The notes: generated by a model from the sequence alone, not told the origin. A stretch of 64,000 nt of DNA from Pseudomonadota bacterium (GCA_043821645.1 JBDRCO010000087.1:64001-128000); one strand, 5' to 3'; numbered from the stretch's first letter, positions 1-64,000 are shown. A program made the numbers and translations.

Positions 1-1
1 G

Positions 2-106
2 GCTGGTCAGTCCATCACCATCGATCTCGCCAGCGGAGATATCTCGGTGGAGGGCCGGGTGCGCGGCGTTCTGGGTTCCGACGTGATCCAGCCCGCTCCG
101 CGCTGA
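2..106 (+). CDS. 3' end of a CDS truncated by the window edge, probably the LptA/OstA-like LPS transport periplasmic protein
   Basis: Open frame AGQSITIDLASGDISVEGRVRGVLGSDVIQPAPR* ending 14 nt before lptB; lptA-lptB order is typical. Confidence 0.55.
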   Translation, partial: AGQSITIDLASGDISVEGRVRGVLGSDVIQPAPR

Positions 107-120
107 GGACAGTCGCAGCC

Positions 121-867
121 ATGACATCTCCGACCTCGCCCCCCACCTGCAGCCTGTGCGCCCGTGGCCTGACCAAGAGCTATCGTCGACGCCGCGTCGT
201 CGATGGGGTCGGGTTCGAGGTGAGCACTGGCGAGGTGGTGGGTCTGCTCGGTCCCAATGGCGCCGGCAAGTCCACGTCGTTCAACATGGTGGCAGGGCTT
301 GTGGTGGCGGACCGGGGCTCGGTGACCCTCGGCGACGTCGATATCACGCGCTACCCCGTGTACAAGCGCGCGCGCCTCGGGCTGGGCTACCTGGCCCAGG
401 AGCCCTCGATCTTCCGCCGACTCAGCGTGCGCGAGAACCTGCTCGCGGTGCTCGAGTTCGTCGAACGCGATCGGAAGGAGCGCGAGCGGCGGGCCGATGA
501 GCTCATCCACCAGCTCGATCTGGATACCGTCGCCGGGAGCCAGGGTAGCACCCTCTCCGGGGGCGAGCGCCGCCGCGTCGAGATCGCGCGGACCCTGACC
601 ACGCGTCCGACCCACGTGTTGCTGGATGAACCCTTCGCGGGCGTCGACCCCATCGCCGTGGCCGAGATCCAGCGCATCGTGCGCACGCTCCGGGACCAGG
701 GAATCGGTGTCCTGATCACGGATCACAACGTGCGCGAGACCCTGGGAATCTGTGACCGCGCCTACTTGATCGAGCGCGGCTGCATCCTGCTCGAGGGGAC
801 GCCTGACAAGATCGTCGGGGATGAGAAGGCCCGGGAGGTGTACCTGGGTCAGGGCTTCCGGCTCTGA
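121..867 (+). CDS. lptB: LPS export ABC transporter ATP-binding protein
   Basis: Walker A GPNGAGKS, GYLAQEPSIFR, signature LSGGERRRVEIAR, LLDEPFAGVDP, ITDHNVRETL, C-terminal VYLG. Confidence 0.95.
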   Translation: MTSPTSPPTCSLCARGLTKSYRRRRVVDGVGFEVSTGEVVGLLGPNGAGKSTSFNMVAGLVVADRGSVTLGDVDITRYPVYKRARLGLGYLAQEPSIFRRLSVRENLLAVLEFVERDRKERERRADELIHQLDLDTVAGSQGSTLSGGERRRVEIARTLTTRPTHVLLDEPFAGVDPIAVAEIQRIVRTLRDQGIGVLITDHNVRETLGICDRAYLIERGCILLEGTPDKIVGDEKAREVYLGQGFRL

Positions 868-1403
868 GAGCCACTGTCGCGGGCGCTGTCCGCGCGCTCG
901 CCACCACCCCCCTTCTCGATCCGGGTGTCCACCACAGTCTCCCCGGTTCCCTCGTCCTCGGCCTTCGGCTCGGGTGTCGGCGCCCGGTGCTCCGAGCGCA
1001 GGGTCTCGACCGCGCGCTTCATGGCAGCTTGCTCCTGTGACGACAGCAGGGACAGGGGTTGCAGCCAGCGCCCCAGCAGGTCCGTGAGCAGGGCATTGAT
1101 CGCACCCAGCAGCACCGTGCCGAGCACCGCCCAGCCGACGCCGTCGATGGTGAAGCCGGGCACCAGCCACGCCGTCAGGTAAAAGGCGCCCAGGTTGACC
1201 GGCAGCAGCAGCAGCAGCCCCAACGTTAGGGGTAGCAGAGCGAACACGACCCACACCAGGCCGCTGGCCATCACGGAGAGCACCAACGAGGCCACCATCA
1301 GGGAGCGCAGGGACTCCACCGTGAAGCCTGGCGCGAACTGGCCAAGGATGGCGATGACGGCGAAATTGGCGACGACACGGGTGACGATCTGGGCGCCTGT
1401 CAT
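849..1403 (-). CDS. Phage-holin-like (YvlD/DUF360-type) 4-TM membrane protein
   Basis: Four hydrophobic segments, LPLTLGLLLLLPVN, two PGFT(V/I) motifs; 3' end overlaps lptB by 19 nt. Confidence 0.65.
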   Translation of the reverse strand: MTGAQIVTRVVANFAVIAILGQFAPGFTVESLRSLMVASLVLSVMASGLVWVVFALLPLTLGLLLLLPVNLGAFYLTAWLVPGFTIDGVGWAVLGTVLLGAINALLTDLLGRWLQPLSLLSSQEQAAMKRAVETLRSEHRAPTPEPKAEDEGTGETVVDTRIEKGGGGERADSARDSGSQSRKP

Positions 1404-1487
1404 CGGTCACTGCTTTCCGCGGAGCGCACGTCGTGGCGACAACCCGTGCCACGGCTGCGCAGCATCGGCGCCCGAGGCCGGTCCGGT

Positions 1488-2885
1488 TCAATCACCCAGG
1501 TGCAGGACCAACATCGAGCAGGTCATGAAAATGAGGATGCCTGTGATGTCGTTGCTGGTACTGACGAAGGGGCTCGCTGCGATGGCAGGGTCGATGCCGA
1601 GGCGCTTGAGTGCGGCCGGGGCGAGCGTGCCCACCATGGACGCAAAGATCATGGCCACCGTCATCGAGATGCCGACGGCGATGCCTATGACGGAGCTTCC
1701 ACCCCACAGCGTTGTTCCCGCGACCAGTCCGACCACGGTGCCGCAAGCGAGCCCCATGAGCACACCCACGGCGATCTCCTTGAGCAAGGTGTGCCAGATG
1801 TCCTCCATCTCGATGCGTCCCGTGGCGAAGCCGCGGGTGACGATGGTGGAGGACTGGGTGCCGACGTTGCCGGCCATGCCGTTGATGACCGGGATGAAGG
1901 CGATGAGTGCGACCGCGTCGGCGAGCATCACGCGAAAAAGCCACAGGAAGTAGCCGGCGATCAGCCCTCCGATCAGGTTGGTGATGAGCCAGGGAAGACG
2001 CACGCCCGCGATGCGAAACACACGGTTGCCGTAGACCAGCTCCTCGGCCGAGGTACCGGCCATGCGCAGGGCGTCCTCGTCGGCTTCCTCGTGTGCCACG
2101 TCCATGACGTCGTCGTGGACGATGCGGCCCAGCAGCTTGCCCTGGGCGTCGATCACGGCCAGGGACAGCAGGTCGTACTTGCGAAACAGGTTGAGCACCT
2201 CTTCCTGGTCCACCTCGGGCCGCACCGAGGCCACCTTGGCCTCCATGATGTCGCCCAGGCGCGTGCCGCGTCGTGACACCACCAGTCGCGCCAGGGGCAC
2301 ATTGCCCAGGTAGATGCCCTGCTCGTCGAGCACGTACACCGAGTGGATGTCCTCGGTCTCTTCTTCCAGCACGTCGCGGATCAGGTTGATGGCCTCGTCG
2401 ACCGTGGCGCTGACCGGCAGGGCCGCCAGCTCCATCTGCATGATGCCGCCGGCGGAGTCCTCGGGATAGGCCATCAGGGCCCGCACCTCGGCGGCGTCCT
2501 CGGCATCCACCTTGGCGATCTCGGCCAGGACCTGGTCGACCTCGTGGGGCTCCAGCTCGCCGATCAGGTCCGCGGCGTCATCGCTCTCGAGCTCGACGGC
2601 GAGCTGGGCGATCTCCCTGGGCTTGAGCAGATCGAAGAGGACCTCGCGCGTTGCCTCGTCGAGTTCGGCCACCAGCTCGGCCGCGTCCTCCGCGGGAAGG
2701 TTGCTCAGGACCCTGGGCCACAGGGCGTCGTCGATCTCGTCCAGGATCTCGGCCAGGTCTGCGGGGTGCTTGACCAGGTTGAGAAAATCCCGGATGTCCG
2801 CATCGCTGCCATTCTTGATCAGCAGCTCGATCTCGTCCGCCTCGCGCTCTTCAGGGGCGCGGCTCTCTGTGGGGTTTTGGGCCAT
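1488..2885 (-). CDS. mgtE: Magnesium transporter MgtE
   Basis: Acidic N-domain, YPEDSAGGIM followed by a CBS pair, TM region with GNVGTQ and DPAIAASPFVSTSND; start could be 2885 or 2900. Confidence 0.95.
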   Translation of the reverse strand: MAQNPTESRAPEEREADEIELLIKNGSDADIRDFLNLVKHPADLAEILDEIDDALWPRVLSNLPAEDAAELVAELDEATREVLFDLLKPREIAQLAVELESDDAADLIGELEPHEVDQVLAEIAKVDAEDAAEVRALMAYPEDSAGGIMQMELAALPVSATVDEAINLIRDVLEEETEDIHSVYVLDEQGIYLGNVPLARLVVSRRGTRLGDIMEAKVASVRPEVDQEEVLNLFRKYDLLSLAVIDAQGKLLGRIVHDDVMDVAHEEADEDALRMAGTSAEELVYGNRVFRIAGVRLPWLITNLIGGLIAGYFLWLFRVMLADAVALIAFIPVINGMAGNVGTQSSTIVTRGFATGRIEMEDIWHTLLKEIAVGVLMGLACGTVVGLVAGTTLWGGSSVIGIAVGISMTVAMIFASMVGTLAPAALKRLGIDPAIAASPFVSTSNDITGILIFMTCSMLVLHLGD

Positions 2886-3014
2886 CCGCGGCGAATCCAA
2901 GCACCGCGCTCTGGCAAAGGCAATGGGCCCCGGCGCCAGACACGCGTTGAAGAGGGCCCCGCCGCTCTGTTACGCTCCCGAGGGTCCCCCTGTTGCGGGG
3001 AAAATGGAGCGGAC

Positions 3015-4073
3015 ATGCGATGCATCAGAATAAGTAGTCTTGCCCTGATCCTGTGTGGCGCCCTCGCCTGCAGCGAGGACTTCGGCTTCAACCTGATCCA
3101 GAACCCCCAGGTCGACAAGGTCGAACCGGTGGAGGGCCCCACCAAGGGCGGCCAGCGCATCACCATCACCGGCGAGCATTTCATCGAGAACACGCAGATC
3201 CTTTTCGACGACAAACCCTGCCGGGACATCGTCATCAAGAGTGAGACCGTGATCGAGTGCTTGACCCCCGTGCACGACGCCGGCGCGGCCGTGGTCAAGG
3301 CCAAGCACGAGAGTTCAGGGGAGGGTGACCGTACGGCCACCTACACCTTCATCCCGCCCCCCGAGTTCAGCCTGCACCCTGGCGATCAGGTGGGCTTCAA
3401 CGTGGTCAACCTCAACTACTGCCCGTCGGACTTCTGCACGCCCGACAACGAGCAAGAGGTCGCCTGGCGCTCGCTGTGGATCATCCAGGAAGACGGCGTG
3501 GCCCTTTCCGAGACCACGGGGCAGTGGGAGGTCCGGGCCAGCTACTTCCATCAGGTCATCGAGGGCGCCAGCGATCCTGCGGCTGTCGCCACCACCTGGC
3601 TCTCTGCCTACGGGCCCTATGACCAGGCTGCGGACTACGTCGACGAGGGCGTGGGCACCTACACCACCTCGGTCCCGCCCGTCCCGGACCTGGGCGGCGG
3701 CGCGGTGTCCTTTCCCTTCTTCGACATGACCAACTTCGATGTCGCCGAGCTGACCTTTCGCAACGCCGTCAAGGCCCTCGACAGCGAGGCGGCCTTCGAG
3801 AGCCAGCCGGCGTCGCGACGGCTCGAGGCGTACTACGTCGACAGCGGCACGCCGCGGCTGGCACACCACGTGCTCATCGTCTTTCACTCGGTGGGCATCG
3901 TGTGCATGATGACCGAGGAGATCGCCGAGGCCAGCAGCAGTCCGTCCCGCAGCCAGGGCGACTTCACCGGCGTGCTCATCACACCCAAGTCCAACCTGGC
4001 CTTCCCCTGGGTGCAGCGCGTGGCGGGGCAGAAGAAGTTCTGCAACTGTGCGTCGGACACCGGCTGCGAGTGA
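3015..4073 (+). CDS. Putative lipoprotein with N-terminal IPT/TIG domain and unknown C-terminal domain
   Basis: RBS GGAG before ATG 3015; lipobox-like LILCGALAC; IPT motif PVEGPTKGGQRITITGEHF...IECLTP. Confidence 0.75.
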   Translation: MRCIRISSLALILCGALACSEDFGFNLIQNPQVDKVEPVEGPTKGGQRITITGEHFIENTQILFDDKPCRDIVIKSETVIECLTPVHDAGAAVVKAKHESSGEGDRTATYTFIPPPEFSLHPGDQVGFNVVNLNYCPSDFCTPDNEQEVAWRSLWIIQEDGVALSETTGQWEVRASYFHQVIEGASDPAAVATTWLSAYGPYDQAADYVDEGVGTYTTSVPPVPDLGGGAVSFPFFDMTNFDVAELTFRNAVKALDSEAAFESQPASRRLEAYYVDSGTPRLAHHVLIVFHSVGIVCMMTEEIAEASSSPSRSQGDFTGVLITPKSNLAFPWVQRVAGQKKFCNCASDTGCE

Positions 4074-4101
4074 GACCCCGCGCCACCATGAGGTTGTTGC
4101 C

Positions 4102-4755
4102 TTGACCACACCGCTGTCTGCCGTGTTTTTTGATCTCGACGGCACGCTCATCGACACCCGCGGCGACCTGCACGACTGTGTCAACGCCTTGCGCGCGAGC
4201 TACGGAATGTCACCGCTCACCGTGAATCGCACGGTCGAGGCCGTGGGGCACGGCATCGAGCACCTGGTCTCGGGTGTGCTCAGCACCACGGACAGCGCCG
4301 AGATCGCCGAGGCTGTCGAGCGCTTCCGGGAACACTACCTGGCCCACTGCACGGACAAGACCGAGCCCTATCCGGGGGTGGGCGAGCTCCTCAAGGCCCT
4401 GCACGAGCGCGCGATCAAGGTGGCGGTGGTCACCAACAAACCTCAGCACCACGCCGAGCGCATCCTCGAGGCGCTGCAGCTGCCGACCGATCTGGTGGTC
4501 GGTGCCTCTCCTGAACGTCTCCCCAAGCCCGACCCGGCCATGCTGCTGGAGGCCGCACGCCGGCTCGAGGCGGACCTGCATCGCAGCATCTACGTCGGTG
4601 ACATGGAACTCGATCTCGAGGCAGCCCGGGCCTGCGACTGCGCCTTCGTGGGTGTCGATTTTGGCTTTACCAGCGAGTCGTCGCTGCCTCACCGCACGGC
4701 CGTGTGCGTCGACACCGTTGAAGCGCTGCAGCGTGCGCTGCTCGAGCGCGCCTGA
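4102..4755 (+). CDS. HAD-family hydrolase, phosphoglycolate phosphatase-like
   Basis: FDLDGTLIDT, VVTNK, KPDP, YVGDMELD motifs; TTG start at 4102 chosen over ORF start 4048. Confidence 0.85.
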   Translation: MTTPLSAVFFDLDGTLIDTRGDLHDCVNALRASYGMSPLTVNRTVEAVGHGIEHLVSGVLSTTDSAEIAEAVERFREHYLAHCTDKTEPYPGVGELLKALHERAIKVAVVTNKPQHHAERILEALQLPTDLVVGASPERLPKPDPAMLLEAARRLEADLHRSIYVGDMELDLEAARACDCAFVGVDFGFTSESSLPHRTAVCVDTVEALQRALLERA

Positions 4756-4797
4756 CCGCCCGCATCGATCCCGCACCGCGGCTCGCGACTCCCCCCC

Positions 4798-5571
4798 TCA
4801 GGCTGCCCGGGCAGGCCCCAGCAGGTAGTCGCCGGCCATGCTGCCGTCGCTGAAGAGGTTGAAGCAGCGCAGCGTGGTGGTCTCGAAGCGCCAGTCCGTC
4901 ACCTCCATTCCGTCGAGGTCATAGACCGGGTTGGCGGCGAAGGTGTGATGAGGTGTGCGTTGTGGGAGCAAGGTGTCGGGCAGGGGCATGCCGAGACAGC
5001 GCCTCAGCACGGCCCGGCGCACGCCGAGCTGCTGCAATCCTGCCAGAAGACGTGGGATCTCGTCGAGATTGCGGTGCGTGACCAGGACCGAAACCTTGAT
5101 TGGGATGCGGCTTGCGAGGAGCAGGTCTCCGAGATCGAACAGGCGCCCACCCCCGGTCATGGCACGGTAGGTGTCGAACTCGAGCGAAGGCACGGACACG
5201 GCGGCGCGGTCGTAGAGGTGGAACAGGGCGAGGTGAGACAGCGCGAGCTGACCATTGGTGTGCAGCGATAGACGAACCCCGGGGATGCGACGGCGCAGCG
5301 TGTGGACCAGGGCTTCCTGGTGTCTGTAGAGCATGGGATCCGTGTTGCTGCCGGTCAGGGACAGCTCGCGGACGCCCTCGCGCACCAGCACCGCGCAGAA
5401 GGCGGCCAGGTTGCGCGGTGGAAACAGGCCGAGGTTGTCAGGCCGTCGAGGGCCTAGCTGGCGACCGATGCAGTCGGGACAGCGCAGGTTGCAGCGCCCA
5501 CTGAACAGGATGTTGGCGAAGGCGGGTTCCTGGCGTGGGCAATCACTGGCTGGCTCCCTCGCGGTCATCAT
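4798..5571 (-). CDS. Small radical SAM protein of unknown function
   Basis: CxxxCxxC (CNLRCPDC), SLTGSNTDP in place of GGEP, SLHTNG; RBS GAGGAG upstream of ATG 5571. Confidence 0.85.
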   Translation of the reverse strand: MMTAREPASDCPRQEPAFANILFSGRCNLRCPDCIGRQLGPRRPDNLGLFPPRNLAAFCAVLVREGVRELSLTGSNTDPMLYRHQEALVHTLRRRIPGVRLSLHTNGQLALSHLALFHLYDRAAVSVPSLEFDTYRAMTGGGRLFDLGDLLLASRIPIKVSVLVTHRNLDEIPRLLAGLQQLGVRRAVLRRCLGMPLPDTLLPQRTPHHTFAANPVYDLDGMEVTDWRFETTTLRCFNLFSDGSMAGDYLLGPARAA

Positions 5572-5641
5572 CCCCGTCTCCTCTCGCCCGTCTGGCGGAC
5601 TCCACCGAGCTGTTTCCTGCCCATCGCAGGGTGTCCTCACC

Positions 5642-7108
5642 TCACAGGGACAGCAGGTGCTGCTGGACCTGCGCCGAGTAGAACAGGGCGATCACGCCAT
5701 TGAAGTGCTGCGCGCCATGCTCGGTGAGCGCCAGGCAGTCACCCCGGCTCTCCATCAGCCCGCGTTCCTGCACGAAGCCCAGGACCGCCGGAAAGGCCTG
5801 CTCCAGGGTCTGGCCGAAGCGCGCCGCAAAGGACGGGCGATGGATCTCACCAAAGTAGAAGGCCACCGAGACCATCTTGGCCATGGCCTCGCTGCGTGGC
5901 AGCCAGTACAGATCCTGGATGGGCAGTCGCCGCGCGTCGACGGCGTCGAGGTAGCCGTCGAGCCGCTTGCTGGCCGCACCCAGGTTGTAGCCCAGCGCGT
6001 TGTTGGTAAAAGTCTGCGCGCCCAGGCCCAGGCCCAGGTAGGGGCCACCGTGGACCACGCGCTCGGTGAGGTAGGCGCTGGTGCCTGGGTCGCCGGCCAC
6101 GCGGCTGAAGCCGTTCTTGCCCGGGTTGGCGTGGTAGCCGTGCTCGGCGAGCAGGGCCCGCGCTGCGAGGTACATCGCCATCACGCGCTCGAGGGGGATG
6201 TCCGAGGCCTCACCGCGCACCTTGGTGCCCTTGTAGCGCATGCGGTACAGGGTGATGACCTCGGGATCCAGGGCCAGGGTGTGGCGCAGGGTGGCCAGCA
6301 CGTCCTCGACCGTCTGCTTGGCGAAGCCGTACATGACATCGATGTTGAAGCTCTCGAAGCCGGCGGTGCGGATGTTGTCGACGGCCCGGCGGTTGAAGGT
6401 CACGTCGTTGAGGTCCCGGCCGTACTCGCGCAGCAGCCGCGGGTTGGCCATCTGCAGGCCCATGGAGATGCGGTGGATGCCGGCGATCTTGAAGGCGCGC
6501 AGGGTGTCGGGGCACAGGGCCGCGATCTTGGGCGTGGTCTCGATGCTGATGCCGTATCCCTCGCCGAGGCGAAAGCCCCCGTGCACGCGCTCGACCAGGG
6601 TCGCGATGTGCCGCGGTTGTACCAGCGAGGGCGTGCCCCCGCCGATGTCGAAGCCAGCCAGGGTGTGCTGGCCGCGGCCGAGCAGGTCCAGGTACAGGTC
6701 CAGCTCGCGCAGCAACGCCGCCATGTAGCGCTCCTCGTCCTGGGGCACGTGCCTGTCCAGCACCGTGTATTCGCAGAAGCTGCAGCGGCGCTCGCAGAAG
6801 GGCACGTGGGCGTACAGGCTCATGCTCGGGCTCGCCTCCAGGGCTTGGCGCAGGATGGGTGCGTACTGGTCCTCGTCCACCCGGTGCTGCCAGATCGTTG
6901 TGCGGTGGGCGATGGGGTAGGCGGTGTTGGCCAGGTGGTGCTGACGCAGGCCCGCCTCGAACACCTCCTCGGGCAGTGGCCGGACCACCGCGTCCTCGGC
7001 CCGCCACGGCAGCACGCTGGCCGGGCGTACGGCGCTGTCCTGGCACCCCGGCGAACCGCTCTCGCTTTGCAGCGTGTTCCGGCTGTCGCTGGCGTGTTCG
7101 CTCTTCAT
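5642..7108 (-). CDS. HemN-like (class C-type) radical SAM protein
   Basis: HVPFCERRCSFC, GGGTPS, RISMGLQ, NIDVMYG, YLGLGLGA, HemN-like C-terminal domain; RBS AAGGAGG before ATG 7108. Confidence 0.88.
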   Translation of the reverse strand: MKSEHASDSRNTLQSESGSPGCQDSAVRPASVLPWRAEDAVVRPLPEEVFEAGLRQHHLANTAYPIAHRTTIWQHRVDEDQYAPILRQALEASPSMSLYAHVPFCERRCSFCEYTVLDRHVPQDEERYMAALLRELDLYLDLLGRGQHTLAGFDIGGGTPSLVQPRHIATLVERVHGGFRLGEGYGISIETTPKIAALCPDTLRAFKIAGIHRISMGLQMANPRLLREYGRDLNDVTFNRRAVDNIRTAGFESFNIDVMYGFAKQTVEDVLATLRHTLALDPEVITLYRMRYKGTKVRGEASDIPLERVMAMYLAARALLAEHGYHANPGKNGFSRVAGDPGTSAYLTERVVHGGPYLGLGLGAQTFTNNALGYNLGAASKRLDGYLDAVDARRLPIQDLYWLPRSEAMAKMVSVAFYFGEIHRPSFAARFGQTLEQAFPAVLGFVQERGLMESRGDCLALTEHGAQHFNGVIALFYSAQVQQHLLSL

Positions 7109-7121
7109 GGTGTCCTCCTTC

Positions 7122-7142
7122 ATTGGTTACAATATAACCAAA
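7122..7142. promoter_or_regulatory. Candidate NrtR operator 1
   Basis: Palindrome TTGGTTA-CAATA-TAACCAA overlapping the -10 box and predicted start site. Confidence 0.7.
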
Positions 7143-7159
7143 CAAGAAAGAGCTGTCAA
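7131..7159 (-). promoter_or_regulatory. Sigma70-type promoter for the radical SAM operon
   Basis: Minus strand TTGACA (7159-7154), 17-nt spacer, TATATT (7136-7131), in an AT-rich spacer. Confidence 0.8.
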
Positions 7160-7212
7160 CAGGAACTGCTCAAGAGGTAAATAGTGCTTGATTTTCGATT
7201 CATTGGCGCTAG

Positions 7213-7233
7213 TTTGGTTCAGAAGAAATCAAA
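7213..7233. promoter_or_regulatory. Candidate NrtR operator 2 (autoregulatory)
   Basis: TTTGGTT-CAGAAGA-AATCAAA, same geometry as operator 1, between a possible TTGATT-N16-TAGTTT promoter and the nrtR RBS. Confidence 0.6.
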
Positions 7234-7239
7234 GGAGAG

Positions 7240-7929
7240 ATGGTGGTAAAGCGATCTCTCGAACGACCCATCCTGGCGGTGGACGTGGTGCTGCTGGCCC
7301 TGCGTGAGAGGGTGCTGTGCGTGCGCCTGCAGCGGCGCCAGGCCGAGCCCTTCACGGGAGCCTGGGCGCTGCCGGGAGTGGCGGTTCGCGTCGACGAGAC
7401 CCTCAAGGATGCGGCGCGCCGCGCTCTAGCCGAACGCGGAGAGCTGGCCCCCGAGGCGCTGGGCCGGGTTCACCTCGAGCAGCTGAGCACCTTTGACGCC
7501 CTGTTTCGCGACCCCCGGGGGCGCACGGTCAGCGTCGCCTTCCTGGGTCTGACCCGGGACGGGAACGAGGATGGTGTCGGAGCCCGCTGGCGAGCGGTCG
7601 AGGCGCGTGGCACGGGGAGGCTTCCCTTCGACCATGACGCGATCCTCACCGCAGCCCTGGATCGGCTGCGCGGCAAGCTGCGCTACACCAACATCGCGCG
7701 CCAGCTCCTTGATGAGCCTTTCGGTTCCGAGGCCTTGCGCGCCGTGTACCAAGGCGTGCTGGGGCGGGCGCTCAATCGCTCCAATTTTCGCGAGAAGCTG
7801 GTGCGCATCGGCCTCATCGAACGCGTTGGTTTGTCGGAAGGGGCTTCGGGTGCACGCGGTGGGCGGCCCGCGCACCTGTATCGCTTCACCCGCCGTGGCG
7901 TCGAGGCCGAGGACAGGGATTTCGTTTGA
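7240..7929 (+). CDS. nrtR: NrtR-family Nudix/winged-helix transcriptional regulator
   Basis: AVDVV..., WALPG, EQLSTF, RDPRGRTVSVAF, LPFDH, LRGKLRYT, wHTH NRSNFREKL...GGRPAHLYRF. Confidence 0.9.
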   Translation: MVVKRSLERPILAVDVVLLALRERVLCVRLQRRQAEPFTGAWALPGVAVRVDETLKDAARRALAERGELAPEALGRVHLEQLSTFDALFRDPRGRTVSVAFLGLTRDGNEDGVGARWRAVEARGTGRLPFDHDAILTAALDRLRGKLRYTNIARQLLDEPFGSEALRAVYQGVLGRALNRSNFREKLVRIGLIERVGLSEGASGARGGRPAHLYRFTRRGVEAEDRDFV

Positions 7930-8003
7930 CGCTACGCGTTGCCCGACCGCTTCGTGTCGGTTAACGTGCGCCGCCGTCACGTGAATGGCACGGAGGATCA
8001 GCT

Positions 8004-9578
8004 GTGAGCGACACCGCACAGGACCAGGACGTTCGTCAGGGCCAGCTCGAGCGCCTGCGCAGCACCCATGCCCAGGCCGAGGCGGGGGGTGGCCAGGACC
8101 GCATCCGTAAACAGCACGAGGTCGGCAAGCTGACCGCGCGGGAGCGCATCGACCTCCTGCTTGACGCCAAGAGCTTCGTCGAGCTCGACAAGTTCAAGAC
8201 CCATCGCTGCACCGACTTCGGCATGCAGGACAAGAAGATCTTTGGCGACGGAGTCGTCACCGGGCACGGCCTGGTCGACGGACGGCGCGTGTTCGTCTTC
8301 GCCCAGGACTTCACCGTCTTTGGTGGCTCGCTGTCCGGCGCCTTTGCCGAGAAGATCTGCAAGGTGATGGACCTGGCCATGAAGGTTGGCGCCCCGGTCA
8401 TCGGCCTCAACGACTCGGGCGGTGCGCGCATCCAGGAGGGCGTGGTCAGCCTCGGAGGGTACGCCGACATCTTCCTGCGCAACACCCGGGCTTCGGGCGT
8501 GGTGCCGCAAATCTCGGGTGTGTTCGGACCCTGTGCCGGAGGCGCGGTGTACAGCCCCGCCATCACCGACTTCATCGTGATGGTCAAGGACACCAGCTAC
8601 ATGTTCATCACCGGTCCCGACGTCATCAAGACCGTGACCCACGAGGAAGTGAGCAAGGAAGCGCTGGGTGGCGCCATGACCCACAACACCAAGAGCGGTG
8701 TCGCCCACTTTGCTGCGGAGGGCGAGGCCCAGGCCATCAAAGTGATCCGCGAGCTGCTGAGCTACTTGCCCCTGAACAACAGCGAGGACCCGCCGCGCAT
8801 CCCCTGCAGCGACCCCGTGGACAGGCGCGACGACAGTCTCAAGACCGCGGTGCCCACCAACCCCAACAAGCCCTACGACATCCGCACCGTGGTCAAGGCC
8901 GCGCTCGACGAGCACCTGTTCTTCGAGGTGCACGAGCACTTCGCCAAGAACATCGTGGTCGGCTTCGGCCGCCTGCAGGGCCGCAGCGTCGGCGTGGTGG
9001 CCAACAACCCGGGCTTCCTGGCCGGCTGCCTGGACATCGATGCCAGCGTCAAGGGTGCGCGCTTCGTCCGTTTCTGCGACGCCTTCAACATCCCTCTCAT
9101 CACTTTCGTCGACGTTCCCGGCTTCTTGCCCGGCACAGATCAGGAGTATGGCGGCATCATCAAGCATGGCGCCAAGCTGCTGTACGCCTTCGCCGAGGCC
9201 ACGGTGCCCAAGATCACGGTGATCACGCGCAAGGCCTACGGTGGGGCCTATGACGTCATGGCCTCGAAGCACATCCTGGCCGACGTCAATCTGGCCTTCC
9301 CCACGTCCGAGATCGCAGTCATGGGCCCGGACGGCGCGGTCAACATCGTGTTCCGCCGGGAGCTGGATGGCGCCGCCGATGCGGTGGCCGAGAAGGCGCG
9401 ACTGGTCCAGGACTATCGCGAGACCTTTGCCAATCCTTACAAGGCGGCCGAGCTGGGCTACATCGACGCGGTCATCGAACCACAGGACCTGCGTCCATCG
9501 CTGTGCGCGGCCCTCGACATGCTGGCCAACAAGCGCGAGGACCTGCCGCCCAAGAAGCACGGCAACATTCCCCTGTGA
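8004..9578 (+). CDS. pccB: Acyl-CoA (propionyl-CoA) carboxylase, carboxyltransferase beta subunit
   Basis: [64 protein letters not shown]. Confidence 0.95.
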
Positions 9579-9626
9579 GCGACGCCGCCCAGCGCGATCG
9601 GTGCCGTCGTCCTCGCGCTGTCGCGA

Positions 9627-10148
9627 TCAGCTGACCCCGGCGCTCAGCACCACGTCCGGAAACAGCTCGCGGTGATCCCTGGTCTCGCGGCTGGCATCCA
9701 TGGTGGCCACCACCACCTCGTAGGGGATGTCGGGCTCGGCGGCGATGATCAGACGCGTCTCTTCGGGAAAGGCGTCCTTGATCGTGGCCAGGCGCTGGCC
9801 CAGGGCTGCCCAGTCGTAGTCGCCGCTCGCCGTCCGCGGCACCGTGGGCTGACGTGGCGAGGGACTGCCCTGTTCCGGTCCCAGCGTGGCGCCGGAACTG
9901 GCGAGGGTGAAGCCTCCATCGCTGATGAGCACGGTCAGGCGAAGCTCGGGCGGGGTGGGCTGCGCTGGGCGCGCCTCGCGATCAGGCCCGAGCTGCGGAG
10001 CCGAGACATTGATCACCGTGATCTCGACGAAGGCCGCGGTGATCAGGATGGCCGGGATGAGCATGAGCACCAGGTTCATGATGGGGATGAGGTTCAGCTC
10101 GCTGTCGGGCTCGGCAGCACGGTGCCGACGCTGGGACGGTCTGGCCAT
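9627..10148 (-). CDS. ExbD/TolR-family biopolymer transport protein
   Basis: ELNLIPIMNLVLMLIP TM segment, periplasmic IIAAEPDIPYEVVVATMDA; RBS AAGGAG. Confidence 0.85.
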   Translation of the reverse strand: MARPSQRRHRAAEPDSELNLIPIMNLVLMLIPAILITAAFVEITVINVSAPQLGPDREARPAQPTPPELRLTVLISDGGFTLASSGATLGPEQGSPSPRQPTVPRTASGDYDWAALGQRLATIKDAFPEETRLIIAAEPDIPYEVVVATMDASRETRDHRELFPDVVLSAGVS

Positions 10149-10307
10149 GGCAGTCTCCTTGGCAAGCGGTCTACAACATGGACAGACGAGCAGGCCCTCG
10201 GGTTCCCGGGCCGCTCGATCTCCCGCCAGGGCGACGCGGTCATTGAGCAGTGGTGGCCGTGGCTTTCATTCTTTGATAAGCGCTGACGTCGCCATCAGGA
10301 GGTCGCC

Positions 10308-10634
10308 GTGCTGCCCGGCCCCATCGACTGGGAGAACCCACCCTCGACGCGCGTTCGCGCGCGCAACTCGGGCCCGCGCCTGGGTGTGGACGCAGTGGTG
10401 TTCGTGGCCTGCAGCACCATCCTGTGGATCCTGGTGGGAGCGCTGGTCGGCACCGATGGGATCAGCGCCAGCGGTGTGCGTCGCTACCTGGTCGAGGGCC
10501 TGGGGGGCTCGACCTTCTTGCTATGGGGCGTCACCGCCGTGGTGGCCCTGGCAGCTCTGTATGCTCTCATCGATGCCCTGCGCGCCCTGGCCGAGCAGGG
10601 GCGTGCGCAGTCCCGGACAGGAGGCCATTCGTGA
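10308..10634 (+). CDS. Small two-TM hypothetical membrane protein
   Basis: RBS AGGAGG before GTG; two hydrophobic helices; stop overlaps the next start (GTGA). Confidence 0.65.
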   Translation: MLPGPIDWENPPSTRVRARNSGPRLGVDAVVFVACSTILWILVGALVGTDGISASGVRRYLVEGLGGSTFLLWGVTAVVALAALYALIDALRALAEQGRAQSRTGGHS

Positions 10635-12154
10635 AGCAGCCCCAACCCCCCTTTCGCAAGGTGCTCATCGCCAACCGCGGCGAGATCGCGGTGCGGGTCA
10701 TGCGCAGCTGTCGTGAGCGCGGCGTCAAGACCGTGGCCGTTTACAGCGACGCCGACCGCGCGGCCCTGCACGTGCGCTTTGCCGACGAGGCCTATCACAT
10801 CGGTCCATCGCCCAGCCGTGACAGCTACCTGGTGGCCGAGCGCATCCTCGACGTGGCCAAGAAAAGCGGTGCCCAGGCGATACACCCGGGCTACGGTTTT
10901 CTGTCCGAGAATGCGGGCTTTGCCCAGGCTGTTGCTGACGCCGGGCTGGTGTTCATCGGCCCCCCCCCGGCCGCCATCGAGGCCATTGGCCACAAGACCC
11001 GGGCGCGGGAGCTGATGGACAAGGCCAACGTGCCCGTGGTGCCGGGCACCACCAGCCCCATTGCCGACGTGGCAGAAGCTCTGAAGATCGCCCGGGACAT
11101 AGGCTTCCCGGTGATGCTCAAGGCAGCAGCAGGTGGCGGCGGCAAGGGCATGCGCCGCATTGACAAGGAAGAGAAGTTCAACAAGGCCTTCGAGGCGGCC
11201 AGCCGTGAGGCCGTCAGCTCCTTTGGCGACGGAGCGGTCTACCTCGAGAAGTTCCTCGAGAAGCCGCGCCACGTCGAGATCCAGATCTTTGCCGATGGCC
11301 ACGGCAACGCGGTGCACCTGTTCGAGCGCGAGTGCTCGGTGCAGCGTCGGCACCAGAAGATCATCGAGGAGTCGCCCTCGTGCGTGGTCGACCCGGAGAT
11401 GCGCCGGCGCATGGGTGAGGTGGCGGTGCAGGCGGCCCGGGCCGTGGGCTACGTCAACGCAGGGACGGTCGAGTTCCTGGTCGACGCGCACCGACACTTC
11501 TACTTTCTCGAGATGAACACCCGGCTGCAAGTCGAGCATCCGGTGACCGAGTGGATCACCGGCCTCGACCTGGTCAGCCTGCAGCTCGACGTGGCAGCGG
11601 GACTGCCCCTGCCCCTGGAACAGATCCCGACCGCGCCGCGGGGACACGCCATCGAGGCCCGCATCTACGCCGAGGACCCCTATCGCCAGTTCTTGCCGCA
11701 GCCGGGTCGTATCGACCACCTGCGGGTGCCCACGGGCCCCTTCGTTCGCGACGACAGCGGTGTGTACCCGGGCAGCGAGGTCACGCCTTTCTACGACCCC
11801 ATGATCGCCAAGCTCAGCGTGTGGGGCACCACCCGCGACCAGGCCATCGCGCGCCTGGACAGGGCTCTCGAGGAATACACGGTCAAGGGTCTGACCACCA
11901 ACATCGCCTTCTTGCGCCAGGTGCTGGCCAATGAGGTTTTTCGCAGCGGCGAGTACGACACCGGCCTCATCGAACAGCACATGGACCTGATCCGCCCTTC
12001 TGTCGACGAGGCGAAACGCGACGTGGCCCTGCTGGCCGCGGCACTGTTCGCGCACAACGAGGCCGCGCGCGTGGCGTTGCCGCAGGCGGCGCAGAGCAGC
12101 GGTCGCAGCACCTGGCGCCGCGTGACCGCCATGCACCGCAACACGAGATGGTGA
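10631..12154 (+). CDS. accC: Biotin carboxylase subunit of acyl-CoA carboxylase
   Basis: KVLIANRGEIA, IHPGYGFLSEN, KAAAGGGGKGMR, RECSVQRRHQK, EMNTRLQVEHPVTE, YDPMIAKL. Confidence 0.93.
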   Translation: MKQPQPPFRKVLIANRGEIAVRVMRSCRERGVKTVAVYSDADRAALHVRFADEAYHIGPSPSRDSYLVAERILDVAKKSGAQAIHPGYGFLSENAGFAQAVADAGLVFIGPPPAAIEAIGHKTRARELMDKANVPVVPGTTSPIADVAEALKIARDIGFPVMLKAAAGGGGKGMRRIDKEEKFNKAFEAASREAVSSFGDGAVYLEKFLEKPRHVEIQIFADGHGNAVHLFERECSVQRRHQKIIEESPSCVVDPEMRRRMGEVAVQAARAVGYVNAGTVEFLVDAHRHFYFLEMNTRLQVEHPVTEWITGLDLVSLQLDVAAGLPLPLEQIPTAPRGHAIEARIYAEDPYRQFLPQPGRIDHLRVPTGPFVRDDSGVYPGSEVTPFYDPMIAKLSVWGTTRDQAIARLDRALEEYTVKGLTTNIAFLRQVLANEVFRSGEYDTGLIEQHMDLIRPSVDEAKRDVALLAAALFAHNEAARVALPQAAQSSGRSTWRRVTAMHRNTRW

Positions 12155-12158
12155 ACAC

Positions 12159-12698
12159 ATGACAGCGACGACCTACTACGTCTCCGCTCTGGGCGAGGAG
12201 CACGCCATCGCCCTCACGCCCCAGGATGACGGCAGCTACGTGATGACCCTGGATGGCCGCGAGCGCCGCATCGATGCCCGCGCCGTGTCCGGCGATCTGC
12301 TGTCCATGCTCATCGACGGCGTCAGCTACGACGTGGACCTCGAGCGAGGCAAGCCAAGAGGCGCCGATGATCTCGCCACCCACGTCAACGTGCGCGTGCA
12401 CGGCGCGGTGGTGGCGGCCGAGGTGCTCGACGCCCGTCGCCATGGCCTGCGCGAGCTGGCCGGACAGAGCCAGAGCAAGGGTGGTCGGCAGGAGGTGTGC
12501 GCGCCCATGCCGGGCAAGGTGGTCAAGATCCTCGTCGACAAGGGTGCGACAGTGAAGGCCGGCCAGGGGCTCATCGTGGTCGAGGCCATGAAGATGGAAA
12601 ACGAGATCCTGAGCTCTGGCGACGGCACGGTCATCGAGGTGCGCGCGCAGGCCGGCGTGGCCGTGGAGAGTGGCGCGGTGCTGGTGGTCGTGGAGTAA
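12159..12698 (+). CDS. Biotin carboxyl carrier protein with N-terminal BT-like domain
   Basis: APMPGKV and biotinylation motif EAMKMEN. Confidence 0.92.
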   Translation: MTATTYYVSALGEEHAIALTPQDDGSYVMTLDGRERRIDARAVSGDLLSMLIDGVSYDVDLERGKPRGADDLATHVNVRVHGAVVAAEVLDARRHGLRELAGQSQSKGGRQEVCAPMPGKVVKILVDKGATVKAGQGLIVVEAMKMENEILSSGDGTVIEVRAQAGVAVESGAVLVVVE

Positions 12699-12705
12699 CG
12701 CGCGC

Positions 12706-15700
12706 TCAGGTTCCCCCACCGAGGCAGGCGAGGTCCCAGCGTCCGGGATCCTCGACGACGGCGCCACCACCATCCTGTATCCAGACGAACACGCTGCGAG
12801 GTCCGGGGGTGGTGTCGCCGAACACGTGGCTGGTCGATCTCGAGGCGGACCACCCGGGATCGAGTGTGGTCGGTGGGGGCCATGCCGTCTCGTTGACCAG
12901 CCAGCTTGCGGCCCCCTCGTCCCAGTCCACGGCCAGGTCCACGGTGTCGCCCGAGAATTCCAGCTCGCTGCCCGTGCTCGGGTCTGCGGCAAAGACCCGC
13001 GGGCCGCCGTGGTGCCGGAACTCGAACACCCCGTCGGTCTCGACCCAGGGATCGCCATGCTGGGTGTAGCCGCCCACCAGCACCACGCTGCGTCGCACCG
13101 GATCGCGGATCAGGCCGAACATGCCCCGGTCGGCCAGGTTGGCGGCGTCGGAGCGCAGGCGCTGGCCCGTGTCCAGGTCGAGCAGAAAGGTGCGCTGGGT
13201 CTGACCAGCGGTCGGCCCGATGTAGCTTCCGTACTGGACGATGTGGCCGCTGGCGTCATCGCGGGCAGCGGACACATCCTGGAAGTCGCTCACCCCGGTC
13301 ACGGCGACGTGCGGGCTGGTGGTGACCGCCGCGGCATCGAAGTCGAACAGGGCGCTTCTCGTCGAGAACAGAGGGCCGGTGGCGCCCAGGGCCGGTAACA
13401 GGCTCCCCCTGCCCTGGGTGTAGCCCGTGAAGGCCGAGACCTGCGTCCAGGTGGCGGTGGCCAGGTCGAAGGCCATGGGATCGTGCACGCTGTCCGCGGT
13501 CCAGATGTAGTAACGGCCCACGATCCATCGATCTCCCGCGGCGTCGTGCAGGCTGGGTGCGAAGGTCCGCTTGGGTGCGGATCCCGTCGTGGTCACCCGG
13601 GTCCAGTCCAGGGTGGCCAGGTCCAGGGCCCAGGTGTCCTGCGGGTACTGCTGGGTCCCCGGGTTGTAGAACCCTCCCGTGACGACGAGCCTGTCCCGGG
13701 CCTCGTCGTAAAGGGCCATGGCGCCGCCGCGGCCGTGGGGCACGGTGTCGGTGGCCGCCGGCAGCAGCATCCAGGTGTTGGCGACGGAGTCGTAGGCGTG
13801 CACACCGCTTTGGTAGTTGCTGCTGTAAAAGCCGCCATACAGGAGCAGCTGACCACGGCTGCTGTCGTAGGCCAGGGCCGAGCTGTAGCCGACCCGCGTG
13901 GGGAGCTTGGCCAGGGCATGCCAGCGCGCCGCCGTGCGCTGGAAGAAGAAGTGCGTCTGCACCCAGTCCGAGGTGTTGGGCGGCGTCCAGGCGTCCTGGC
14001 CTCGGATGCAGACGGTGTACAGGCGACCCGGCGTCAGGACGTCCGGATCAAAAAGGGAACTGTCGCCGGTCAGGCCATCCACGCTGAAGAGATCACCTGT
14101 GCAGTCGCCGTCGGCGGACGAGATGCGAAGATCGACCGTCACGGGCAGGGACAGATCGTTGGCGGTCCAGGTGACCTGTGGCAACGCTGCCGAGACCACC
14201 GCGTCTTTGGTGGCGATGCCGAAGCCCATTCCGGGTGGTGACACATCGCGGTAGAACACGGTGGCCTGTCCGGCCTGGGACAGCTGACCGGCGGCATCCA
14301 TCACCCAGGTGTACAGCGTCACGTCGCCGGGAGGCACCTGCAGGAAGATGTTCTGCACGGGAGCCAGGGTCGGGGGGAATACCTGTGGATCGGGCGGCGC
14401 GGGGTTGGTGCTGACGAAAAAGCCCTCGATTCCCTCGAGGGGTGCCTCGAGGGCCACGCTGACCTGACCGGTCTCGCTCAGCCCCGGCTGCAGTTGGCCG
14501 AGAGCGTCGACACCGTAGACCGTGACCTCGGGCGCTGGGGGTGGATCAGGCAGGTACCAGATCGATGCCACGCCGGGCACGGGGCCCACGCCGCCATTGG
14601 CGTAGCGCAACCACAGGCTCCGTCGCTTGAGTCCGGCGGCACCCTGGAGAGTGGTCGAGGTGGGCGGCGTCGGTGACCAGCGCGAGTCTGTTGGTTCCGG
14701 CCGGAGCTCGTCGTTGCTCAACAGCCAGGCCGTGGCTTCCGCGTCGCCGGACACCCTGACCATCACCTCGAGAACGGGGGTGCCGTCCGCCGAGCCGCTC
14801 GTGGCATCGAGGAGCGTCAGCACCGGCCAGGCGTCGGGCTCGAGGACCAGGCCGGCGGTGCCTCCCTCGACGTCATCGCCGGCGGCGGTCCAGTAGGCGG
14901 CGCGCGGGGCCTGCCACAGGCCGGTGCGCGCGTACGGAGTGTGGAAGGATGTTCTGCTGGACGGTTGCCAGGCATCCCATTGCACGTTGAGGGGGTTCCA
15001 GGTCCGGAACTCGCCCATGTGGCCACCGATGAGAAGCGGGACATCGAGGGCCGGGAACGCGTGAATCACGCTGTTCCCTGGCGTGCTGGCACCGGTGGCG
15101 ACCCAGCGCTCCTGGGCGGCGTCGTAAAGTGCCGTCGAAGGCACCCATTTGTCGTCGAGGCCCAGATGCAGGTAGCTGCTCGACCCGGTGATGCGATGCA
15201 GGACCTCCGTGATGCCGATGGCCGCGAGCGTGCTGTCCACACCGAGTCCGTGCAGCAGCGCAGGCGAAACCGATCGCTCCAGCGCCAGCATCCGGGTCTC
15301 CCGGGGCTGCAGCGTCGAGCGCGCCACCAGCACGCGATCGGCCTCCGGGTCCGAAGCCAGTGTCGAGCCGCTGCTTCCGTCGTTCGTCGCACCGCCATCG
15401 GTGGGCTGCCCAGCGTCGAAACCTGTGCTCTGCGTCGGGAGCGGGTTCCAGGTCCGATTGCCGGGGTCCACGATGGCGAGGTAACGGACCTCAGTCCCCT
15501 CGCCAGTCACGCCGCCGGAGCCTGATATGAGAGCCGCGACCACGTCGCCATGCACGGGATCGACGGCCAGATCCTCGACGGAGGCCTGCTGGATACTCGC
15601 CTCGGACCCCGTAGTGCGACGCAGGCTCCAGCGCTCGCTGTGGAGGTCGAAGATCCAGTGGTAGCCCAGGTCATGGCGACCCCAGCTGTCCGCGCCGTAG

Positions 15701-16953
15701 GGGATCACCAGCGCGGCCGCGACGGTGTCACCGAACAGGGCAAAGCGTGAGGAATAGCCCACCGCAGGACTCGGGCGACCCACGCGCAGGCGCTGGCGCA
15801 GCCCGCGCACCGGCAGGCGCGAGGGTGTGCTCCAGTCCGAGGTCGGGTGCACGCCGTCGCTGGCGCGCACACACCAGAACACCGTGTTGCCCAGGCCCAG
15901 GCCCGCGTCGATGCCCACCTGTGTCCAGGTCTCGCCGAGGCTGTTCACCAGGAGCACGTCGCCGCTGCAATCGGGACCCGAGGACAGGGCGAGCTCGAAG
16001 TTCGCGGGCGCCGAGCCCGAGCCTGCCCAGCTCCAGCGCAGGGTGGGTGTGGTCGTGCTCACGGGCCAGCTGTCCGGGGGATCCAGCGGTGTCGGGGCAT
16101 CGAGCGGTGCCAGCGTGCACACACCGGGGTCTGCCTCGACATGATCCGGACAGCACCCGCTGGCCACACACAGGCCGCAGCCGTCGTCATGAAAACTCTG
16201 GGCGCAGGTTCCGACTGGAACGCAGGTATCGCCCCCGCCGTCGTGGAAGCCGGCGATGCAGGCTCCGTCGGGCAGACAGGATCCATCGCCGCCGTCGTGG
16301 TAGCCGGCGACGCAGGTGCCCTCGGGCATGCAGGCTCCGTCGCCGCCGTCGTGGTAGCTCGCGATGCAGGTTCCGTCGGGCAGGCAGGAGTTGTCGCCAC
16401 CGTCATGGTAGCCGGCGATGCAGGTTCCGTCGGGCAGGCAGGCGCCATCGCCGCCGTCGTGGTATCCGCTGAGGCAGGTTCCATCAGGGAGGCAGCTGCC
16501 GTCACCACCGTCGTGGAAGCCCAGGGCGCACGTGCCGACGGGAACACAGGTCCCGTCGCCGCCATCGTGGTGTGTGACCGGACAGCCCGCGTCCTCGACG
16601 GTGGCGTCGTTCGCATCGTCTCTCGCGCCGTCGCGGAGGTCCTCGGAAGCGGCGTCCAGGGCGATGACCGCGTCCGCTGCCGCGGCATCTGCTCCATCGA
16701 AGGGACCCGTGTCCATCACCTGGCCCGTGTCGTCCAGGCTCTCCAGATCGAGCGGGGTCGTTCGATCGGTGGTTGTCCGGTCCCCGATCGCGGCATCCAG
16801 GGTCACCGTCGATGCGTCGAGATGAGGCTGCGTGACCGCGGCGTCCGGCACCTCGGGCACGGGTCTGTGCTGGAAACCGCTGCGTGTGCAGGAGGAGGTG
16901 AGGATGGCAGGAATGGTGAGCCACACCAGGTGGCATGAAATCCTACAGCGCAT
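12706..16953 (-). CDS. Large surface lipoprotein: Asp/Ala stalk, Cys-rich tandem repeats, FN3-like modules, Kelch-like beta-propeller
   Basis: Lipobox-like AILTSSC; HDGGDG repeats; TPTLRW...WCVRASDG...SDWS; Kelch-like LLLYGGF, LVVTGGF, VVLVGGY. Confidence 0.8.
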   Translation of the reverse strand: MRCRISCHLVWLTIPAILTSSCTRSGFQHRPVPEVPDAAVTQPHLDASTVTLDAAIGDRTTTDRTTPLDLESLDDTGQVMDTGPFDGADAAAADAVIALDAASEDLRDGARDDANDATVEDAGCPVTHHDGGDGTCVPVGTCALGFHDGGDGSCLPDGTCLSGYHDGGDGACLPDGTCIAGYHDGGDNSCLPDGTCIASYHDGGDGACMPEGTCVAGYHDGGDGSCLPDGACIAGFHDGGGDTCVPVGTCAQSFHDDGCGLCVASGCCPDHVEADPGVCTLAPLDAPTPLDPPDSWPVSTTTPTLRWSWAGSGSAPANFELALSSGPDCSGDVLLVNSLGETWTQVGIDAGLGLGNTVFWCVRASDGVHPTSDWSTPSRLPVRGLRQRLRVGRPSPAVGYSSRFALFGDTVAAALVIPYGADSWGRHDLGYHWIFDLHSERWSLRRTTGSEASIQQASVEDLAVDPVHGDVVAALISGSGGVTGEGTEVRYLAIVDPGNRTWNPLPTQSTGFDAGQPTDGGATNDGSSGSTLASDPEADRVLVARSTLQPRETRMLALERSVSPALLHGLGVDSTLAAIGITEVLHRITGSSSYLHLGLDDKWVPSTALYDAAQERWVATGASTPGNSVIHAFPALDVPLLIGGHMGEFRTWNPLNVQWDAWQPSSRTSFHTPYARTGLWQAPRAAYWTAAGDDVEGGTAGLVLEPDAWPVLTLLDATSGSADGTPVLEVMVRVSGDAEATAWLLSNDELRPEPTDSRWSPTPPTSTTLQGAAGLKRRSLWLRYANGGVGPVPGVASIWYLPDPPPAPEVTVYGVDALGQLQPGLSETGQVSVALEAPLEGIEGFFVSTNPAPPDPQVFPPTLAPVQNIFLQVPPGDVTLYTWVMDAAGQLSQAGQATVFYRDVSPPGMGFGIATKDAVVSAALPQVTWTANDLSLPVTVDLRISSADGDCTGDLFSVDGLTGDSSLFDPDVLTPGRLYTVCIRGQDAWTPPNTSDWVQTHFFFQRTAARWHALAKLPTRVGYSSALAYDSSRGQLLLYGGFYSSNYQSGVHAYDSVANTWMLLPAATDTVPHGRGGAMALYDEARDRLVVTGGFYNPGTQQYPQDTWALDLATLDWTRVTTTGSAPKRTFAPSLHDAAGDRWIVGRYYIWTADSVHDPMAFDLATATWTQVSAFTGYTQGRGSLLPALGATGPLFSTRSALFDFDAAAVTTSPHVAVTGVSDFQDVSAARDDASGHIVQYGSYIGPTAGQTQRTFLLDLDTGQRLRSDAANLADRGMFGLIRDPVRRSVVLVGGYTQHGDPWVETDGVFEFRHHGGPRVFAADPSTGSELEFSGDTVDLAVDWDEGAASWLVNETAWPPPTTLDPGWSASRSTSHVFGDTTPGPRSVFVWIQDGGGAVVEDPGRWDLACLGGGT
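16153..16584 (-). repeat. Intragenic tandem repeat, about 8 x 54 bp
   Basis: 18-aa unit C-x-x-G-(Y/F)-HDGGDG-x-C-(L/V/M)-P-x-G-T repeated 8 times, last copy degenerate. Confidence 0.9.
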
Positions 16954-17089
16954 CTACACTCCGTCGAGACATTCATGTTACCACAGAGAAGGTCCAGGAA
17001 CCCGTGGCCGGGCAGCGTTTGTCGCTCGCGAACCGGCTTGTTTTTTTTCAAAGGCGGACAGCCCGGAGGCTGTCCTGGGAGGGCTGGGC

Positions 17090-17362
17090 ATGACGATACA
17101 GGTGGTGAAAAAGGCCGGCGACAAGCTTCTGGCGGATCGGGATGTGCGTGCGTGGCCCATCTGGACCAAGGAGGTCAGCACCTTTCCCTGGACCTACGAC
17201 GAGGCCGAGACCTGCTACTTTCTCGAGGGCGAGGTGATCGTCACCCCCGACGGGGAAGAGCCTGTGGCCATGGGCCAGGGCGACCTGGTGACTTTTCCCG
17301 CGGGCATGCGCTGCACCTGGGAGATCCGGAAGGCGGTGCGCAAGCACTACTGCTTCGGCTGA
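17090..17362 (+). CDS. Small cupin (DUF861/EutQ-like) protein
   Basis: WPIWTKEVSTFPWTYDEAETCYFLEGEV...GDLVTFPAGMRCTW; RBS GGGAGG. Confidence 0.88.
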   Translation: MTIQVVKKAGDKLLADRDVRAWPIWTKEVSTFPWTYDEAETCYFLEGEVIVTPDGEEPVAMGQGDLVTFPAGMRCTWEIRKAVRKHYCFG

Positions 17363-17387
17363 GCTTCAGCCCCGCGAGGGGCGCGGA

Positions 17388-18227
17388 TCACGCCGCGAAG
17401 CGCAGATAGCCGTAGAGCCAGGGATTGATGATCTCGGTCAAGAAGTAGTCAACGATCAGCACGCTCACCGACGAGATGACCACGGCACGGGTCGCGGCAA
17501 GGCCGACCCCGCGCGCGCCTCCCGAGGTGACGAAGCCCTTGTAGCAGCTCACCCAGGCAATGATGGCGCCAAAGAAGAAGGCCTTGATCAGGCCCTCGGC
17601 GAAGTCAGGCGGGTCCAGCATGTAGTAGGTCTGTTCGAGGTAGATGCCCGGGTCCAGCAGCTCTCGTGTCGTCGACACGAAGAACGAGCCAAAGAAACCC
17701 GAGCAATCGAACAGCATGGTCAGGCAGGGCAGCATGAACATGGCGGCGATCACTCGCGGCACAGCCAGGTACTGGGTCGGGCTCACGGCCATAGTGGCCA
17801 TGGCGTCGATCTGCTCGGTCACCTTCATGGTGCCGATCTCCGTCGCCATGGAGGATCCGGCGCGGCCGGCAACCATGAGCGAGGTGATCACCGGCGCCAG
17901 TTCGCGCGCGATCGAGATGGTCGTGGTCGGGCCGACCAGGTCCTCGGCGCCGAACTTGCGAAAGGCAAACAGCGACTGGAAGGCGAACACCATGCCCGTG
18001 AAGGTGCCGGCCAGCCCGACGATGAAGGCCGAGCCGAAGCCGATGAAGTCCATCTGTTGCAGCAACAGCTTGAAGCGATAGGGGGGGCGCACGGACCAGT
18101 ACAGCACCCGGCCGCCAAAGCTGAACAGGCCACCGACCTCGTTGAGCAGGGCCACGAAGGGAGCGCCGATGGCCTCGAACAGGCGCACCAGCCAGCCGCG
18201 CGGAGCACCTGTGGCCGCGTCAGCCAT
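17388..18227 (-). CDS. mlaE: MlaE-family ABC transporter permease
   Basis: RELAPVITSLMVAGRAGSSMATEIGTMKVTEQIDAM, PRVIA, GGARGVGLAATRAVV. Confidence 0.92.
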   Translation of the reverse strand: MADAATGAPRGWLVRLFEAIGAPFVALLNEVGGLFSFGGRVLYWSVRPPYRFKLLLQQMDFIGFGSAFIVGLAGTFTGMVFAFQSLFAFRKFGAEDLVGPTTTISIARELAPVITSLMVAGRAGSSMATEIGTMKVTEQIDAMATMAVSPTQYLAVPRVIAAMFMLPCLTMLFDCSGFFGSFFVSTTRELLDPGIYLEQTYYMLDPPDFAEGLIKAFFFGAIIAWVSCYKGFVTSGGARGVGLAATRAVVISSVSVLIVDYFLTEIINPWLYGYLRFAA

Positions 18228-19464
18228 CAAAGTGTGTGAAGATCAGGCAGGCGTTGGTGCCGCCGAAGCCGAAGGAGTTGGACAGCGCCGCGCGCACCTT
18301 CATCTCACGGGCCGTGTTCGGCACGTAGTCCAGATCGCATTCGGGATCCGGTACCAGCAGGTTGCGGGTCGGATGGACCTTGCCGCTGTGCACCGTCATC
18401 ACCGAGACCACGGCCTCGACGCCGCCGGCGCCGCCGAGCAGGTGGCCGATCATGCTCTTGGTCGACGAGATCCAGACCTTGTGGGCGTGGCTGCCGAACA
18501 CGTGCTTGATGGCCTGGGTCTCGAGCAGGTCGTTGAGAGGGGTCGAGGTGCCGTGGGCGTTGATGTAGTCGACGTCGTCAGGGTTCAGGCTGGCCATGGT
18601 CAGGGCCTCGCGCATGCAGCGCTGGGCGCCCTCACCCTCGGGGGCCGGTGCGGTGATGTGGTGGGCGTCGGCGGTGGCGCCATAGCCTTTCAGCTCGGCC
18701 AGGATGGTCGCGCCGCGCTTGCGAGCGTGCTCCAGCTCCTCGAGCACCAGGATGCCCGAGCCCGTGCCCATGACGAAGCCGTCGCGTTCCTTGTCGAAAG
18801 GGCGGCTGGCGTGCTCGGGGTCATCGTTGCGTGTGGACAGCGCACGCATGTTGGCGAAGCCCGCCACGCACAGGCGCACGATGGCGTGCTCGGCACCACC
18901 GGTGACCATGACGTCGCAGCGGCCGCGGCGGATGGTTTCGAAGGCCTCGCCGATGCCGTGGGTGCCCGAGGCGCAGGCCGAGGCCGGTGCCCAGTTCGGG
19001 CCTCGCAGGTTGTACTTCATCGACACCTGGCCCGGGGCCATGTTGGCGATGAGCGAGGGCACGAAGAAGGGGCTGACCCGGCGCGGTCCCTTTTCCGTGA
19101 TCAGGTCCTTGGTGATGTCGATCTGCAGGATGCCGCCGATGCCCACGCCGATGATGGAACCCGCGCGATCGGGATCAAAGCCGCCCTGCTCCAGCCCGGC
19201 CTGCTTCATGGCCTCGTCGGCGGCGCCCATCACGTACCAGATGAAGGGGTCGTTGCGCCGCGCGTCCTTGGGGTTGGGGAAGAAGGGCTCGGGCGCGAAG
19301 TCCTTGACCTCGGCGCCGATGGTGACGGCGATGCCCGTGGTGTCGGTCTGGGTGATCTGGCCGACCCCGTTCTTCCCCTCGAGCATGGCCTGGAACGAAG
19401 CGGTGGCGGTATGGGCCAGTGGACTGACCATGCCGACACCTGTGATGACGACGCGACGGGTCAT
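18220..19464 (-). CDS. fabF: 3-oxoacyl-ACP synthase II
   Basis: RRVVITGVG, SACASG (catalytic Cys), YINAHGTST, KSMIGHLLG, SNSFGFGGTN. Confidence 0.96.
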   Translation of the reverse strand: MTRRVVITGVGMVSPLAHTATASFQAMLEGKNGVGQITQTDTTGIAVTIGAEVKDFAPEPFFPNPKDARRNDPFIWYVMGAADEAMKQAGLEQGGFDPDRAGSIIGVGIGGILQIDITKDLITEKGPRRVSPFFVPSLIANMAPGQVSMKYNLRGPNWAPASACASGTHGIGEAFETIRRGRCDVMVTGGAEHAIVRLCVAGFANMRALSTRNDDPEHASRPFDKERDGFVMGTGSGILVLEELEHARKRGATILAELKGYGATADAHHITAPAPEGEGAQRCMREALTMASLNPDDVDYINAHGTSTPLNDLLETQAIKHVFGSHAHKVWISSTKSMIGHLLGGAGGVEAVVSVMTVHSGKVHPTRNLLVPDPECDLDYVPNTAREMKVRAALSNSFGFGGTNACLIFTHFDG

Positions 19465-19613
19465 GGCGAGGCTCCATGCGGGTCACTGGATGAGGTGACC
19501 GCCTTGAATGCTGGCACTTTACGCCAAGAGGCGCCGGGCTCAAATCGCGAATCGCGATCGGAGCACACGGCGCCTCTGGCTGCGATACCGGGAGTGCGGA
19601 CAACCGGACCTGC

Positions 19614-19856
19614 TCAGGCCTGGTGGTCCTTGATGTAGCTCAGAGCGTCCTGGACGGTGCGGATGTTTTCCGCTTCCTCGTCCGGGATCTCCATCTGGAA
19701 CTCCTCTTCCATCGCCATGACCAGCTCGACGATGTCCAGGCTGTCGGCGCCCAGATCGTCGATGAACTTGGAGTCCGTACGGATCTCGTCCTCTGCCACG
19801 CCCAGCTGGTCAGCGATGATGGACTTGACTCGTGCCTCGAGGTTGTTGTCGGACAT
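19614..19856 (-). CDS. acpP: Acyl carrier protein
   Basis: [29 protein letters not shown] before ATG 19856. Confidence 0.96.
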
Positions 19857-20036
19857 TCGCGGCTCCTTCGGGTTGACCGGCGACTTCTGAAGGCCGGAGA
19901 CGGCGTATGCTAATAGACGAGGGCAACGAGGGTCGCAATACAAAATACTGGACGCAGCGCGTCGAAGCGGGCGAGGCGCAGCGTCGGGGTTGTGCTTTGA
20001 GGTGGCGGCCGATGTTCAGGGACGCAGGCGAAGGGC

Positions 20037-22055
20037 TCACCCAGCGGTCTGCGAGCCTGTCCTGGCAGGCGCGGCTGGTTGAGCCCCCCCAACGGGGCCA
20101 CCGGCGCGCCACAGCACGAAGGCCGCGAGCGCACAGCAGGCCAGGCCGACCCCGTACAGGGCCGCGGGAAGCTCTTGAAAGTCCAGCTCCGTCCGGCCCG
20201 CGAGCACTCCCAGGGCGTTGTGCGCCATGTGCCAGACCATGGCCGGAAAGATGGACCCGCTGCGCAGCACCACCGCGCACAGCACCATGCCGATGAAGGC
20301 CGTGGGCAGGATGCGGTACAGGCTCAGGTGAAATGCGCCAAAGACCAGACCGACCACGATCACCACGAGGACGGGGTGCAGGCGGCGGCGCAGGCCGTGT
20401 AAAAGGAGCCCCCGAAAGGCCATCTCCTCGAACACGCCGGGCAAGAAGGCCACGAAGAGCAGTAGCAGGTACAGCGGGATATCGTCGGGCAGCAGGCTGC
20501 GCGTGAAGGACTCGAGCCAGGCCTGGGGAACCGGGAGCAGGCGCTGCAGCAGCTCGAACAGCCCGAGCCCGCTCACAAACACCCCGGGGACCCCGACTCC
20601 CACCCCCAGCCACACCGCAGCGCGCGGCCGGCGCAGCGAGAGCACGTCATCCACGTCGAGACGCAGGCGCCACAGTACGAAAAGGGTGCCGCCCGCGAAC
20701 ACGCCCAGCAGGTTGAAGAAGAGCTGTGTCACCAGCGCCGGTGCGCTGCGGGTGTTGAGCGCAAACACCACGATGGCCGCGAACATGGCGCCGAAGATGA
20801 GGGGGAGCTGGCGCTCGAGGGCGCTTCGGTCGCTGGGGCCGATGCTTTCACTGCTCGCGGGGAGCAGGCGCTGCTCGTCGTCGAGAGCGCGGCGGGCGGC
20901 ACGGATGGCCAGGGCAGCGGCCAGGACATTGACGATCACCACCGCCAGCATGGGGATTAGGTCGCGGCGGCCGGACAGGACCTCGCGCACGGCCACCGAG
21001 GTCGAGGCCACGGGGACCAGCACGATGGCCGAGCGCAGGTGCACCCCGGGCAGCAGCGAGGCGAGGGCTGGCAGCGATCCCAGCAGCAGCAGGGGCAGGA
21101 ACAGCAGCTGGGCTTCGCGCACACTGCGGGCGTGGCTCGACAGCAGCAACAAGAGTGCCGAGGCCAGCGCCACCAGGGGCAGCAGGAGCAGCAGCAGCAG
21201 CAGCGCATCCCAGGCAGAGAGCGACACCGGGAGTGCCCGTGGAAGCTGGAACAGCTCGAGCTGCAAGCAGACCACCAGATTGACCACCTGTACCGCGGCC
21301 ACGCCGGCGCCGACCACGGCGATGGCCAGGCCCTTGGCGAGCAGGACGCGCTGCCTGTCCACGCCACTGGTGAGCAGAGTCTCCAGGGTTCCTCGCTCCT
21401 TCTCGCCGGCCACGCTGTCCGCGGCGATGATGGCTCCACCGCTGAGCACCAGGAACAGCACCAGCATCACCACGAAGCGGCCTATCCAGGCGCCAGCGCT
21501 GTGGCCGCTGCTGGCCAGGTCTACCTCGTCGACACGGCCGAGCTCCCGGGGGGTATCGCCCAGCCCCAGCGTGACCAGGATCTGGTCCCGGCGCGCATGC
21601 TGGACCTTGTGCAGGCGGTCGCGCAGACGCCGCACCTGTTCCCGGGCCACGTCGCGGTCGGCGCGGTGGAGCAGGGTCAGGTGAAGACCGGGTTCCTGGG
21701 CTGGCCGGGCTGCCGCGACGATGAGTTCGATGTCCCTGTCCTGCAGTGCCGTGGGCGGGTCAGCGGGTCGGTGCTCCACCGCCTGCAGCGCAAGGTCGTC
21801 GTCAGCGAGCGCAAGAGCATCCTGCACCAGCAGTCTCGCCTCGTCGGAGGCGGGGCCAACCAGCGCGTAGCGGAGCACGGTGTCGGCGAGCTTGGCTTCT
21901 CGTTCGCGCTGCAAGAAGCCGTTGGCGAAGAGCATGAGCGGCGTGATCATCAGCGGTGCCACGATCGAGAGCCACACGGTGCGGCGGTCTCGGATCAGGT
22001 CCCGAAGCTCGCGCTGCACCAGCACACCCAGGATCCGGCGGCGCTCAGCTGCCAT
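20037..22055 (-). CDS. NatB-like ABC permease fused to a CPBP (Abi/CAAX) intramembrane protease
   Basis: RELRDLIRDRRT, AGEKERGTLETLL; C-terminal EEMAFRG, FGAFH, HMAHN motifs. Confidence 0.88.
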   Translation of the reverse strand: MAAERRRILGVLVQRELRDLIRDRRTVWLSIVAPLMITPLMLFANGFLQREREAKLADTVLRYALVGPASDEARLLVQDALALADDDLALQAVEHRPADPPTALQDRDIELIVAAARPAQEPGLHLTLLHRADRDVAREQVRRLRDRLHKVQHARRDQILVTLGLGDTPRELGRVDEVDLASSGHSAGAWIGRFVVMLVLFLVLSGGAIIAADSVAGEKERGTLETLLTSGVDRQRVLLAKGLAIAVVGAGVAAVQVVNLVVCLQLELFQLPRALPVSLSAWDALLLLLLLLPLVALASALLLLLSSHARSVREAQLLFLPLLLLGSLPALASLLPGVHLRSAIVLVPVASTSVAVREVLSGRRDLIPMLAVVIVNVLAAALAIRAARRALDDEQRLLPASSESIGPSDRSALERQLPLIFGAMFAAIVVFALNTRSAPALVTQLFFNLLGVFAGGTLFVLWRLRLDVDDVLSLRRPRAAVWLGVGVGVPGVFVSGLGLFELLQRLLPVPQAWLESFTRSLLPDDIPLYLLLLFVAFLPGVFEEMAFRGLLLHGLRRRLHPVLVVIVVGLVFGAFHLSLYRILPTAFIGMVLCAVVLRSGSIFPAMVWHMAHNALGVLAGRTELDFQELPAALYGVGLACCALAAFVLWRAGGPVGGAQPAAPARTGSQTAG

Positions 22056-22830
22056 GGCTGGGGTCCGCTCGCGCGTCGTCCTGCGTGGCCCGGGTCACGT
22101 GATGCACGAAGATGTCCTCGAGGTAGTGCAGACCGCAGGCCTGGCGCAGTCCGTCGAGGGTGTCGCAGGCCAGGATGCGCCCCGCGTGCAGGATCGCGAT
22201 CCGATCGCACAGCTTCTCGGCCTCGCTCATGCCATGGGTCGACAGCAGCACGCAGCGCCCCTGATCGCGAAGCTCGAGGATGCGCTGGCGCAGTTCCAGG
22301 GCCGCCATCACGTCGAGCCCCGAGGTCGGTTCGTCGAAGATCAGCACGGGAGGGTCGTGCACGACGGTGCGGGCGATGGCCACGCGCTGCTTCATGCCCG
22401 TCGACAGGGTGGCCACCCGGGCGTCGGCATACGAACTGATACCGAAGCGTTGCATCAGCTCGGCCACGTGTTGCTCGAGGCCCTTCTCGACACAGCCATT
22501 GATCCGGGCGAAGAAGCACAGGGTCTCCCGCGGCGTCAGGCGCGGGTAAAGCGCTGTGCTGGCGGAGTGAAACCCGAGGCTAGAACGTGCCCGCTGGGGC
22601 GCCTCGACCACGTCATGACCGGCGATGCGTGCGGTGCCGGAGCTGGGCCTGAGCACGGTGGCCAGCAGGCGCAGGGTCGTGGTCTTGCCCGCGCCGTTGG
22701 CCCCGAGCAGACCGAAGATCTGTCCGCCCTGGGCGTCGAACTGAATGCCGTCGACAGCGCGGATCTCACCACGCCCGGGATCCATGAACACCTTGGAGAG
22801 CCGGTCCACCTGCACCAGGGTCTGGGTCAT
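22045..22830 (-). CDS. NatA-like ABC transporter ATP-binding protein
   Basis: [32 protein letters not shown]. Confidence 0.92.
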
Positions 22831-24096
22831 GCGTCCCGCCTGTTTGGCCGGCGCCAGCGCGCCCGCAAGAAGGTCCACAGACTGCCGTCGTAGGAACCGA
22901 TCACCACGTCTTCGGCGCGCAGCACCAGCGCGGCCAGCCCCAGGCACGCGGCGATGGCCACAGCCTGGGACAGCGCGCAGAGCACCAGGGGAAGCACGGG
23001 GAGCTGACCGGCCAGGGCCTCGCGCATGGCCAGCATCACACCCGCCACCGGCACCAGGGCGAAGGTGGTCGTGAGCTGGGTGTCTGGTTGCTGCACCAGG
23101 GTCACCCCGAGCACGACGACGACGAGAAAGGGCTGGGTCATGGCCTGCCCATCCTTGAAGCTGCGAGCGAATGCAGCCAGCAGCATGCTGCCCGCGGCGA
23201 CCAGCAAGGCCACGGCCAGGGTCCCGGCGAGCAGCACGGGCAATGCCCGCAGGGGGACCTGCACCTCGACCTGGCTGCCTTCAGACCCCAGAGCCGGGCC
23301 GAACAGGCCACGCATGGTCAGCAGCATGGCGCCGAGGTTGAGCAGCCCGGCCTGAATGCCCAGGGTTGCCACGGCCAGGTATTTGCCCACCACCAGGTCA
23401 GTGCGCGTGGCCGCACTCGTCATCAGGGTCTCCCAGGTGCCGCGCTCGCGCTCGCCAGCCGTGGCGTCCACTGCCGGGGTCTGGCAGCCCACGGCCACCA
23501 TGACGACGAGCATGAGCGGGATCAGCAACCCCGCAAGGAAGGCACCCATGTCGCGACCGCTGGCGACGTTGCGCAGGACCACCTCGAAGCCCTGGCCCGG
23601 ATCCTGGTGACCGCGGGCGGCCACCAGGTGATCGATCCAGCGCGTGCGCTGGGCATCCAGGATGCCCCCGCAGGCGCTGCCTGGCCTCGACGCTGCGATC
23701 GCGCGAGCTGTCGTAGTCCAGCTCGACTTGGTAGCTGTCCGGGCCCGCACCTGCCAGGTGTATGGGTGTGAACCACAAGGCGGCGTCGAGGCTGCCCTCG
23801 CGCACTTCCGCCGTGGTCAGGCTGCGGTCCCCACAGTCCGTCCGCAGCCGGAGGTGGGCAGTCGTCTCGAGGCGCAGCGCCAGGGCGGTCTGAGTGGACG
23901 GGAGCGCGCACAGGGCGACCCGGGTGACGAAGCTCTCGGTCTGCCCGGAGGCGAAGTCCAGACCCAGCATGGTCAGCCACAGCACGGCGGGGTACAGCAG
24001 CAGCGGTACCAGCACGCTGTTGACGACGATGGAACGCTCGCGAAGTGCACTTCGCAGCTCCCACCACCACATGGCCCGCACCACGCGCCACTGCAT
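22827..24096 (-). pseudogene. NatB-like ABC permease split by a 1-nt frameshift (true pseudogene or sequencing error)
   Basis: N-half in ORF 23398..24096 (WELRSALRER...YDSSRDRSVEARQRL), C-half in ORF 22827..23750 (AGERERGTWETL); frames join if one base is removed from the C5 run at 23665-23669. Confidence 0.8.
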
Positions 24097-24152
24097 GGCC
24101 GCTCCCTGGACCCGGCTCGACCCGATCGGCTCGCCTATTATAAGGTGTCGTC

Positions 24153-26414
24153 ATGCAATCGCTTCACAAGCTCCGGTCGACAGCCCGAGCGCTCGTCGCG
24201 GCGGTCTGGGTTGCCCTGGCCAGCGCGATGGCCTGCACCTGTCAGCCAGCCCCTCCCATCCCCGACGCCTCGGCGTGGGATGCTGGAGCCCGCGATGCCC
24301 GGAACGACGCGTCGACCGATGCCTGCCCGGGCTGCCTCGATGCCGCGCGCGATGCCGGGACCCTGGACCGTCCTCGGCGGGATGTGCTGGGGGTCGACCA
24401 CGCCGGCACAGACGCCACGGCCGACGACGGGAGTTGGGACTCCGGTGCAGGGGATGTGCTGCCGGGCGATGTCGAGCGGGGTGATGGTGGCATCGAGGAC
24501 GCCGTACAGGACGCCGGTCCTCTCTCACCGCCGGAAACGCCCACAGCGCTGCAGGTCAGTGCGGGAGCCCTGGTGCGCCTGACCTTTGCGCCGTCTGCCC
24601 GGGCCTCGACCTACCAGGCCCTGGTCTCGGAGACAGCGGGTGGCCCTTACCGGCTCGCGGGAACGCCCACGGCCGCTGCCGAGATCTGGCTCGAGGGACT
24701 GGCCCTCAACCTGACCCACCACATCGTGGTTCGTGCCCACAACGCGGCCGGCGACTCGGCGCTCTCGTCCGAGGTGGAGGCCACGCCCCGCGACGGTGTG
24801 GCGGCCTGGCGCGGGCAGATCTCAGGCCTCGTCAGCAGCGCCGGACAACCCGTCGAGGGCGCCGAGGTTCGCCTCTACGACCGGATCGATCATGGTGTGG
24901 TGCTGGCCCAGGCCTTCACCGCCGCCGACGGGTGCTACGTCCTTCACGCACCCAGCGGTCTGTTTCGCGGCCTGGTCGCGGGTCTCGACGAGCTGCCGCA
25001 GGATGGCAACGCCTTCGAGATCGGCTACGACAGCGTGGGCTGGGTGCTGGCCGATGCGGGCGGCCATCCGGCGTGGTTCGAGGTGAAGCCCGCCGAGCTG
25101 CTCGACGGTGTGGACGTCGCCCTCGCGTTCACCCTGCTCGAGCGCCAGATCACGGGCGCGGTACAGGTGGATCCCGGCTGGCCCCTTGGCCGCGTCGTGG
25201 TACAGGCTATCCCCGAGGGTTCGCCACTGCGGCCCCACCGCCTGGCTCTCGATGCGGCAGGCGCCTACACCCTGGCCGTGAGTCCTGGTGTGTACACGCT
25301 GCAGGCTTTTCTCGACGTGGACGGCGATGGAGAACGGGGTCTCAACGAGCCCCGGGCGCAGGACCACCCAGCTGTCGACGTCACCGCGGGCGACAGCAGC
25401 AATCAAGACCTGTCCATTCCCGGGGCGGACACGCTGCAGGGCATCCTGCATGGCGCCGACGGCTGGAGCGTCGCAGCCTACGAGGAGGGTGCGGGGGAGC
25501 CGGCGATCTTCACCCGGGCAGCCCCGGACGGCGTGCCCTTCGAACTCGTGGTTCCCGCGGGGCGACAGTTCAGCGTGCTGGCCTTCGTGGATCAGGACGG
25601 CAATGGCCGCCGCAGCTTGCTCGACGTCGACGGGGACGGCCAGGTGAGCGCGCCCGAGGAGACGTGGAGTGAACCAGGCCTGGCGCCGCTGCGGGGAGTG
25701 GCCGCGGGGAGCATCGGGCTCGACCTCACCGTGGATCTGTCACGACACCTGCGCGGGCAGATCACGCCAGCCATGCAGCGCTGGACCGTGGTGGCGCGAG
25801 ATCCCTCGGGGGATCGCAGCTTTGCCAGCCGGGCGGCACCGGACGGCAGCTTCGACCTGACCGTGTCGCCGCACGACGTCTACCTGCTGCTGGCCTACGT
25901 CGACGAGGATGGGGATGGGCGCCGCACTCCGGCCCATGAGCCGCTGATCTTGCACGGGTCCGTGGTCGACGCCTCGGCCGGGGACGTCGACGCTATTGCC
26001 ATCGTGCAGCGGCAGCTGGTCGGCACCTTCGTGGGTTCGCGCGCCGATCTCGGACAGGGTCGCCCCGAGGTTGCCGTCGCGCAGCAGCTGGTCCAGGGTT
26101 ACGGGGGCGGCCTGCTGTGCGCCAGTCCCGTCGAGCTGGCGAGCTCGATCCGGGCCGAGGCTGGTGCGGCCTTCACGCTGCGCGTGGGTGCCCTGGGAAC
26201 GGGTGCGGGCTCGCTGTCCTTCAGCAGCTGCGCACCGCTGTGCACCGGCGTCACGCTCATCCGCTACCTCGATCAAGGAGGTGACTACTCGCACCACGCC
26301 GAGGGCTGCGTGGCTGCGCAGCCGCTGGTCTATCCCGCGAGCCTGGCCGACCTCTCCCCCGAGGCCCTGGTGCTGGACACCTCGGCGGGCGATCTGATGG
26401 GTCTGAGCTTCTGA
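24153..26414 (+). CDS. Large putative lipoprotein: Asp/Ala/Gly stalk, FN3 domain, repeated beta-sandwich modules with DxDGDG loops
   Basis: Lipobox-like ASAMAC; FN3-like VVRAHNAAGDSALSSEVEATP; FLDVDGDG, FVDQDGNG, LDVDGDG, YVDEDGDG. Confidence 0.78.
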   Translation: MQSLHKLRSTARALVAAVWVALASAMACTCQPAPPIPDASAWDAGARDARNDASTDACPGCLDAARDAGTLDRPRRDVLGVDHAGTDATADDGSWDSGAGDVLPGDVERGDGGIEDAVQDAGPLSPPETPTALQVSAGALVRLTFAPSARASTYQALVSETAGGPYRLAGTPTAAAEIWLEGLALNLTHHIVVRAHNAAGDSALSSEVEATPRDGVAAWRGQISGLVSSAGQPVEGAEVRLYDRIDHGVVLAQAFTAADGCYVLHAPSGLFRGLVAGLDELPQDGNAFEIGYDSVGWVLADAGGHPAWFEVKPAELLDGVDVALAFTLLERQITGAVQVDPGWPLGRVVVQAIPEGSPLRPHRLALDAAGAYTLAVSPGVYTLQAFLDVDGDGERGLNEPRAQDHPAVDVTAGDSSNQDLSIPGADTLQGILHGADGWSVAAYEEGAGEPAIFTRAAPDGVPFELVVPAGRQFSVLAFVDQDGNGRRSLLDVDGDGQVSAPEETWSEPGLAPLRGVAAGSIGLDLTVDLSRHLRGQITPAMQRWTVVARDPSGDRSFASRAAPDGSFDLTVSPHDVYLLLAYVDEDGDGRRTPAHEPLILHGSVVDASAGDVDAIAIVQRQLVGTFVGSRADLGQGRPEVAVAQQLVQGYGGGLLCASPVELASSIRAEAGAAFTLRVGALGTGAGSLSFSSCAPLCTGVTLIRYLDQGGDYSHHAEGCVAAQPLVYPASLADLSPEALVLDTSAGDLMGLSF

Positions 26415-26574
26415 TCGGCAATCTGGTCGCGGCAAACGCACAGCAACGTGTGTCGTCGCCAACCAGGCCTCGCTCGAGCAGACCGTCGCTGCGCGCAACT
26501 CTCGTTGCATCCTGGACGAACCCGGCACTGGAGCACTTGCCGTCGGATCGTCCGGGCGAGGTACAATGCGCAGC

Positions 26575-28953
26575 ATGAACGCGTGGCAAAGCCAGGTGGA
26601 GCGTGGCCCCAGGCTGCAGTGGAGTGGTACCCGGGACGGCATCCTGCTGTGCGTGGTCGCGGGCCTCCTGCTGCTGAGTGCATGCCCCGACCCCGCCGCT
26701 CCGTGCACGCGAACATCGGACTGTCAGGACGATGCGATCTGCGTCGAGGCTCAGTGTCGTCGTGTCTGCAACGCCAGCGAGGACTGCGACGCGGATCAGC
26801 GCTGTGTGCAGGGTGCCTGCATGCCCGTCGCGGTTGCTGCCGACGCAAGCACTCCGCGCGATGCCGCCGCGAGTGACGCACGGCCGGGCGATGGGTCGGG
26901 GAGTGACAGGACCCTCTCCGACGTCGTCGGTGCCGATCGGACCATCCCGGATGCTGCCCGCGACGCGGCGAGATCGGACAGCGGCCGTGATGCCAGTCTG
27001 CGGGTGGATGCCGCGGCCGCAGACCTCCTTTCGATGGTCGATGGCGCCATGGCGGACGGGGCTGTTTCCGATCTCGGATCGACGCTGGTCGACAGTGCCG
27101 CAGCCTACGACGGCAAGAACGACGACGGCACGGCGACCTCCCTGGACGTGCCGATCCCGAGTGACGCGGCGACCGACGCCTCCGCGGCCACCGACGCGAC
27201 GTCACCGGATGTGACGGTATCGCTCTGTGGCAACTGGCAGATCGATAGCGATGAGGGCTGCGACGACGGCGATCGCTATGACAGCGACGGGTGCTCCTCG
27301 CTGTGCCAGGTCGAAACCGGCTGGCACTGTGGTGGCGAGCCCTCGCGGTGCTGCCCCGACGGCTACCAGGACAACGACCTCGATGGCTCCTGTGAGCCCA
27401 CCTGCGCGACGGCCGGCCTCGCCGGCTGCAGCGGCCACGGCACCTGCAGCGACCTCGGTGGAACCGCCATCTGTAGCTGTGCGCACTTCTTCGAGGGGAC
27501 GAGCTGTGATGCGTGCGTGGTCCGCGTCAAGCTGGGGCGCACGGGAGACGGCAGCAGCTGGGACCTGGCGCTGCCGTCGGTGCAGGCTGGCGTCGACAAG
27601 GCGTCGACCTTGGCGGGAGTCCCCTCGATCTGCCAGGTGAGGGTCGCCACCGGCACCTTTCAGGTGCTCCAGCCCATCGTCATGTCGGCAGGGCTGGCAG
27701 TCATTGGCGGCTACGCAGGCGAGGGCGCGACCCCCGACCTCCAGGACTCCGAGGCCACGCCCTCGGTGCTGGATGGCATGGGGCAAGTTCGCCACATCAT
27801 CGAGGCCAAGAGCAACAATCTGTTCATGGGTTTGACGCTGCGCAAAGGTCGCGCGTCTCAATCGTCGGGTCCGAATTCGCAAGGTGCGGGTCTGTACCTG
27901 GCTCCCGGGGCTCAGTCCGTGATCATCCAGCGCTGCATCTTCGTCGACAACGAGGCGCGCAGCTGGGGGGGGGCCTTGTCTCTCGAATCCGCCGACGCCA
28001 AAGTGGTGGACAGCGTGTTCGTCGCCAACTTCACCACGCGTTCGGAGGAGACCTACGGAGGCGGCGCCATCAATGTTTTTCAGTCGACGCTGCTGCTGCA
28101 GGACAGCGTGGTGACGGGCAACACCAGCGCCGGCGCGGGTGGTGCGCTGCGCGCTGAGGACAGCACGGTGGTGATCGAGCGCTGCGTGCTGGCAGGTAAC
28201 AGCGCGGGCTTCACCGGCGGTGCCCTGCGTGTCCAGGGCACGTCGAGCGTCCTCACCTTGATAGGCAGTGTGCTCGTCGGCAACCTGGCCAGTGGACCCG
28301 GAGCGTTGGCCGGCAACGGCGGCGGACTTCGCTTGTTCGAGGGCCGGGCCACAATCTCGGGCTGCACGCTTGTCCACAACCAGGCCTATGGGGAAGCGGG
28401 TCTGTCCTTCGGAACGCCGGCCACGGCCATGCAGGTTCGCAACTGCGTGGCCTGGGCCAATGTGCCGCCGGTCGAGCAGGTCGATTCGATTGGCCCGGAT
28501 GTCGCCTTCAGCAATGTCGAGAACTGGACCTCCGGTGGCGCCGGGATGAAGAGCGAGGACCCGCAGTTTGGTATTCCTCTCGTCGGGACCTGGACCGCGG
28601 ACGCGGTGACCGATCTGGATCGCGCTCGAAGCCTGCTCACCGATGGTGGCGCGTCGTGGATTCCGGGCCGGCTGGCGGGCCGCCTGGTGCGGGTCAACAC
28701 CTCCAGCGGTATCGCCGAGTACCTCGTCGTGGATAACTCCGCCACCGAGTTGCTGGTCCAGGGTGTGCTCCAGGGGGTCCCCCTGCACGGCAAGGACTAC
28801 GCGATCTCCGACTACCGGCCGCAGTCGACATCGCCCTGCATCGATTCCGCCGACACCCTTTTCCTGGAGCCGGACCTGCTGGGCCACGCGCGGGTGTGTC
28901 CGGACGGCCTGCCTGGCTGCCCGGACATGGGGTGCTACGAGTTCACACCCTGA
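26575..28953 (+). CDS. Cys-rich surface lipoprotein with myxococcal Cys repeat, EGF-like module and right-handed beta-helix
   Basis: LLLLSAC; CGNWQIDSDEGCDDGDRYDSDGCSSLCQVETGWHC; CSGHGTC...CSC...FEGTSC; repeated N-x-A-x-x-x-GGAL; C-terminal SPCIDSA...PDMGCYE; start 26566 or 26575. Confidence 0.82.
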   Translation: MNAWQSQVERGPRLQWSGTRDGILLCVVAGLLLLSACPDPAAPCTRTSDCQDDAICVEAQCRRVCNASEDCDADQRCVQGACMPVAVAADASTPRDAAASDARPGDGSGSDRTLSDVVGADRTIPDAARDAARSDSGRDASLRVDAAAADLLSMVDGAMADGAVSDLGSTLVDSAAAYDGKNDDGTATSLDVPIPSDAATDASAATDATSPDVTVSLCGNWQIDSDEGCDDGDRYDSDGCSSLCQVETGWHCGGEPSRCCPDGYQDNDLDGSCEPTCATAGLAGCSGHGTCSDLGGTAICSCAHFFEGTSCDACVVRVKLGRTGDGSSWDLALPSVQAGVDKASTLAGVPSICQVRVATGTFQVLQPIVMSAGLAVIGGYAGEGATPDLQDSEATPSVLDGMGQVRHIIEAKSNNLFMGLTLRKGRASQSSGPNSQGAGLYLAPGAQSVIIQRCIFVDNEARSWGGALSLESADAKVVDSVFVANFTTRSEETYGGGAINVFQSTLLLQDSVVTGNTSAGAGGALRAEDSTVVIERCVLAGNSAGFTGGALRVQGTSSVLTLIGSVLVGNLASGPGALAGNGGGLRLFEGRATISGCTLVHNQAYGEAGLSFGTPATAMQVRNCVAWANVPPVEQVDSIGPDVAFSNVENWTSGGAGMKSEDPQFGIPLVGTWTADAVTDLDRARSLLTDGGASWIPGRLAGRLVRVNTSSGIAEYLVVDNSATELLVQGVLQGVPLHGKDYAISDYRPQSTSPCIDSADTLFLEPDLLGHARVCPDGLPGCPDMGCYEFTP

Positions 28954-28980
28954 GCGCAGACCGCCGGCGCAGGTTCTGTA

Positions 28981-29793
28981 TCAGGCGGGTACCGATGCAG
29001 CCTGCGCGGCCAGATGGCGCTCGCGGGCGATGAGGGCTGCACCCAGGGCACCCACGGTGTCAGGTTCGGGTGGTACACGCACCTCGCAGCCGAGCACGTG
29101 GCTCAGGGCGCGCACGACACCACCGTTGCGGGCCACGCCTCCGCTCATGGCGACGGGGAGGCCGGCAAGGTTCGCCGCGACACGCCGCACCAGGGCCTGG
29201 GTGCGCGCTGCGATGGCGCGGTGCAGACCCGCCGCGATCTCGCGCACCTCAACGCCGTCGGCGATGAGCGACACCACCTCGCTCTCGGCGAACACGGTGC
29301 AGGTACTGCTGATGCGCAGGTCTCCGCGAGCCCCCTGATCGAGCGTCGCCAGATCCTCAAGGTCCAGCTCGAGGGCTCGTGCCATGGCCTCGAGAAAGCG
29401 CCCGGTGCCGGCCGCGCACTTGTCGTTCATGGCGAACTCGAGCACCTTGCCGCCGGGCCCCAGCAGGATGGCCTTCGAGTCCTGACCGCCGATGTCGACC
29501 AGCACACGGGTATCCGGCAGCAGCGCCGCGACCCCGCGGGCATGGCAGGTGATCTCGGTGACCGCGGCCAGCTTGTCGTCCACGCGATTGCGGCCGTAAC
29601 CCGTCGCCACCAGCGCCGCAACGGCGTCCTCGCCAATACCCGCCTGTTGCAGTACTTCGGCCCGGGCCCGGGCCAGGGCTTCGCGGTTGCGCGCTCCGGT
29701 GGGGATCACGCTGCGTCCGCAGACCTGGCCCGCGTCGTCGATGATCACCGCGTCGCAGCTCAGGCTGCCGATGTCCACGCCCAGAAAGTACAC
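28981..29793 (-). CDS. ATP-dependent activator of 2-hydroxyacyl-CoA dehydratase (HgdC/BadF-BadG-BcrA-BcrD family)
   Basis: GVDIGS, ATGYGR, EITCHARG, DIGGQDSK, MNDKCAAGTGRFLE, ISSTCTVFAESE, GGVARN; RBS AGGAGG before GTG 29793. Confidence 0.93.
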   Translation of the reverse strand: MYFLGVDIGSLSCDAVIIDDAGQVCGRSVIPTGARNREALARARAEVLQQAGIGEDAVAALVATGYGRNRVDDKLAAVTEITCHARGVAALLPDTRVLVDIGGQDSKAILLGPGGKVLEFAMNDKCAAGTGRFLEAMARALELDLEDLATLDQGARGDLRISSTCTVFAESEVVSLIADGVEVREIAAGLHRAIAARTQALVRRVAANLAGLPVAMSGGVARNGGVVRALSHVLGCEVRVPPEPDTVGALGAALIARERHLAAQAASVPA

Positions 29794-29818
29794 GCGGCCT
29801 CCTGCCGTCGCGATCGCC

Positions 29819-31042
29819 TCAGGTCGCGCCACCGCCCAGGGTCTCGAGGAAAGCCTCGATGCGCGTGCGCAGCGGGCCCGCGGCAAAGTTGCGGTCGTCG
29901 ACGCAGTCCACTTCGAGGTTGAGCACGGGCACCCCAACGTCACGCAGGCCCTGGGTCACCAGCCCGCGCGCGCCCGTGCCCTGGCGGCAGCCAAAGTGGC
30001 AGGGGTTGATGGCGCCGTCCACCTGGTAGCGCTGTGCCAGATCCTGCAGGTGCGCAATGCGGCGCTCGACCCGGCCGTTGAGGGGCAGGGCAATGCAGCG
30101 TCTGGCCAGGCCCTCGAAGGGACGATCGGGATCGATGGCGGGCCAGGTCACGTCGTTGAGCTCGTCGACCACTACCGCGGCTGCGCCCTCGTGCTCGATG
30201 CGCTCGACGAGGTCGTTCTTGAACTGGATGCGGTTCTGCAACCACAGCAGGCGCGCGCTGGCCTCGGGCACCCCGGCTTCACCGCGCTCCACCCGCGCAG
30301 CCAGCTCGTCGCGAAAAGCCTGGACCACGGCGATGCCCTCGTCGGTACCGAACAGCAGCGAGGTCACGATGCCGAAGTTCTTGAGGTCCTCGCCGCGCAC
30401 CGGCGACGGTTTGCGCGCGGCCAGGGCATACACCTCGAGAAGCAGCTCGCGCATGGTGTTGCCGCGGAGGATCACCTGGCGCAGCACAGCCTCGTCGAGC
30501 TCGCGGCCGGTCACCCGGGTCACGTGCGTGGCCAGGGTGCGGAGCTGTTCGGTCACGAAGCGCACGCTGGCCGGATCCTCGTCGAGCGGGATGTGCAGCA
30601 CGAAGAGTTCGCGGTCGAACTGCCGCGCCAGCACTTCCAGGGTCGCCACGCCGCTGGAGCAGGGACTGGTGGTGGCCACCAGCAGATCGGGAGCAGGCAT
30701 GGTGCCCTGGCGCAGCGCACCCTGCACAGCGCGATGATAACCGCAGGCATCCGGGGTGAAGCCCGCAGCGCCGGCGACGTCGAGCAAGGGGCCGACGCCA
30801 CCGGTGGCCGAGAGCATGGCACCCACGAACTCGACGAAGCAGGAGGTCACACCAAAGGCGCTGAGCAGGTCAAAGGGCGCCAGCACTCCGCACCAGGCCA
30901 CAGGTTCACGACCTTGGTACAGTCGCTGGCCCAGCCGGGCCATGGCCAGGGCCAGCAGGCGGCGATGGCGTGGTCGATGGGGCTCGCGGGCGAGCTTGGC
31001 TTCGAGTCCCGCCACCATGGCGTCGAAGTAGGCGTTCATCAT
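29819..31042 (-). CDS. 2-hydroxyacyl-CoA dehydratase family subunit (HgdA/FldB-like)
   Basis: DACGYHR, SPCSSG, YQVDGAINPCHFGCRQ, PVLNLEVDCVD, RTRIEAFLE. Confidence 0.88.
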   Translation of the reverse strand: MMNAYFDAMVAGLEAKLAREPHRPRHRRLLALAMARLGQRLYQGREPVAWCGVLAPFDLLSAFGVTSCFVEFVGAMLSATGGVGPLLDVAGAAGFTPDACGYHRAVQGALRQGTMPAPDLLVATTSPCSSGVATLEVLARQFDRELFVLHIPLDEDPASVRFVTEQLRTLATHVTRVTGRELDEAVLRQVILRGNTMRELLLEVYALAARKPSPVRGEDLKNFGIVTSLLFGTDEGIAVVQAFRDELAARVERGEAGVPEASARLLWLQNRIQFKNDLVERIEHEGAAAVVVDELNDVTWPAIDPDRPFEGLARRCIALPLNGRVERRIAHLQDLAQRYQVDGAINPCHFGCRQGTGARGLVTQGLRDVGVPVLNLEVDCVDDRNFAAGPLRTRIEAFLETLGGGAT

Positions 31043-32076
31043 GCGACGTCCCCCAGCATCTCGACGAAGGCCTCGATGCGCGTGCGCTGCTGACCCAGGG
31101 TGCGCTGGGTGCAGTCCCCCTCGAGCACCAGCAGGGGGAGGCCCGCCTCGCGAAAGGCGTCGCGCACCGTGGGCATGCGCGCCAGGTAGGGATCGCAGAA
31201 CTTGAGGCTGTGGGCGATGGCACCGCGAGCCCCGGCTGTGCGCGCCCGCTCGACGAGAATCTGCCCCAGCCGTCCGGGTGGCGAGGTCACGGTGCGCGCG
31301 CAGGGCGGTCGCTGCAGCCAGGCTCTCGCCAGCGCATTCAGGACATCCCCGTCGTCACCAGGCGCGGGCGGCAGCGCCGAGAACAGCCGCGAGCCCGTGC
31401 ACAGGTCGTCATCCACCACCCGCGCGCCGCAGGCCGCGAGCAGCTCCATGGCTTCGGGGTCTGACATCACATTGCCGAAGAGCAGCACCGGCACGCCCGG
31501 GATCGCGGTGCCGGGTGTGACGGCGGCGGCCTCGAGTTCCGGCAGCACGTGGTCCCAGTCCTCGGTGCTGGCGCGGTTGTGCCAGCGCTGCGCCTCGGTG
31601 CCGGCACCTTGCCTGAGCCGGGCCAGGGCCTCGGCCACGCGCTGATACCGCTGCCACGAGCGGCGCAGGTCCACATCGCCGACAGGCTGCCCACCCCAGG
31701 ATGGCAACAGCGCCGCCAGGCGGGTGAGCTCCGAGGCGAAGAAGTTCGTCGACGTCTCGCGGACCTCGGCCGGCAGGTCGAGCAGCAGCGACGGCACTTC
31801 GGGGCGCGCCCGTGGCCAGGCGTCGGCCAGGCGCCGCATGGCATCGCAGCTGTTCATGAACACCACGCCCGCGAGCTCGGGGAGATCGCCGGCCCGCGCG
31901 CGGTCGAGCACGCGCTTGACGTGCGCGCACAGGTTGTCGTGCAGCAGTTCACCCGCGACCTCGTCGCAGTCGCTCTCGGGCAGGATGCGGTAGGGCGCAA
32001 GGCCCGCCGCGTCGAGCAGGGGCAGCGGTGTGTAGGCGCAGGTGAAGCCGACGCGCGGTCTGTCGTCGCTGCTCAC
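31039..32076 (-). CDS. 2-hydroxyacyl-CoA dehydratase family subunit (HgdB/BcrC-like)
   Basis: GFTCAYTP, NLCAHVK, NSCDAMRRL, DDLCTGSR, PPCAR, LKFCDP, QRTRIEAFVEML. Confidence 0.88.
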   Translation of the reverse strand: MSSDDRPRVGFTCAYTPLPLLDAAGLAPYRILPESDCDEVAGELLHDNLCAHVKRVLDRARAGDLPELAGVVFMNSCDAMRRLADAWPRARPEVPSLLLDLPAEVRETSTNFFASELTRLAALLPSWGGQPVGDVDLRRSWQRYQRVAEALARLRQGAGTEAQRWHNRASTEDWDHVLPELEAAAVTPGTAIPGVPVLLFGNVMSDPEAMELLAACGARVVDDDLCTGSRLFSALPPAPGDDGDVLNALARAWLQRPPCARTVTSPPGRLGQILVERARTAGARGAIAHSLKFCDPYLARMPTVRDAFREAGLPLLVLEGDCTQRTLGQQRTRIEAFVEMLGDVA

Positions 32077-32101
32077 AAGGAACCCGATCTCCCGGCCGAG
32101 C

Positions 32102-34588
32102 TCACGCCTCGGCCAGGGCCTTGAGTTCGACCTCGCTGCGGTCGCGCATGGCGATGGCGCCGGCGAAACACTTGCGGGTGCACAGGCTGCAACCGATGCA
32201 CAGGGAGGGATCGAAGCCGGGCCGCTTCTCGTCGTCGAGGGACACCGCCAGGTAGCCGCACCGCGTGCAGTTGCCGCAGTGTGTGCACAGCTCGGCGGTC
32301 AGCTGCGGAATGCGCTTGGTGGCGGGAAGCTCCATGAAGTCGGAGATGGGGTCCGGCAGGGCACGGCCGATGAGCTCGTCGACCGAGGCGATGCCGCGGC
32401 TCTGCAACAGGTAGGACAGACCGCCGTGCAGCTCGTCGATGACGTGCACGCCGTACTTCATGGCCACGGTGCAGAACTGCACCGAGCGCGCGCCCAGGGC
32501 CAAGAAGTGCGCCGCCGCCATGTAGTCCATGGGGCCGCCGTTGCCCGAGACGTACACCCCGAGCTTGGCCACCGAGGCCAGGGTCAGGTTGCTGATGGGC
32601 GCCACGCCCTGACCGCTCATGCCGACCAGGATGCCCTCGTCCCAGTTTTGCTTGCGGCCGGGGCGGAAGGACAGCGACGGGAAGGTGTTGGCGAGCGTCA
32701 CGCCGGCCTTGGCATCGGGGTGGCGGTCCAGCACCTCCTTGACCGCGCGCACGATGACCGCGATCGAGGTCACGGCGCCGGTGAGCTTGAACAGCTTGGG
32801 CACGGCCGGGTCACCCGCGGTGAGGATCCAGTCGATGATCTTGGCGGTCAGGCCCGGCGACTGCGACACGATGTCGCCCTCGGTGCCGTCGCCACCCTGG
32901 GGGCAGCTCAGGCTGTACTCGATGGCCATGGCCCCAGCCTGTTCGAGCTTCTTGGTATTGCTCAGCCAGCCGGCCTGGTCGTGGGCGTCATCCCCGGTGA
33001 CGGGTCCGCCGGTCGAGGCGGCGATGAGGCGCTGCGGGTACTCGCGCACCAGCTGGCCGATCTCCTCGCATACCCGGCTCAGAGGATGGTCGCTGACGTT
33101 GTCGCAGTTAGCATAGGTGCGCTCGTCGAAGACGTGCATGTACTCCGACGGGATGTGGATGGGCACGCCGTCGAAGGCGGTCTTCATGATTCCGCCGGCC
33201 CAGCCCGCGTCGAGGGCCTTCTTCATCTGCGCATAGCCATCGGTGGGGGGAGCCGCCGACAGCAAGAAGGGCGAGGGCAGCATGCGGCCGAAGAAGCTCA
33301 CATCGAGGGCCACCGGCAGCTCGCGGTGGCCGCGCACGCGGATGGTGCTCTTGCGCGGCTTCTCGATGGCGGGGATGGACCTCTTGTTGAGGAAGGCCGT
33401 GATCTGCAGGGCTGCGTTCTTGCCCGCGGCCGAGGCCTCGACCGCGGACCCGGCACCATGGGCCGCGTCGCCGGCAGCGAACACCGCCGGGTTACCGCTG
33501 GGCTTGAGTGCGGGGCGATTGCCGATGGCCACGATGATCTGGGAGAAGTCGTCGAGGACCTGGGCGCTGTGCGGACTGTCCTGGACCTTGGCCGGGTGAA
33601 ACTTCTCGTTCGCGGGCAGCTGCACACGCAGCACCTCGATGCCCGCCACCTTGCCGTCCCGCTCGACCACCTTGGCGACCCGGGTGCGGCCGTTGATCTG
33701 GATCTGCTGCTCGAGGAGCAGCGTGAGCTCCTTGGGGGTCAGCGGCATCTCGCCAACCTTCTCCAGGGCGAACATCTCGACCTCGGCGCCCTTGAGCCTC
33801 GCCGTCACCGCGCAGTCGCAGGCGATGGCACCACCCCCCACCACCGCGACCCGGCCATTGGCCGGATAGGCTCCGGGATTGGCCAGGTAGGCATTGCCGG
33901 CCACGCTCAGGTGTTCACCGTCGATGCCGAGCACGATGGGCTGGTGCAGGCCCACGCACAGCAGCACGGCCTCGAAGCCCTGGCGCAGCAGTTCCTCGGG
34001 CTTTTCCACGGCGCTGTTGAGATGCAGCTCGATGCGCGGGTGGCTACACAGCCAGCGCACGTCGCTGTCCAGCACCTCGGGGTCCATGCGCAGGGGTGGG
34101 ATCAGAGCGCAGGCGCCGCCGGCGCGAGCCCCGCGGTCGAAGATGTCGACCTGGTGGCCGGCCTGGGCCAGGGTCAGCGCTGCTGCCAGGCCCGCGGGCC
34201 CGGCGCCTATCACCGCCACCTTGTGACCGCTCGGGGCGGTCACCTCGAGCTCGGGCATGACCTTGAGCGCCTTGGCGCGCGCCACCAGGGCCGCCTGCAC
34301 CGTCGGGATCTCGATGGCGCGATCGAACAGGGTGTGCGAGCACGCGGCCTGGCAATGCGTGTCCGGGCAGATGGCGCCGCACACTCCGCCCAGGGGGTTC
34401 TTGGTCATGATGCCGGCGACCGCGCGCGCGATGTCCGAGGTCCGCATGCCGCGCGCTGCCATGATGAAGTCCGCGGGCGAGCAATCCGCCGGACAGGCCC
34501 TCATGCAGGGCTTCTCCTCGCAGTACTCGCAGCGCTCGAGCTCGGTCTTGAGCTGGGCATCGGACATGAAGAGCGGTGTGTGATGCAT
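32102..34588 (-). CDS. Single-chain dihydropyrimidine dehydrogenase-like Fe-S flavoenzyme (PreT+PreA fusion)
   Basis: CEYCEEKPCMRACP, NPLGGVCGAICP, GAGPAGL, GGGAIACD, FMN barrel with SLSCPQG/KLT/ANTF, C-terminal CTHCGNC and CIGCSLC ferredoxin motifs; RBS AAGGAG before ATG 34588. Confidence 0.88.
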   Translation of the reverse strand: MHHTPLFMSDAQLKTELERCEYCEEKPCMRACPADCSPADFIMAARGMRTSDIARAVAGIMTKNPLGGVCGAICPDTHCQAACSHTLFDRAIEIPTVQAALVARAKALKVMPELEVTAPSGHKVAVIGAGPAGLAAALTLAQAGHQVDIFDRGARAGGACALIPPLRMDPEVLDSDVRWLCSHPRIELHLNSAVEKPEELLRQGFEAVLLCVGLHQPIVLGIDGEHLSVAGNAYLANPGAYPANGRVAVVGGGAIACDCAVTARLKGAEVEMFALEKVGEMPLTPKELTLLLEQQIQINGRTRVAKVVERDGKVAGIEVLRVQLPANEKFHPAKVQDSPHSAQVLDDFSQIIVAIGNRPALKPSGNPAVFAAGDAAHGAGSAVEASAAGKNAALQITAFLNKRSIPAIEKPRKSTIRVRGHRELPVALDVSFFGRMLPSPFLLSAAPPTDGYAQMKKALDAGWAGGIMKTAFDGVPIHIPSEYMHVFDERTYANCDNVSDHPLSRVCEEIGQLVREYPQRLIAASTGGPVTGDDAHDQAGWLSNTKKLEQAGAMAIEYSLSCPQGGDGTEGDIVSQSPGLTAKIIDWILTAGDPAVPKLFKLTGAVTSIAVIVRAVKEVLDRHPDAKAGVTLANTFPSLSFRPGRKQNWDEGILVGMSGQGVAPISNLTLASVAKLGVYVSGNGGPMDYMAAAHFLALGARSVQFCTVAMKYGVHVIDELHGGLSYLLQSRGIASVDELIGRALPDPISDFMELPATKRIPQLTAELCTHCGNCTRCGYLAVSLDDEKRPGFDPSLCIGCSLCTRKCFAGAIAMRDRSEVELKALAEA

Positions 34589-34983
34589 CGAGCCTTCTCC
34601 TTGGACCCCCGGGCGTGGCATGTCGCGTGCTCTGGCGAGGTTGTATCAGGAATGGGTGCGCCGCTGTGTCACGTTCCCGCGCCGCACCCGACAAGGGCTG
34701 TCCGATCGCACCATCTGTGCGCCATTTCAACTGTTTTCGGTGATGCCTCGCGGTCTGCCTCGGGTGCTCGGCCTCCCTCTCCTGGGTGATCAAGAATCGA
34801 GCAACTGAACCCTGCCAGGCTATCACCTGCATTTATCGGCCAGCGTCGGAGTTAGGCGTTGACTTTGCCATGCCGCAGCGCGATACGGCTGGGCCAGAAG
34901 CGGTCCCGAACCCAGGCGATCGCGATCGCCAGACTGGGACAAACGACGGGCCACGCCCGCCGAGAACAACACAGGAGGAGCTG

Positions 34984-36294
34984 ATGGCAACGACCCTTCA
35001 GGAAAAACTAGGCGAGCTGGTCCCCGAGTGGCGCAAGGAGCGCGCGAGCGTGCTCAAGGAGCTTGGCGACAAGGTGCTCACGCCCGCCACCGTGCAGATG
35101 GCCTTTGGCGGCATGCGCGGCATCAAGGGCATGATCTGCGACACCTCGGTGGTCGAGCCCGACAAGGGTCTCATCATCCGCGGCCGTCCGCTCCTCGACA
35201 TCATGGACCTGTGGCCGGAGCAGACCTTCTGCCTGCTGTTGACCAACGAGATCTATGACCTCGACTCGCCGGTCATCAAGAACTTCCAGAAGGAGATGGA
35301 CCGTCGCTCCCAGCTTCCCGACTACGTGTACGCCGTGCTCGAGTCCATGGCCCCCGACAGCCACCCCATGTGCATGCTCAACACCGCCATCCTGGTCATG
35401 GAGAAGGAGAGCACCTTCCGCCAGATGTACGACAAGGGCATGACCAAGGACGACTACTGGGTGCCCACCGTCGACGACTCGCTGAACATCCTGGCCAAGC
35501 TGCCCGGTATCGCCGCCGCGGTGTATCGTCTGCGCTACGGCAAGGGCGGCTACATCAACTGGACCCCGGGCCTGGACTGGGGCGCCAACTACGCCAACAT
35601 GCTGGGCATCAATGACCCGACCGGCGAGTTTGCCAAGCTGATGCGGCTGTACCTGCACTTCCACTGCGACCACGAGGGTGGCAACGTCTCGGCCAACACC
35701 TGCCACACCGTGGGCAGCGCGCTGAGCGACGCTTACTACTCCGTCTCGGCCGGTCTCAACGGTCTGGCGGGCCCGCTGCACGGCCTGGCCAACCAGGAGT
35801 GCCTGGGCTGGGTGCTCGAGGTCATCGAGAAGTTCGGCGGCGCTCCCACCAAGGAGCAGATCCGCGATATGGCCTTCGAGACCCTGCGTTCTGGCAAGGT
35901 CATCCCGGGTTACGGTCACGCCGTGTTGCGCGTCACCGATCCCCGCTTCACCGGCTTCAACAAGTTCGGCAAGCAGTACCTGGCCAATGACCCCGTGTTC
36001 CAGACCGTCGACCGCGTCTTCGACGTGGTGCCCAAGGTGCTCGAGGAGTACAGCGCCGAGCGCGTCAAGGCTGGCAAGGGCCCCATCGCCAACTTCTGGC
36101 CCAACGTCGATGCCGGCTCCGGCGCCCTGCTGTACCACTACGGCCTCACCGAGTTCCCGTACTACACGGTGCTGTTCTCGGTCAGCCGCGCCATGGGCAT
36201 GCTGAGCCAGTTGATCTGGAACCGCGCTGTGGGCACCGCCATCACGCGGCCCAAGTCGGTCAGCATGGAGTGGATCCGCAAGAACGTGAAGTAA
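34984..36294 (+). CDS. gltA: Citrate (Si)-synthase, eukaryote-like type
   Basis: GGMRGIKG, DHEGGNVSA, GLAGPLHGLANQE, IPGYGHAVLR, WPNVDA, RPKS; RBS AGGAGG. Confidence 0.95.
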   Translation: MATTLQEKLGELVPEWRKERASVLKELGDKVLTPATVQMAFGGMRGIKGMICDTSVVEPDKGLIIRGRPLLDIMDLWPEQTFCLLLTNEIYDLDSPVIKNFQKEMDRRSQLPDYVYAVLESMAPDSHPMCMLNTAILVMEKESTFRQMYDKGMTKDDYWVPTVDDSLNILAKLPGIAAAVYRLRYGKGGYINWTPGLDWGANYANMLGINDPTGEFAKLMRLYLHFHCDHEGGNVSANTCHTVGSALSDAYYSVSAGLNGLAGPLHGLANQECLGWVLEVIEKFGGAPTKEQIRDMAFETLRSGKVIPGYGHAVLRVTDPRFTGFNKFGKQYLANDPVFQTVDRVFDVVPKVLEEYSAERVKAGKGPIANFWPNVDAGSGALLYHYGLTEFPYYTVLFSVSRAMGMLSQLIWNRAVGTAITRPKSVSMEWIRKNVK

Positions 36295-36326
36295 GCTTCC
36301 CGTTCCCTGCGATCGCGTGATTCTCG

Positions 36327-36357
36327 AACCGCCCCCCTCGTGGGGGCGGTTTTTTTT
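36327..36357 (+). terminator. Rho-independent terminator of gltA
   Basis: AACCGCCCCC-CTCGT-GGGGGCGGTT followed by a T run. Confidence 0.9.
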
Positions 36358-36412
36358 GCATCGCGGCGTTCAGGATGTGGCGACGGTCTTTTTCAACAGC
36401 CAGACTCGTGGC

Positions 36413-37579
36413 TCAGGCCACCACGCTGCGCGGGATGGCTGCAGGCAGGCGCACCAGCACCTCGTAGTTGAGAAAACGCGTCAGCTCGCTGAACGAGGAC
36501 ACGGTGATCTGGTTGCGCTTCTGGCGGCCGATGAGCACCACCTCGTCGCCGGCCTGCACCCCATCCAGATCTGTGACGTCGATCATCATCATGTTCATGT
36601 TGACCGCGCCTACCACCGGGGCGCGACGGCCTCGCACCAGCACGTGCCCCAGGTTGCTCAGGTTGCGGGCAAAGCCGTGGTAGTAGCCCACGGGAATCTG
36701 CGCGATGCGCTCGCGACGGGTGGTCTGGTACGAGGTGCCGTAGCCCACGAACTCGCCGGGTGGCACGCTCTTGACGCCCATGACGCGGCTCTTCCAGGTC
36801 ATCACGCGCTTGAGCGGATTGGCGGCGCGGTCCGCGCTTTCCAGACCCTCGCGCAACAGGTGGTGCATCTCGGTCTCGCGGCTGGGCCAGAAGCCGTACT
36901 GCATGATGCCGACGCGCACCAGCTCGAGGCGGCTCTCGGGGTAAGTGAAGGCTGCGGCCGAACAGGCCGTGTGGCGGGTGCTCACGTCGACACCGAGGCC
37001 TCGCAGGGACTCGACACCGGTCGCAAAGCGCTGCAGTTGCTGCTGGATGCGCAGGTAATTGCTGACGCTCTCGGCGCCGGCGAAGTGGGTGCACACGCCC
37101 TGCACCAGCACGTCGGCCGAGGCCTGCTGGCACATCGCCGCCACCTGTGGCTGCTCCTCGAGGGCGATGCCCGTGCGGTTGAGCCCTGTCTCCAGCTCCA
37201 GGTGCACCAGTGCCGGGCGGCGCACGCGCTGTGCCGTGGCGATGGCCTCGGCCAGGCGCGGCAGGTCGTGTACGAAGAAAGAGACGCCGGTCTCGATGGC
37301 CCAGGCCAGGGCCTCGCCGTCCACCGGCCCCATGATCATCACCTGGCTGTCCTCGGTGTGGCAGCGCATGCAGCGCTCGGCCTCGTCGGCGCTGAACACA
37401 GCAAACTGGCGCACGCCGCAGCGCTCGGCCAGGGGCACGAAGTTCTCGATGCCATGGCCGTAGGCATTGCCCTTGACCACCGAGCACAGGGTGACGTCGG
37501 GCCCGAGCTGCTCGCGCAAAAAGCGCAGGTTCTGGCGCAGCGCGCTCTCGCTGAGCTCTATCCACGACGGGCAGAACAT
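36413..37579 (-). CDS. alr: Alanine racemase family enzyme
   Basis: PLP-Lys motif VVKGNAYGHG, ETGLNRTG, THFA, VRVGIMQYG, VGYG catalytic Tyr region, VGYYHG. Confidence 0.88.
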   Translation of the reverse strand: MFCPSWIELSESALRQNLRFLREQLGPDVTLCSVVKGNAYGHGIENFVPLAERCGVRQFAVFSADEAERCMRCHTEDSQVMIMGPVDGEALAWAIETGVSFFVHDLPRLAEAIATAQRVRRPALVHLELETGLNRTGIALEEQPQVAAMCQQASADVLVQGVCTHFAGAESVSNYLRIQQQLQRFATGVESLRGLGVDVSTRHTACSAAAFTYPESRLELVRVGIMQYGFWPSRETEMHHLLREGLESADRAANPLKRVMTWKSRVMGVKSVPPGEFVGYGTSYQTTRRERIAQIPVGYYHGFARNLSNLGHVLVRGRRAPVVGAVNMNMMMIDVTDLDGVQAGDEVVLIGRQKRNQITVSSFSELTRFLNYEVLVRLPAAIPRSVVA

Positions 37580-38760
37580 CAGCTTCGCTCCCGCGTCGGG
37601 TGGCTGTCGCCGTTCAGGATCTGCCGCACCACGCGCTCGAGCATGGCCGCGCCGGTGCTGATGAGGGCGTCCGGGAAGTCGTAGCCCGGGCTGTGCAGGG
37701 CCGGGTGATCGACACCCGCGCCGAGCCCGAACAGGCAGCCGCGGTGGGCCGCGGTGATGTGCCCGAAGTCCTCGCTCCAGGCAAAGGGCTGCGCTGGCTC
37801 GAACACGTCGAGCTGCAGCTCGCGCGCCGCGCCCAGCACCAGGGCCTGGGCCGCGTCGTGGTTGTGAGTGGCCGGGAACACCTCGGTCCAGGAGGTGCGC
37901 ACGCCCAGGCCGTAGGTGGCCGCGGTGCCCCGGGCCAGCTGCTCGCAGCGTGCCACCAGCCTGGTCATCAGCGTGTCATCATGGCTGCGCAGGGTGGCCA
38001 TGACCGTGGCCCGACCCGGCGTGGTGCCAAAGGCCACATCGCCCAGGCGGGCGTGGATGACCGTGGCCTTGGCTCCCTCGTGCAGCGCCGTCAGGTCCTG
38101 GGGCAGGGCGCTCAGCGACTGGATGAGCTGCGCCATGGCCAGCGCCGGGCTGCGACCGCGCTCGGGCTCTGCCGCGTGCGAGCTGCTGCCCTCGAGTTCG
38201 ACGATGAAGCCCCGCGAGGCCGAGGCGAAGGCGCCACGGCGCACGATGACCTGGCCCAGGGCAAAGCCGGGCAGGTTGTGCAGGGCAAAGGCCCAGTCCG
38301 GCGCGAGCGCGGCCCAGCGCGGATCCGCCAGCACCTGGGCAGCGCCAGCTCCCGTCTCCTCGGCGGGCTGAAACAGCAGGATGGCGCGACCCCGATCCGG
38401 CCGCCTGCGCGACAGCACCCGGGCCACCGCCGCCAGCACGGCCATGTGTCCGTCGTGGCCGCACTTGTGCGCCAGGCCCGGGCTGGTCGAGGCGTGTGGC
38501 AGATCGAGCTGCTCGGCGATGGGCAGGGCATCCAGCTCCGCGCGCAGCAGCACTGACGGACCCTTGGCCCGCCCCTTGTACACGGCGGCCAGGCCGTGCC
38601 CGCTCAAGCCCTCGACGACGCTGTCGGGGGGGTGTTGCTGCAAAAAGGTGCGCACGAGGCCTGCAGTGCGACGCTCGTCCCCTGAGGGCTCGGCGCAGGC
38701 ATGCAGCGTGTGCCGGAACTCTGCGATGTCGGCGTCGACACCTGGCAGCGGGGACACCAT
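37579..38760 (-). CDS. M20-family amidohydrolase
   Basis: LRAELDALP, HKCGHDGH, FQPAEE, LHN, SSHAA, SEDF, LHSP. Confidence 0.92.
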   Translation of the reverse strand: MVSPLPGVDADIAEFRHTLHACAEPSGDERRTAGLVRTFLQQHPPDSVVEGLSGHGLAAVYKGRAKGPSVLLRAELDALPIAEQLDLPHASTSPGLAHKCGHDGHMAVLAAVARVLSRRRPDRGRAILLFQPAEETGAGAAQVLADPRWAALAPDWAFALHNLPGFALGQVIVRRGAFASASRGFIVELEGSSSHAAEPERGRSPALAMAQLIQSLSALPQDLTALHEGAKATVIHARLGDVAFGTTPGRATVMATLRSHDDTLMTRLVARCEQLARGTAATYGLGVRTSWTEVFPATHNHDAAQALVLGAARELQLDVFEPAQPFAWSEDFGHITAAHRGCLFGLGAGVDHPALHSPGYDFPDALISTGAAMLERVVRQILNGDSHPTRERS

Positions 38761-39923
38761 CAGGCCACCCCACCCGGACTCAGCACGGGCGGGATGTCGA
38801 CGCGGTCCGCGTCGTCCAGGCGATCGGCAAAGGTGCCTAGGTCGGGCTCCACCACGGTGGGCACGTAGCGCGAGCTGAGCAGGCGCGCGAAGGCCGAGTA
38901 GCTGGTGCGAAAGCGCAGGTGGTCGCCCACCTTGAGGCTGCCCGGCTCGGCGCCCACGTTGACCACGGTGATGTCGCTGCTGGCGCCGGCAATCTGGTAG
39001 TCCGGTGTCAGCGGGGTCAGCCCCGCCACTTCGGTGTCGATCTGGCCCAGGGCGAGCAGGGCGCGGTAGCCGCGGGCGCCCACCTCGGGCGGTGTCGCGC
39101 TGGCGGCATCGACGGAGGTGAAGGGTGTGGTGGCACCGAGCTCGGCGCTGCTTTGCAGGCTCTTCTCCTTGAGCTCGCAGATCTCGGCCTCCAGGGTGAG
39201 CACGTCGCTGCGCAGTTCAGGCAGCTGGCCTCCGGTGACCAGGTCGGTGCCCAGAAACAGGGCTTCTCCGATGCGGAAGTGGTTGATCCCCACCGGCAGC
39301 CCACCCTCGCACAGCAGGTGCAGGGTGGCCGAGGAGCCCGCGGACAGCACAGGCAGTGGCTTTTTGTACTTCATGCGCAGGTAGTCGGCGAACAGGCGCA
39401 GCTGGTCGACCTGATCCGGGCTGGGTGCGGCACCGGACAGGCAGCCCATCTGGGCACCGATGCCCACCACATCCAGATGCTCCAGGGCCTGGGCCGCGGC
39501 GTAGATCTCGTCGAGCTGCCCGGCCAGCACGCCCTCGCGCAGGTCCCCCTGCTCGATCATGATCAGGACCCCGTGCCGGAGGTTCTGGGCATGGGCGGCG
39601 GCATCCAGGGCCTGCAGGGTGGCGACCTCGGTGACCGTGCTGACCTGGGCCAGGCGCACCACCTCGTCGGCCACGGACAGGTGCGGGGGGCGGATCATCC
39701 ACTTTTCGGCATCGGGCATCATCTCGCCCAGGGCGCGCAGGTTGGCCACGCGGGTGTCGGCCACCGAGTTCACGCCGAGCAAACGCAGCGCGCGCAGGGC
39801 CTCGGCATGGCCGCCCAGGGCCTTGGTGACGACGGAGAAGCGGGCACCGTAGTCGCCCAGCCAGCGCGACAGGATGCGCAGGTTGTCGCGCAGGGCCCAC
39901 AGGTTGAGCACTACCCGGTTCAC
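38760..39923 (-). CDS. Alanine/ornithine racemase family PLP-dependent enzyme (Orr/YhfX-like)
   Basis: VVTKALGG (PLP Lys), ADTRVANL, MIEQGDLREG, SAGSS, INHFRIGEALFLG, GASSD; GTG start overlaps the GNAT stop. Confidence 0.88.
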   Translation of the reverse strand: MNRVVLNLWALRDNLRILSRWLGDYGARFSVVTKALGGHAEALRALRLLGVNSVADTRVANLRALGEMMPDAEKWMIRPPHLSVADEVVRLAQVSTVTEVATLQALDAAAHAQNLRHGVLIMIEQGDLREGVLAGQLDEIYAAAQALEHLDVVGIGAQMGCLSGAAPSPDQVDQLRLFADYLRMKYKKPLPVLSAGSSATLHLLCEGGLPVGINHFRIGEALFLGTDLVTGGQLPELRSDVLTLEAEICELKEKSLQSSAELGATTPFTSVDAASATPPEVGARGYRALLALGQIDTEVAGLTPLTPDYQIAGASSDITVVNVGAEPGSLKVGDHLRFRTSYSAFARLLSSRYVPTVVEPDLGTFADRLDDADRVDIPPVLSPGGVA

Positions 39924-40390
39924 GGGTTGCTCAGCCGCATCTCGAGGTACTTGCTGGTGAAGCCCACTCGCTCGTAGAGCCGCCGCGCCGGGTTGTCGTG
40001 CTCGACGTGCAGCTTGATGTCGCCGTCGCAATGCTCCCGGGCGCGGTCGATGAGCTGGCGCCCGACACCCTGGCCGCGCAGCGAGGGATCCACGAACACC
40101 ATCAGCAGGATCCACGACGGGATGTAGCCACCCATGCCCGTGCGCAGCATGAGGATGCCACCCACCAGTTCCTGGCCACGGCAGGCCGTGATCACAAAGC
40201 CACCGTCCTTGCTCGGGTCGATGTTGAGCCCGTACTCCAGCGCGCGGCGCACGTCGGCCAGGGTGTCGTGAAAGGGCTTCATCTTGTGGTGAAAGGACTC
40301 GGTGAGCCCATCCAGGGTGAGCCAGGCTGGCAGACTCTCGACGCGGTCGATGTAGGTATAGGTCAAAGCCTCGGCCAAGCGTTCCGCCAT
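39920..40390 (-). CDS. GNAT-family N-acetyltransferase
   Basis: Motif A VDPSLRGQGVGRQL, LHVEHDNPARRLYERVGF; RBS AAAGGAGG; TACAAT -10-like box at 40457-40452. Confidence 0.92.
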   Translation of the reverse strand: MAERLAEALTYTYIDRVESLPAWLTLDGLTESFHHKMKPFHDTLADVRRALEYGLNIDPSKDGGFVITACRGQELVGGILMLRTGMGGYIPSWILLMVFVDPSLRGQGVGRQLIDRAREHCDGDIKLHVEHDNPARRLYERVGFTSKYLEMRLSNP

Positions 40391-40595
40391 CGTGGCCTCC
40401 TTTCGAGAATGCCGCGCGAAGCTGCGCACGACGATGGGCGGGAAGGCTGCATTGTAGGCCGCGGCGCCCCGGGACACGACCCTAAAGCGGTTTCACGCCT
40501 GATCCTCCGCACCTGGGGCACCAGGGGAACCCGCCGGGACGCCCTCTCCGCGCGAGCTCGGGGCCGCGATCAGCACGCGGGCCACACGGGCTGCC

Positions 40596-41201
40596 TCACT
40601 CCTGCAAGCGCCTTGTTGTCTCACGCGCCAGGATGCGCACGTTCTCGTCGTCGTCGTGGCTCTCCACCCCCTGGAGCTGTTCCTTGTAGCGGTCCCAGCC
40701 CGCCTGCTGGATGGCAAACACCGCCACATAGCGCACCACCGCATCCGGATGGTCCAGCGCAGCGTGCAGTGCGGTGTCGGCCTCGGCGCAGGGATCGGTA
40801 CCCAGTCCAGCCAGCGCCATCAACAGCAGCAGGTTCGGCGTCGACTCGAAGCCCTGCGCCGCGCTGGCGGCGATCGACGCGTGGTCGTGGAACAGCGGGC
40901 TGGCCCGAGCCGCGATGGCCAGCGGATCGATCACCGACGGCGCCCCACTCAGAGCGGCGTAGCACACGTCCGTGTCCAGGGGCGGCTGCTGCTGGTCGCA
41001 CACGAGGTGAAACGTGCTGCCTGTGGCGGCGTCCAGGAACAGCCACTCCTCCGCGTGATCCGACGGTGTTTCGCGCCCGGAGAAGACGAACGACCGACCG
41101 AACCGAGACTGCCAGGCCACCAACAAATCCATGGCATCCGAGCGCAGGTGGTCGAAGTCGGCCGCGCCGTGGTTCTTCGGAATCAAGAAACACCTTGTCA
41201 T
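40596..41201 (-). CDS. Hypothetical protein with C-terminal HEAT-like repeats
   Basis: ALDHPDAVVRYVAV and HDDDENVRILA motifs; RBS AGGAGG. Confidence 0.7.
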   Translation of the reverse strand: MTRCFLIPKNHGAADFDHLRSDAMDLLVAWQSRFGRSFVFSGRETPSDHAEEWLFLDAATGSTFHLVCDQQQPPLDTDVCYAALSGAPSVIDPLAIAARASPLFHDHASIAASAAQGFESTPNLLLLMALAGLGTDPCAEADTALHAALDHPDAVVRYVAVFAIQQAGWDRYKEQLQGVESHDDDENVRILARETTRRLQE

Positions 41202-41546
41202 CCAAGGCCTCCTGTTCGGTGGAGAGTGACGCGTCCGAATCTGTCCTACAGTTCGAGGCGCTGGCGCCTCGCAGGATCGGGGAAGGGGCCTGAACCTGCA
41301 ACTGCCTGCTTGGGCTGTCGAGGGAACGTCGACCTTCCGTTTCAGTCGCGCGCCCTTTGCACCTCCCCGCGGTGTTCCCGGCGGCGGGGGGTGTCCTTGT
41401 GGTCAACGTGCATGTGCCACGGGCCAGGGTCCGCCTACGGTGTGGAGGGGTCCTGCGGGGGGCCATGGACGCACCTTGTACGCCTCGCTCTGCCACGCGC
41501 TTCGTGCTAGGAATCTGGCGGCTGTCGACGAGCCTCGGGGGCCTTC

Positions 41547-42614
41547 ATGCGAACCTGCACCTTCGTCTCGTGCTTTCTGATCTGCGCCTCGGTCCACGCT
41601 CAGAGCGCGCCCGCGACGAGCAGCGCCTCGGTGTTCGTGGTCGAGCCCAAGCTGGTCAACATCGCCCTTGAGTCCCTGACAGCGACCATCGCCGAGAGGG
41701 CTGCGAACAGCCTCGCCGAGCAGGGTCTGCAGGTGCTGACAAAGGACGACGTCCGCGAGGTCATCGCCCACGCCACCGACCTGCAAATTCTGGGCAGCGA
41801 CGCCGACCAGGGCTCCCTGGCGGCCCTGGGTCAGGCCGTGGGCACGCCCTACCTGCTGGCCACGGTGGTCAGCGCCGTCGATGACGACACGCTGGTGCAG
41901 ATGCGCCTGATCGAGACCGCCAAGGCCGCGGTGCTGTGCCGGCGCGAGGTCAAGGCGAGCGAGCACGGGGGTTCCCTGGTCGACGCCGTGACGGCCGCGG
42001 CACGCCTGGTGTCGGCGCCGGTGTTTGGCAGCATGCGTGGCACCCTGCACCTCACGGTGAGCGAGGAGGGTGCCAACATCCTCATCGACGGCGAGCAGAT
42101 CGGCGTCTCGCCCTTGCCGCCCACGCCCATCGCAGGCGGCTACCACGTGGTGGCCGCGACCGCCCAGGGCTTCATCAAGCAGCAGGAGACCATCCACGTG
42201 CAGGGCGACGAGGTCATCGCGCGCACCTTCACCCTGCGCCCCTCGCCCGAGTTTGCCAGGGAGTGGCGAGACACCTACGGGCTGTACCGTACCATCGCCT
42301 GGGTTGGCACCGGTCTCGCGGTGCCCCTGGCGCTCGCCGGGGCTGGGCTCGGCGCCTTCTGGGTCTACCGCTCGCAGGTCAGCGACCCGGCGCTGTACTC
42401 GGCGGTGCAGGACGAGGTGGAGCGGGATCTGCTGCAGCCCACCGACCCGCGCTACCGCGAGTTGGATGCCTCGCGCACCGACGCCGCCAATACCACCGCC
42501 ATCGTGGGCTCCTCGGGCCTGGTGGCGGGCTCGCTCCTGCTCGTGTCCGGTGGGATCGCCCTGTACTTCTGGCTCTTCGGCGAGGATCCCGAGCGCTTCG
42601 CTGCCTTCGAGTGA
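41547..42614 (+). CDS. PEGA-domain protein with signal peptide and C-terminal TM helices
   Basis: Signal peptide ...SVHA; PEGA GTLHLTVSEEGANILIDGEQIGVSPL...GYHVV; two hydrophobic C-terminal segments. Confidence 0.8.
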   Translation: MRTCTFVSCFLICASVHAQSAPATSSASVFVVEPKLVNIALESLTATIAERAANSLAEQGLQVLTKDDVREVIAHATDLQILGSDADQGSLAALGQAVGTPYLLATVVSAVDDDTLVQMRLIETAKAAVLCRREVKASEHGGSLVDAVTAAARLVSAPVFGSMRGTLHLTVSEEGANILIDGEQIGVSPLPPTPIAGGYHVVAATAQGFIKQQETIHVQGDEVIARTFTLRPSPEFAREWRDTYGLYRTIAWVGTGLAVPLALAGAGLGAFWVYRSQVSDPALYSAVQDEVERDLLQPTDPRYRELDASRTDAANTTAIVGSSGLVAGSLLLVSGGIALYFWLFGEDPERFAAFE

Positions 42615-42797
42615 GTGTCGCGCGACGCCTTCACGCACCACTGTCCGCAGTCCCAAAGACCTGCACCGCGCGAGTACAGGTAGGATATGTAGGCCTGCCA
42701 GAATTCGCATCGGGCTAGAATCGCAACAAAATCCAGGTCTGCGCGATACATTGGGATGAACGGCTGATCCAGATTCTGTGCTCGTGTGGAGGTTCCC

Positions 42798-44729
42798 GTG
42801 CCCCCTACCGTCCGCCGTAGCCCCGCTTCTCCCGCTGTCCCGCGTCCACCTTCCGGCGACGGTGGTGGCACCCACGTCGTCAAGAAGGGCGACAACCTGT
42901 CCAAGATCGCCTTGCAGAACAACGTGCCGCTCAAGGACCTGATCCAGGCCAACCCTCAGATCAAGGACCCCAATAAGATCTTTCCGGGACAGCAGATTCA
43001 GATCCCGGCGACCCAGCAAGCCCAGGGCCCGGCCCAGACCAGTGCCGTGCAGCAAGTGGCGCAGGGCCCGGCGGATGACTTTGGCAAGGCTGGCCAGCTT
43101 CCCGCCACAGCCATACAGGCGCGCACCGACGGCGGCCCGGACCTGAGCAAGGGCCCGGTGAACTCGCTGCTCGGCCAGCTCTCGGCCAATAAGAAGTCGC
43201 GTGAGAGTGGCAACGGCACGGCTGTTGGCGCGAGCAATGGCGACGGGCGCGGTCCCGTGCACGACGCCAGCCCGCAGGCGTCCACCGCGCGACCCGGCCC
43301 TGGCGCGGGCAACCACGGCAACGCGGTCAACGAGGAGGGTCACGGTGGCACTGCCGGTTCGACGGGTGGCCACGAGGGCGCCGTGGGCGAGCATGGCGGC
43401 GCGCACCACGGTCCCCACAGCCAGAGCAATCTCGACGAGAACGCAGGTGCCATGGGTGTGCTGGCGCGCGATTTCAACGGCAGCGAGGTGGGCAGCTGGG
43501 TGACCAACCCGAAGAGCGGGACCCAGCGCAACCTGCACCTGGAGCGTGGCGGCGGCGAGTCCATCCGCCGAACCGACAACAGGAGCGTGGGTGGGGACGG
43601 CACCTACCGCACCGTGACGACGGACAGACGCTCCACCACCAGCAGCGCCGAGTCCCACGACCAGACCTGGAGTCACCAGCGGGGTGATGGCAGCGGCGTC
43701 AGCGAATCCACCTCGCACAAGGTCGACGCCCAAGGGCGCACCCTGCGTAGCAACTCGACCAGCGAGACCGAGGTCAACGACGGCGTGGCGCACTCGACCG
43801 AGCGGCGCAGCGCCACCGCACGCAACCAGCAGGGGCAGCAGGTCGAGAGCGAGACCGAGACCACGCGCTACCGCAGCACAGCCAATGACGAGGAGTCGAG
43901 CCAGACCACGCGCCTGTCACAGCGCAGCGGTGGCGACGTCGAGGAGAGCACCAGCAGCTCGCACCAGACCGGCAAGTCGAAGGGGCAGAAGCTCGCTCAC
44001 GACGCCAAGGAGTGGGCCGAGCACAACGTCGAGGCCCAGGCCGTGCTGTACAGCAAGGAGGTGGCCTCGGGCTGGAAGGGCGCGGTCACCCACGACCGCA
44101 GCCTCAAGGAGGATCGCACAGGCGCGGGCTACGAGGTGCATGCCCTGGCAGCCCAGGGCAAGGCTGGCGTCGCCGCCACCGTGGATCTCAAAGAAGGCGT
44201 GGTGCGCGCCGGTGGCGTGGCCGAGGTGCAGGCCGACCTGGTCGGCGTGTCCGGTCGTGCCCAGGTTGGCAGCGTGAGTTCGGTCAAGGGCGCGGCCTAC
44301 GCTCAGGGTGAGGCCCACGTGGGCGCGCGCGCGGGTGTCGGCGGTGGCGTCGAGATAGACCCGCGGCATGGCACGGCCAAGGTCGCCGTTGGCGTCGAGG
44401 CCTTCGCTGGCGCCGAGGTGCGTGGCTCGGTGGGCTATCAGAATCGTTACGTCGGCGCATCGGTCGAAGCGCGCGGCCAGGCTGGCATAGGCGGCGTGGC
44501 CAGGGCAGAGATCGGTTTTGACAAGGGCACGTTCAAGGCTCAAGCCGACCTCGGTGCCTGCATCGGACTGGGTGGCCGCGTGCGTGTCGACGTGCAGGTC
44601 AACGTCGGCGCCATGTACGAGGACGGCAAGGCCGCGGTCAAAGAGGCGGCAAGCTACGTGGCCGACAAGGCAGCCGCGGCCAAATCCTCGCTGGCCTCGG
44701 GCTGGAACACCGTCAAGAGCTGGTTCTGA
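42798..44729 (+). CDS. LysM-domain protein with Ser/Thr-rich middle and Gly/Ala/Val-rich C-terminal region
   Basis: LysM HVVKKGDNLSKIA...LIQANPQIKDPNKIFPGQQIQIP; RBS GGAGG before GTG 42798; no hydrophobic signal peptide. Confidence 0.85.
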   Translation: MPPTVRRSPASPAVPRPPSGDGGGTHVVKKGDNLSKIALQNNVPLKDLIQANPQIKDPNKIFPGQQIQIPATQQAQGPAQTSAVQQVAQGPADDFGKAGQLPATAIQARTDGGPDLSKGPVNSLLGQLSANKKSRESGNGTAVGASNGDGRGPVHDASPQASTARPGPGAGNHGNAVNEEGHGGTAGSTGGHEGAVGEHGGAHHGPHSQSNLDENAGAMGVLARDFNGSEVGSWVTNPKSGTQRNLHLERGGGESIRRTDNRSVGGDGTYRTVTTDRRSTTSSAESHDQTWSHQRGDGSGVSESTSHKVDAQGRTLRSNSTSETEVNDGVAHSTERRSATARNQQGQQVESETETTRYRSTANDEESSQTTRLSQRSGGDVEESTSSSHQTGKSKGQKLAHDAKEWAEHNVEAQAVLYSKEVASGWKGAVTHDRSLKEDRTGAGYEVHALAAQGKAGVAATVDLKEGVVRAGGVAEVQADLVGVSGRAQVGSVSSVKGAAYAQGEAHVGARAGVGGGVEIDPRHGTAKVAVGVEAFAGAEVRGSVGYQNRYVGASVEARGQAGIGGVARAEIGFDKGTFKAQADLGACIGLGGRVRVDVQVNVGAMYEDGKAAVKEAASYVADKAAAAKSSLASGWNTVKSWF

Positions 44730-44746
44730 CCCGCTGAGGTTCCAAC

Positions 44747-45949
44747 ATGGCAGCAGCCGATACCCTGGCCAGCGCCCTGGCCCAGCTCGATGCCCAGTTC
44801 GTCGACGGCGATCTCAAGAAGCTTCGCAACACGATGAAGAAGATCGAGGCCGCTCACGGGGACGCGCCGGCGCTTCAGGTGGCCAAAGCTCGGGTGCAGG
44901 CTGCGGAGGGTGATCTCGACGGTGCCGTCAAAGCTCTCTCCGCACTGAGCCAGCAGGCGGAGGTGCGCGACCTGGCGAGCGGCTACCTGGGTGCGATCCA
45001 CGTCGCCCAGGGCCGCTACATCGAGGCCTTGCCGCTGCTACAGAAAAGCCTGAACTCCGGTGTCGACGACGCGGGCTTGCATCACGCCCTGGGGGTGGCT
45101 CTGGGGAGCCAGGCTCGGCATGACGAGGCCCTGCCGCACCTGGCCACGGCCGCCGAACACCTGCCGACGTCGTCACCAACTTTTTTCTATCTGGGCGTGA
45201 GCCTGGCCGAGCGTGGACGCTGGAACGAGGCAGCCGATGCCTTTGCCCGGAGCGCCAAGCTCGACGCACGCTACGTCGACGCCTTCGAGGCCCTGGCGCG
45301 GGTCGAGATCGAGCGCGGCCAGGTGGACCAGGCGCTGAAGGTCCTCGACGAGGGTCTGCGCCACAATCCCGAGGCCGTGGCGCTGGTTCGCCTGCGCATG
45401 CAGGTGCACGCGGACCACGGCCAGCCCGAGCAGGCGCTCAAGGCACTCAAGGCCATCCCGGCGGCCCAGCGTGACGTCGAAGATCTGTGCAACCTGACCT
45501 TGCTCAGCCTGCACCTGGACAAGTCCGCCGAGGCGCTCAAGCACGCCGAGGTCGCGGTCAAGCGCGGTGCGGACCAGGCGCGTGCTCACTACGCCCTTGG
45601 CCTGGCGCTGGAGGCCCAGCAGCCGCTCGATCGTGCACGCGTGATTGCCGCCTATCGCCAATCCATCACCCTGGGGGACCCGGGAGGCGAGGCAGGTACG
45701 CGGCTTGGATTCATGCTGCTCGAGGAGGCGCCGGGCGCCAGCGTGGCCGAGGCGGTGAAGGTGCTGGAGGCTGCGTCCACCCGCAACCAGGGGCACCCGG
45801 GCACCTTGCTCAACCTCGCCCTGGCCCAGGCCAAGGCCGGGCACGCGGACAGGGCGAAGCCACTGTGCCAGCAGATCCTCAAGGACCCACGCAGCAGCCC
45901 CAACCTCCGCGACCAGGCGCAGCGCCTGATGCAGAGCCTCGGGCGCTGA
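44747..45949 (+). CDS. Tetratricopeptide repeat protein
   Basis: Multiple TPR-like units (YLGAIH...EAL, HALGVAL...EAL, YLGVSL...EAA, YALGLAL, NLALAQ). Confidence 0.85.
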   Translation: MAAADTLASALAQLDAQFVDGDLKKLRNTMKKIEAAHGDAPALQVAKARVQAAEGDLDGAVKALSALSQQAEVRDLASGYLGAIHVAQGRYIEALPLLQKSLNSGVDDAGLHHALGVALGSQARHDEALPHLATAAEHLPTSSPTFFYLGVSLAERGRWNEAADAFARSAKLDARYVDAFEALARVEIERGQVDQALKVLDEGLRHNPEAVALVRLRMQVHADHGQPEQALKALKAIPAAQRDVEDLCNLTLLSLHLDKSAEALKHAEVAVKRGADQARAHYALGLALEAQQPLDRARVIAAYRQSITLGDPGGEAGTRLGFMLLEEAPGASVAEAVKVLEAASTRNQGHPGTLLNLALAQAKAGHADRAKPLCQQILKDPRSSPNLRDQAQRLMQSLGR

Positions 45950-46032
45950 GCCGCGACCGAGCGCGAAGTCCACCACCCGATCCTGTAGCATGGGCTCGAG
46001 CGCGCGCCGTGGCGCGTCGACCCGGGGGTCCC

Positions 46033-46644
46033 ATGCAGTGGTTCAACGAGTTTCCATGTCTCGCCCTGGACTGCGTGCTCGACGACGATCAGGCGGGCAG
46101 GCTGGACCTGGTCGGCCCGCGCACTGCGGAGCGGGTGGGCGGTGGGGCCCTGGCAGCCTTCGGTGTCGGCTTCACCAGCATCGCCCTCGGCGCTGCGCGG
46201 TGGATCCCAGGTCCCTTCAAGCTGGTGCCCCTGGGCATGGCGGTCGTCGGCGGTGGCCTCGCAGGCTGGGGAGCGCTCGGCGCCACGGGCCGGGTCCTGT
46301 TGCGGGTCGAGCGAGGACGCGGGGTGACCCTGAGCTGGCAGGCTGGGCCCCTGGCTCCGCGCGAGGAATTCCTGGACAGCGACGGGATCGCGGCCTGGGA
46401 GGTGTGCCGGCGCCAGCGCAGCCACGGTCAGGTGGGCCAGACCCAGTGGTCCGAACTCTATTACGTGCTGGCCCTGGTGACCCGAGACGGTCGAGCGATC
46501 GACGTCGAGCATTTTGCGACCGAGGCCCAGGCCGGGCTGCGCAAGCAGGCTCTCGAGAGGGTCCTGCACCCCGCACCGCCGCGTCGTGAAAAGACAGCCT
46601 CGCGTCCCCGCAAAGCGCGCTCGCGTGCCCGTCGACAGAGCTGA
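46033..46644 (+). CDS. Hypothetical two-TM membrane protein
   Basis: Two Gly-rich hydrophobic helices followed by a beta-rich soluble domain. Confidence 0.6.
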   Translation: MQWFNEFPCLALDCVLDDDQAGRLDLVGPRTAERVGGGALAAFGVGFTSIALGAARWIPGPFKLVPLGMAVVGGGLAGWGALGATGRVLLRVERGRGVTLSWQAGPLAPREEFLDSDGIAAWEVCRRQRSHGQVGQTQWSELYYVLALVTRDGRAIDVEHFATEAQAGLRKQALERVLHPAPPRREKTASRPRKARSRARRQS

Positions 46645-46737
46645 GGTGGCCCTCTTACTTGTGAGCACTGTGCTGCGCTCCTATACTGCCTGCGCACAAG
46701 AACGCGGGCGCCGGGGTCCGTGTCGAGGGCGAAGGCC

Positions 46738-48711
46738 ATGGACGTGAGTTGCCAGCAGTGCGGCGTCGAGTACGAGTTCGACGACGAGCGCATCACATCC
46801 CAGGGCGTGACGGTCAAGTGCTCGTCGTGTGGACACATCTTCAAGGTCAAGCGCGAGGTGCGGGTGGTGACCGAGGCGGTGGCCGAGGTCGAGACCATAG
46901 GCGGCGACTGGATGGTGCGGCAGCCCTCGGGAAACGTGTTCACCTTCAAGGAGCTGACCACCCTGCAGCGCTGGATCGTCGAGCGCAAGGTCACCCGCGG
47001 TGACGAGATCTCCCGTACCGGCAAGACCTGGAAGCGTCTGGGTGACATCGCCGAGCTGGCGAGCTTCTTCCAGGTCGTCGACGACGCCACCGGCCGCTCC
47101 TTCACCGAGGTTCAGGGGATGATGGCCGTGCAGTCCCCGATGAATCCCGCGCTCTACGGCGGCATGCAGGTGTTCGGGACCTCGCCGGGCATGGCCGCGC
47201 TTCCGGCCACTGGCACCGCTTCGCCGGGGTCCATGCCACCGCAAGCAGCCTATCCCTCGTTGTCTCCGGGAGTGACGGCGCCACTGCAGGCTGCGCCCGC
47301 CCCGATGCCAGTGCCCACAGTGGCTTCGACACCCCCTCAGGCTGTCTACGGGAACGACGACGACTTGCTGGACGACGAGGACCCGGTGCGTGCCTGGCGT
47401 CGGCGCCGGCGCTGGCCCATGGCGCTCGGGCTCCTGCTGCTGGTGGGCGCGGGCGCCATGGTGGGTCTGCGCCTGTTCGCCAGGCCCAGCTTCGATGCCC
47501 TGGCGGCCAGCGTACGCAACGTGTTCGAGGCTCCCACACCCGTGGAACTCACCACCGCCGTCGCCACTGCCCAGGAGGCGGTGCTGAGGGACACCGAGGC
47601 CGAGCTCGGTGCGGCCATCGAGACCTGCAAGAAAGCGATCGCGGTGGCGCCTGCACGCAGCGAACCTTACGCGGCCCTGGCCCTGGTGGAGACCGGCCTG
47701 GCCGAGGCGCTCGACGAGCAGTTCCGCCTGGCCAAGGAGCAGTACGAGGCGCTGCTCAAGCGCTTCCCCGAGGGGCTCACCGACGACCAGCCCGAAAAGA
47801 AGCAGGCCACCGAGCTCGCCGCCCAGGCCAGCCGCATCAACGAGGAGGCCCAGGCGCACTTCAAGCGCGCCGCCGACGCGGTCACCGAAGCCCTGACGCT
47901 TGACCGCCAGGCCGAGCTGACCACCCAGGCCGCCGCCGACTACAACCGGGCCGTGGGCAAGCCTGACGAGGCCCGACGCCTGCTGGGGTCCTTGCCCGCG
48001 CCGGTTCAGCAGCAGGTGCTCGCAAGCACGATCGGGGTTCTCGCGGACGTCGGGGAAGGGGCTCCAGGGGACAGGGCCCTGGACGCGCTGAAAGCCCTGG
48101 TGAAGCAGCATCCGTCCGCGATCCGCGTTCTCTTTCGCCTGGGTCTCGCGCAAGAGCGCGCGGGGGATATCGAGGCCGCTCACGGAGCTATCGGGAAGGT
48201 TGCACAGCTCGCGCCCGGCCACCTGCGCGCCAGGACCTGGCTCGCAGCGCGGGCCGCACCGCCTGCCGCGCCGGAGCCGGTGGTGAAACCGCCCGAGCCC
48301 AAACCCCCGATCCAGGCCCAGGGTGACGACGACGAGGACAAGGGCGGGGGCAGCTTCGATGGCCTGCTGCGTTCGGCGGATCGGCTGCGCGACAGGGGCA
48401 AGATCGCCCAGGCCTTTGCTCTGTACACCAAGGCCGCGGGTATGGCGCCAGACCGGGCCGAGCCGCGCAGCGGGATGGGCTGGTGCTACGTCGAGCAGGC
48501 CAAGACTTCGGCCGCGATCAGTTCGTTCCAGAGCGCTCTCGAGGTCAACCCCAGCTACGCCGACGCACACATGGGGCTCGCCGAAAGCTACCGGGCCCGG
48601 GGCAGCAACGACAAGGCCCTCAAGCATTACACGCGCTACCTGGAGATCTTGCCGTCGGGACCAGAAGCAGCGGTGGCGCAGCGCTGGGTCGAGGAACTAT
48701 CCGCCAAGTAG
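46738..48711 (+). CDS. Zinc-ribbon (MJ0042-type) / GYF-like / TM / TPR protein
   Basis: CQQC...VKCSSCGHIF; LQRWIVERKVTRGDEISRTGKTWKRLGDIAEL; single TM after RRRRR; C-terminal TPRs. Confidence 0.85.
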   Translation: MDVSCQQCGVEYEFDDERITSQGVTVKCSSCGHIFKVKREVRVVTEAVAEVETIGGDWMVRQPSGNVFTFKELTTLQRWIVERKVTRGDEISRTGKTWKRLGDIAELASFFQVVDDATGRSFTEVQGMMAVQSPMNPALYGGMQVFGTSPGMAALPATGTASPGSMPPQAAYPSLSPGVTAPLQAAPAPMPVPTVASTPPQAVYGNDDDLLDDEDPVRAWRRRRRWPMALGLLLLVGAGAMVGLRLFARPSFDALAASVRNVFEAPTPVELTTAVATAQEAVLRDTEAELGAAIETCKKAIAVAPARSEPYAALALVETGLAEALDEQFRLAKEQYEALLKRFPEGLTDDQPEKKQATELAAQASRINEEAQAHFKRAADAVTEALTLDRQAELTTQAAADYNRAVGKPDEARRLLGSLPAPVQQQVLASTIGVLADVGEGAPGDRALDALKALVKQHPSAIRVLFRLGLAQERAGDIEAAHGAIGKVAQLAPGHLRARTWLAARAAPPAAPEPVVKPPEPKPPIQAQGDDDEDKGGGSFDGLLRSADRLRDRGKIAQAFALYTKAAGMAPDRAEPRSGMGWCYVEQAKTSAAISSFQSALEVNPSYADAHMGLAESYRARGSNDKALKHYTRYLEILPSGPEAAVAQRWVEELSAK

Positions 48712-48719
48712 AGCTGGGG

Positions 48720-50885
48720 TCAGGCGTCGCTGCGATGGCGCAGGATGAAGCGCTCCATCTCCGCACTCAGCTCCTGGGCCTGCAGGGCCAGCACCTCGAC
48801 CGAGTGTTCCAGGTTCTGGGCTTCTTCGCGACTGTGGTCGGCGATCTGGCGAACCTCCTCGACAGTCTCCAGGATGCGATCGCCTCCGCGAACCTGCGCA
48901 CTCTGCGCGCGCGACAGCTTCTCGACATTATCCGAGATGTCGGACAGCACCTCGCCGATGCGCGTCGAGCCCTCGAGCTGCTGGGCTGTCGAGCGTCCCA
49001 CCGCGTCGGAGACACCCGCGATGGTGGCGGCGGCTTCACGCATGGTGCTCACCGCCTGGAGCTGGGTCTGCGTGACCTTGTGGATCTCGCCAGTCACTGC
49101 CACCACATGCTCCATGGCCTGGGTCACCCGCCCGAGGTCCCCCTCGCGTTCGGCCATGGCCCGGGCGATATCCTGGCTCATGGTCGCGGAGTGCGCCGCA
49201 GCGCTCATGATGCTGGAGAGAAGCTCGCCGGTGCGCTCGACCTGGCCCGTGCTGTCGCTGACGTTCTGGCTTGCGTCGTCGACGGCGCGGCGGGCACCTT
49301 CGCTGGTCTGCCCGATCTCGGTCAAGACCTCCTCGATATCGCGGGTCAGACCCGCGGTCTGTCCGGACAGGGCCTTGACCTCCTCGGCCACGACCTGGAA
49401 CTGGCGGCCATGTTCACCGGCCTGCGAGGCGATGATGGCGGCGTTGAGCGACAGCAGGTTGGTGCGGCGCGCCACGTCGGAGATGCCACGCAGCAGGGCT
49501 GCCACGGTCTCGATGCGGTCGGTGAGGCTGGCGGTGGAACGACGCACCTCTCCCATGGCGCCGTCCAGGCGCTGCATGGTGCCAAGCGACGAGGTCACGG
49601 CCTCGGTCCCGGTGGAAGCCTCGCCGGCCACCTGGTCTGCCAGCGCCGAGGAGCTGTCCGCGAGCTGGCGCACCGACTGCAGGGCACGCTCGGTGCGCGT
49701 GATGGCAGACTCGGTGTCTCCCGAAGCCTGGCTCAGCACGTCGACGTGGCGCGCCAGGACCGTGACATTGCCTCCGACCTGCTCGACGCTGGCACTGAGG
49801 GAATCGGCAGCCTGCGCCAGGCCCGTCAGGTTGTCCTTGACCTCGGTGTTGCGGTCCCCGATCTGGCGGGCGTTGTCCGATGACTCCCGCGTCCACTGGC
49901 TGATCGAGGACACATTGCGGGCGATCTCGCGCAGGGCCTGGGCCATCTCGTCGAGCTCGCCTCGTGCGCGCTCCAGCGCCGACCACTGGCGCTCGCTGCC
50001 CTTGGCCACGCCGGCGGCGCTGTGGGTGATGCGGTCGATCACCAGGCGCAGCTCGGCCGACACTGCGGCGACCCGCGCCAGCACGCTGGAGAGGTTCTCA
50101 CCCATCTGGTTCAAGGCCTGGGCCAGTTCTCCCATCTCGTCCTGCTGGGTCACGATGAGCCGCTGTGCCAGGTCCCCGGTCGCCACGGTGCGGGCGTAGC
50201 GCACCATCGCGGTGAGGCGGCGGAAGATTCTCTGCATCAGCACCAGGGCGACCACCAGCACCGCGAGAACGAGGATGCCGCCGCTGATCACCATTGGCAG
50301 CATCTGAGCCGTGAAGGCTCGCCCTGCGTTGATGCTCACGAGGACGCGCCCCAGCTTGCGCGGCGCGGCAGGTTCCTCGGTGTCCCCGAGGAGCTCCGCC
50401 CCGATGTCCACATCTTGCTGGGCTGCGACCTGCACGTCCACGGACTGGTGGACGACGGTCAGGCTCTGCACCTCGTCGCTGCCATGGCTCGCGATCAGGT
50501 TCGTGCTGTCGACGGTATCGCGGTCGCCGGGGAAGCTGCGGCCAGGCTGCAGGGCCAGCACCTGTCCCTGATCATCCTGGATCACGATGTACTCGATCTC
50601 CTCGTCCAGGCCCTCGTAGCGACGCGCCACGGAGCCTGCGAGCTCGCCGTCCCGGTTGAACAGGGCCATGCGCAGGTCTGTCGATTCGGCCATGGCGCTG
50701 GCAAGCAGGGCTGCCTTGGCCTGGCGTTCGCCATTCACGCGGGCGCCAGTCCCCAGGTAGGAACCGACCGCGATGACCACGATGATGAGGAGAGTGAGGG
50801 GGATGGCGATGAGCAGGAAGCTCTTTCTCAGGCTACTTCGACTCACGATGGCCCCACGCATCGGCTCCGCGATTGCATCCTGCAA
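48720..50885 (-). CDS. Methyl-accepting chemotaxis protein
   Basis: Two TMs, HAMP ([13 protein letters not shown]), hairpin tip [34 protein letters not shown]; start uncertain. Confidence 0.92.
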
Positions 50886-50918
50886 CCCTCCGGACCTGTT
50901 TTTTGGCGCTGGATCTGC

Positions 50919-51803
50919 CTAGCGGATCACCGCATGAGCCTCGGCCAGCACCGCGTCGGGTATTTTTATACCGATTCGCTCGGCGGTGCGAAGGTTGACC
51001 AGCGTGCGAGTTGCGACAGCAGGTGCGGCGACCTTGTCCGCGGCGGCTCCATCGAGCATCGCGCGTGCCATGCGAGCCGCGGCGCGGCCGTGCTCCACAG
51101 GGTCCGGAACCACAGCCAGCAGCGCTCCCTGGCGAGCCACGGCCTCGAAGGAGGTGATCACGGGCACGCGCTTCTCCATGGATTGCACGAGGAGGTACTG
51201 CAAGGTCTCGCGTTGAGACAGGGAGCGGTCGGGGAGCAGCCACACAGCATCGGCGTCCTGGAGCGCCTCACTGACCGTGCGGCTGGCCTGCTGACGGTTG
51301 GCCAGCGGGTGCAGGTGCAATTCCAGGCCGTGACGTTTGGCGGCAGCGCGCGCGACCTCGACCTGCGCTCCGGACTCGGTCGGGTCGTAGATGGCGGAGA
51401 GCCTTCTGGCCCTGGGCACAGCCGCCCGGACGTGCCTGAACACCTCATCGGCCGAAACCTCGAGGGGCACCCCTGTGCCCGGGCCTGTTCTGGCCGCGGC
51501 CACCGTCAGGCAGAAAATTGTGGGCTGCTGGGGGAGGTTCTTGGCCGCAAAACGCGTGGCGATGGGTCCTACCGTGATCAGGACCCTGGGGGCGGCGCCG
51601 AGGATCTCATCGGCGAGCTGTGCGCGGGCTGCGCTCGACAGATCGAAAACCTGCACGCGGTCGCGGCCAAGCTCCCGCTCGATCTCGGCCAGGGCCTGCC
51701 CAAACGCCCCGTTGCGGCTGGAAACCACCACGGACACATCCGCCGCTCGGGCACCGTGAGCGGCCGCACACATGGCGACCATCGCAAGTGCATTCCACTT
51801 CAC
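50919..51803 (-). CDS. ABC_sub_bind-type periplasmic substrate-binding protein
   Basis: Signal peptide ...ARA; AIYDP, DAVWLLPD, GALLAV, VNLRTAERIGIKIP. Confidence 0.85.
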   Translation of the reverse strand: MKWNALAMVAMCAAAHGARAADVSVVVSSRNGAFGQALAEIERELGRDRVQVFDLSSAARAQLADEILGAAPRVLITVGPIATRFAAKNLPQQPTIFCLTVAAARTGPGTGVPLEVSADEVFRHVRAAVPRARRLSAIYDPTESGAQVEVARAAAKRHGLELHLHPLANRQQASRTVSEALQDADAVWLLPDRSLSQRETLQYLLVQSMEKRVPVITSFEAVARQGALLAVVPDPVEHGRAAARMARAMLDGAAADKVAAPAVATRTLVNLRTAERIGIKIPDAVLAEAHAVIR

Positions 51804-51922
51804 GTCATGCTCCAAGGCCGCCGAGTCAGGCAGCCCCCCGTGACGGCAATCACCGTCATCTAACGACGGTATGATATCGCGCCAGCATTCAGATCGCGAG
51901 CCACGACAAGGGACCCCTGAAT

Positions 51923-51951
51923 TTGACTTGGCCCCGGTCCAGCCCTACCAT
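51923..51951 (+). promoter_or_regulatory. Sigma70-type promoter of the kinase gene
   Basis: TTGACT-N17-TACCAT, 50 nt upstream of ATG 52002. Confidence 0.65.
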
Positions 51952-52001
51952 GATTTGTTGATTCTTTCTGACGAGTTCTCGTCGGAGCGGAGCCCTTCTC
52001 G

Positions 52002-55000
52002 ATGCTCCCCGGCCGCATCGGTGACTACCAAATCCTGGCCGAGATCGGTCGCGGCGGCATGGGTGTGGTCTTTCGCGCCCGCGACGAACGCACTGGCCAG
52101 GACGTGGCGCTCAAGATGCTGGCGCCCGAGGCGCAATCCCACAAGGACTCGGCACTGCGCTTCAAGCGCGAATTCCGAGCCATCCGCCGCGTCGTCCATC
52201 CCAATGTCGTGCGCGTGTTCGAAGCCGGGGCCTACCACGGGTCCCCCTACTTCTCGATGGAGCTGGTCGACGGAAAGAATATCCGACGCTGGCTGGATGG
52301 GGATGAGCCCATCGTCCACGTTGGCAAGGACCCCCCTCCCGCGGGTCCACTCAGCGAGGCGCAGCAACTGCGACTCAATGAACCCGCGCGGATCCGGCGC
52401 CTGGCCGAGGCCACAGTGCAGGTGTGCTTCGCGCTGGGCACCATCCACGCGCACCGCATCGTCCACCGCGATCTCAAGCCCGACAACATCCTGGTGACGC
52501 CCCAGGGTGTGGTCAAGCTGATGGACTTCGGCATTGCCAAGCAGTTGACCGATCAAGGACCGTCGACGTCTGGTGGCATGGTCGTTGGTACCTTCAAGTA
52601 CCTGTCGCCGGAGCAGGCGCTGGGTCTCGAGGTCGACGGGCGCGCGGATCTTTACTGCCTGGGCATCGTGCTCTACGAGCTGCTCGCTGGCCGCCACCCC
52701 TTTTACTCCGAGACCAGTGTCGGCTACGCCTACCATCACGCGCGCACCACGCCACCCCCGGTCACCCGGTACAACCCCGACGTCGAGCGCGGGATCGCGG
52801 GCATCGCCGAACGCCTGCTGGCCAAGGAACCGGGGGAGCGCTTCGCCACGGCCGAGGATCTGATCGCGGGTCTGAAGGAGGCCGTGAGCGGCATCGAGGA
52901 GCGGGTCAACCAGCTGCGAGCCTCGACCAAGCGCTTCGCCCTGCCACCGTTTCAGCTGTCTCCGCACCCACTGTATGCCCCGGCCCTGGTAGGTCGCGAT
53001 CGCGAGAAGCAGACCCTGCTCACCGCCATCGATCGTCTGCGCAGCGGTGTCGGGCGCCTGGTGGTGATCGAGGGAGCGGCGGGCGGTGGCAAGAGCCGCT
53101 TGCTGCGAACCATTGCAGCCGAGACCAAGGACCAGGGTGTGCACTTTTTGTTTGGCCGCGCCAATCAAAACGAGCGCGCGCCGTATGCGCCCTTCGTCGA
53201 GATCTTCGATCACCTCATTCGCCAGCTGGCGCAGCAGCCCCGGCGCGAGGTCAACCGCATCCTCGGTACCGAGGGTCCAGCCCTGGCTCGCTACATCCCC
53301 GCGGTGGCCGCCCTGCCCATGGTGGAGAGCCGGCAGGCGCCAGCCCTGGCCCCCGAGGACGAGCAGATCCGGTTCCGCGCTGCCGTCGCGGATGTCCTGG
53401 CGCGGTACTGCCACGGCTCACCCCACGTGCTGGTGCTCGACGATCTGCACCTGGCAGACGAGTTGAGCCTGGACCTGGTGCGCCACCTGGCAGGTGCCCT
53501 GGCAGGCCTCCTCGTCGACGACGGAGCGGCGCCTCGTCCGGCGAGTCTGGCCCTGTTCATCGCTCACGATTCCGATGCGGTACCTCCTCCGGCGCTGACG
53601 CGCCTCCTCGCCGAGCTCGAGGGTCAGACGGGGTTCGTGCGCGTGGGCCTGAGTCCCCTGGACGCGGCGGCTGGAAACAGACTGGTGCGGTCCATGCTGG
53701 GTGGAGCCGAGGTCGCTGCGGCCTTCACCGACGCTCTGCATGCCGGCACCGGGGGCAATCCCTATCGCATCGAGGAGCGCGTGCGCGTCCTGGCCGAGGC
53801 CGGCGAGCTGGTCCGGCGCGGTCGTCGCTGGATGCTGCGAGCGCGTTCGAGCGCGCCCCAGCAGCCGACCTATCTGGAACTCGAGGAGGTCACGGCCTCC
53901 GAGGTCCCGCCCATCCCTGATCGCGAGCGCGGAGGGGGAGGCCATCGTCTGTCCAACCTGTCGGTCACCGCACGGGATGTCGCCGAGCGGGCTGCGGTGG
54001 TCGGGCTGGCCCTGAGCAGCGAGCTGCTGTCGCGCATCGCCCTGCGGCCCGAGGAGGAATTGCTGGATGCCCTCGATGAGCTGATCAAGCGCGAGGTGCT
54101 GGCCGAGGGGAAAAGCGAGGGCGTCTACCGTTTCGTGAACGAGGATGTCCGCGGTGGCATCCTCGAGGCTGTGGAGCCGGGCCGGCGCGCGCGTCATCAC
54201 CTGCTGGCCGCCCATTCGCTCGAGGAGATCGCGCGTGCAGATCCCCGGATTCCTGCGGACCCCGAGGTGCTGGCCACGCACTACCTCGAAGGAGGGGAGC
54301 CTCGCCGCGCCTTCGACTACCTGGCCCAGGCCGCGCACCGCGCCGTGCAGGCCAACGCCGTGCAGGCCGCCACCTCGCTGGTCGAACGCGCCCGCGAAAC
54401 CCTGCGCGAGGAGATCGAGCACAACCCGGCCGACCCGGGCGTGGCCCGCCGGCGCATCGAGCTGTTGCAGCTGCGTCTGGCGGTGATCCTCGCAGCTGGC
54501 CATCCCGCCGAGGCCATCGAGGTCGCGCATCACGAGCTGGACGCTCTTCGAGGTCACACGGAGGCGCGCCACGTGGCGGAGGTCATCTACCTGCTGGCGC
54601 GCGCCGAGCTCACCGTCGGGGAACTGGACAACGGCCTGCGCCACGTCGCCGAGGTGGTGGCGGTGACAGAGCGCGGCGGCGCGCACGTGCTGCGCTGCAA
54701 GGCCAAGCGGCTCGCTGGCGACATCTATGTGCGACGAGGCCAGAGCGATCGTGCCCAACGTTATTATCGCGACGCCATCGACCTGGCACGGGCCATCGGC
54801 AATGCGCTCGAGGAGGAACTGGTGCGCAGCGCCATGGCTGCGTTGCGCCTGGACACTGGAGAGCTCGCCCAGGCCAGGCGGGACTACGAGAATCTCCTGA
54901 CCGTGGCCGAGCAGACGGGAGAACGTTCGCGGGCGGCTCACTACGTCAAGTGCCTTGGTCTGGTGCACCACGCTGCCGGCGACTACGAGCGGGCGCTCTC

Positions 55001-55586
55001 CTCGTACCAGCGTGCCCTGGACATGGCTCGCGCCATCGGTGACAGCCGCACCGCGCTCGTGTGTCAGTGCTGCGTTGGCACGGCGCTGATCGATCAGGGC
55101 GCGGTGGATCCCGCCCTGGAAGCGTTCGCCGCGGCCCGGGAGGGGCTGATGGCCGCCGGCGCCACCGAGGAGGTGATCGAGAGTCTGCTCGGGAGCGCCG
55201 AGGCCTACCTGCTCCGCGACGCGAACGAGAAGGCGCGAACGCTGTGCGATGAAGCCGTGGCCGAGGCCGAAAGGTCCGGGATGTCGACGCTGCTCGCTGC
55301 GGCGCGTGTCCATCGCGGTCTGGCGCGCGTGCGCCTTGGCGACGACAGACCCGGGCTCTCCGACATCGAGGCGGGCCTGGCCACCGCCCAGAAGTCCGAG
55401 GCCATCCGGCTGCAACTCCAGGGTTTTGTGGCGCTGGGGGAAGCCCTGTTCCTCGCCGGCGAGCAGGCGCGCGGGCTGCAACTGCTGGATCAGGCACAGC
55501 GACGCGCCGAGAGCAGCGGTTACCTGCGTTACCGGGATCGTGTACAGAACGTTCGCACACGGCTGCAGGTGACCTCGCCAAGTTGA
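52002..55586 (+). CDS. Ser/Thr protein kinase - AAA ATPase - TPR multidomain protein
   Basis: GRGGMGVV, VALK, HRDLKPDN, DFG, GTFKYLSPE; Walker A GAAGGGKS, Walker B LVLDDLH; C-terminal TPRs. Confidence 0.93.
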   Translation: MLPGRIGDYQILAEIGRGGMGVVFRARDERTGQDVALKMLAPEAQSHKDSALRFKREFRAIRRVVHPNVVRVFEAGAYHGSPYFSMELVDGKNIRRWLDGDEPIVHVGKDPPPAGPLSEAQQLRLNEPARIRRLAEATVQVCFALGTIHAHRIVHRDLKPDNILVTPQGVVKLMDFGIAKQLTDQGPSTSGGMVVGTFKYLSPEQALGLEVDGRADLYCLGIVLYELLAGRHPFYSETSVGYAYHHARTTPPPVTRYNPDVERGIAGIAERLLAKEPGERFATAEDLIAGLKEAVSGIEERVNQLRASTKRFALPPFQLSPHPLYAPALVGRDREKQTLLTAIDRLRSGVGRLVVIEGAAGGGKSRLLRTIAAETKDQGVHFLFGRANQNERAPYAPFVEIFDHLIRQLAQQPRREVNRILGTEGPALARYIPAVAALPMVESRQAPALAPEDEQIRFRAAVADVLARYCHGSPHVLVLDDLHLADELSLDLVRHLAGALAGLLVDDGAAPRPASLALFIAHDSDAVPPPALTRLLAELEGQTGFVRVGLSPLDAAAGNRLVRSMLGGAEVAAAFTDALHAGTGGNPYRIEERVRVLAEAGELVRRGRRWMLRARSSAPQQPTYLELEEVTASEVPPIPDRERGGGGHRLSNLSVTARDVAERAAVVGLALSSELLSRIALRPEEELLDALDELIKREVLAEGKSEGVYRFVNEDVRGGILEAVEPGRRARHHLLAAHSLEEIARADPRIPADPEVLATHYLEGGEPRRAFDYLAQAAHRAVQANAVQAATSLVERARETLREEIEHNPADPGVARRRIELLQLRLAVILAAGHPAEAIEVAHHELDALRGHTEARHVAEVIYLLARAELTVGELDNGLRHVAEVVAVTERGGAHVLRCKAKRLAGDIYVRRGQSDRAQRYYRDAIDLARAIGNALEEELVRSAMAALRLDTGELAQARRDYENLLTVAEQTGERSRAAHYVKCLGLVHHAAGDYERALSSYQRALDMARAIGDSRTALVCQCCVGTALIDQGAVDPALEAFAAAREGLMAAGATEEVIESLLGSAEAYLLRDANEKARTLCDEAVAEAERSGMSTLLAAARVHRGLARVRLGDDRPGLSDIEAGLATAQKSEAIRLQLQGFVALGEALFLAGEQARGLQLLDQAQRRAESSGYLRYRDRVQNVRTRLQVTSPS

Positions 55587-55765
55587 CTTTTTGCACCGGA
55601 GCAGACGGGTCAGCGACGTAAAAGTGGAGTCAGAACAGGACCGAAGTATAATGAAGCGTCCCGCGGAGCCAGGCCGTGCTCCGCCGCGCGCTCGCTCCGA
55701 ACCATGGTGCCGGACGGCACGTGGCGAAGGAGTCCGCGTGCAACGACGGTGACCGGAGCTTTGTC

Positions 55766-57166
55766 ATGGCCAAGAAGAAGGCGGCCACCCGAAAAACCCA
55801 CGACGACAGCCTGCGGGGCACCCAGATCGAGGCGTCCGTCGGGGCTCCAGACGATGTCCCCGACCAGGGCCAGGAGCCCGTGGTGGACGATATGGATGTC
55901 GGTGATGACCTGGCGGCCGAGGAGGCCAAGCTGGAGACGTCTGACGCCGAAGCTGACGAGGAGGACGGGGACCAGGACGCTGGCGACGAGCCCGAGGACG
56001 GTGAGGACTCCGGGGACGACGACCCGGAAGGGGTCAAGGACGAGGACGACGAGGGCGGGGAGGGGGACGAGGACGAGGCTTCAGAAGAGAGCGAGGAGCC
56101 TGACGACCCCGATGCCGCGCTCAAGGTCGATGTCGTGCTCGTGCAGAGCATCGAGAGCATCGTCGAGCGTCGCGCTCATGTACTGGAACTCATCGAGAAC
56201 ACGCGCGACAGAGCGAGGGCCGTGAAGCCCGACATCTTCGAGCGCGTCATCGGCGACTACCAGCGGCAACTCGCCGAGGTCGAGGCCGAGTACGAACCCG
56301 CCAGCGAGGCCATCTGCCAGTCGCTCATGGCCATCAGCGCCCTCGAGGACAAGCTGCGCGACGAGACCGAGCAGATCAACGACCGCATGGTCGAGATGCG
56401 CTTTCGCTGCGAGGTGGGAGAGTTCCCGGAAGAGGACCTGTTCCCCATCGAGGATGAACACCAGCGCCAGCTCAAGCATCTGAACGCGCGCATGGCCCTG
56501 ATCGACGAGACGTATTCCCAGTGCAAACCTTTCTTGCGGGCCGAGGATTTCGAGGAGGCGACCGGCCGACCCTACGAGGACAAGCCCGAAGAGGACGTGG
56601 CGGAAGAGCCTGCCGCGGCGCTGGCGGAGGACCCCGACGGTGAATCCGGCGATCTGGGGGATCTGGAGATTGACGAGTTCGATGCGCCGGGTGTTCGCGT
56701 GACTGCCCCGCCCGAGGTGTTCACGGCCGCATCCCGCCTCGACGACGTGCGTCGGGTGGCCGAAGAGGCCGACGACGATGGCCTGCCCACGCGCTTCGAG
56801 CAGCGCCCCGAGGATTCTCTGTCCGAGGGAGCCAGCGAAGAGCGCACCATCGCAGGCGGCCAGCTCAAGTGCTACGTGGTCCACAAGCTGGCGGATGGCA
56901 GCGAACGCGACTATCCGCTTGGACTCGAGCCCTTTGCCATCGGGCGCCATCCCCAGAACGACCTCGTGCTCGCGGACCGGGGGATCTCGCGCCGCCACGC
57001 CCGCGTGGTGCTGGAGAACACGGGGCGCTACACGGTCTCCGACCTGTCGAGTGGCAACGGCGTCTTTGTCAACGGCACGCGCGTTCACGGCAAGTTCAAG
57101 TTGACCAGCGGCGATACCATCACGATGGGAAGCAGCACCATGGACTACCTGGAGCGGCTCGAGTAG
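55766..57166 (+). CDS. FHA-domain protein with highly acidic N-terminal tract and coiled coil
   Basis: FHA IGRHPQNDLVLADRGISRRHA...DLSSGNGVFVNG; D/E-rich tract; TATAAT at 55647-55652 upstream. Confidence 0.88.
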   Translation: MAKKKAATRKTHDDSLRGTQIEASVGAPDDVPDQGQEPVVDDMDVGDDLAAEEAKLETSDAEADEEDGDQDAGDEPEDGEDSGDDDPEGVKDEDDEGGEGDEDEASEESEEPDDPDAALKVDVVLVQSIESIVERRAHVLELIENTRDRARAVKPDIFERVIGDYQRQLAEVEAEYEPASEAICQSLMAISALEDKLRDETEQINDRMVEMRFRCEVGEFPEEDLFPIEDEHQRQLKHLNARMALIDETYSQCKPFLRAEDFEEATGRPYEDKPEEDVAEEPAAALAEDPDGESGDLGDLEIDEFDAPGVRVTAPPEVFTAASRLDDVRRVAEEADDDGLPTRFEQRPEDSLSEGASEERTIAGGQLKCYVVHKLADGSERDYPLGLEPFAIGRHPQNDLVLADRGISRRHARVVLENTGRYTVSDLSSGNGVFVNGTRVHGKFKLTSGDTITMGSSTMDYLERLE

Positions 57167-57169
57167 GCC

Positions 57170-58591
57170 GTGGCACGGCGTTACCTGTACGAGCTGCTGG
57201 AGCATGGCATCACCTCCGCGGCGCGTGACGAGACAGCTCCCGATCGTCCCGTCACGGCCCGCCGTGCTCTCACCGTGACCCAGGCGGCTCGCGCCATCCG
57301 GCGCGTTCTCGAGGGGCAGCTGGTCGATCTGTGGGTCGAGGGCGAGATCTCGAACTACCGCCCGTACCCTTCAGGACACTGGTACTTCACGCTCAAGGAT
57401 GCGCAGAGCCAGCTTCCGGCGGTGATGTTTGCGGGCGATAACCGACGCGTACGCTTCAAGGTCGAGGAGGGGGCGCAGGTCCTGGCCCGGGGACGTGTCT
57501 CCTTTTACGAGAGTGGCGGGCGGGCGCAGCTCATGGTCACGGCCCTGGAGCCCACGGGACTCGGCGCGCGCACGCTGGCTCTGCGGCAGCTCGCGGAACG
57601 CTTGCAGGCCGAGGGTCTGTTCGACGCCACGCGCAAGAAGGTGCTGCCCCTGCTGCCGCGCAAACTCGGCGTGGTGACCAGCCTCGAGGGCGCGGCCCTG
57701 CGCGACGTGTTGCAGGTGGCACGGCGGCGCATGCCACGGCTTCCGGTCGTGATCTCACCGACCCGGGTCCAGGGAGAGGGCGCGGAGCAGTCCATCGCCC
57801 GGGCCTTGCGCCAGCTCGACCAAAGTGGGTTGACCGACGTCATCATCCTGGGCCGTGGCGGCGGCAGCGTCGAGGATCTCGAGGTCTTCTCGAGCGAGGT
57901 TGTGGTGCGGGCTGTAGCAGCCTGCGCCACCCCAGTGATCAGTGCCGTGGGCCACGAGATCGATCAGGCATTGTGCGACCTGGCCGCGGACCTGCGCGCA
58001 CCCACGCCGAGCGCAGCAGCCGAACTGGCCGTGCCCATATTGAGCGAGCTGGAGAAACGACTAGAGGTCTCGCGCCAGCGCATCCGCGGCCTGATTCTCG
58101 GCCAGCTGACGACCAAGCGCGCTCGCCTCGCGGCGCTGGTCTCTGCCCTGACCGACCCCAGAGCGCTGGTCCGCACGAGACGCCAGGACCTCGATCTGCT
58201 GTGGCAACGCGCGGAGCGGGGCATGCAGCGTCGACTCGTGCTGGCCCGGACGCACCTGTCCAGGCTGCGAGAGCGCCAGGCACCGCAGCATCCGGGGCGA
58301 CGTCTTGCCACGGCCGGTGGCCGACTCGAGGTGCTGCGCTTGCGCCAGCGCGCGGCCCTCGACGCACGCCTCGATCTCGCGCGTGCCGGGCTGCAGCAGG
58401 CTGCGGCCTCTCTGCACGCCCTGTCACCCCTCGCGGTCCTGGGGCGCGGCTATGCCATCTGCCTGCACCGCGGCAAGCCCCTGCGCGAGGCCAGGGCTGT
58501 GGAACCTGGATCCCAGCTCGAGGTTCGACTTGCACGCGGTCGACTGCAGGCACAAGTGCAGCGGATCACCGACGACGAGGAGGGTTTCTGA
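57170..58591 (+). CDS. xseA: Exodeoxyribonuclease VII large subunit
   Basis: WVEGEISN, SGHWYFTLKD, GRGGGSVEDL, ISAVGHEID, RAPTPSAAAE, LSPLAVLGRGY. Confidence 0.96.
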   Translation: MARRYLYELLEHGITSAARDETAPDRPVTARRALTVTQAARAIRRVLEGQLVDLWVEGEISNYRPYPSGHWYFTLKDAQSQLPAVMFAGDNRRVRFKVEEGAQVLARGRVSFYESGGRAQLMVTALEPTGLGARTLALRQLAERLQAEGLFDATRKKVLPLLPRKLGVVTSLEGAALRDVLQVARRRMPRLPVVISPTRVQGEGAEQSIARALRQLDQSGLTDVIILGRGGGSVEDLEVFSSEVVVRAVAACATPVISAVGHEIDQALCDLAADLRAPTPSAAAELAVPILSELEKRLEVSRQRIRGLILGQLTTKRARLAALVSALTDPRALVRTRRQDLDLLWQRAERGMQRRLVLARTHLSRLRERQAPQHPGRRLATAGGRLEVLRLRQRAALDARLDLARAGLQQAAASLHALSPLAVLGRGYAICLHRGKPLREARAVEPGSQLEVRLARGRLQAQVQRITDDEEGF

Positions 58592-58666
58592 ACCGGCATC
58601 GCCCGTTTGCGATACGGCTTGACCCTCTGTTCTCAACGTCGTCAAGTCAGCCCACAGGAGTGCGCC

Positions 58667-58936
58667 GTGAGCGACAGGAAGAACCGCCGTTCCGAGCCCG
58701 AGCTGGCTGCCGATGCGCCCTTCGAGCAGGTGCTGGAGCGCCTCGAGCGCCTCGTGGACCAGCTCGAGGACGGGAGCCTGCCCCTCGAGGCGTCGCTGCA
58801 AGCCTTCGAGCAGGGCGTGGCCCTGGCGCGCCAGGCCCAGACCAGCCTCGACGCCATGGAAAGGCGTATCGAGGTCCTGAGTCAGGACGGGAGCCTGCAG
58901 GCCCTGCCCGAGAAGCGAGAAGAGGATGATGTCTGA
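58667..58936 (+). CDS. xseB: Exodeoxyribonuclease VII small subunit
   Basis: FEQVLERLERLVDQLEDGSLPLEASLQAFEQG; RBS AGGAG before GTG 58667. Confidence 0.93.
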   Translation: MSDRKNRRSEPELAADAPFEQVLERLERLVDQLEDGSLPLEASLQAFEQGVALARQAQTSLDAMERRIEVLSQDGSLQALPEKREEDDV

Positions 58937-59855
58937 CACCGGGACCGTCGCGTCGGCGGCGGCGGCAGAGCGCAGCTTTTTCGAGGTGCTCCGGCGCGAG
59001 GTCAACGCGCGCCTGGAGGCCTCACTGCAAGGCCTGCGCGATCGCGCCCTGCACGGCGGGCAGCGTCCGCCACCGCGCCTGCTCGAGGCCATGGGGTACA
59101 GCCTGCTGGCCGGGGGCAAGCGCCTGCGTCCGCTGATGGCGCTGTGTGCCTGCGAGGCGGTCGGTGCCGAGCGCGCTATGGCCTGGCCCGCCGCCCTCGC
59201 CATCGAGTACGTGCACACCTACTCGCTGATTCACGATGACCTCCCGGCCATGGACAACGATGATCTCCGACGTGGCCGACCCACCCTGCACAAGGCCTTC
59301 GACGAAGGGACGGCGGTGCTGGCCGGCGACGCCCTGCTCACCGAGGCCTTCGGTGTGCTCGCCAGAGCCGAGCACAACGCCGATCGACAGGTGATGGAGC
59401 TGGCCACGGCGGCCGGAGCCTGCGGCATGGTGGGGGGTCAGGTGCTTGACGTCGAGGCCGAGAGCCTGCCGCACGCCCAGATCGATCTCGAGCGCATTCA
59501 TCGAGCCAAGACCGGCCGCCTGTTCGTGGCCGCGGCGGTGATGGGCGGGCTCGCCGGCCAGGCGCAGCAGCACGAGGTCGCGGTCCTCCGTCGCTACGCG
59601 GCCCTGGTCGGGCATGCCTTTCAGGTGGCAGACGATCTGCTCGACGTGGTGGGCGATGCCTCCAAGACCGGCAAGGGGCTGGGGCGCGATCAGGCTCGGG
59701 GCAAGTTCACCTACCTCAGCCGCGATGGCATTGACGCCACGCGCGCCGAGGCGCATCGCCTGGGTCTGCTCGCGCACGCGGAGCTGGAGCCTCTGGGTGG
59801 CACGGCACAAGCGCTGCACGCCATCGTGGATATGGCGGTGGAACGCGTGGCCTGA
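58926..59855 (+). CDS. ispA: Farnesyl/geranyl diphosphate synthase
   Basis: GGKRLRP, HTYSLIHDDLPAMDNDDLRRG, GMVGGQ, AKTG, FQVADDLLD. Confidence 0.95.
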   Translation: MMSDTGTVASAAAAERSFFEVLRREVNARLEASLQGLRDRALHGGQRPPPRLLEAMGYSLLAGGKRLRPLMALCACEAVGAERAMAWPAALAIEYVHTYSLIHDDLPAMDNDDLRRGRPTLHKAFDEGTAVLAGDALLTEAFGVLARAEHNADRQVMELATAAGACGMVGGQVLDVEAESLPHAQIDLERIHRAKTGRLFVAAAVMGGLAGQAQQHEVAVLRRYAALVGHAFQVADDLLDVVGDASKTGKGLGRDQARGKFTYLSRDGIDATRAEAHRLGLLAHAELEPLGGTAQALHAIVDMAVERVA

Positions 59856-59915
59856 GTCGTGATCGCGCGAGGCTCGCGTTGAGCGACCGGGCGCCCCCAG
59901 TATAAACTTCTCCAC

Positions 59916-60689
59916 ATGGTTCTCGTTGTGGCAGGTCTGATGACCGCGATGTCGCTGCAGGCCGATCCCGGCGCTGCACCCATTTCTTCCGCTGTGGTGG
60001 CGGCGAGCCCCAGCGTCGTGCACGAACGCTATCACTACCGGACCGTGAGTCTGGATGGCTCCACTGCTGGCGGCACCGCAACGCTCGAGCTGACTCGCCG
60101 CGGGGATCTGGTCGACCTGGTCGAGGAGAGGCAGCTTCCAGACGGGAACCGGATGACCTTCAAGGTTCGCTTCTCATCGAGGGACATGCAGGTGATGCGC
60201 TGGGAGATGCAGGTCAAGGTCGACGGTCAGGTCACGCGCAGCACCCTCGCCATCGGCAGGGCGGAGGTCGAGGCGAAGCAGGTTGGCCCCGACGGCGTCA
60301 CCACCTCGGACCGCATGACTCGCCCCAAGGGGACAGTGGTCATGACGCCCTTGCTCAAGTTCGAGCTGGCGCGCCGCCTGGACCAGGGGCACGTGACCGG
60401 ACCTCTCGAGATGATCGTGCTCCGGGACGGCGAACTCGAGAGCTACCGCCTGCAGATCGAAGACCGCGGTGACCGGCAGGTGACCACCGCCGCGGGCACG
60501 TTTCGGTGCCGCGTGCTGTCCATCGCCCCGACCTCGGCGCTGCTGGCCCTGGCCGTGCCCCCCGGTGAGATGCTGCTCGCGGCCGACGGCAGCCACCCTC
60601 TGGTGCTGGGCGTGGGAAGTATCAGCCGCCTGTCCAAGGTCATGCGCACCGAGCTCATCGAGTACCGCAGCGAGAACGCGACGCCCTGA
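59916..60689 (+). CDS. Secreted beta-rich hypothetical protein (DUF3108-like by impression)
   Basis: Signal-peptide-like N-terminus ...SLQA; VTTAAGTFRC motif. Confidence 0.6.
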   Translation: MVLVVAGLMTAMSLQADPGAAPISSAVVAASPSVVHERYHYRTVSLDGSTAGGTATLELTRRGDLVDLVEERQLPDGNRMTFKVRFSSRDMQVMRWEMQVKVDGQVTRSTLAIGRAEVEAKQVGPDGVTTSDRMTRPKGTVVMTPLLKFELARRLDQGHVTGPLEMIVLRDGELESYRLQIEDRGDRQVTTAAGTFRCRVLSIAPTSALLALAVPPGEMLLAADGSHPLVLGVGSISRLSKVMRTELIEYRSENATP

Positions 60690-60770
60690 ACCGGCGCTGT
60701 GGAACTTTCGCGCTGGTGGGCTGTCTACTCCCAAGAACCACGCATCTGGTCCGCGTGAAAGGGAGCTGCC

Positions 60771-63278
60771 ATGGCGCTTTCCAGGTCGACCTGTGTCCTT
60801 CGTGCCCTGTTCTCGGTGATCGCGCTCACGTTCCTGCTCGGAGAACCCGCGATGGCCCGGCCCCCCCTGCGCGTGGCGCGCCACGATGAGGAGGCCTACC
60901 CCATGGGCGGGGTGGTGCAGCGCCTGCGAGGCAGCCTGCAGACACCGCGGGCGGTGAAGGCGGATCGTGGCAGTGCTCCCTTTCTCAAGGTCGTCAGCGG
61001 CGATGACAGCCTGGAGCAGTTGCCACTCAAGAGCACGCGTGCCGACGTCGACGTGGCGGGAGTCATCGCCCAGGTCAAGCTGACCCAGGTGTTTCGCAAC
61101 GAGGGCAGGCATACCATCGAGGCCGAATACGTGTTTCCGGCCTCGACCCGTGCCGCGGTCTACGCCATGAAGATGACCATCGGGTCGCGCGTCATCGAAG
61201 CGCAGATCCAGAAACGCGACGAGGCGCGAGAGACCTACGAGCAGGCCCTGCAGGAGGGTCGCACCGCCTCCTTGCTCGAGCAGCAACGGCCCAATGTATT
61301 CCAGATGAGCGTCGGCAATATCCTGGCCGGCGACGAGATCCAAGTCGAGCTGTTCTACACCGAGCTGCTGCAAGCCGAGGACCGCGTCTACGAGCTGGTC
61401 ATCCCGACGGTGGTGGGACCGCGCTACGTCAACGGCACGGAGCCGGACACGCGGGGCCCGAGGAGCTGGACCGCCAACCCACACCTTCAGGAGGGGGAGG
61501 CCGCGCCCTACACCTTCGGGGCCACCGTGGATCTGCGGGGTGCCATGCCCATTGCCCGCGTGCAGTGCAGTCATGATGTGGATGTCGTGTACTCGGGCAA
61601 GGAGTCCGCGAGCGTCGTCCTGCAACCCGACGCCGCCCATGGCAACCGAGACCTGATCCTGCGCTACACACTGGCTGGTGCGCAGGTGCAGAGCGGTCTC
61701 CTCCTGTACCCGGGGGACGACGAGAACTTCTTCACGCTGATGGTCGAGCCCCCCGCGCGAGTGTCGCCCGAGACCATCGTGCCCCGGGAGTACCTCTTCA
61801 TCCTCGACGTGTCGGGTTCCATGCAGGGCTTTCCGCTCGAGGTCAGCAAGGCTCTGATGCAGGAGCTGCTCGAGCAGCTGGGTCCGCAGGACTTCTTCAA
61901 CGTGCTGTTCTTTGCCGGTGACAGCGCACTGCTCAGTGAACGGAGTCTGCCGGTGAGCCGCAATAGCATCCGGCGTGCCCGCTCCCTGGTTGGCATGCAG
62001 CACGGTGGTGGTGGTACCGAGCTGGTGCCGGCCCTGGAACGGGCCCTGGCCCTGCCACGTGTGGCAGGCGCCGAACGCATCGTAGTGGTCGCCACGGACG
62101 GCTTTGTTGGCGTCGAGCGTCGCGCCTTCCAGCTCATCCGCGACAAGCTTGGCGAGGCCAACTTCTTTGCCTTTGGCATTGGCAGTTCGGTGAATCGCTT
62201 TCTCATCGAGGGCATGGCCCGCGCTGGCCAGGGAGAGCCCTTCGTCGCCACCACCGAGGCAGAGGCCAAGGCCCAGGCCAGGCGTCTAGGCGAGTACATT
62301 CGCGCGCCCTTGCTGCGCGACATCACCGTACGTTTCGAAGGTTTCGGTGCCTACGACGTGGCGCCGAGCCACTTCCCGACCTTGTTCGCGGATCGCCCGC
62401 TGGTGATCCATGGCAAGTACAAGGGGCCGGCATCGGGGCGCGTGCTGGTGCGTGGCTCAAACGCGAGCGGTGCGTTCGAGGCGAGCCTGGACGTGGCCGA
62501 CGCGGACCGCTCCGAGGAGAACGCAGCTTTGCGCCACCTGTGGGCGCGAAAAAAAGTTCAGCTGCTGGCAGACGACAGGCAACTCGAGCCCACGGACGAG
62601 GACGTGGCCGCGATCACGCAGCTCGGTCTGCGCTACAACCTGCTCACCGAATTCACCTCCTTCGTCGCCGTGGACACCGTGGTGCGTGGCGATGGCACGC
62701 GCGGGGTCACGGTGCGTCAGCCCCTTCCTCTGCCCGCAGGGGTGTCGAACAGCGCCGTGGGTGGTGCTGGCAAGAGCGGATCCAGCTATGGCTTCGGCGG
62801 GCTGGGCGTGCAAGGGACGGGACACGGTGGCGGTGGCTCTGCCATGGGCAGCATTGGCGTGGGCAGCGTCGGCACCCGCGGTCGCGGGGGTGGCTCGGTG
62901 GGCTATGGCTCGGGGGCCGGTGGACTGGGTGGCAGGGTGGCCAGGGTACCGCGTGTCATGGCTGGACAGGTGGTGGTTCAGGGCAGCCTGGACAAGGAAG
63001 TGATACGCCGCGTGATCCAGGACAAGCTGGCCCAGGTCAAGGCCTGCTACCAGCGCGAGCTGGCGAGAGAGCCAGAGCTTGCAGGCCGCGTGGTGCTGGA
63101 GTTCGTGGTCGGAGAGGACGGCAAGGTACAGAGCGCGCGCGTCGTCGAGACGACCCTGAACAGCGCTGCGGTCGAGATCTGCCTGACCAAAAAGGCCACG
63201 GCCTGGCGCTTCCCGGCTGTGAAGGGCGGTGGCACCGTGATCGTGCGTTACCCCTTCATGTTCAAGCCTCCAGCCTGA
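60771..63278 (+). CDS. VIT - vWA - Gly-rich linker - TonB-C (AgmX/PglI-like) protein
   Basis: VIT (EAEYVFP...RTASLLEQQRPNVFQMSVGNI), MIDAS DVSGS, ATDG, FTSFVAVD, C-terminal LDKEVIRRVI...VKACYQREL...WRFP...VRYPFMF. Confidence 0.9.
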   Translation: MALSRSTCVLRALFSVIALTFLLGEPAMARPPLRVARHDEEAYPMGGVVQRLRGSLQTPRAVKADRGSAPFLKVVSGDDSLEQLPLKSTRADVDVAGVIAQVKLTQVFRNEGRHTIEAEYVFPASTRAAVYAMKMTIGSRVIEAQIQKRDEARETYEQALQEGRTASLLEQQRPNVFQMSVGNILAGDEIQVELFYTELLQAEDRVYELVIPTVVGPRYVNGTEPDTRGPRSWTANPHLQEGEAAPYTFGATVDLRGAMPIARVQCSHDVDVVYSGKESASVVLQPDAAHGNRDLILRYTLAGAQVQSGLLLYPGDDENFFTLMVEPPARVSPETIVPREYLFILDVSGSMQGFPLEVSKALMQELLEQLGPQDFFNVLFFAGDSALLSERSLPVSRNSIRRARSLVGMQHGGGGTELVPALERALALPRVAGAERIVVVATDGFVGVERRAFQLIRDKLGEANFFAFGIGSSVNRFLIEGMARAGQGEPFVATTEAEAKAQARRLGEYIRAPLLRDITVRFEGFGAYDVAPSHFPTLFADRPLVIHGKYKGPASGRVLVRGSNASGAFEASLDVADADRSEENAALRHLWARKKVQLLADDRQLEPTDEDVAAITQLGLRYNLLTEFTSFVAVDTVVRGDGTRGVTVRQPLPLPAGVSNSAVGGAGKSGSSYGFGGLGVQGTGHGGGGSAMGSIGVGSVGTRGRGGGSVGYGSGAGGLGGRVARVPRVMAGQVVVQGSLDKEVIRRVIQDKLAQVKACYQRELAREPELAGRVVLEFVVGEDGKVQSARVVETTLNSAAVEICLTKKATAWRFPAVKGGGTVIVRYPFMFKPPA

Positions 63279-63320
63279 GCTGTTGTCGCGATCGCGGCTC
63301 CCTGGCGCTATCCTGTGCCC

Positions 63321-63917
63321 ATGCGCGTGCTCCCATGCCTGCTGCTGCTGATCCTCCCCGGTGCCTGTGCCAGTGCACCCGAAGCCCAGCCTGACAAGCC
63401 CGTCGACACGGCGCGTCCTGCCGCCGCGGATCCCGCGCCTCTGTCCCCCGCCCTGGGAGGCCTGGTGGTGGCCATGGCCAGCCCTGGCATCCGCCTGTAC
63501 CTCGACGATCAGGAAATGCGCGACTTCGCGCCCACCGTTGACGGTGCGCTGCGCGTCGAGCTGCTTCAGGGCTCCTACGCCGTGCGAGCGCGGCGCGCGG
63601 ATCTGTGGTCACGGGCGCAGCGTGTGTGGATCTGTCCAGGCCTCGATACCCGCCTCGAAGTGGCACTCGACGCTGGCGGCAGCCGCATGCAGGTGACCCA
63701 ACCCACGGAGTGCGCGAACGATCCCGTTCCACCTGCTTCCTTGGGCGCTGCGGTCCGTCCCCGGTATGACGCACGCGATCCCTGCGTCGAGTTCTGTGGC
63801 TCCATGACCTTCCTGTGCATCCGTGATTGTGGAGGCGGTGCCCCAGATGCCGAACCCAGTGGTTGCATGGTGCGCTGCGCCCAGGAGATGGGGCGATGCG
63901 TCGACGCCTGTCGCTGA
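63321..63917 (+). CDS. Putative lipoprotein with PEGA-like segment and Cys-rich C-terminus
   Basis: Lipobox-like LLLLILPGAC; C-terminal CxxxC...CxxxC...CxxxC...CxxxC. Confidence 0.65.
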   Translation: MRVLPCLLLLILPGACASAPEAQPDKPVDTARPAAADPAPLSPALGGLVVAMASPGIRLYLDDQEMRDFAPTVDGALRVELLQGSYAVRARRADLWSRAQRVWICPGLDTRLEVALDAGGSRMQVTQPTECANDPVPPASLGAAVRPRYDARDPCVEFCGSMTFLCIRDCGGGAPDAEPSGCMVRCAQEMGRCVDACR

Positions 63918-64000
63918 GCTCGCCGACGGACGTGGACAGCACCCCGGTGCCCATCGCTACAATGTGAACGCCGCTCGCAAGGTGTCGCGGGCGAGAGGTC

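Follow-up and report, generated by a model that had tools for sequence, protein, structure and literature searches.

A locus at positions 4798–7929 of a 64-kb stretch of DNA (the whole stretch is hereafter called the window) is tentatively assigned as a radical SAM module of pyridine-nucleotide (NAD) metabolism that NrtR would repress and that has not been described before, an assignment to which we give slightly under an even chance. It draws on the anatomy of the locus, its conservation, the domain fusions, the position of the operators, and the NAD-gene context of relatives.

Layout of the locus and its control region

The NrtR-family regulator gene and the divergent HemN-like and small radical SAM genes described in the initial annotation were recovered by ORF listing, translation, and family scans. 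The regulator gene, nrtR, is on the plus strand and faces a minus-strand two-gene operon. The features were as follows:

4048–4755, convergent with the operon: HAD phosphatase, neighbour gene
4798–5640, minus: small radical SAM gene, longest ORF (Pfam Radical_SAM)
4798–5571, minus: small radical SAM gene from the likely ATG 5571 (257 aa)
5578–5582, minus: predicted ribosome-binding site (RBS) AGGAG, 6 nt ahead of ATG 5571
5642–7123, minus: HemN-like gene, longest ORF (493 aa; Radical_SAM and HemN_C)
5642–7108, minus: HemN-like gene from the likely ATG 7108 (488 aa), first gene of the operon
7114–7120, minus: predicted RBS AAGGAGG, 5 nt ahead of ATG 7108
7122–7142: proximal candidate NrtR operator, 21-bp palindrome with core TTGGTTA-N5-TAACCAA at 7123–7141
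7131–7159, minus: sigma-70-type promoter of the radical SAM operon, TTGACA-17-TATATT
7213–7233: distal degenerate candidate NrtR operator, TTTGGTTCAGAAGAAATCAAA, directly upstream of the nrtR RBS
7240–7929, plus: nrtR (229 aa; Pfam NUDIX and NrtR_WHD)
8004–9578: carboxyltransferase, neighbour gene

The longest ORFs of nrtR and the HemN-like gene are separated by 116 bp. Judged by the ribosome-binding sites, the true starts of the HemN-like and small radical SAM genes are likely ATG 7108 (behind AAGGAGG) and ATG 5571 (behind AGGAG), respectively, and the in-frame ATG 7123, located inside the candidate operator, is probably not the start used.

The core of the proximal site is a perfect palindrome (0 mismatches), unique in the 64 kb, and was also returned as inverted repeat I1 in the repeat search. 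When up to 3 mismatches were allowed, two matches were found in the 64 kb (0.13 expected), both in the nrtR/HemN-like intergenic region. The operon promoter agrees with the consensus at 11 of 12 positions and was the sole promoter-like site in 4600–8100 (0.3 expected); the proximal candidate operator overlaps its −10 box and the expected transcription start. The distal site has 3 mismatches to the core, and its position ahead of the nrtR RBS suggests that nrtR is autoregulated.

With a position weight matrix (PWM) built from other loci, the proximal site scored first and the distal site second in the whole window. In the leave-one-out version, the two best sites per whole locus fell in the nrtR/HemN-like intergenic region in 11/11 cases (10 loci and the window), the sites having been picked from the same regions that were later scored. 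Base composition could account for part of the PWM signal, since the motif is AT-rich while the genomes are GC-rich. The candidate sites keep their position in the 10 other loci. Most NrtR sites are 21-bp palindromes (Rodionov 2008, PMC2330246), and those in the excerpt of that paper have a GT-N7-AC core, whereas the core in the window is TT-N7-AA. In 16 loci from other clades, neither a riboswitch nor any other sign of regulation was detected.

Besides the HAD phosphatase and carboxyltransferase genes listed above, the neighbours within 1–17 kb are genes for an ABC ATPase, MgtE, a TIG lipoprotein, ExbD, a biotin carboxylase, and a Kelch protein. None of the neighbours in this range is an NAD-salvage or sugar-catabolic gene, as the initial annotation had noted for the genes adjacent to the unit.

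The regulator and the two radical SAM enzymes

The regulator consists of an N-terminal Nudix-fold domain (Pfam NUDIX, 36.0 bits, cutoff 21.1) and a C-terminal winged helix (NrtR_WHD, 42.4 bits, cutoff 27), which is the architecture of the NrtR family. It scored 97.8 bits against the NCBIfam NtrR equivalog NF050029 (cutoff 400); by sequence, it is classed as a member of the NrtR family and not as this named equivalog. Mean column identity to 11 orthologues was 57%. The Nudix box is degenerate and reads R-A-L-x-E-K where the catalytic Nudix signature normally sits. The best PDB matches were AraR (5bs6, E 1.1e-21, residues 12–220) and Shewanella NrtR (3gz5, E 7e-18, residues 7–215). ADP-ribose frees NrtR from DNA in vitro (PMC2330246); the effector here need not be ADP-ribose, because AraR, the regulator's closest match of solved structure, senses arabinose, and the score is far under the NtrR cutoff.

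The HemN-like enzyme matched Pfam Radical_SAM (53.7 bits) and, as a borderline case, HemN_C (23.2 bits, cutoff 24), a domain annotated in databases on many of its relatives. Its AF2 model (pLDDT 90.8) has the full HemN fold with the C-terminal domain, and E. coli HemN (1olt) was by far the best Foldseek match (E 7.7e-28, TMt 0.77, 430 columns). The cluster motif, CERRCSFCEY (CX3CX2C), is preceded by a conserved Y-x-H-x-P-F. In HemN the motif is CX3CX2CXC, with a fourth cysteine directly after the cluster motif; in 40/40 aligned relatives of the HemN-like enzyme the motif was CxxxCxxCEY, and the fourth cysteine was absent. All NCBIfam scores were below cutoff: STM4012 178.8 (380), HemN TIGR00538 138.6 (324.95), HemW 125 (205.4), ChuW/HutW 119 (400), and HemZ 101.7 (321.4). 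In sequence-profile searches, HemN (E 5.3e-24) and NocN (9p2u, E 3.4e-18) were matched. Since it lacks the fourth cysteine, the enzyme is placed nearer to the HemW/class C methyltransferase branch than to true coproporphyrinogen dehydrogenases. The HemN fold and CX3CX2C are shared with HemN, HemW, and class C methyltransferases (1olt, NocN 9p2u); unlike them, the HemN-like enzyme has a strictly conserved second radical SAM partner, and we know of no member of these groups that requires one. The best curated model, the uncharacterised STM4012 family (NF006067), aligned nearly end to end (96–489 against 31–422 of 427), but its cutoff was not reached and no STM4011-type partner was detected here.

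The small enzyme matched Pfam Radical_SAM (32.7 bits), and its best NCBIfam model was MoaA TIGR02666 (41.6–41.9 bits, cutoff 284). It carries a lone CX3CX2C, and C27, C31, and C34 were the only invariant cysteines in the alignment, leaving none for an auxiliary cluster, SPASM, or twitch domain. Among the PDB fold matches of the AF2 model (pLDDT 91.4), MoaA came first (TMq 0.71–0.73), followed by viperins (TMq 0.54–0.59), and both were also the best sequence-profile matches (E about 5e-7 to 1e-6). MoaA is defined by its core and a C-terminal domain with a second [4Fe-4S] cluster; the small enzyme matches the core alone. It is shorter than MoaA, which has about 80 more residues with the second cluster and Mob_synth_C, and no Pfam match to Mob_synth_C was found in it. 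The likeness to viperins is likewise confined to the core. MoaA and viperins act on nucleoside triphosphates.

Pairing, distribution, and NAD genes in relatives

Gene neighbourhoods were compared in 80 related genome loci. The HemN-like gene was adjacent to the small radical SAM gene, upstream and on the same strand, in 77 of them, and two of the three remaining loci were contig edges. Between the stop codon of the HemN-like gene and the first motif conserved in the small enzyme, the median spacing was 31 nt, with at most 124 nt in 60/71 loci. The two enzymes were also fused in P0124, P0122, P0250, P0254, and P0257, and partially in P0246 and P0265. The two radical SAM enzymes are thus an obligate pair. 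Because the pair recurs to this extent and two operator sites were found against 0.13 expected, the three-gene arrangement is beyond chance.

Linkage of the pair to NrtR, the other part of the arrangement put forward initially, was confined to one clade. NrtR was linked in 11 of the 13 rows of the window's clade (SH-aLRT 100) and in 0/56 rows of the other clades; counted by locus, it was found in 10 of 70 with readable upstream sequence, all from one clade. The 10 further NrtR-linked loci belong to Acidobacteriota, Myxococcota, Moduliflexota/KSB3, and unassigned bins. NrtR was absent from the Chloroflexota (37 tree rows) and Leptospirales/Vulcanimicrobiota (19 rows) clades of the pair. In the protein library, 114 representatives were obtained by profile search at E <= 1e-30, and relatives were found in 87 stretches among the genomes of 185,579 species, this count being what two peptide patterns could find. 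The pair tracks host phylogeny within the large clades. In 10 loci, the upstream partner was a CoA-disulfide-reductase-like flavoprotein instead. Small ORFs downstream of the pair were conserved only among close relatives.

The initial statement that no NAD gene is adjacent stands for the window, where even the NadD-like homologue gave no match at E <= 10 anywhere in the 64 kb, and fails for relatives. A gene for a NadD-like adenylyltransferase was located directly downstream of the pair in eight loci, and P0121 and P0123 are fusions of its product with the small enzyme. In PDB searches, the profile of this protein matched NadD first (E 6.2e-7), followed by NMNAT and PPAT. As in NadD and NMNAT, the HxGH and ISSTxxR-type motifs are present and invariant, and the C-terminal G-L-Y-R is NadD-like; the in-operon protein is nevertheless very divergent, far under all NCBIfam NadD/NMNAT cutoffs (e.g. 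32 bits against 240). In three Acidobacteriota loci, a NadD::NAD-kinase gene follows.

In one locus (L080), a diverged family member (hhalign E 5.1e-46 to the family profile) lies between pncA-pncB-Nudix and nrtR-nadE-nadD. It is preceded by the palindrome TTAGTGT-N7-ACACTAA, which does have the GT-N7-AC core of the sites in the excerpt of PMC2330246. Among the best 150 library representatives there were three small-radical-SAM–Nudix–HAD fusions and two giant ORFs with NadD-like, NadE, PncB, PncA, radical SAM, Nudix, and HAD domains. The L080-type and Nudix-HAD-fused members form a diverged sister type, about 32% identical and lacking a HemN-like gene close by, and their NAD context may therefore not transfer to this pair. 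Most loci had no NAD gene near the pair, and the 56 tree rows from outside the window's clade yielded none.

Compared with the NrtR regulons of NAD metabolism in PMC2330246, the locus has the same Nudix and winged-helix regulator and the same divergon layout with 21-bp palindromic operators in a shared control region, predicted in our case. The classical regulons comprise NadD-type, pncA/pncB, and nadE genes, which here occur in relatives. The regulated genes of the window encode two radical SAM enzymes, a kind of target that does not appear in the excerpt of that paper. For Streptomyces, Kineococcus, Frankia, Proteus, and Hahella, the paper does mention 'nrtR<#>nrtX-nrtY' divergons to which no function is assigned, its main text giving no identity for nrtX and nrtY; none of these genera is the source of any of the 80 loci.

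Proposed function and alternatives

The effector, substrate, and reaction that we infer for the module are as follows. An NrtR-type repressor would bind the two palindromic sites of the 116-bp control region, covering −10/+1 of the operon and acting on its own gene, and the operon would stay off until the Nudix-like domain takes up a nucleotide, which by analogy with the family would be ADP-ribose or a related product of NAD breakdown. The HemN-fold enzyme and the minimal one-cluster MoaA/viperin-fold enzyme would then be produced. The pair most likely works in pyridine-nucleotide metabolism, where it may make or remodel a nucleotide-type precursor for a NadD-type adenylyltransferase, encoded in the same operon in relatives and presumably in trans in this genome. 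A nucleotide-type substrate is favoured because MoaA and viperins, the best structural neighbours of the small enzyme, act on such compounds. The initial annotation had regarded the three genes as a self-contained, signal-induced system; the divergon and the plausible predicted operator over the promoter agree with this, but since NAD genes lie beside the pair in relatives, the module looks like part of NAD metabolism and not free-standing.

An extension of this proposal, which we consider unlikely, is that the radical SAM family is an unrecognised oxygen-independent entry into pyridine nucleotides, switched on by NrtR once ADP-ribose signals that NAD is being consumed. A common ribonucleotide would be rearranged by the MoaA-like enzyme, and the HemN-like enzyme would complete the ring, with C-methylation or oxidative decarboxylation as the second radical step. 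This would yield a nicotinate-type base or mononucleotide, to be trimmed by Nudix and HAD enzymes or passed through PncB, NadD, NadE, and NadK to NAD(P) or a new NAD-like dinucleotide. ThiC, BzaF, and MoaA are precedents for heterocycles rebuilt from nucleotides.

Instead of serving NAD metabolism, the pair might be a housekeeping one for cofactor, quinone, lipid, or RNA modification, with an NrtR-family regulator of other ligand specificity acquired in one clade and the NadD-like neighbour being the nucleotidyltransferase of that other pathway. Such a role would fit the lack of NAD genes beside the pair in the Chloroflexota and Leptospirales/Vulcanimicrobiota clades, the flavoprotein as alternative upstream partner, the sugar sensors within the NrtR family, with AraR as the best match of the regulator, and the low NCBIfam scores of the NadD-like protein. 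We consider it rather unlikely: NrtR, the in-operon or fused NadD-like gene, the NadD::NAD kinase, the L080 cluster, and the giant ORFs are five independent NAD signals, and the nucleotidyltransferase profile ranks NadD and NMNAT at the top. A stress or defence role, also raised initially, fared worse and appears quite improbable. Here, ADP-ribose from NAD-cleaving defence enzymes would derepress an anti-phage module in which the viperin-like and HemN-like enzymes make a chain-terminating or signalling nucleotide. The fold neighbours of the small enzyme include CTP-bound viperins, PADLOC returned one weak pVip match for it (E 5.4e-4, 17.5 bits), and among the atlas feature neighbours are clusters with few classified members, these being phage. 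The structure is, however, closer to MoaA than to viperin, BFVD fold matches were generic (TMq <= 0.67, 11–19% identity), and PADLOC gave no match for the HemN-like enzyme. A tblastn search of 50,697 phage records and 72,556 plasmids gave no homologue, the neighbours are housekeeping genes, no conserved defence gene was found in the flanks examined, and the pair follows host phylogeny.

The full-length HemN fold, and the database name 'oxygen-independent coproporphyrinogen III oxidase' given to relatives, would suit a haem-related role, with the HemN-like enzyme as an oxygen-independent coproporphyrinogen dehydrogenase or a haem chaperone of the HemW type and the other enzyme as its helper. 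This is very unlikely given the scores under the HemN, HemW, HemZ, and ChuW cutoffs, the missing fourth cysteine, and the lack of any tetrapyrrole gene in the flanks examined; some loci also carry the label of candidate-phyla-radiation bacteria, in which haem pathways are generally missing, these bin labels being uncertain. RiPP maturation, as in other two-radical-SAM cassettes, is barely credible. STM4012 was indeed the top NCBIfam model, and the more distant structures matched by the small enzyme included SkfB and SuiB, but STM4012 stayed under its cutoff, the small enzyme had no STM4011 match even at E <= 10 and no SPASM or twitch cysteine, and no conserved precursor peptide, protease, or exporter was found beside the pair.

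NAD biosynthesis and salvage are usually held to be fully mapped, and we know of no radical SAM enzyme that takes part in either. None was found for NAD metabolism in the literature searched, nor was any paper joining NrtR and radical SAM enzymes, in line with the initial view that no such regulon had been described. Strictly paired, widespread, and tied to NAD genes by regulation, operon structure, and domain fusion, the two enzymes are a candidate for a missing NAD reaction, which may be an alternative source of the pyridine ring, the salvage or repair of a damaged or unusual pyridine nucleotide, or the synthesis of a modified dinucleotide. With it, a partner protein and a physiological context would be at hand for the large HemN-like subgroup, most of which is unassigned, and the NrtR regulon would be widened to radical chemistry.

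Locus anatomy and control region

Three family-supported open reading frames (ORFs) were present within 4798–7929 according to the ORF listing and family scans. The gene content and coordinates that the initial annotation had proposed, an nrtR gene beside two radical SAM genes, were correct by ORF, family and sequence reading. The G+C content of the window was approximately 67%, so long spurious ORFs were plentiful. The features of the locus and its flanks were as follows:

4048–4755: HAD phosphatase, convergent flank
5640/5571–4798, minus strand: small radical SAM enzyme
7123/7108–5642, minus strand: HemN-like radical SAM enzyme (Radical_SAM and borderline HemN_C)
7159–7131, minus strand: sigma-70-like promoter TTGACA-17-TATATT, the only such promoter in 4600–8100
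7123–7141: proximal palindrome TTGGTTA-N5-TAACCAA, perfect, containing the promoter −10 box
7214–7232: second palindrome copy, stopping just short of the nrtR ribosome-binding site
7240–7929, plus strand: NrtR-family regulator, 229 aa (Pfam NUDIX and NrtR_WHD)
8004–9578, plus strand: carboxyltransferase, mmdA/PCC-beta-like (810 bits), beginning 75 bp past nrtR

The HemN-like gene likely starts at ATG 7108 (AAGGAGG 5 bases upstream), giving 488 residues, and the small enzyme gene likely at ATG 5571 (AGGAG 6 bases upstream), giving 257 residues. Homologues of the flanking HAD phosphatase and carboxyltransferase were absent from 80 related loci at E < 1e-5, and the unit in the source genome was therefore taken to be the three genes. 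The carboxyltransferase could be co-transcribed with nrtR; it is split from a biotin carboxylase (10424–12154, plus strand) by an opposed ExbD-like gene (9627–10148, minus strand). A 1415-aa ORF with Kelch/beta-propeller repeats was located at 12706–16953 (minus strand). No Rfam families were found in the window.

At up to three mismatches, the palindrome pattern occurred twice in the 64 kb (0.13 expected). Palindrome-constrained EM on eleven nrtR/HemN-like intergenic regions returned TTTnnTTA-N5-TAAnnAAA, usually with one site beside the operon ribosome-binding site and one beside nrtR. An operator matrix was trained for each locus on the other loci, sister loci excluded, and the top two sites of each entire locus were inside the nrtR/HemN-like intergenic region (11/11). 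This result is to be read with caution on two counts: the motif is AT-rich in GC-rich DNA, and the training sites were taken from the same regions. Across all 64 kb of the window, the two top sites were likewise those of this intergenic region. According to Rodionov et al. (2008), the majority of NrtR sites are palindromes of 21 bp, and ADP-ribose frees NrtR from DNA in vitro. As read from the sequence, the locus is organised like a classical autoregulated repressor divergon, to which NrtR would bind and from which a putative effector would release it. A perfect 7-nt inverted repeat (GAGAGAT/ATCTCTC, 12 nt apart, 7235–7260) covers the ribosome-binding site of nrtR together with the first codons, and may affect nrtR translation.

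The regulator aligned end to end with solved relatives (AraR, E 1.1e-21; Shewanella NrtR, E 7e-18) and, at 97.8 bits, was far under the cutoff of 400 set for the NCBIfam equivalog. The 11 orthologues beside the pair were 37–59% identical to it. Its Nudix box is degenerate, more in keeping with a sensing than with a hydrolytic function.

The two enzymes and their distribution

The HemN-like model (pLDDT 90.8) matched E. coli HemN (E 7.7e-28 over 430 columns) and had no other close match. The enzyme was under every curated cutoff (STM4012, 178.8/380; HemN, 138.6/325; HemW, 125/205; ChuW, 119/400). The motif of true HemN has a fourth cysteine; the cluster motif was CxxxCxxCEY in 40/40 relatives, so this cysteine is missing from the HemN-like enzyme. 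The model of the small enzyme (pLDDT 91.4) was nearest to MoaA (TMq 0.71–0.73), with viperins next, and the family-profile sequence ranking agreed in placing MoaA ahead of viperins. The only invariant cysteines of the small enzyme are the three of the cluster, which makes it a MoaA-like core without a second cluster. Database names for both enzymes were limited to 'radical SAM protein', 'MoaA' and 'coproporphyrinogen oxidase'.

Relatives of the small enzyme were collected in a profile-guided scan with one genome per species; 87 were returned and 80 loci were kept, labelled as Chloroflexota (42), Myxococcota (6), Spirochaetota (6), Acidobacteriota (5), Vulcanimicrobiota (4) and others. A HemN-like gene was present on the same strand, upstream of the small enzyme gene, in 77 of the 80; two of the other three loci were at contig ends, and the third (L080) holds the most diverged member. 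The pair is thus obligate. The gap between the stop codon of the HemN-like gene and the first conserved motif of its small partner was measured in 71 loci, six having lacked the motif pattern used; the median was 31 nt and 60 of the 71 were at or below 124 nt, indicating frequent overlap or abutment of the genes. End-to-end fusions of the two enzymes were found (P0124, 734 aa; P0250, P0254, P0257; truncated in P0122, P0246 and P0265), and together with the gene overlap they suggest that the two proteins associate physically.

In three Chloroflexota loci (L018, L028 and L077), an insert of 1.8–2.7 kb (approximately 5300/6200 to 7950) lies between the two genes. A third conserved small gene downstream of the pair was considered and rejected: the ORFs of ~128 aa were common only to close relatives (L020, L027 and L030) or were GC-rich artefacts. 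Two Leptospirales loci have a Lipid_desat (PF10520) gene in convergent orientation just past the small enzyme gene (L022, 8696–9631; L029, 8745–9491; both minus strand). Identical HemN-like proteins were found on two contigs of the same project (L051 and L052, G+C 56–58%) binned as 'Candidatus Uhrbacteria' and 'Deltaproteobacteria'; one of these bin labels, if not both, is probably incorrect, and occurrences of the pair in the candidate phyla radiation are to be treated with care. Riboswitches were sought in 16 of the 80 loci (8 from each non-NrtR clade), and none was found near the pair; the only one seen was an FMN riboswitch ~6 kb from the pair and unrelated to it (L023, 14558–14724, minus strand, 83.4 bits).

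For the HemN-like enzyme, a quick IQ-TREE analysis (LG+G4) was run on 69 sequences: that of the window and one from each of 68 loci, the remaining twelve of the 80 having split, short or missing genes.

Clades of the HemN-like tree
Window's clade; 13 rows; SH-aLRT 100; NrtR in 11 (L010 cut at contig end, L037 without NrtR)
Leptospirales, Myxococcota, Acidobacteriota and Vulcanimicrobiota clade; 19 rows; CoA-disulfide-reductase-like flavoprotein immediately upstream in 9
Chloroflexota clade; 37 rows; no conserved partner

NrtR was confined to the window's clade, so NrtR control is a trait of that clade, spanning at least three phyla, and does not extend to the family as a whole. The proposed linkage of the pair to NrtR held for 11 of the 13 rows of this clade and failed family-wide, the other clades being without it.

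The flavoprotein (540–615 aa, with a rhodanese-like tail) was upstream of the pair in 10 loci (L009, 4896–6548; L011, L021, L022, L029, L032, L046, L049, L050 and L071), including L029, which had been dropped from the tree. In most of them it abuts the pair, with its stop at or within a few nucleotides of the HemN-like start. Of the 9 sequences that could be read, only 4 have the redox cysteine, and the catalytic Cys of rhodanese was absent. The flavoprotein may act as a dedicated electron donor that depends on NAD(P)H.

Links to NAD genes and possible role of the pair

The initial annotation had reported no NAD salvage genes beside the pair. This stands for the window, where no NadD-like gene was found anywhere, and not for the relatives, which showed links to NadD, NadK, PncA, PncB, NadE, Nudix and HAD. 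Eight loci of the window's clade encode an HxGH nucleotidyltransferase of 230–240 aa 3' of the small enzyme. When its profile was compared with solved structures, NadD came top (E 6.2e-7), followed by NMNAT and PPAT; its invariant motifs are HxGH and SS(T)xxR, and its Atlas matches were 'cytidylyltransferase-like' clusters only. This nucleotidyltransferase is also fused to the small enzyme (P0121, P0123), and a NadD-like::NAD-kinase fusion (460–477 aa) is the next gene in three Acidobacteriota loci, with a 7-nt overlap in L001. Greedy ORF calling in GC-rich loci produced many spurious ORFs and masked real genes such as this fusion, which was recovered by homology only. No further conserved neighbours of the pair were found in the window's clade.

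The locus L080 (labelled Saccharibacteria) carries a family member that is diverged yet full-length (hhalign probability 100, E 5.1e-46) and has no HemN-like partner. This gene has pncA-pncB-Nudix to one side and nrtR-nadE-nadD-phosphatase to the other, and is preceded by a 21-bp palindrome with a GT-N7-AC core. The profile search for the small enzyme family covered 1.84 billion representatives. In all, 6789 proteins reached E <= 1e-3; 348 of them passed E <= 1e-10, and 114 passed E <= 1e-30. The 150 best included three fusions of the small enzyme with Nudix and HAD domains (P0313, P0318, P0384) and two giant ORFs of 4008 aa (P0326) and 2927 aa (P0371), with NadD-like, HAD, NadE (CN_hydrolase and NAD_synthase), PncB, PncA, small radical SAM, Nudix, HAD and Nudix in a single frame. 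Either these giant ORFs encode genuine polyproteins of the NAD pathway, or they stem from read-through in gene calling, perhaps from another genetic code; in both cases they show collinear NAD-salvage clusters containing the small enzyme family. Histidine-phosphatase-family (alpha-ribazole-phosphatase-like) genes follow the small enzyme in L062 (8765–9349, plus strand) and nadD in L080 (12167–12826, plus strand), and together with the HAD fusions they suggest that a phosphatase step is part of the pathway in some lineages. The HAD phosphatase beside the window's pair was ruled out as a counterpart of the fused HAD domains, having no match at E < 1e-3.

The observations are a repressor-type divergon, an obligate two-radical-SAM unit, and recurrent links, through gene neighbourhood and fusion, to NadD, NadK, PncA, PncB, NadE, Nudix and HAD. 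We tentatively read the pair as an NAD-metabolic module under NrtR, with a chance a little short of even. A housekeeping role unrelated to NAD, with a borrowed regulator, would agree with the many loci without NAD genes and with the AraR-like top match of NrtR, and is rather unlikely. The viperin-like fold similarity and one weak PADLOC match, in a search that gave nothing convincing overall, would suit a defence or stress module induced by ADP-ribose; no phage or plasmid homologues were found, however, the viral fold library gave generic radical SAM matches only, and defence neighbours were absent, leaving this explanation improbable. A haem-related role is very improbable and a role in RiPP biosynthesis still more so, the membership tests having placed the pair in neither group.

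For an NAD-metabolic module, NrtR would repress the operon until an NAD-derived nucleotide builds up, by analogy ADP-ribose. The MoaA/viperin-like enzyme would abstract hydrogen from a nucleotide-type substrate, and the HemN-like enzyme, like its relatives, might perform a second radical step, either methyl transfer or oxidative decarboxylation/dehydrogenation; its product would pass to an adenylyltransferase step. Any specific reaction is held with far less confidence than the module itself. Two roles fit equally well: a new source of the pyridine moiety, and a pathway that salvages, repairs or derivatises a pyridine nucleotide.

In the library searched, no literature joining NrtR with radical SAM enzymes, or HemN-like proteins, radical SAM and NAD biosynthesis, was found, and none of the papers listed as combining three of radical SAM, pncA, pncB and Nudix mentioned radical SAM. 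This agrees with the view that such a regulon had not been described, with one possible precedent for an NrtR-radical SAM divergon: the unexplained nrtR<>nrtX-nrtY divergon of Rodionov et al. (2008). On this reading, the locus would be an NrtR regulon that has a new enzyme module as its target.
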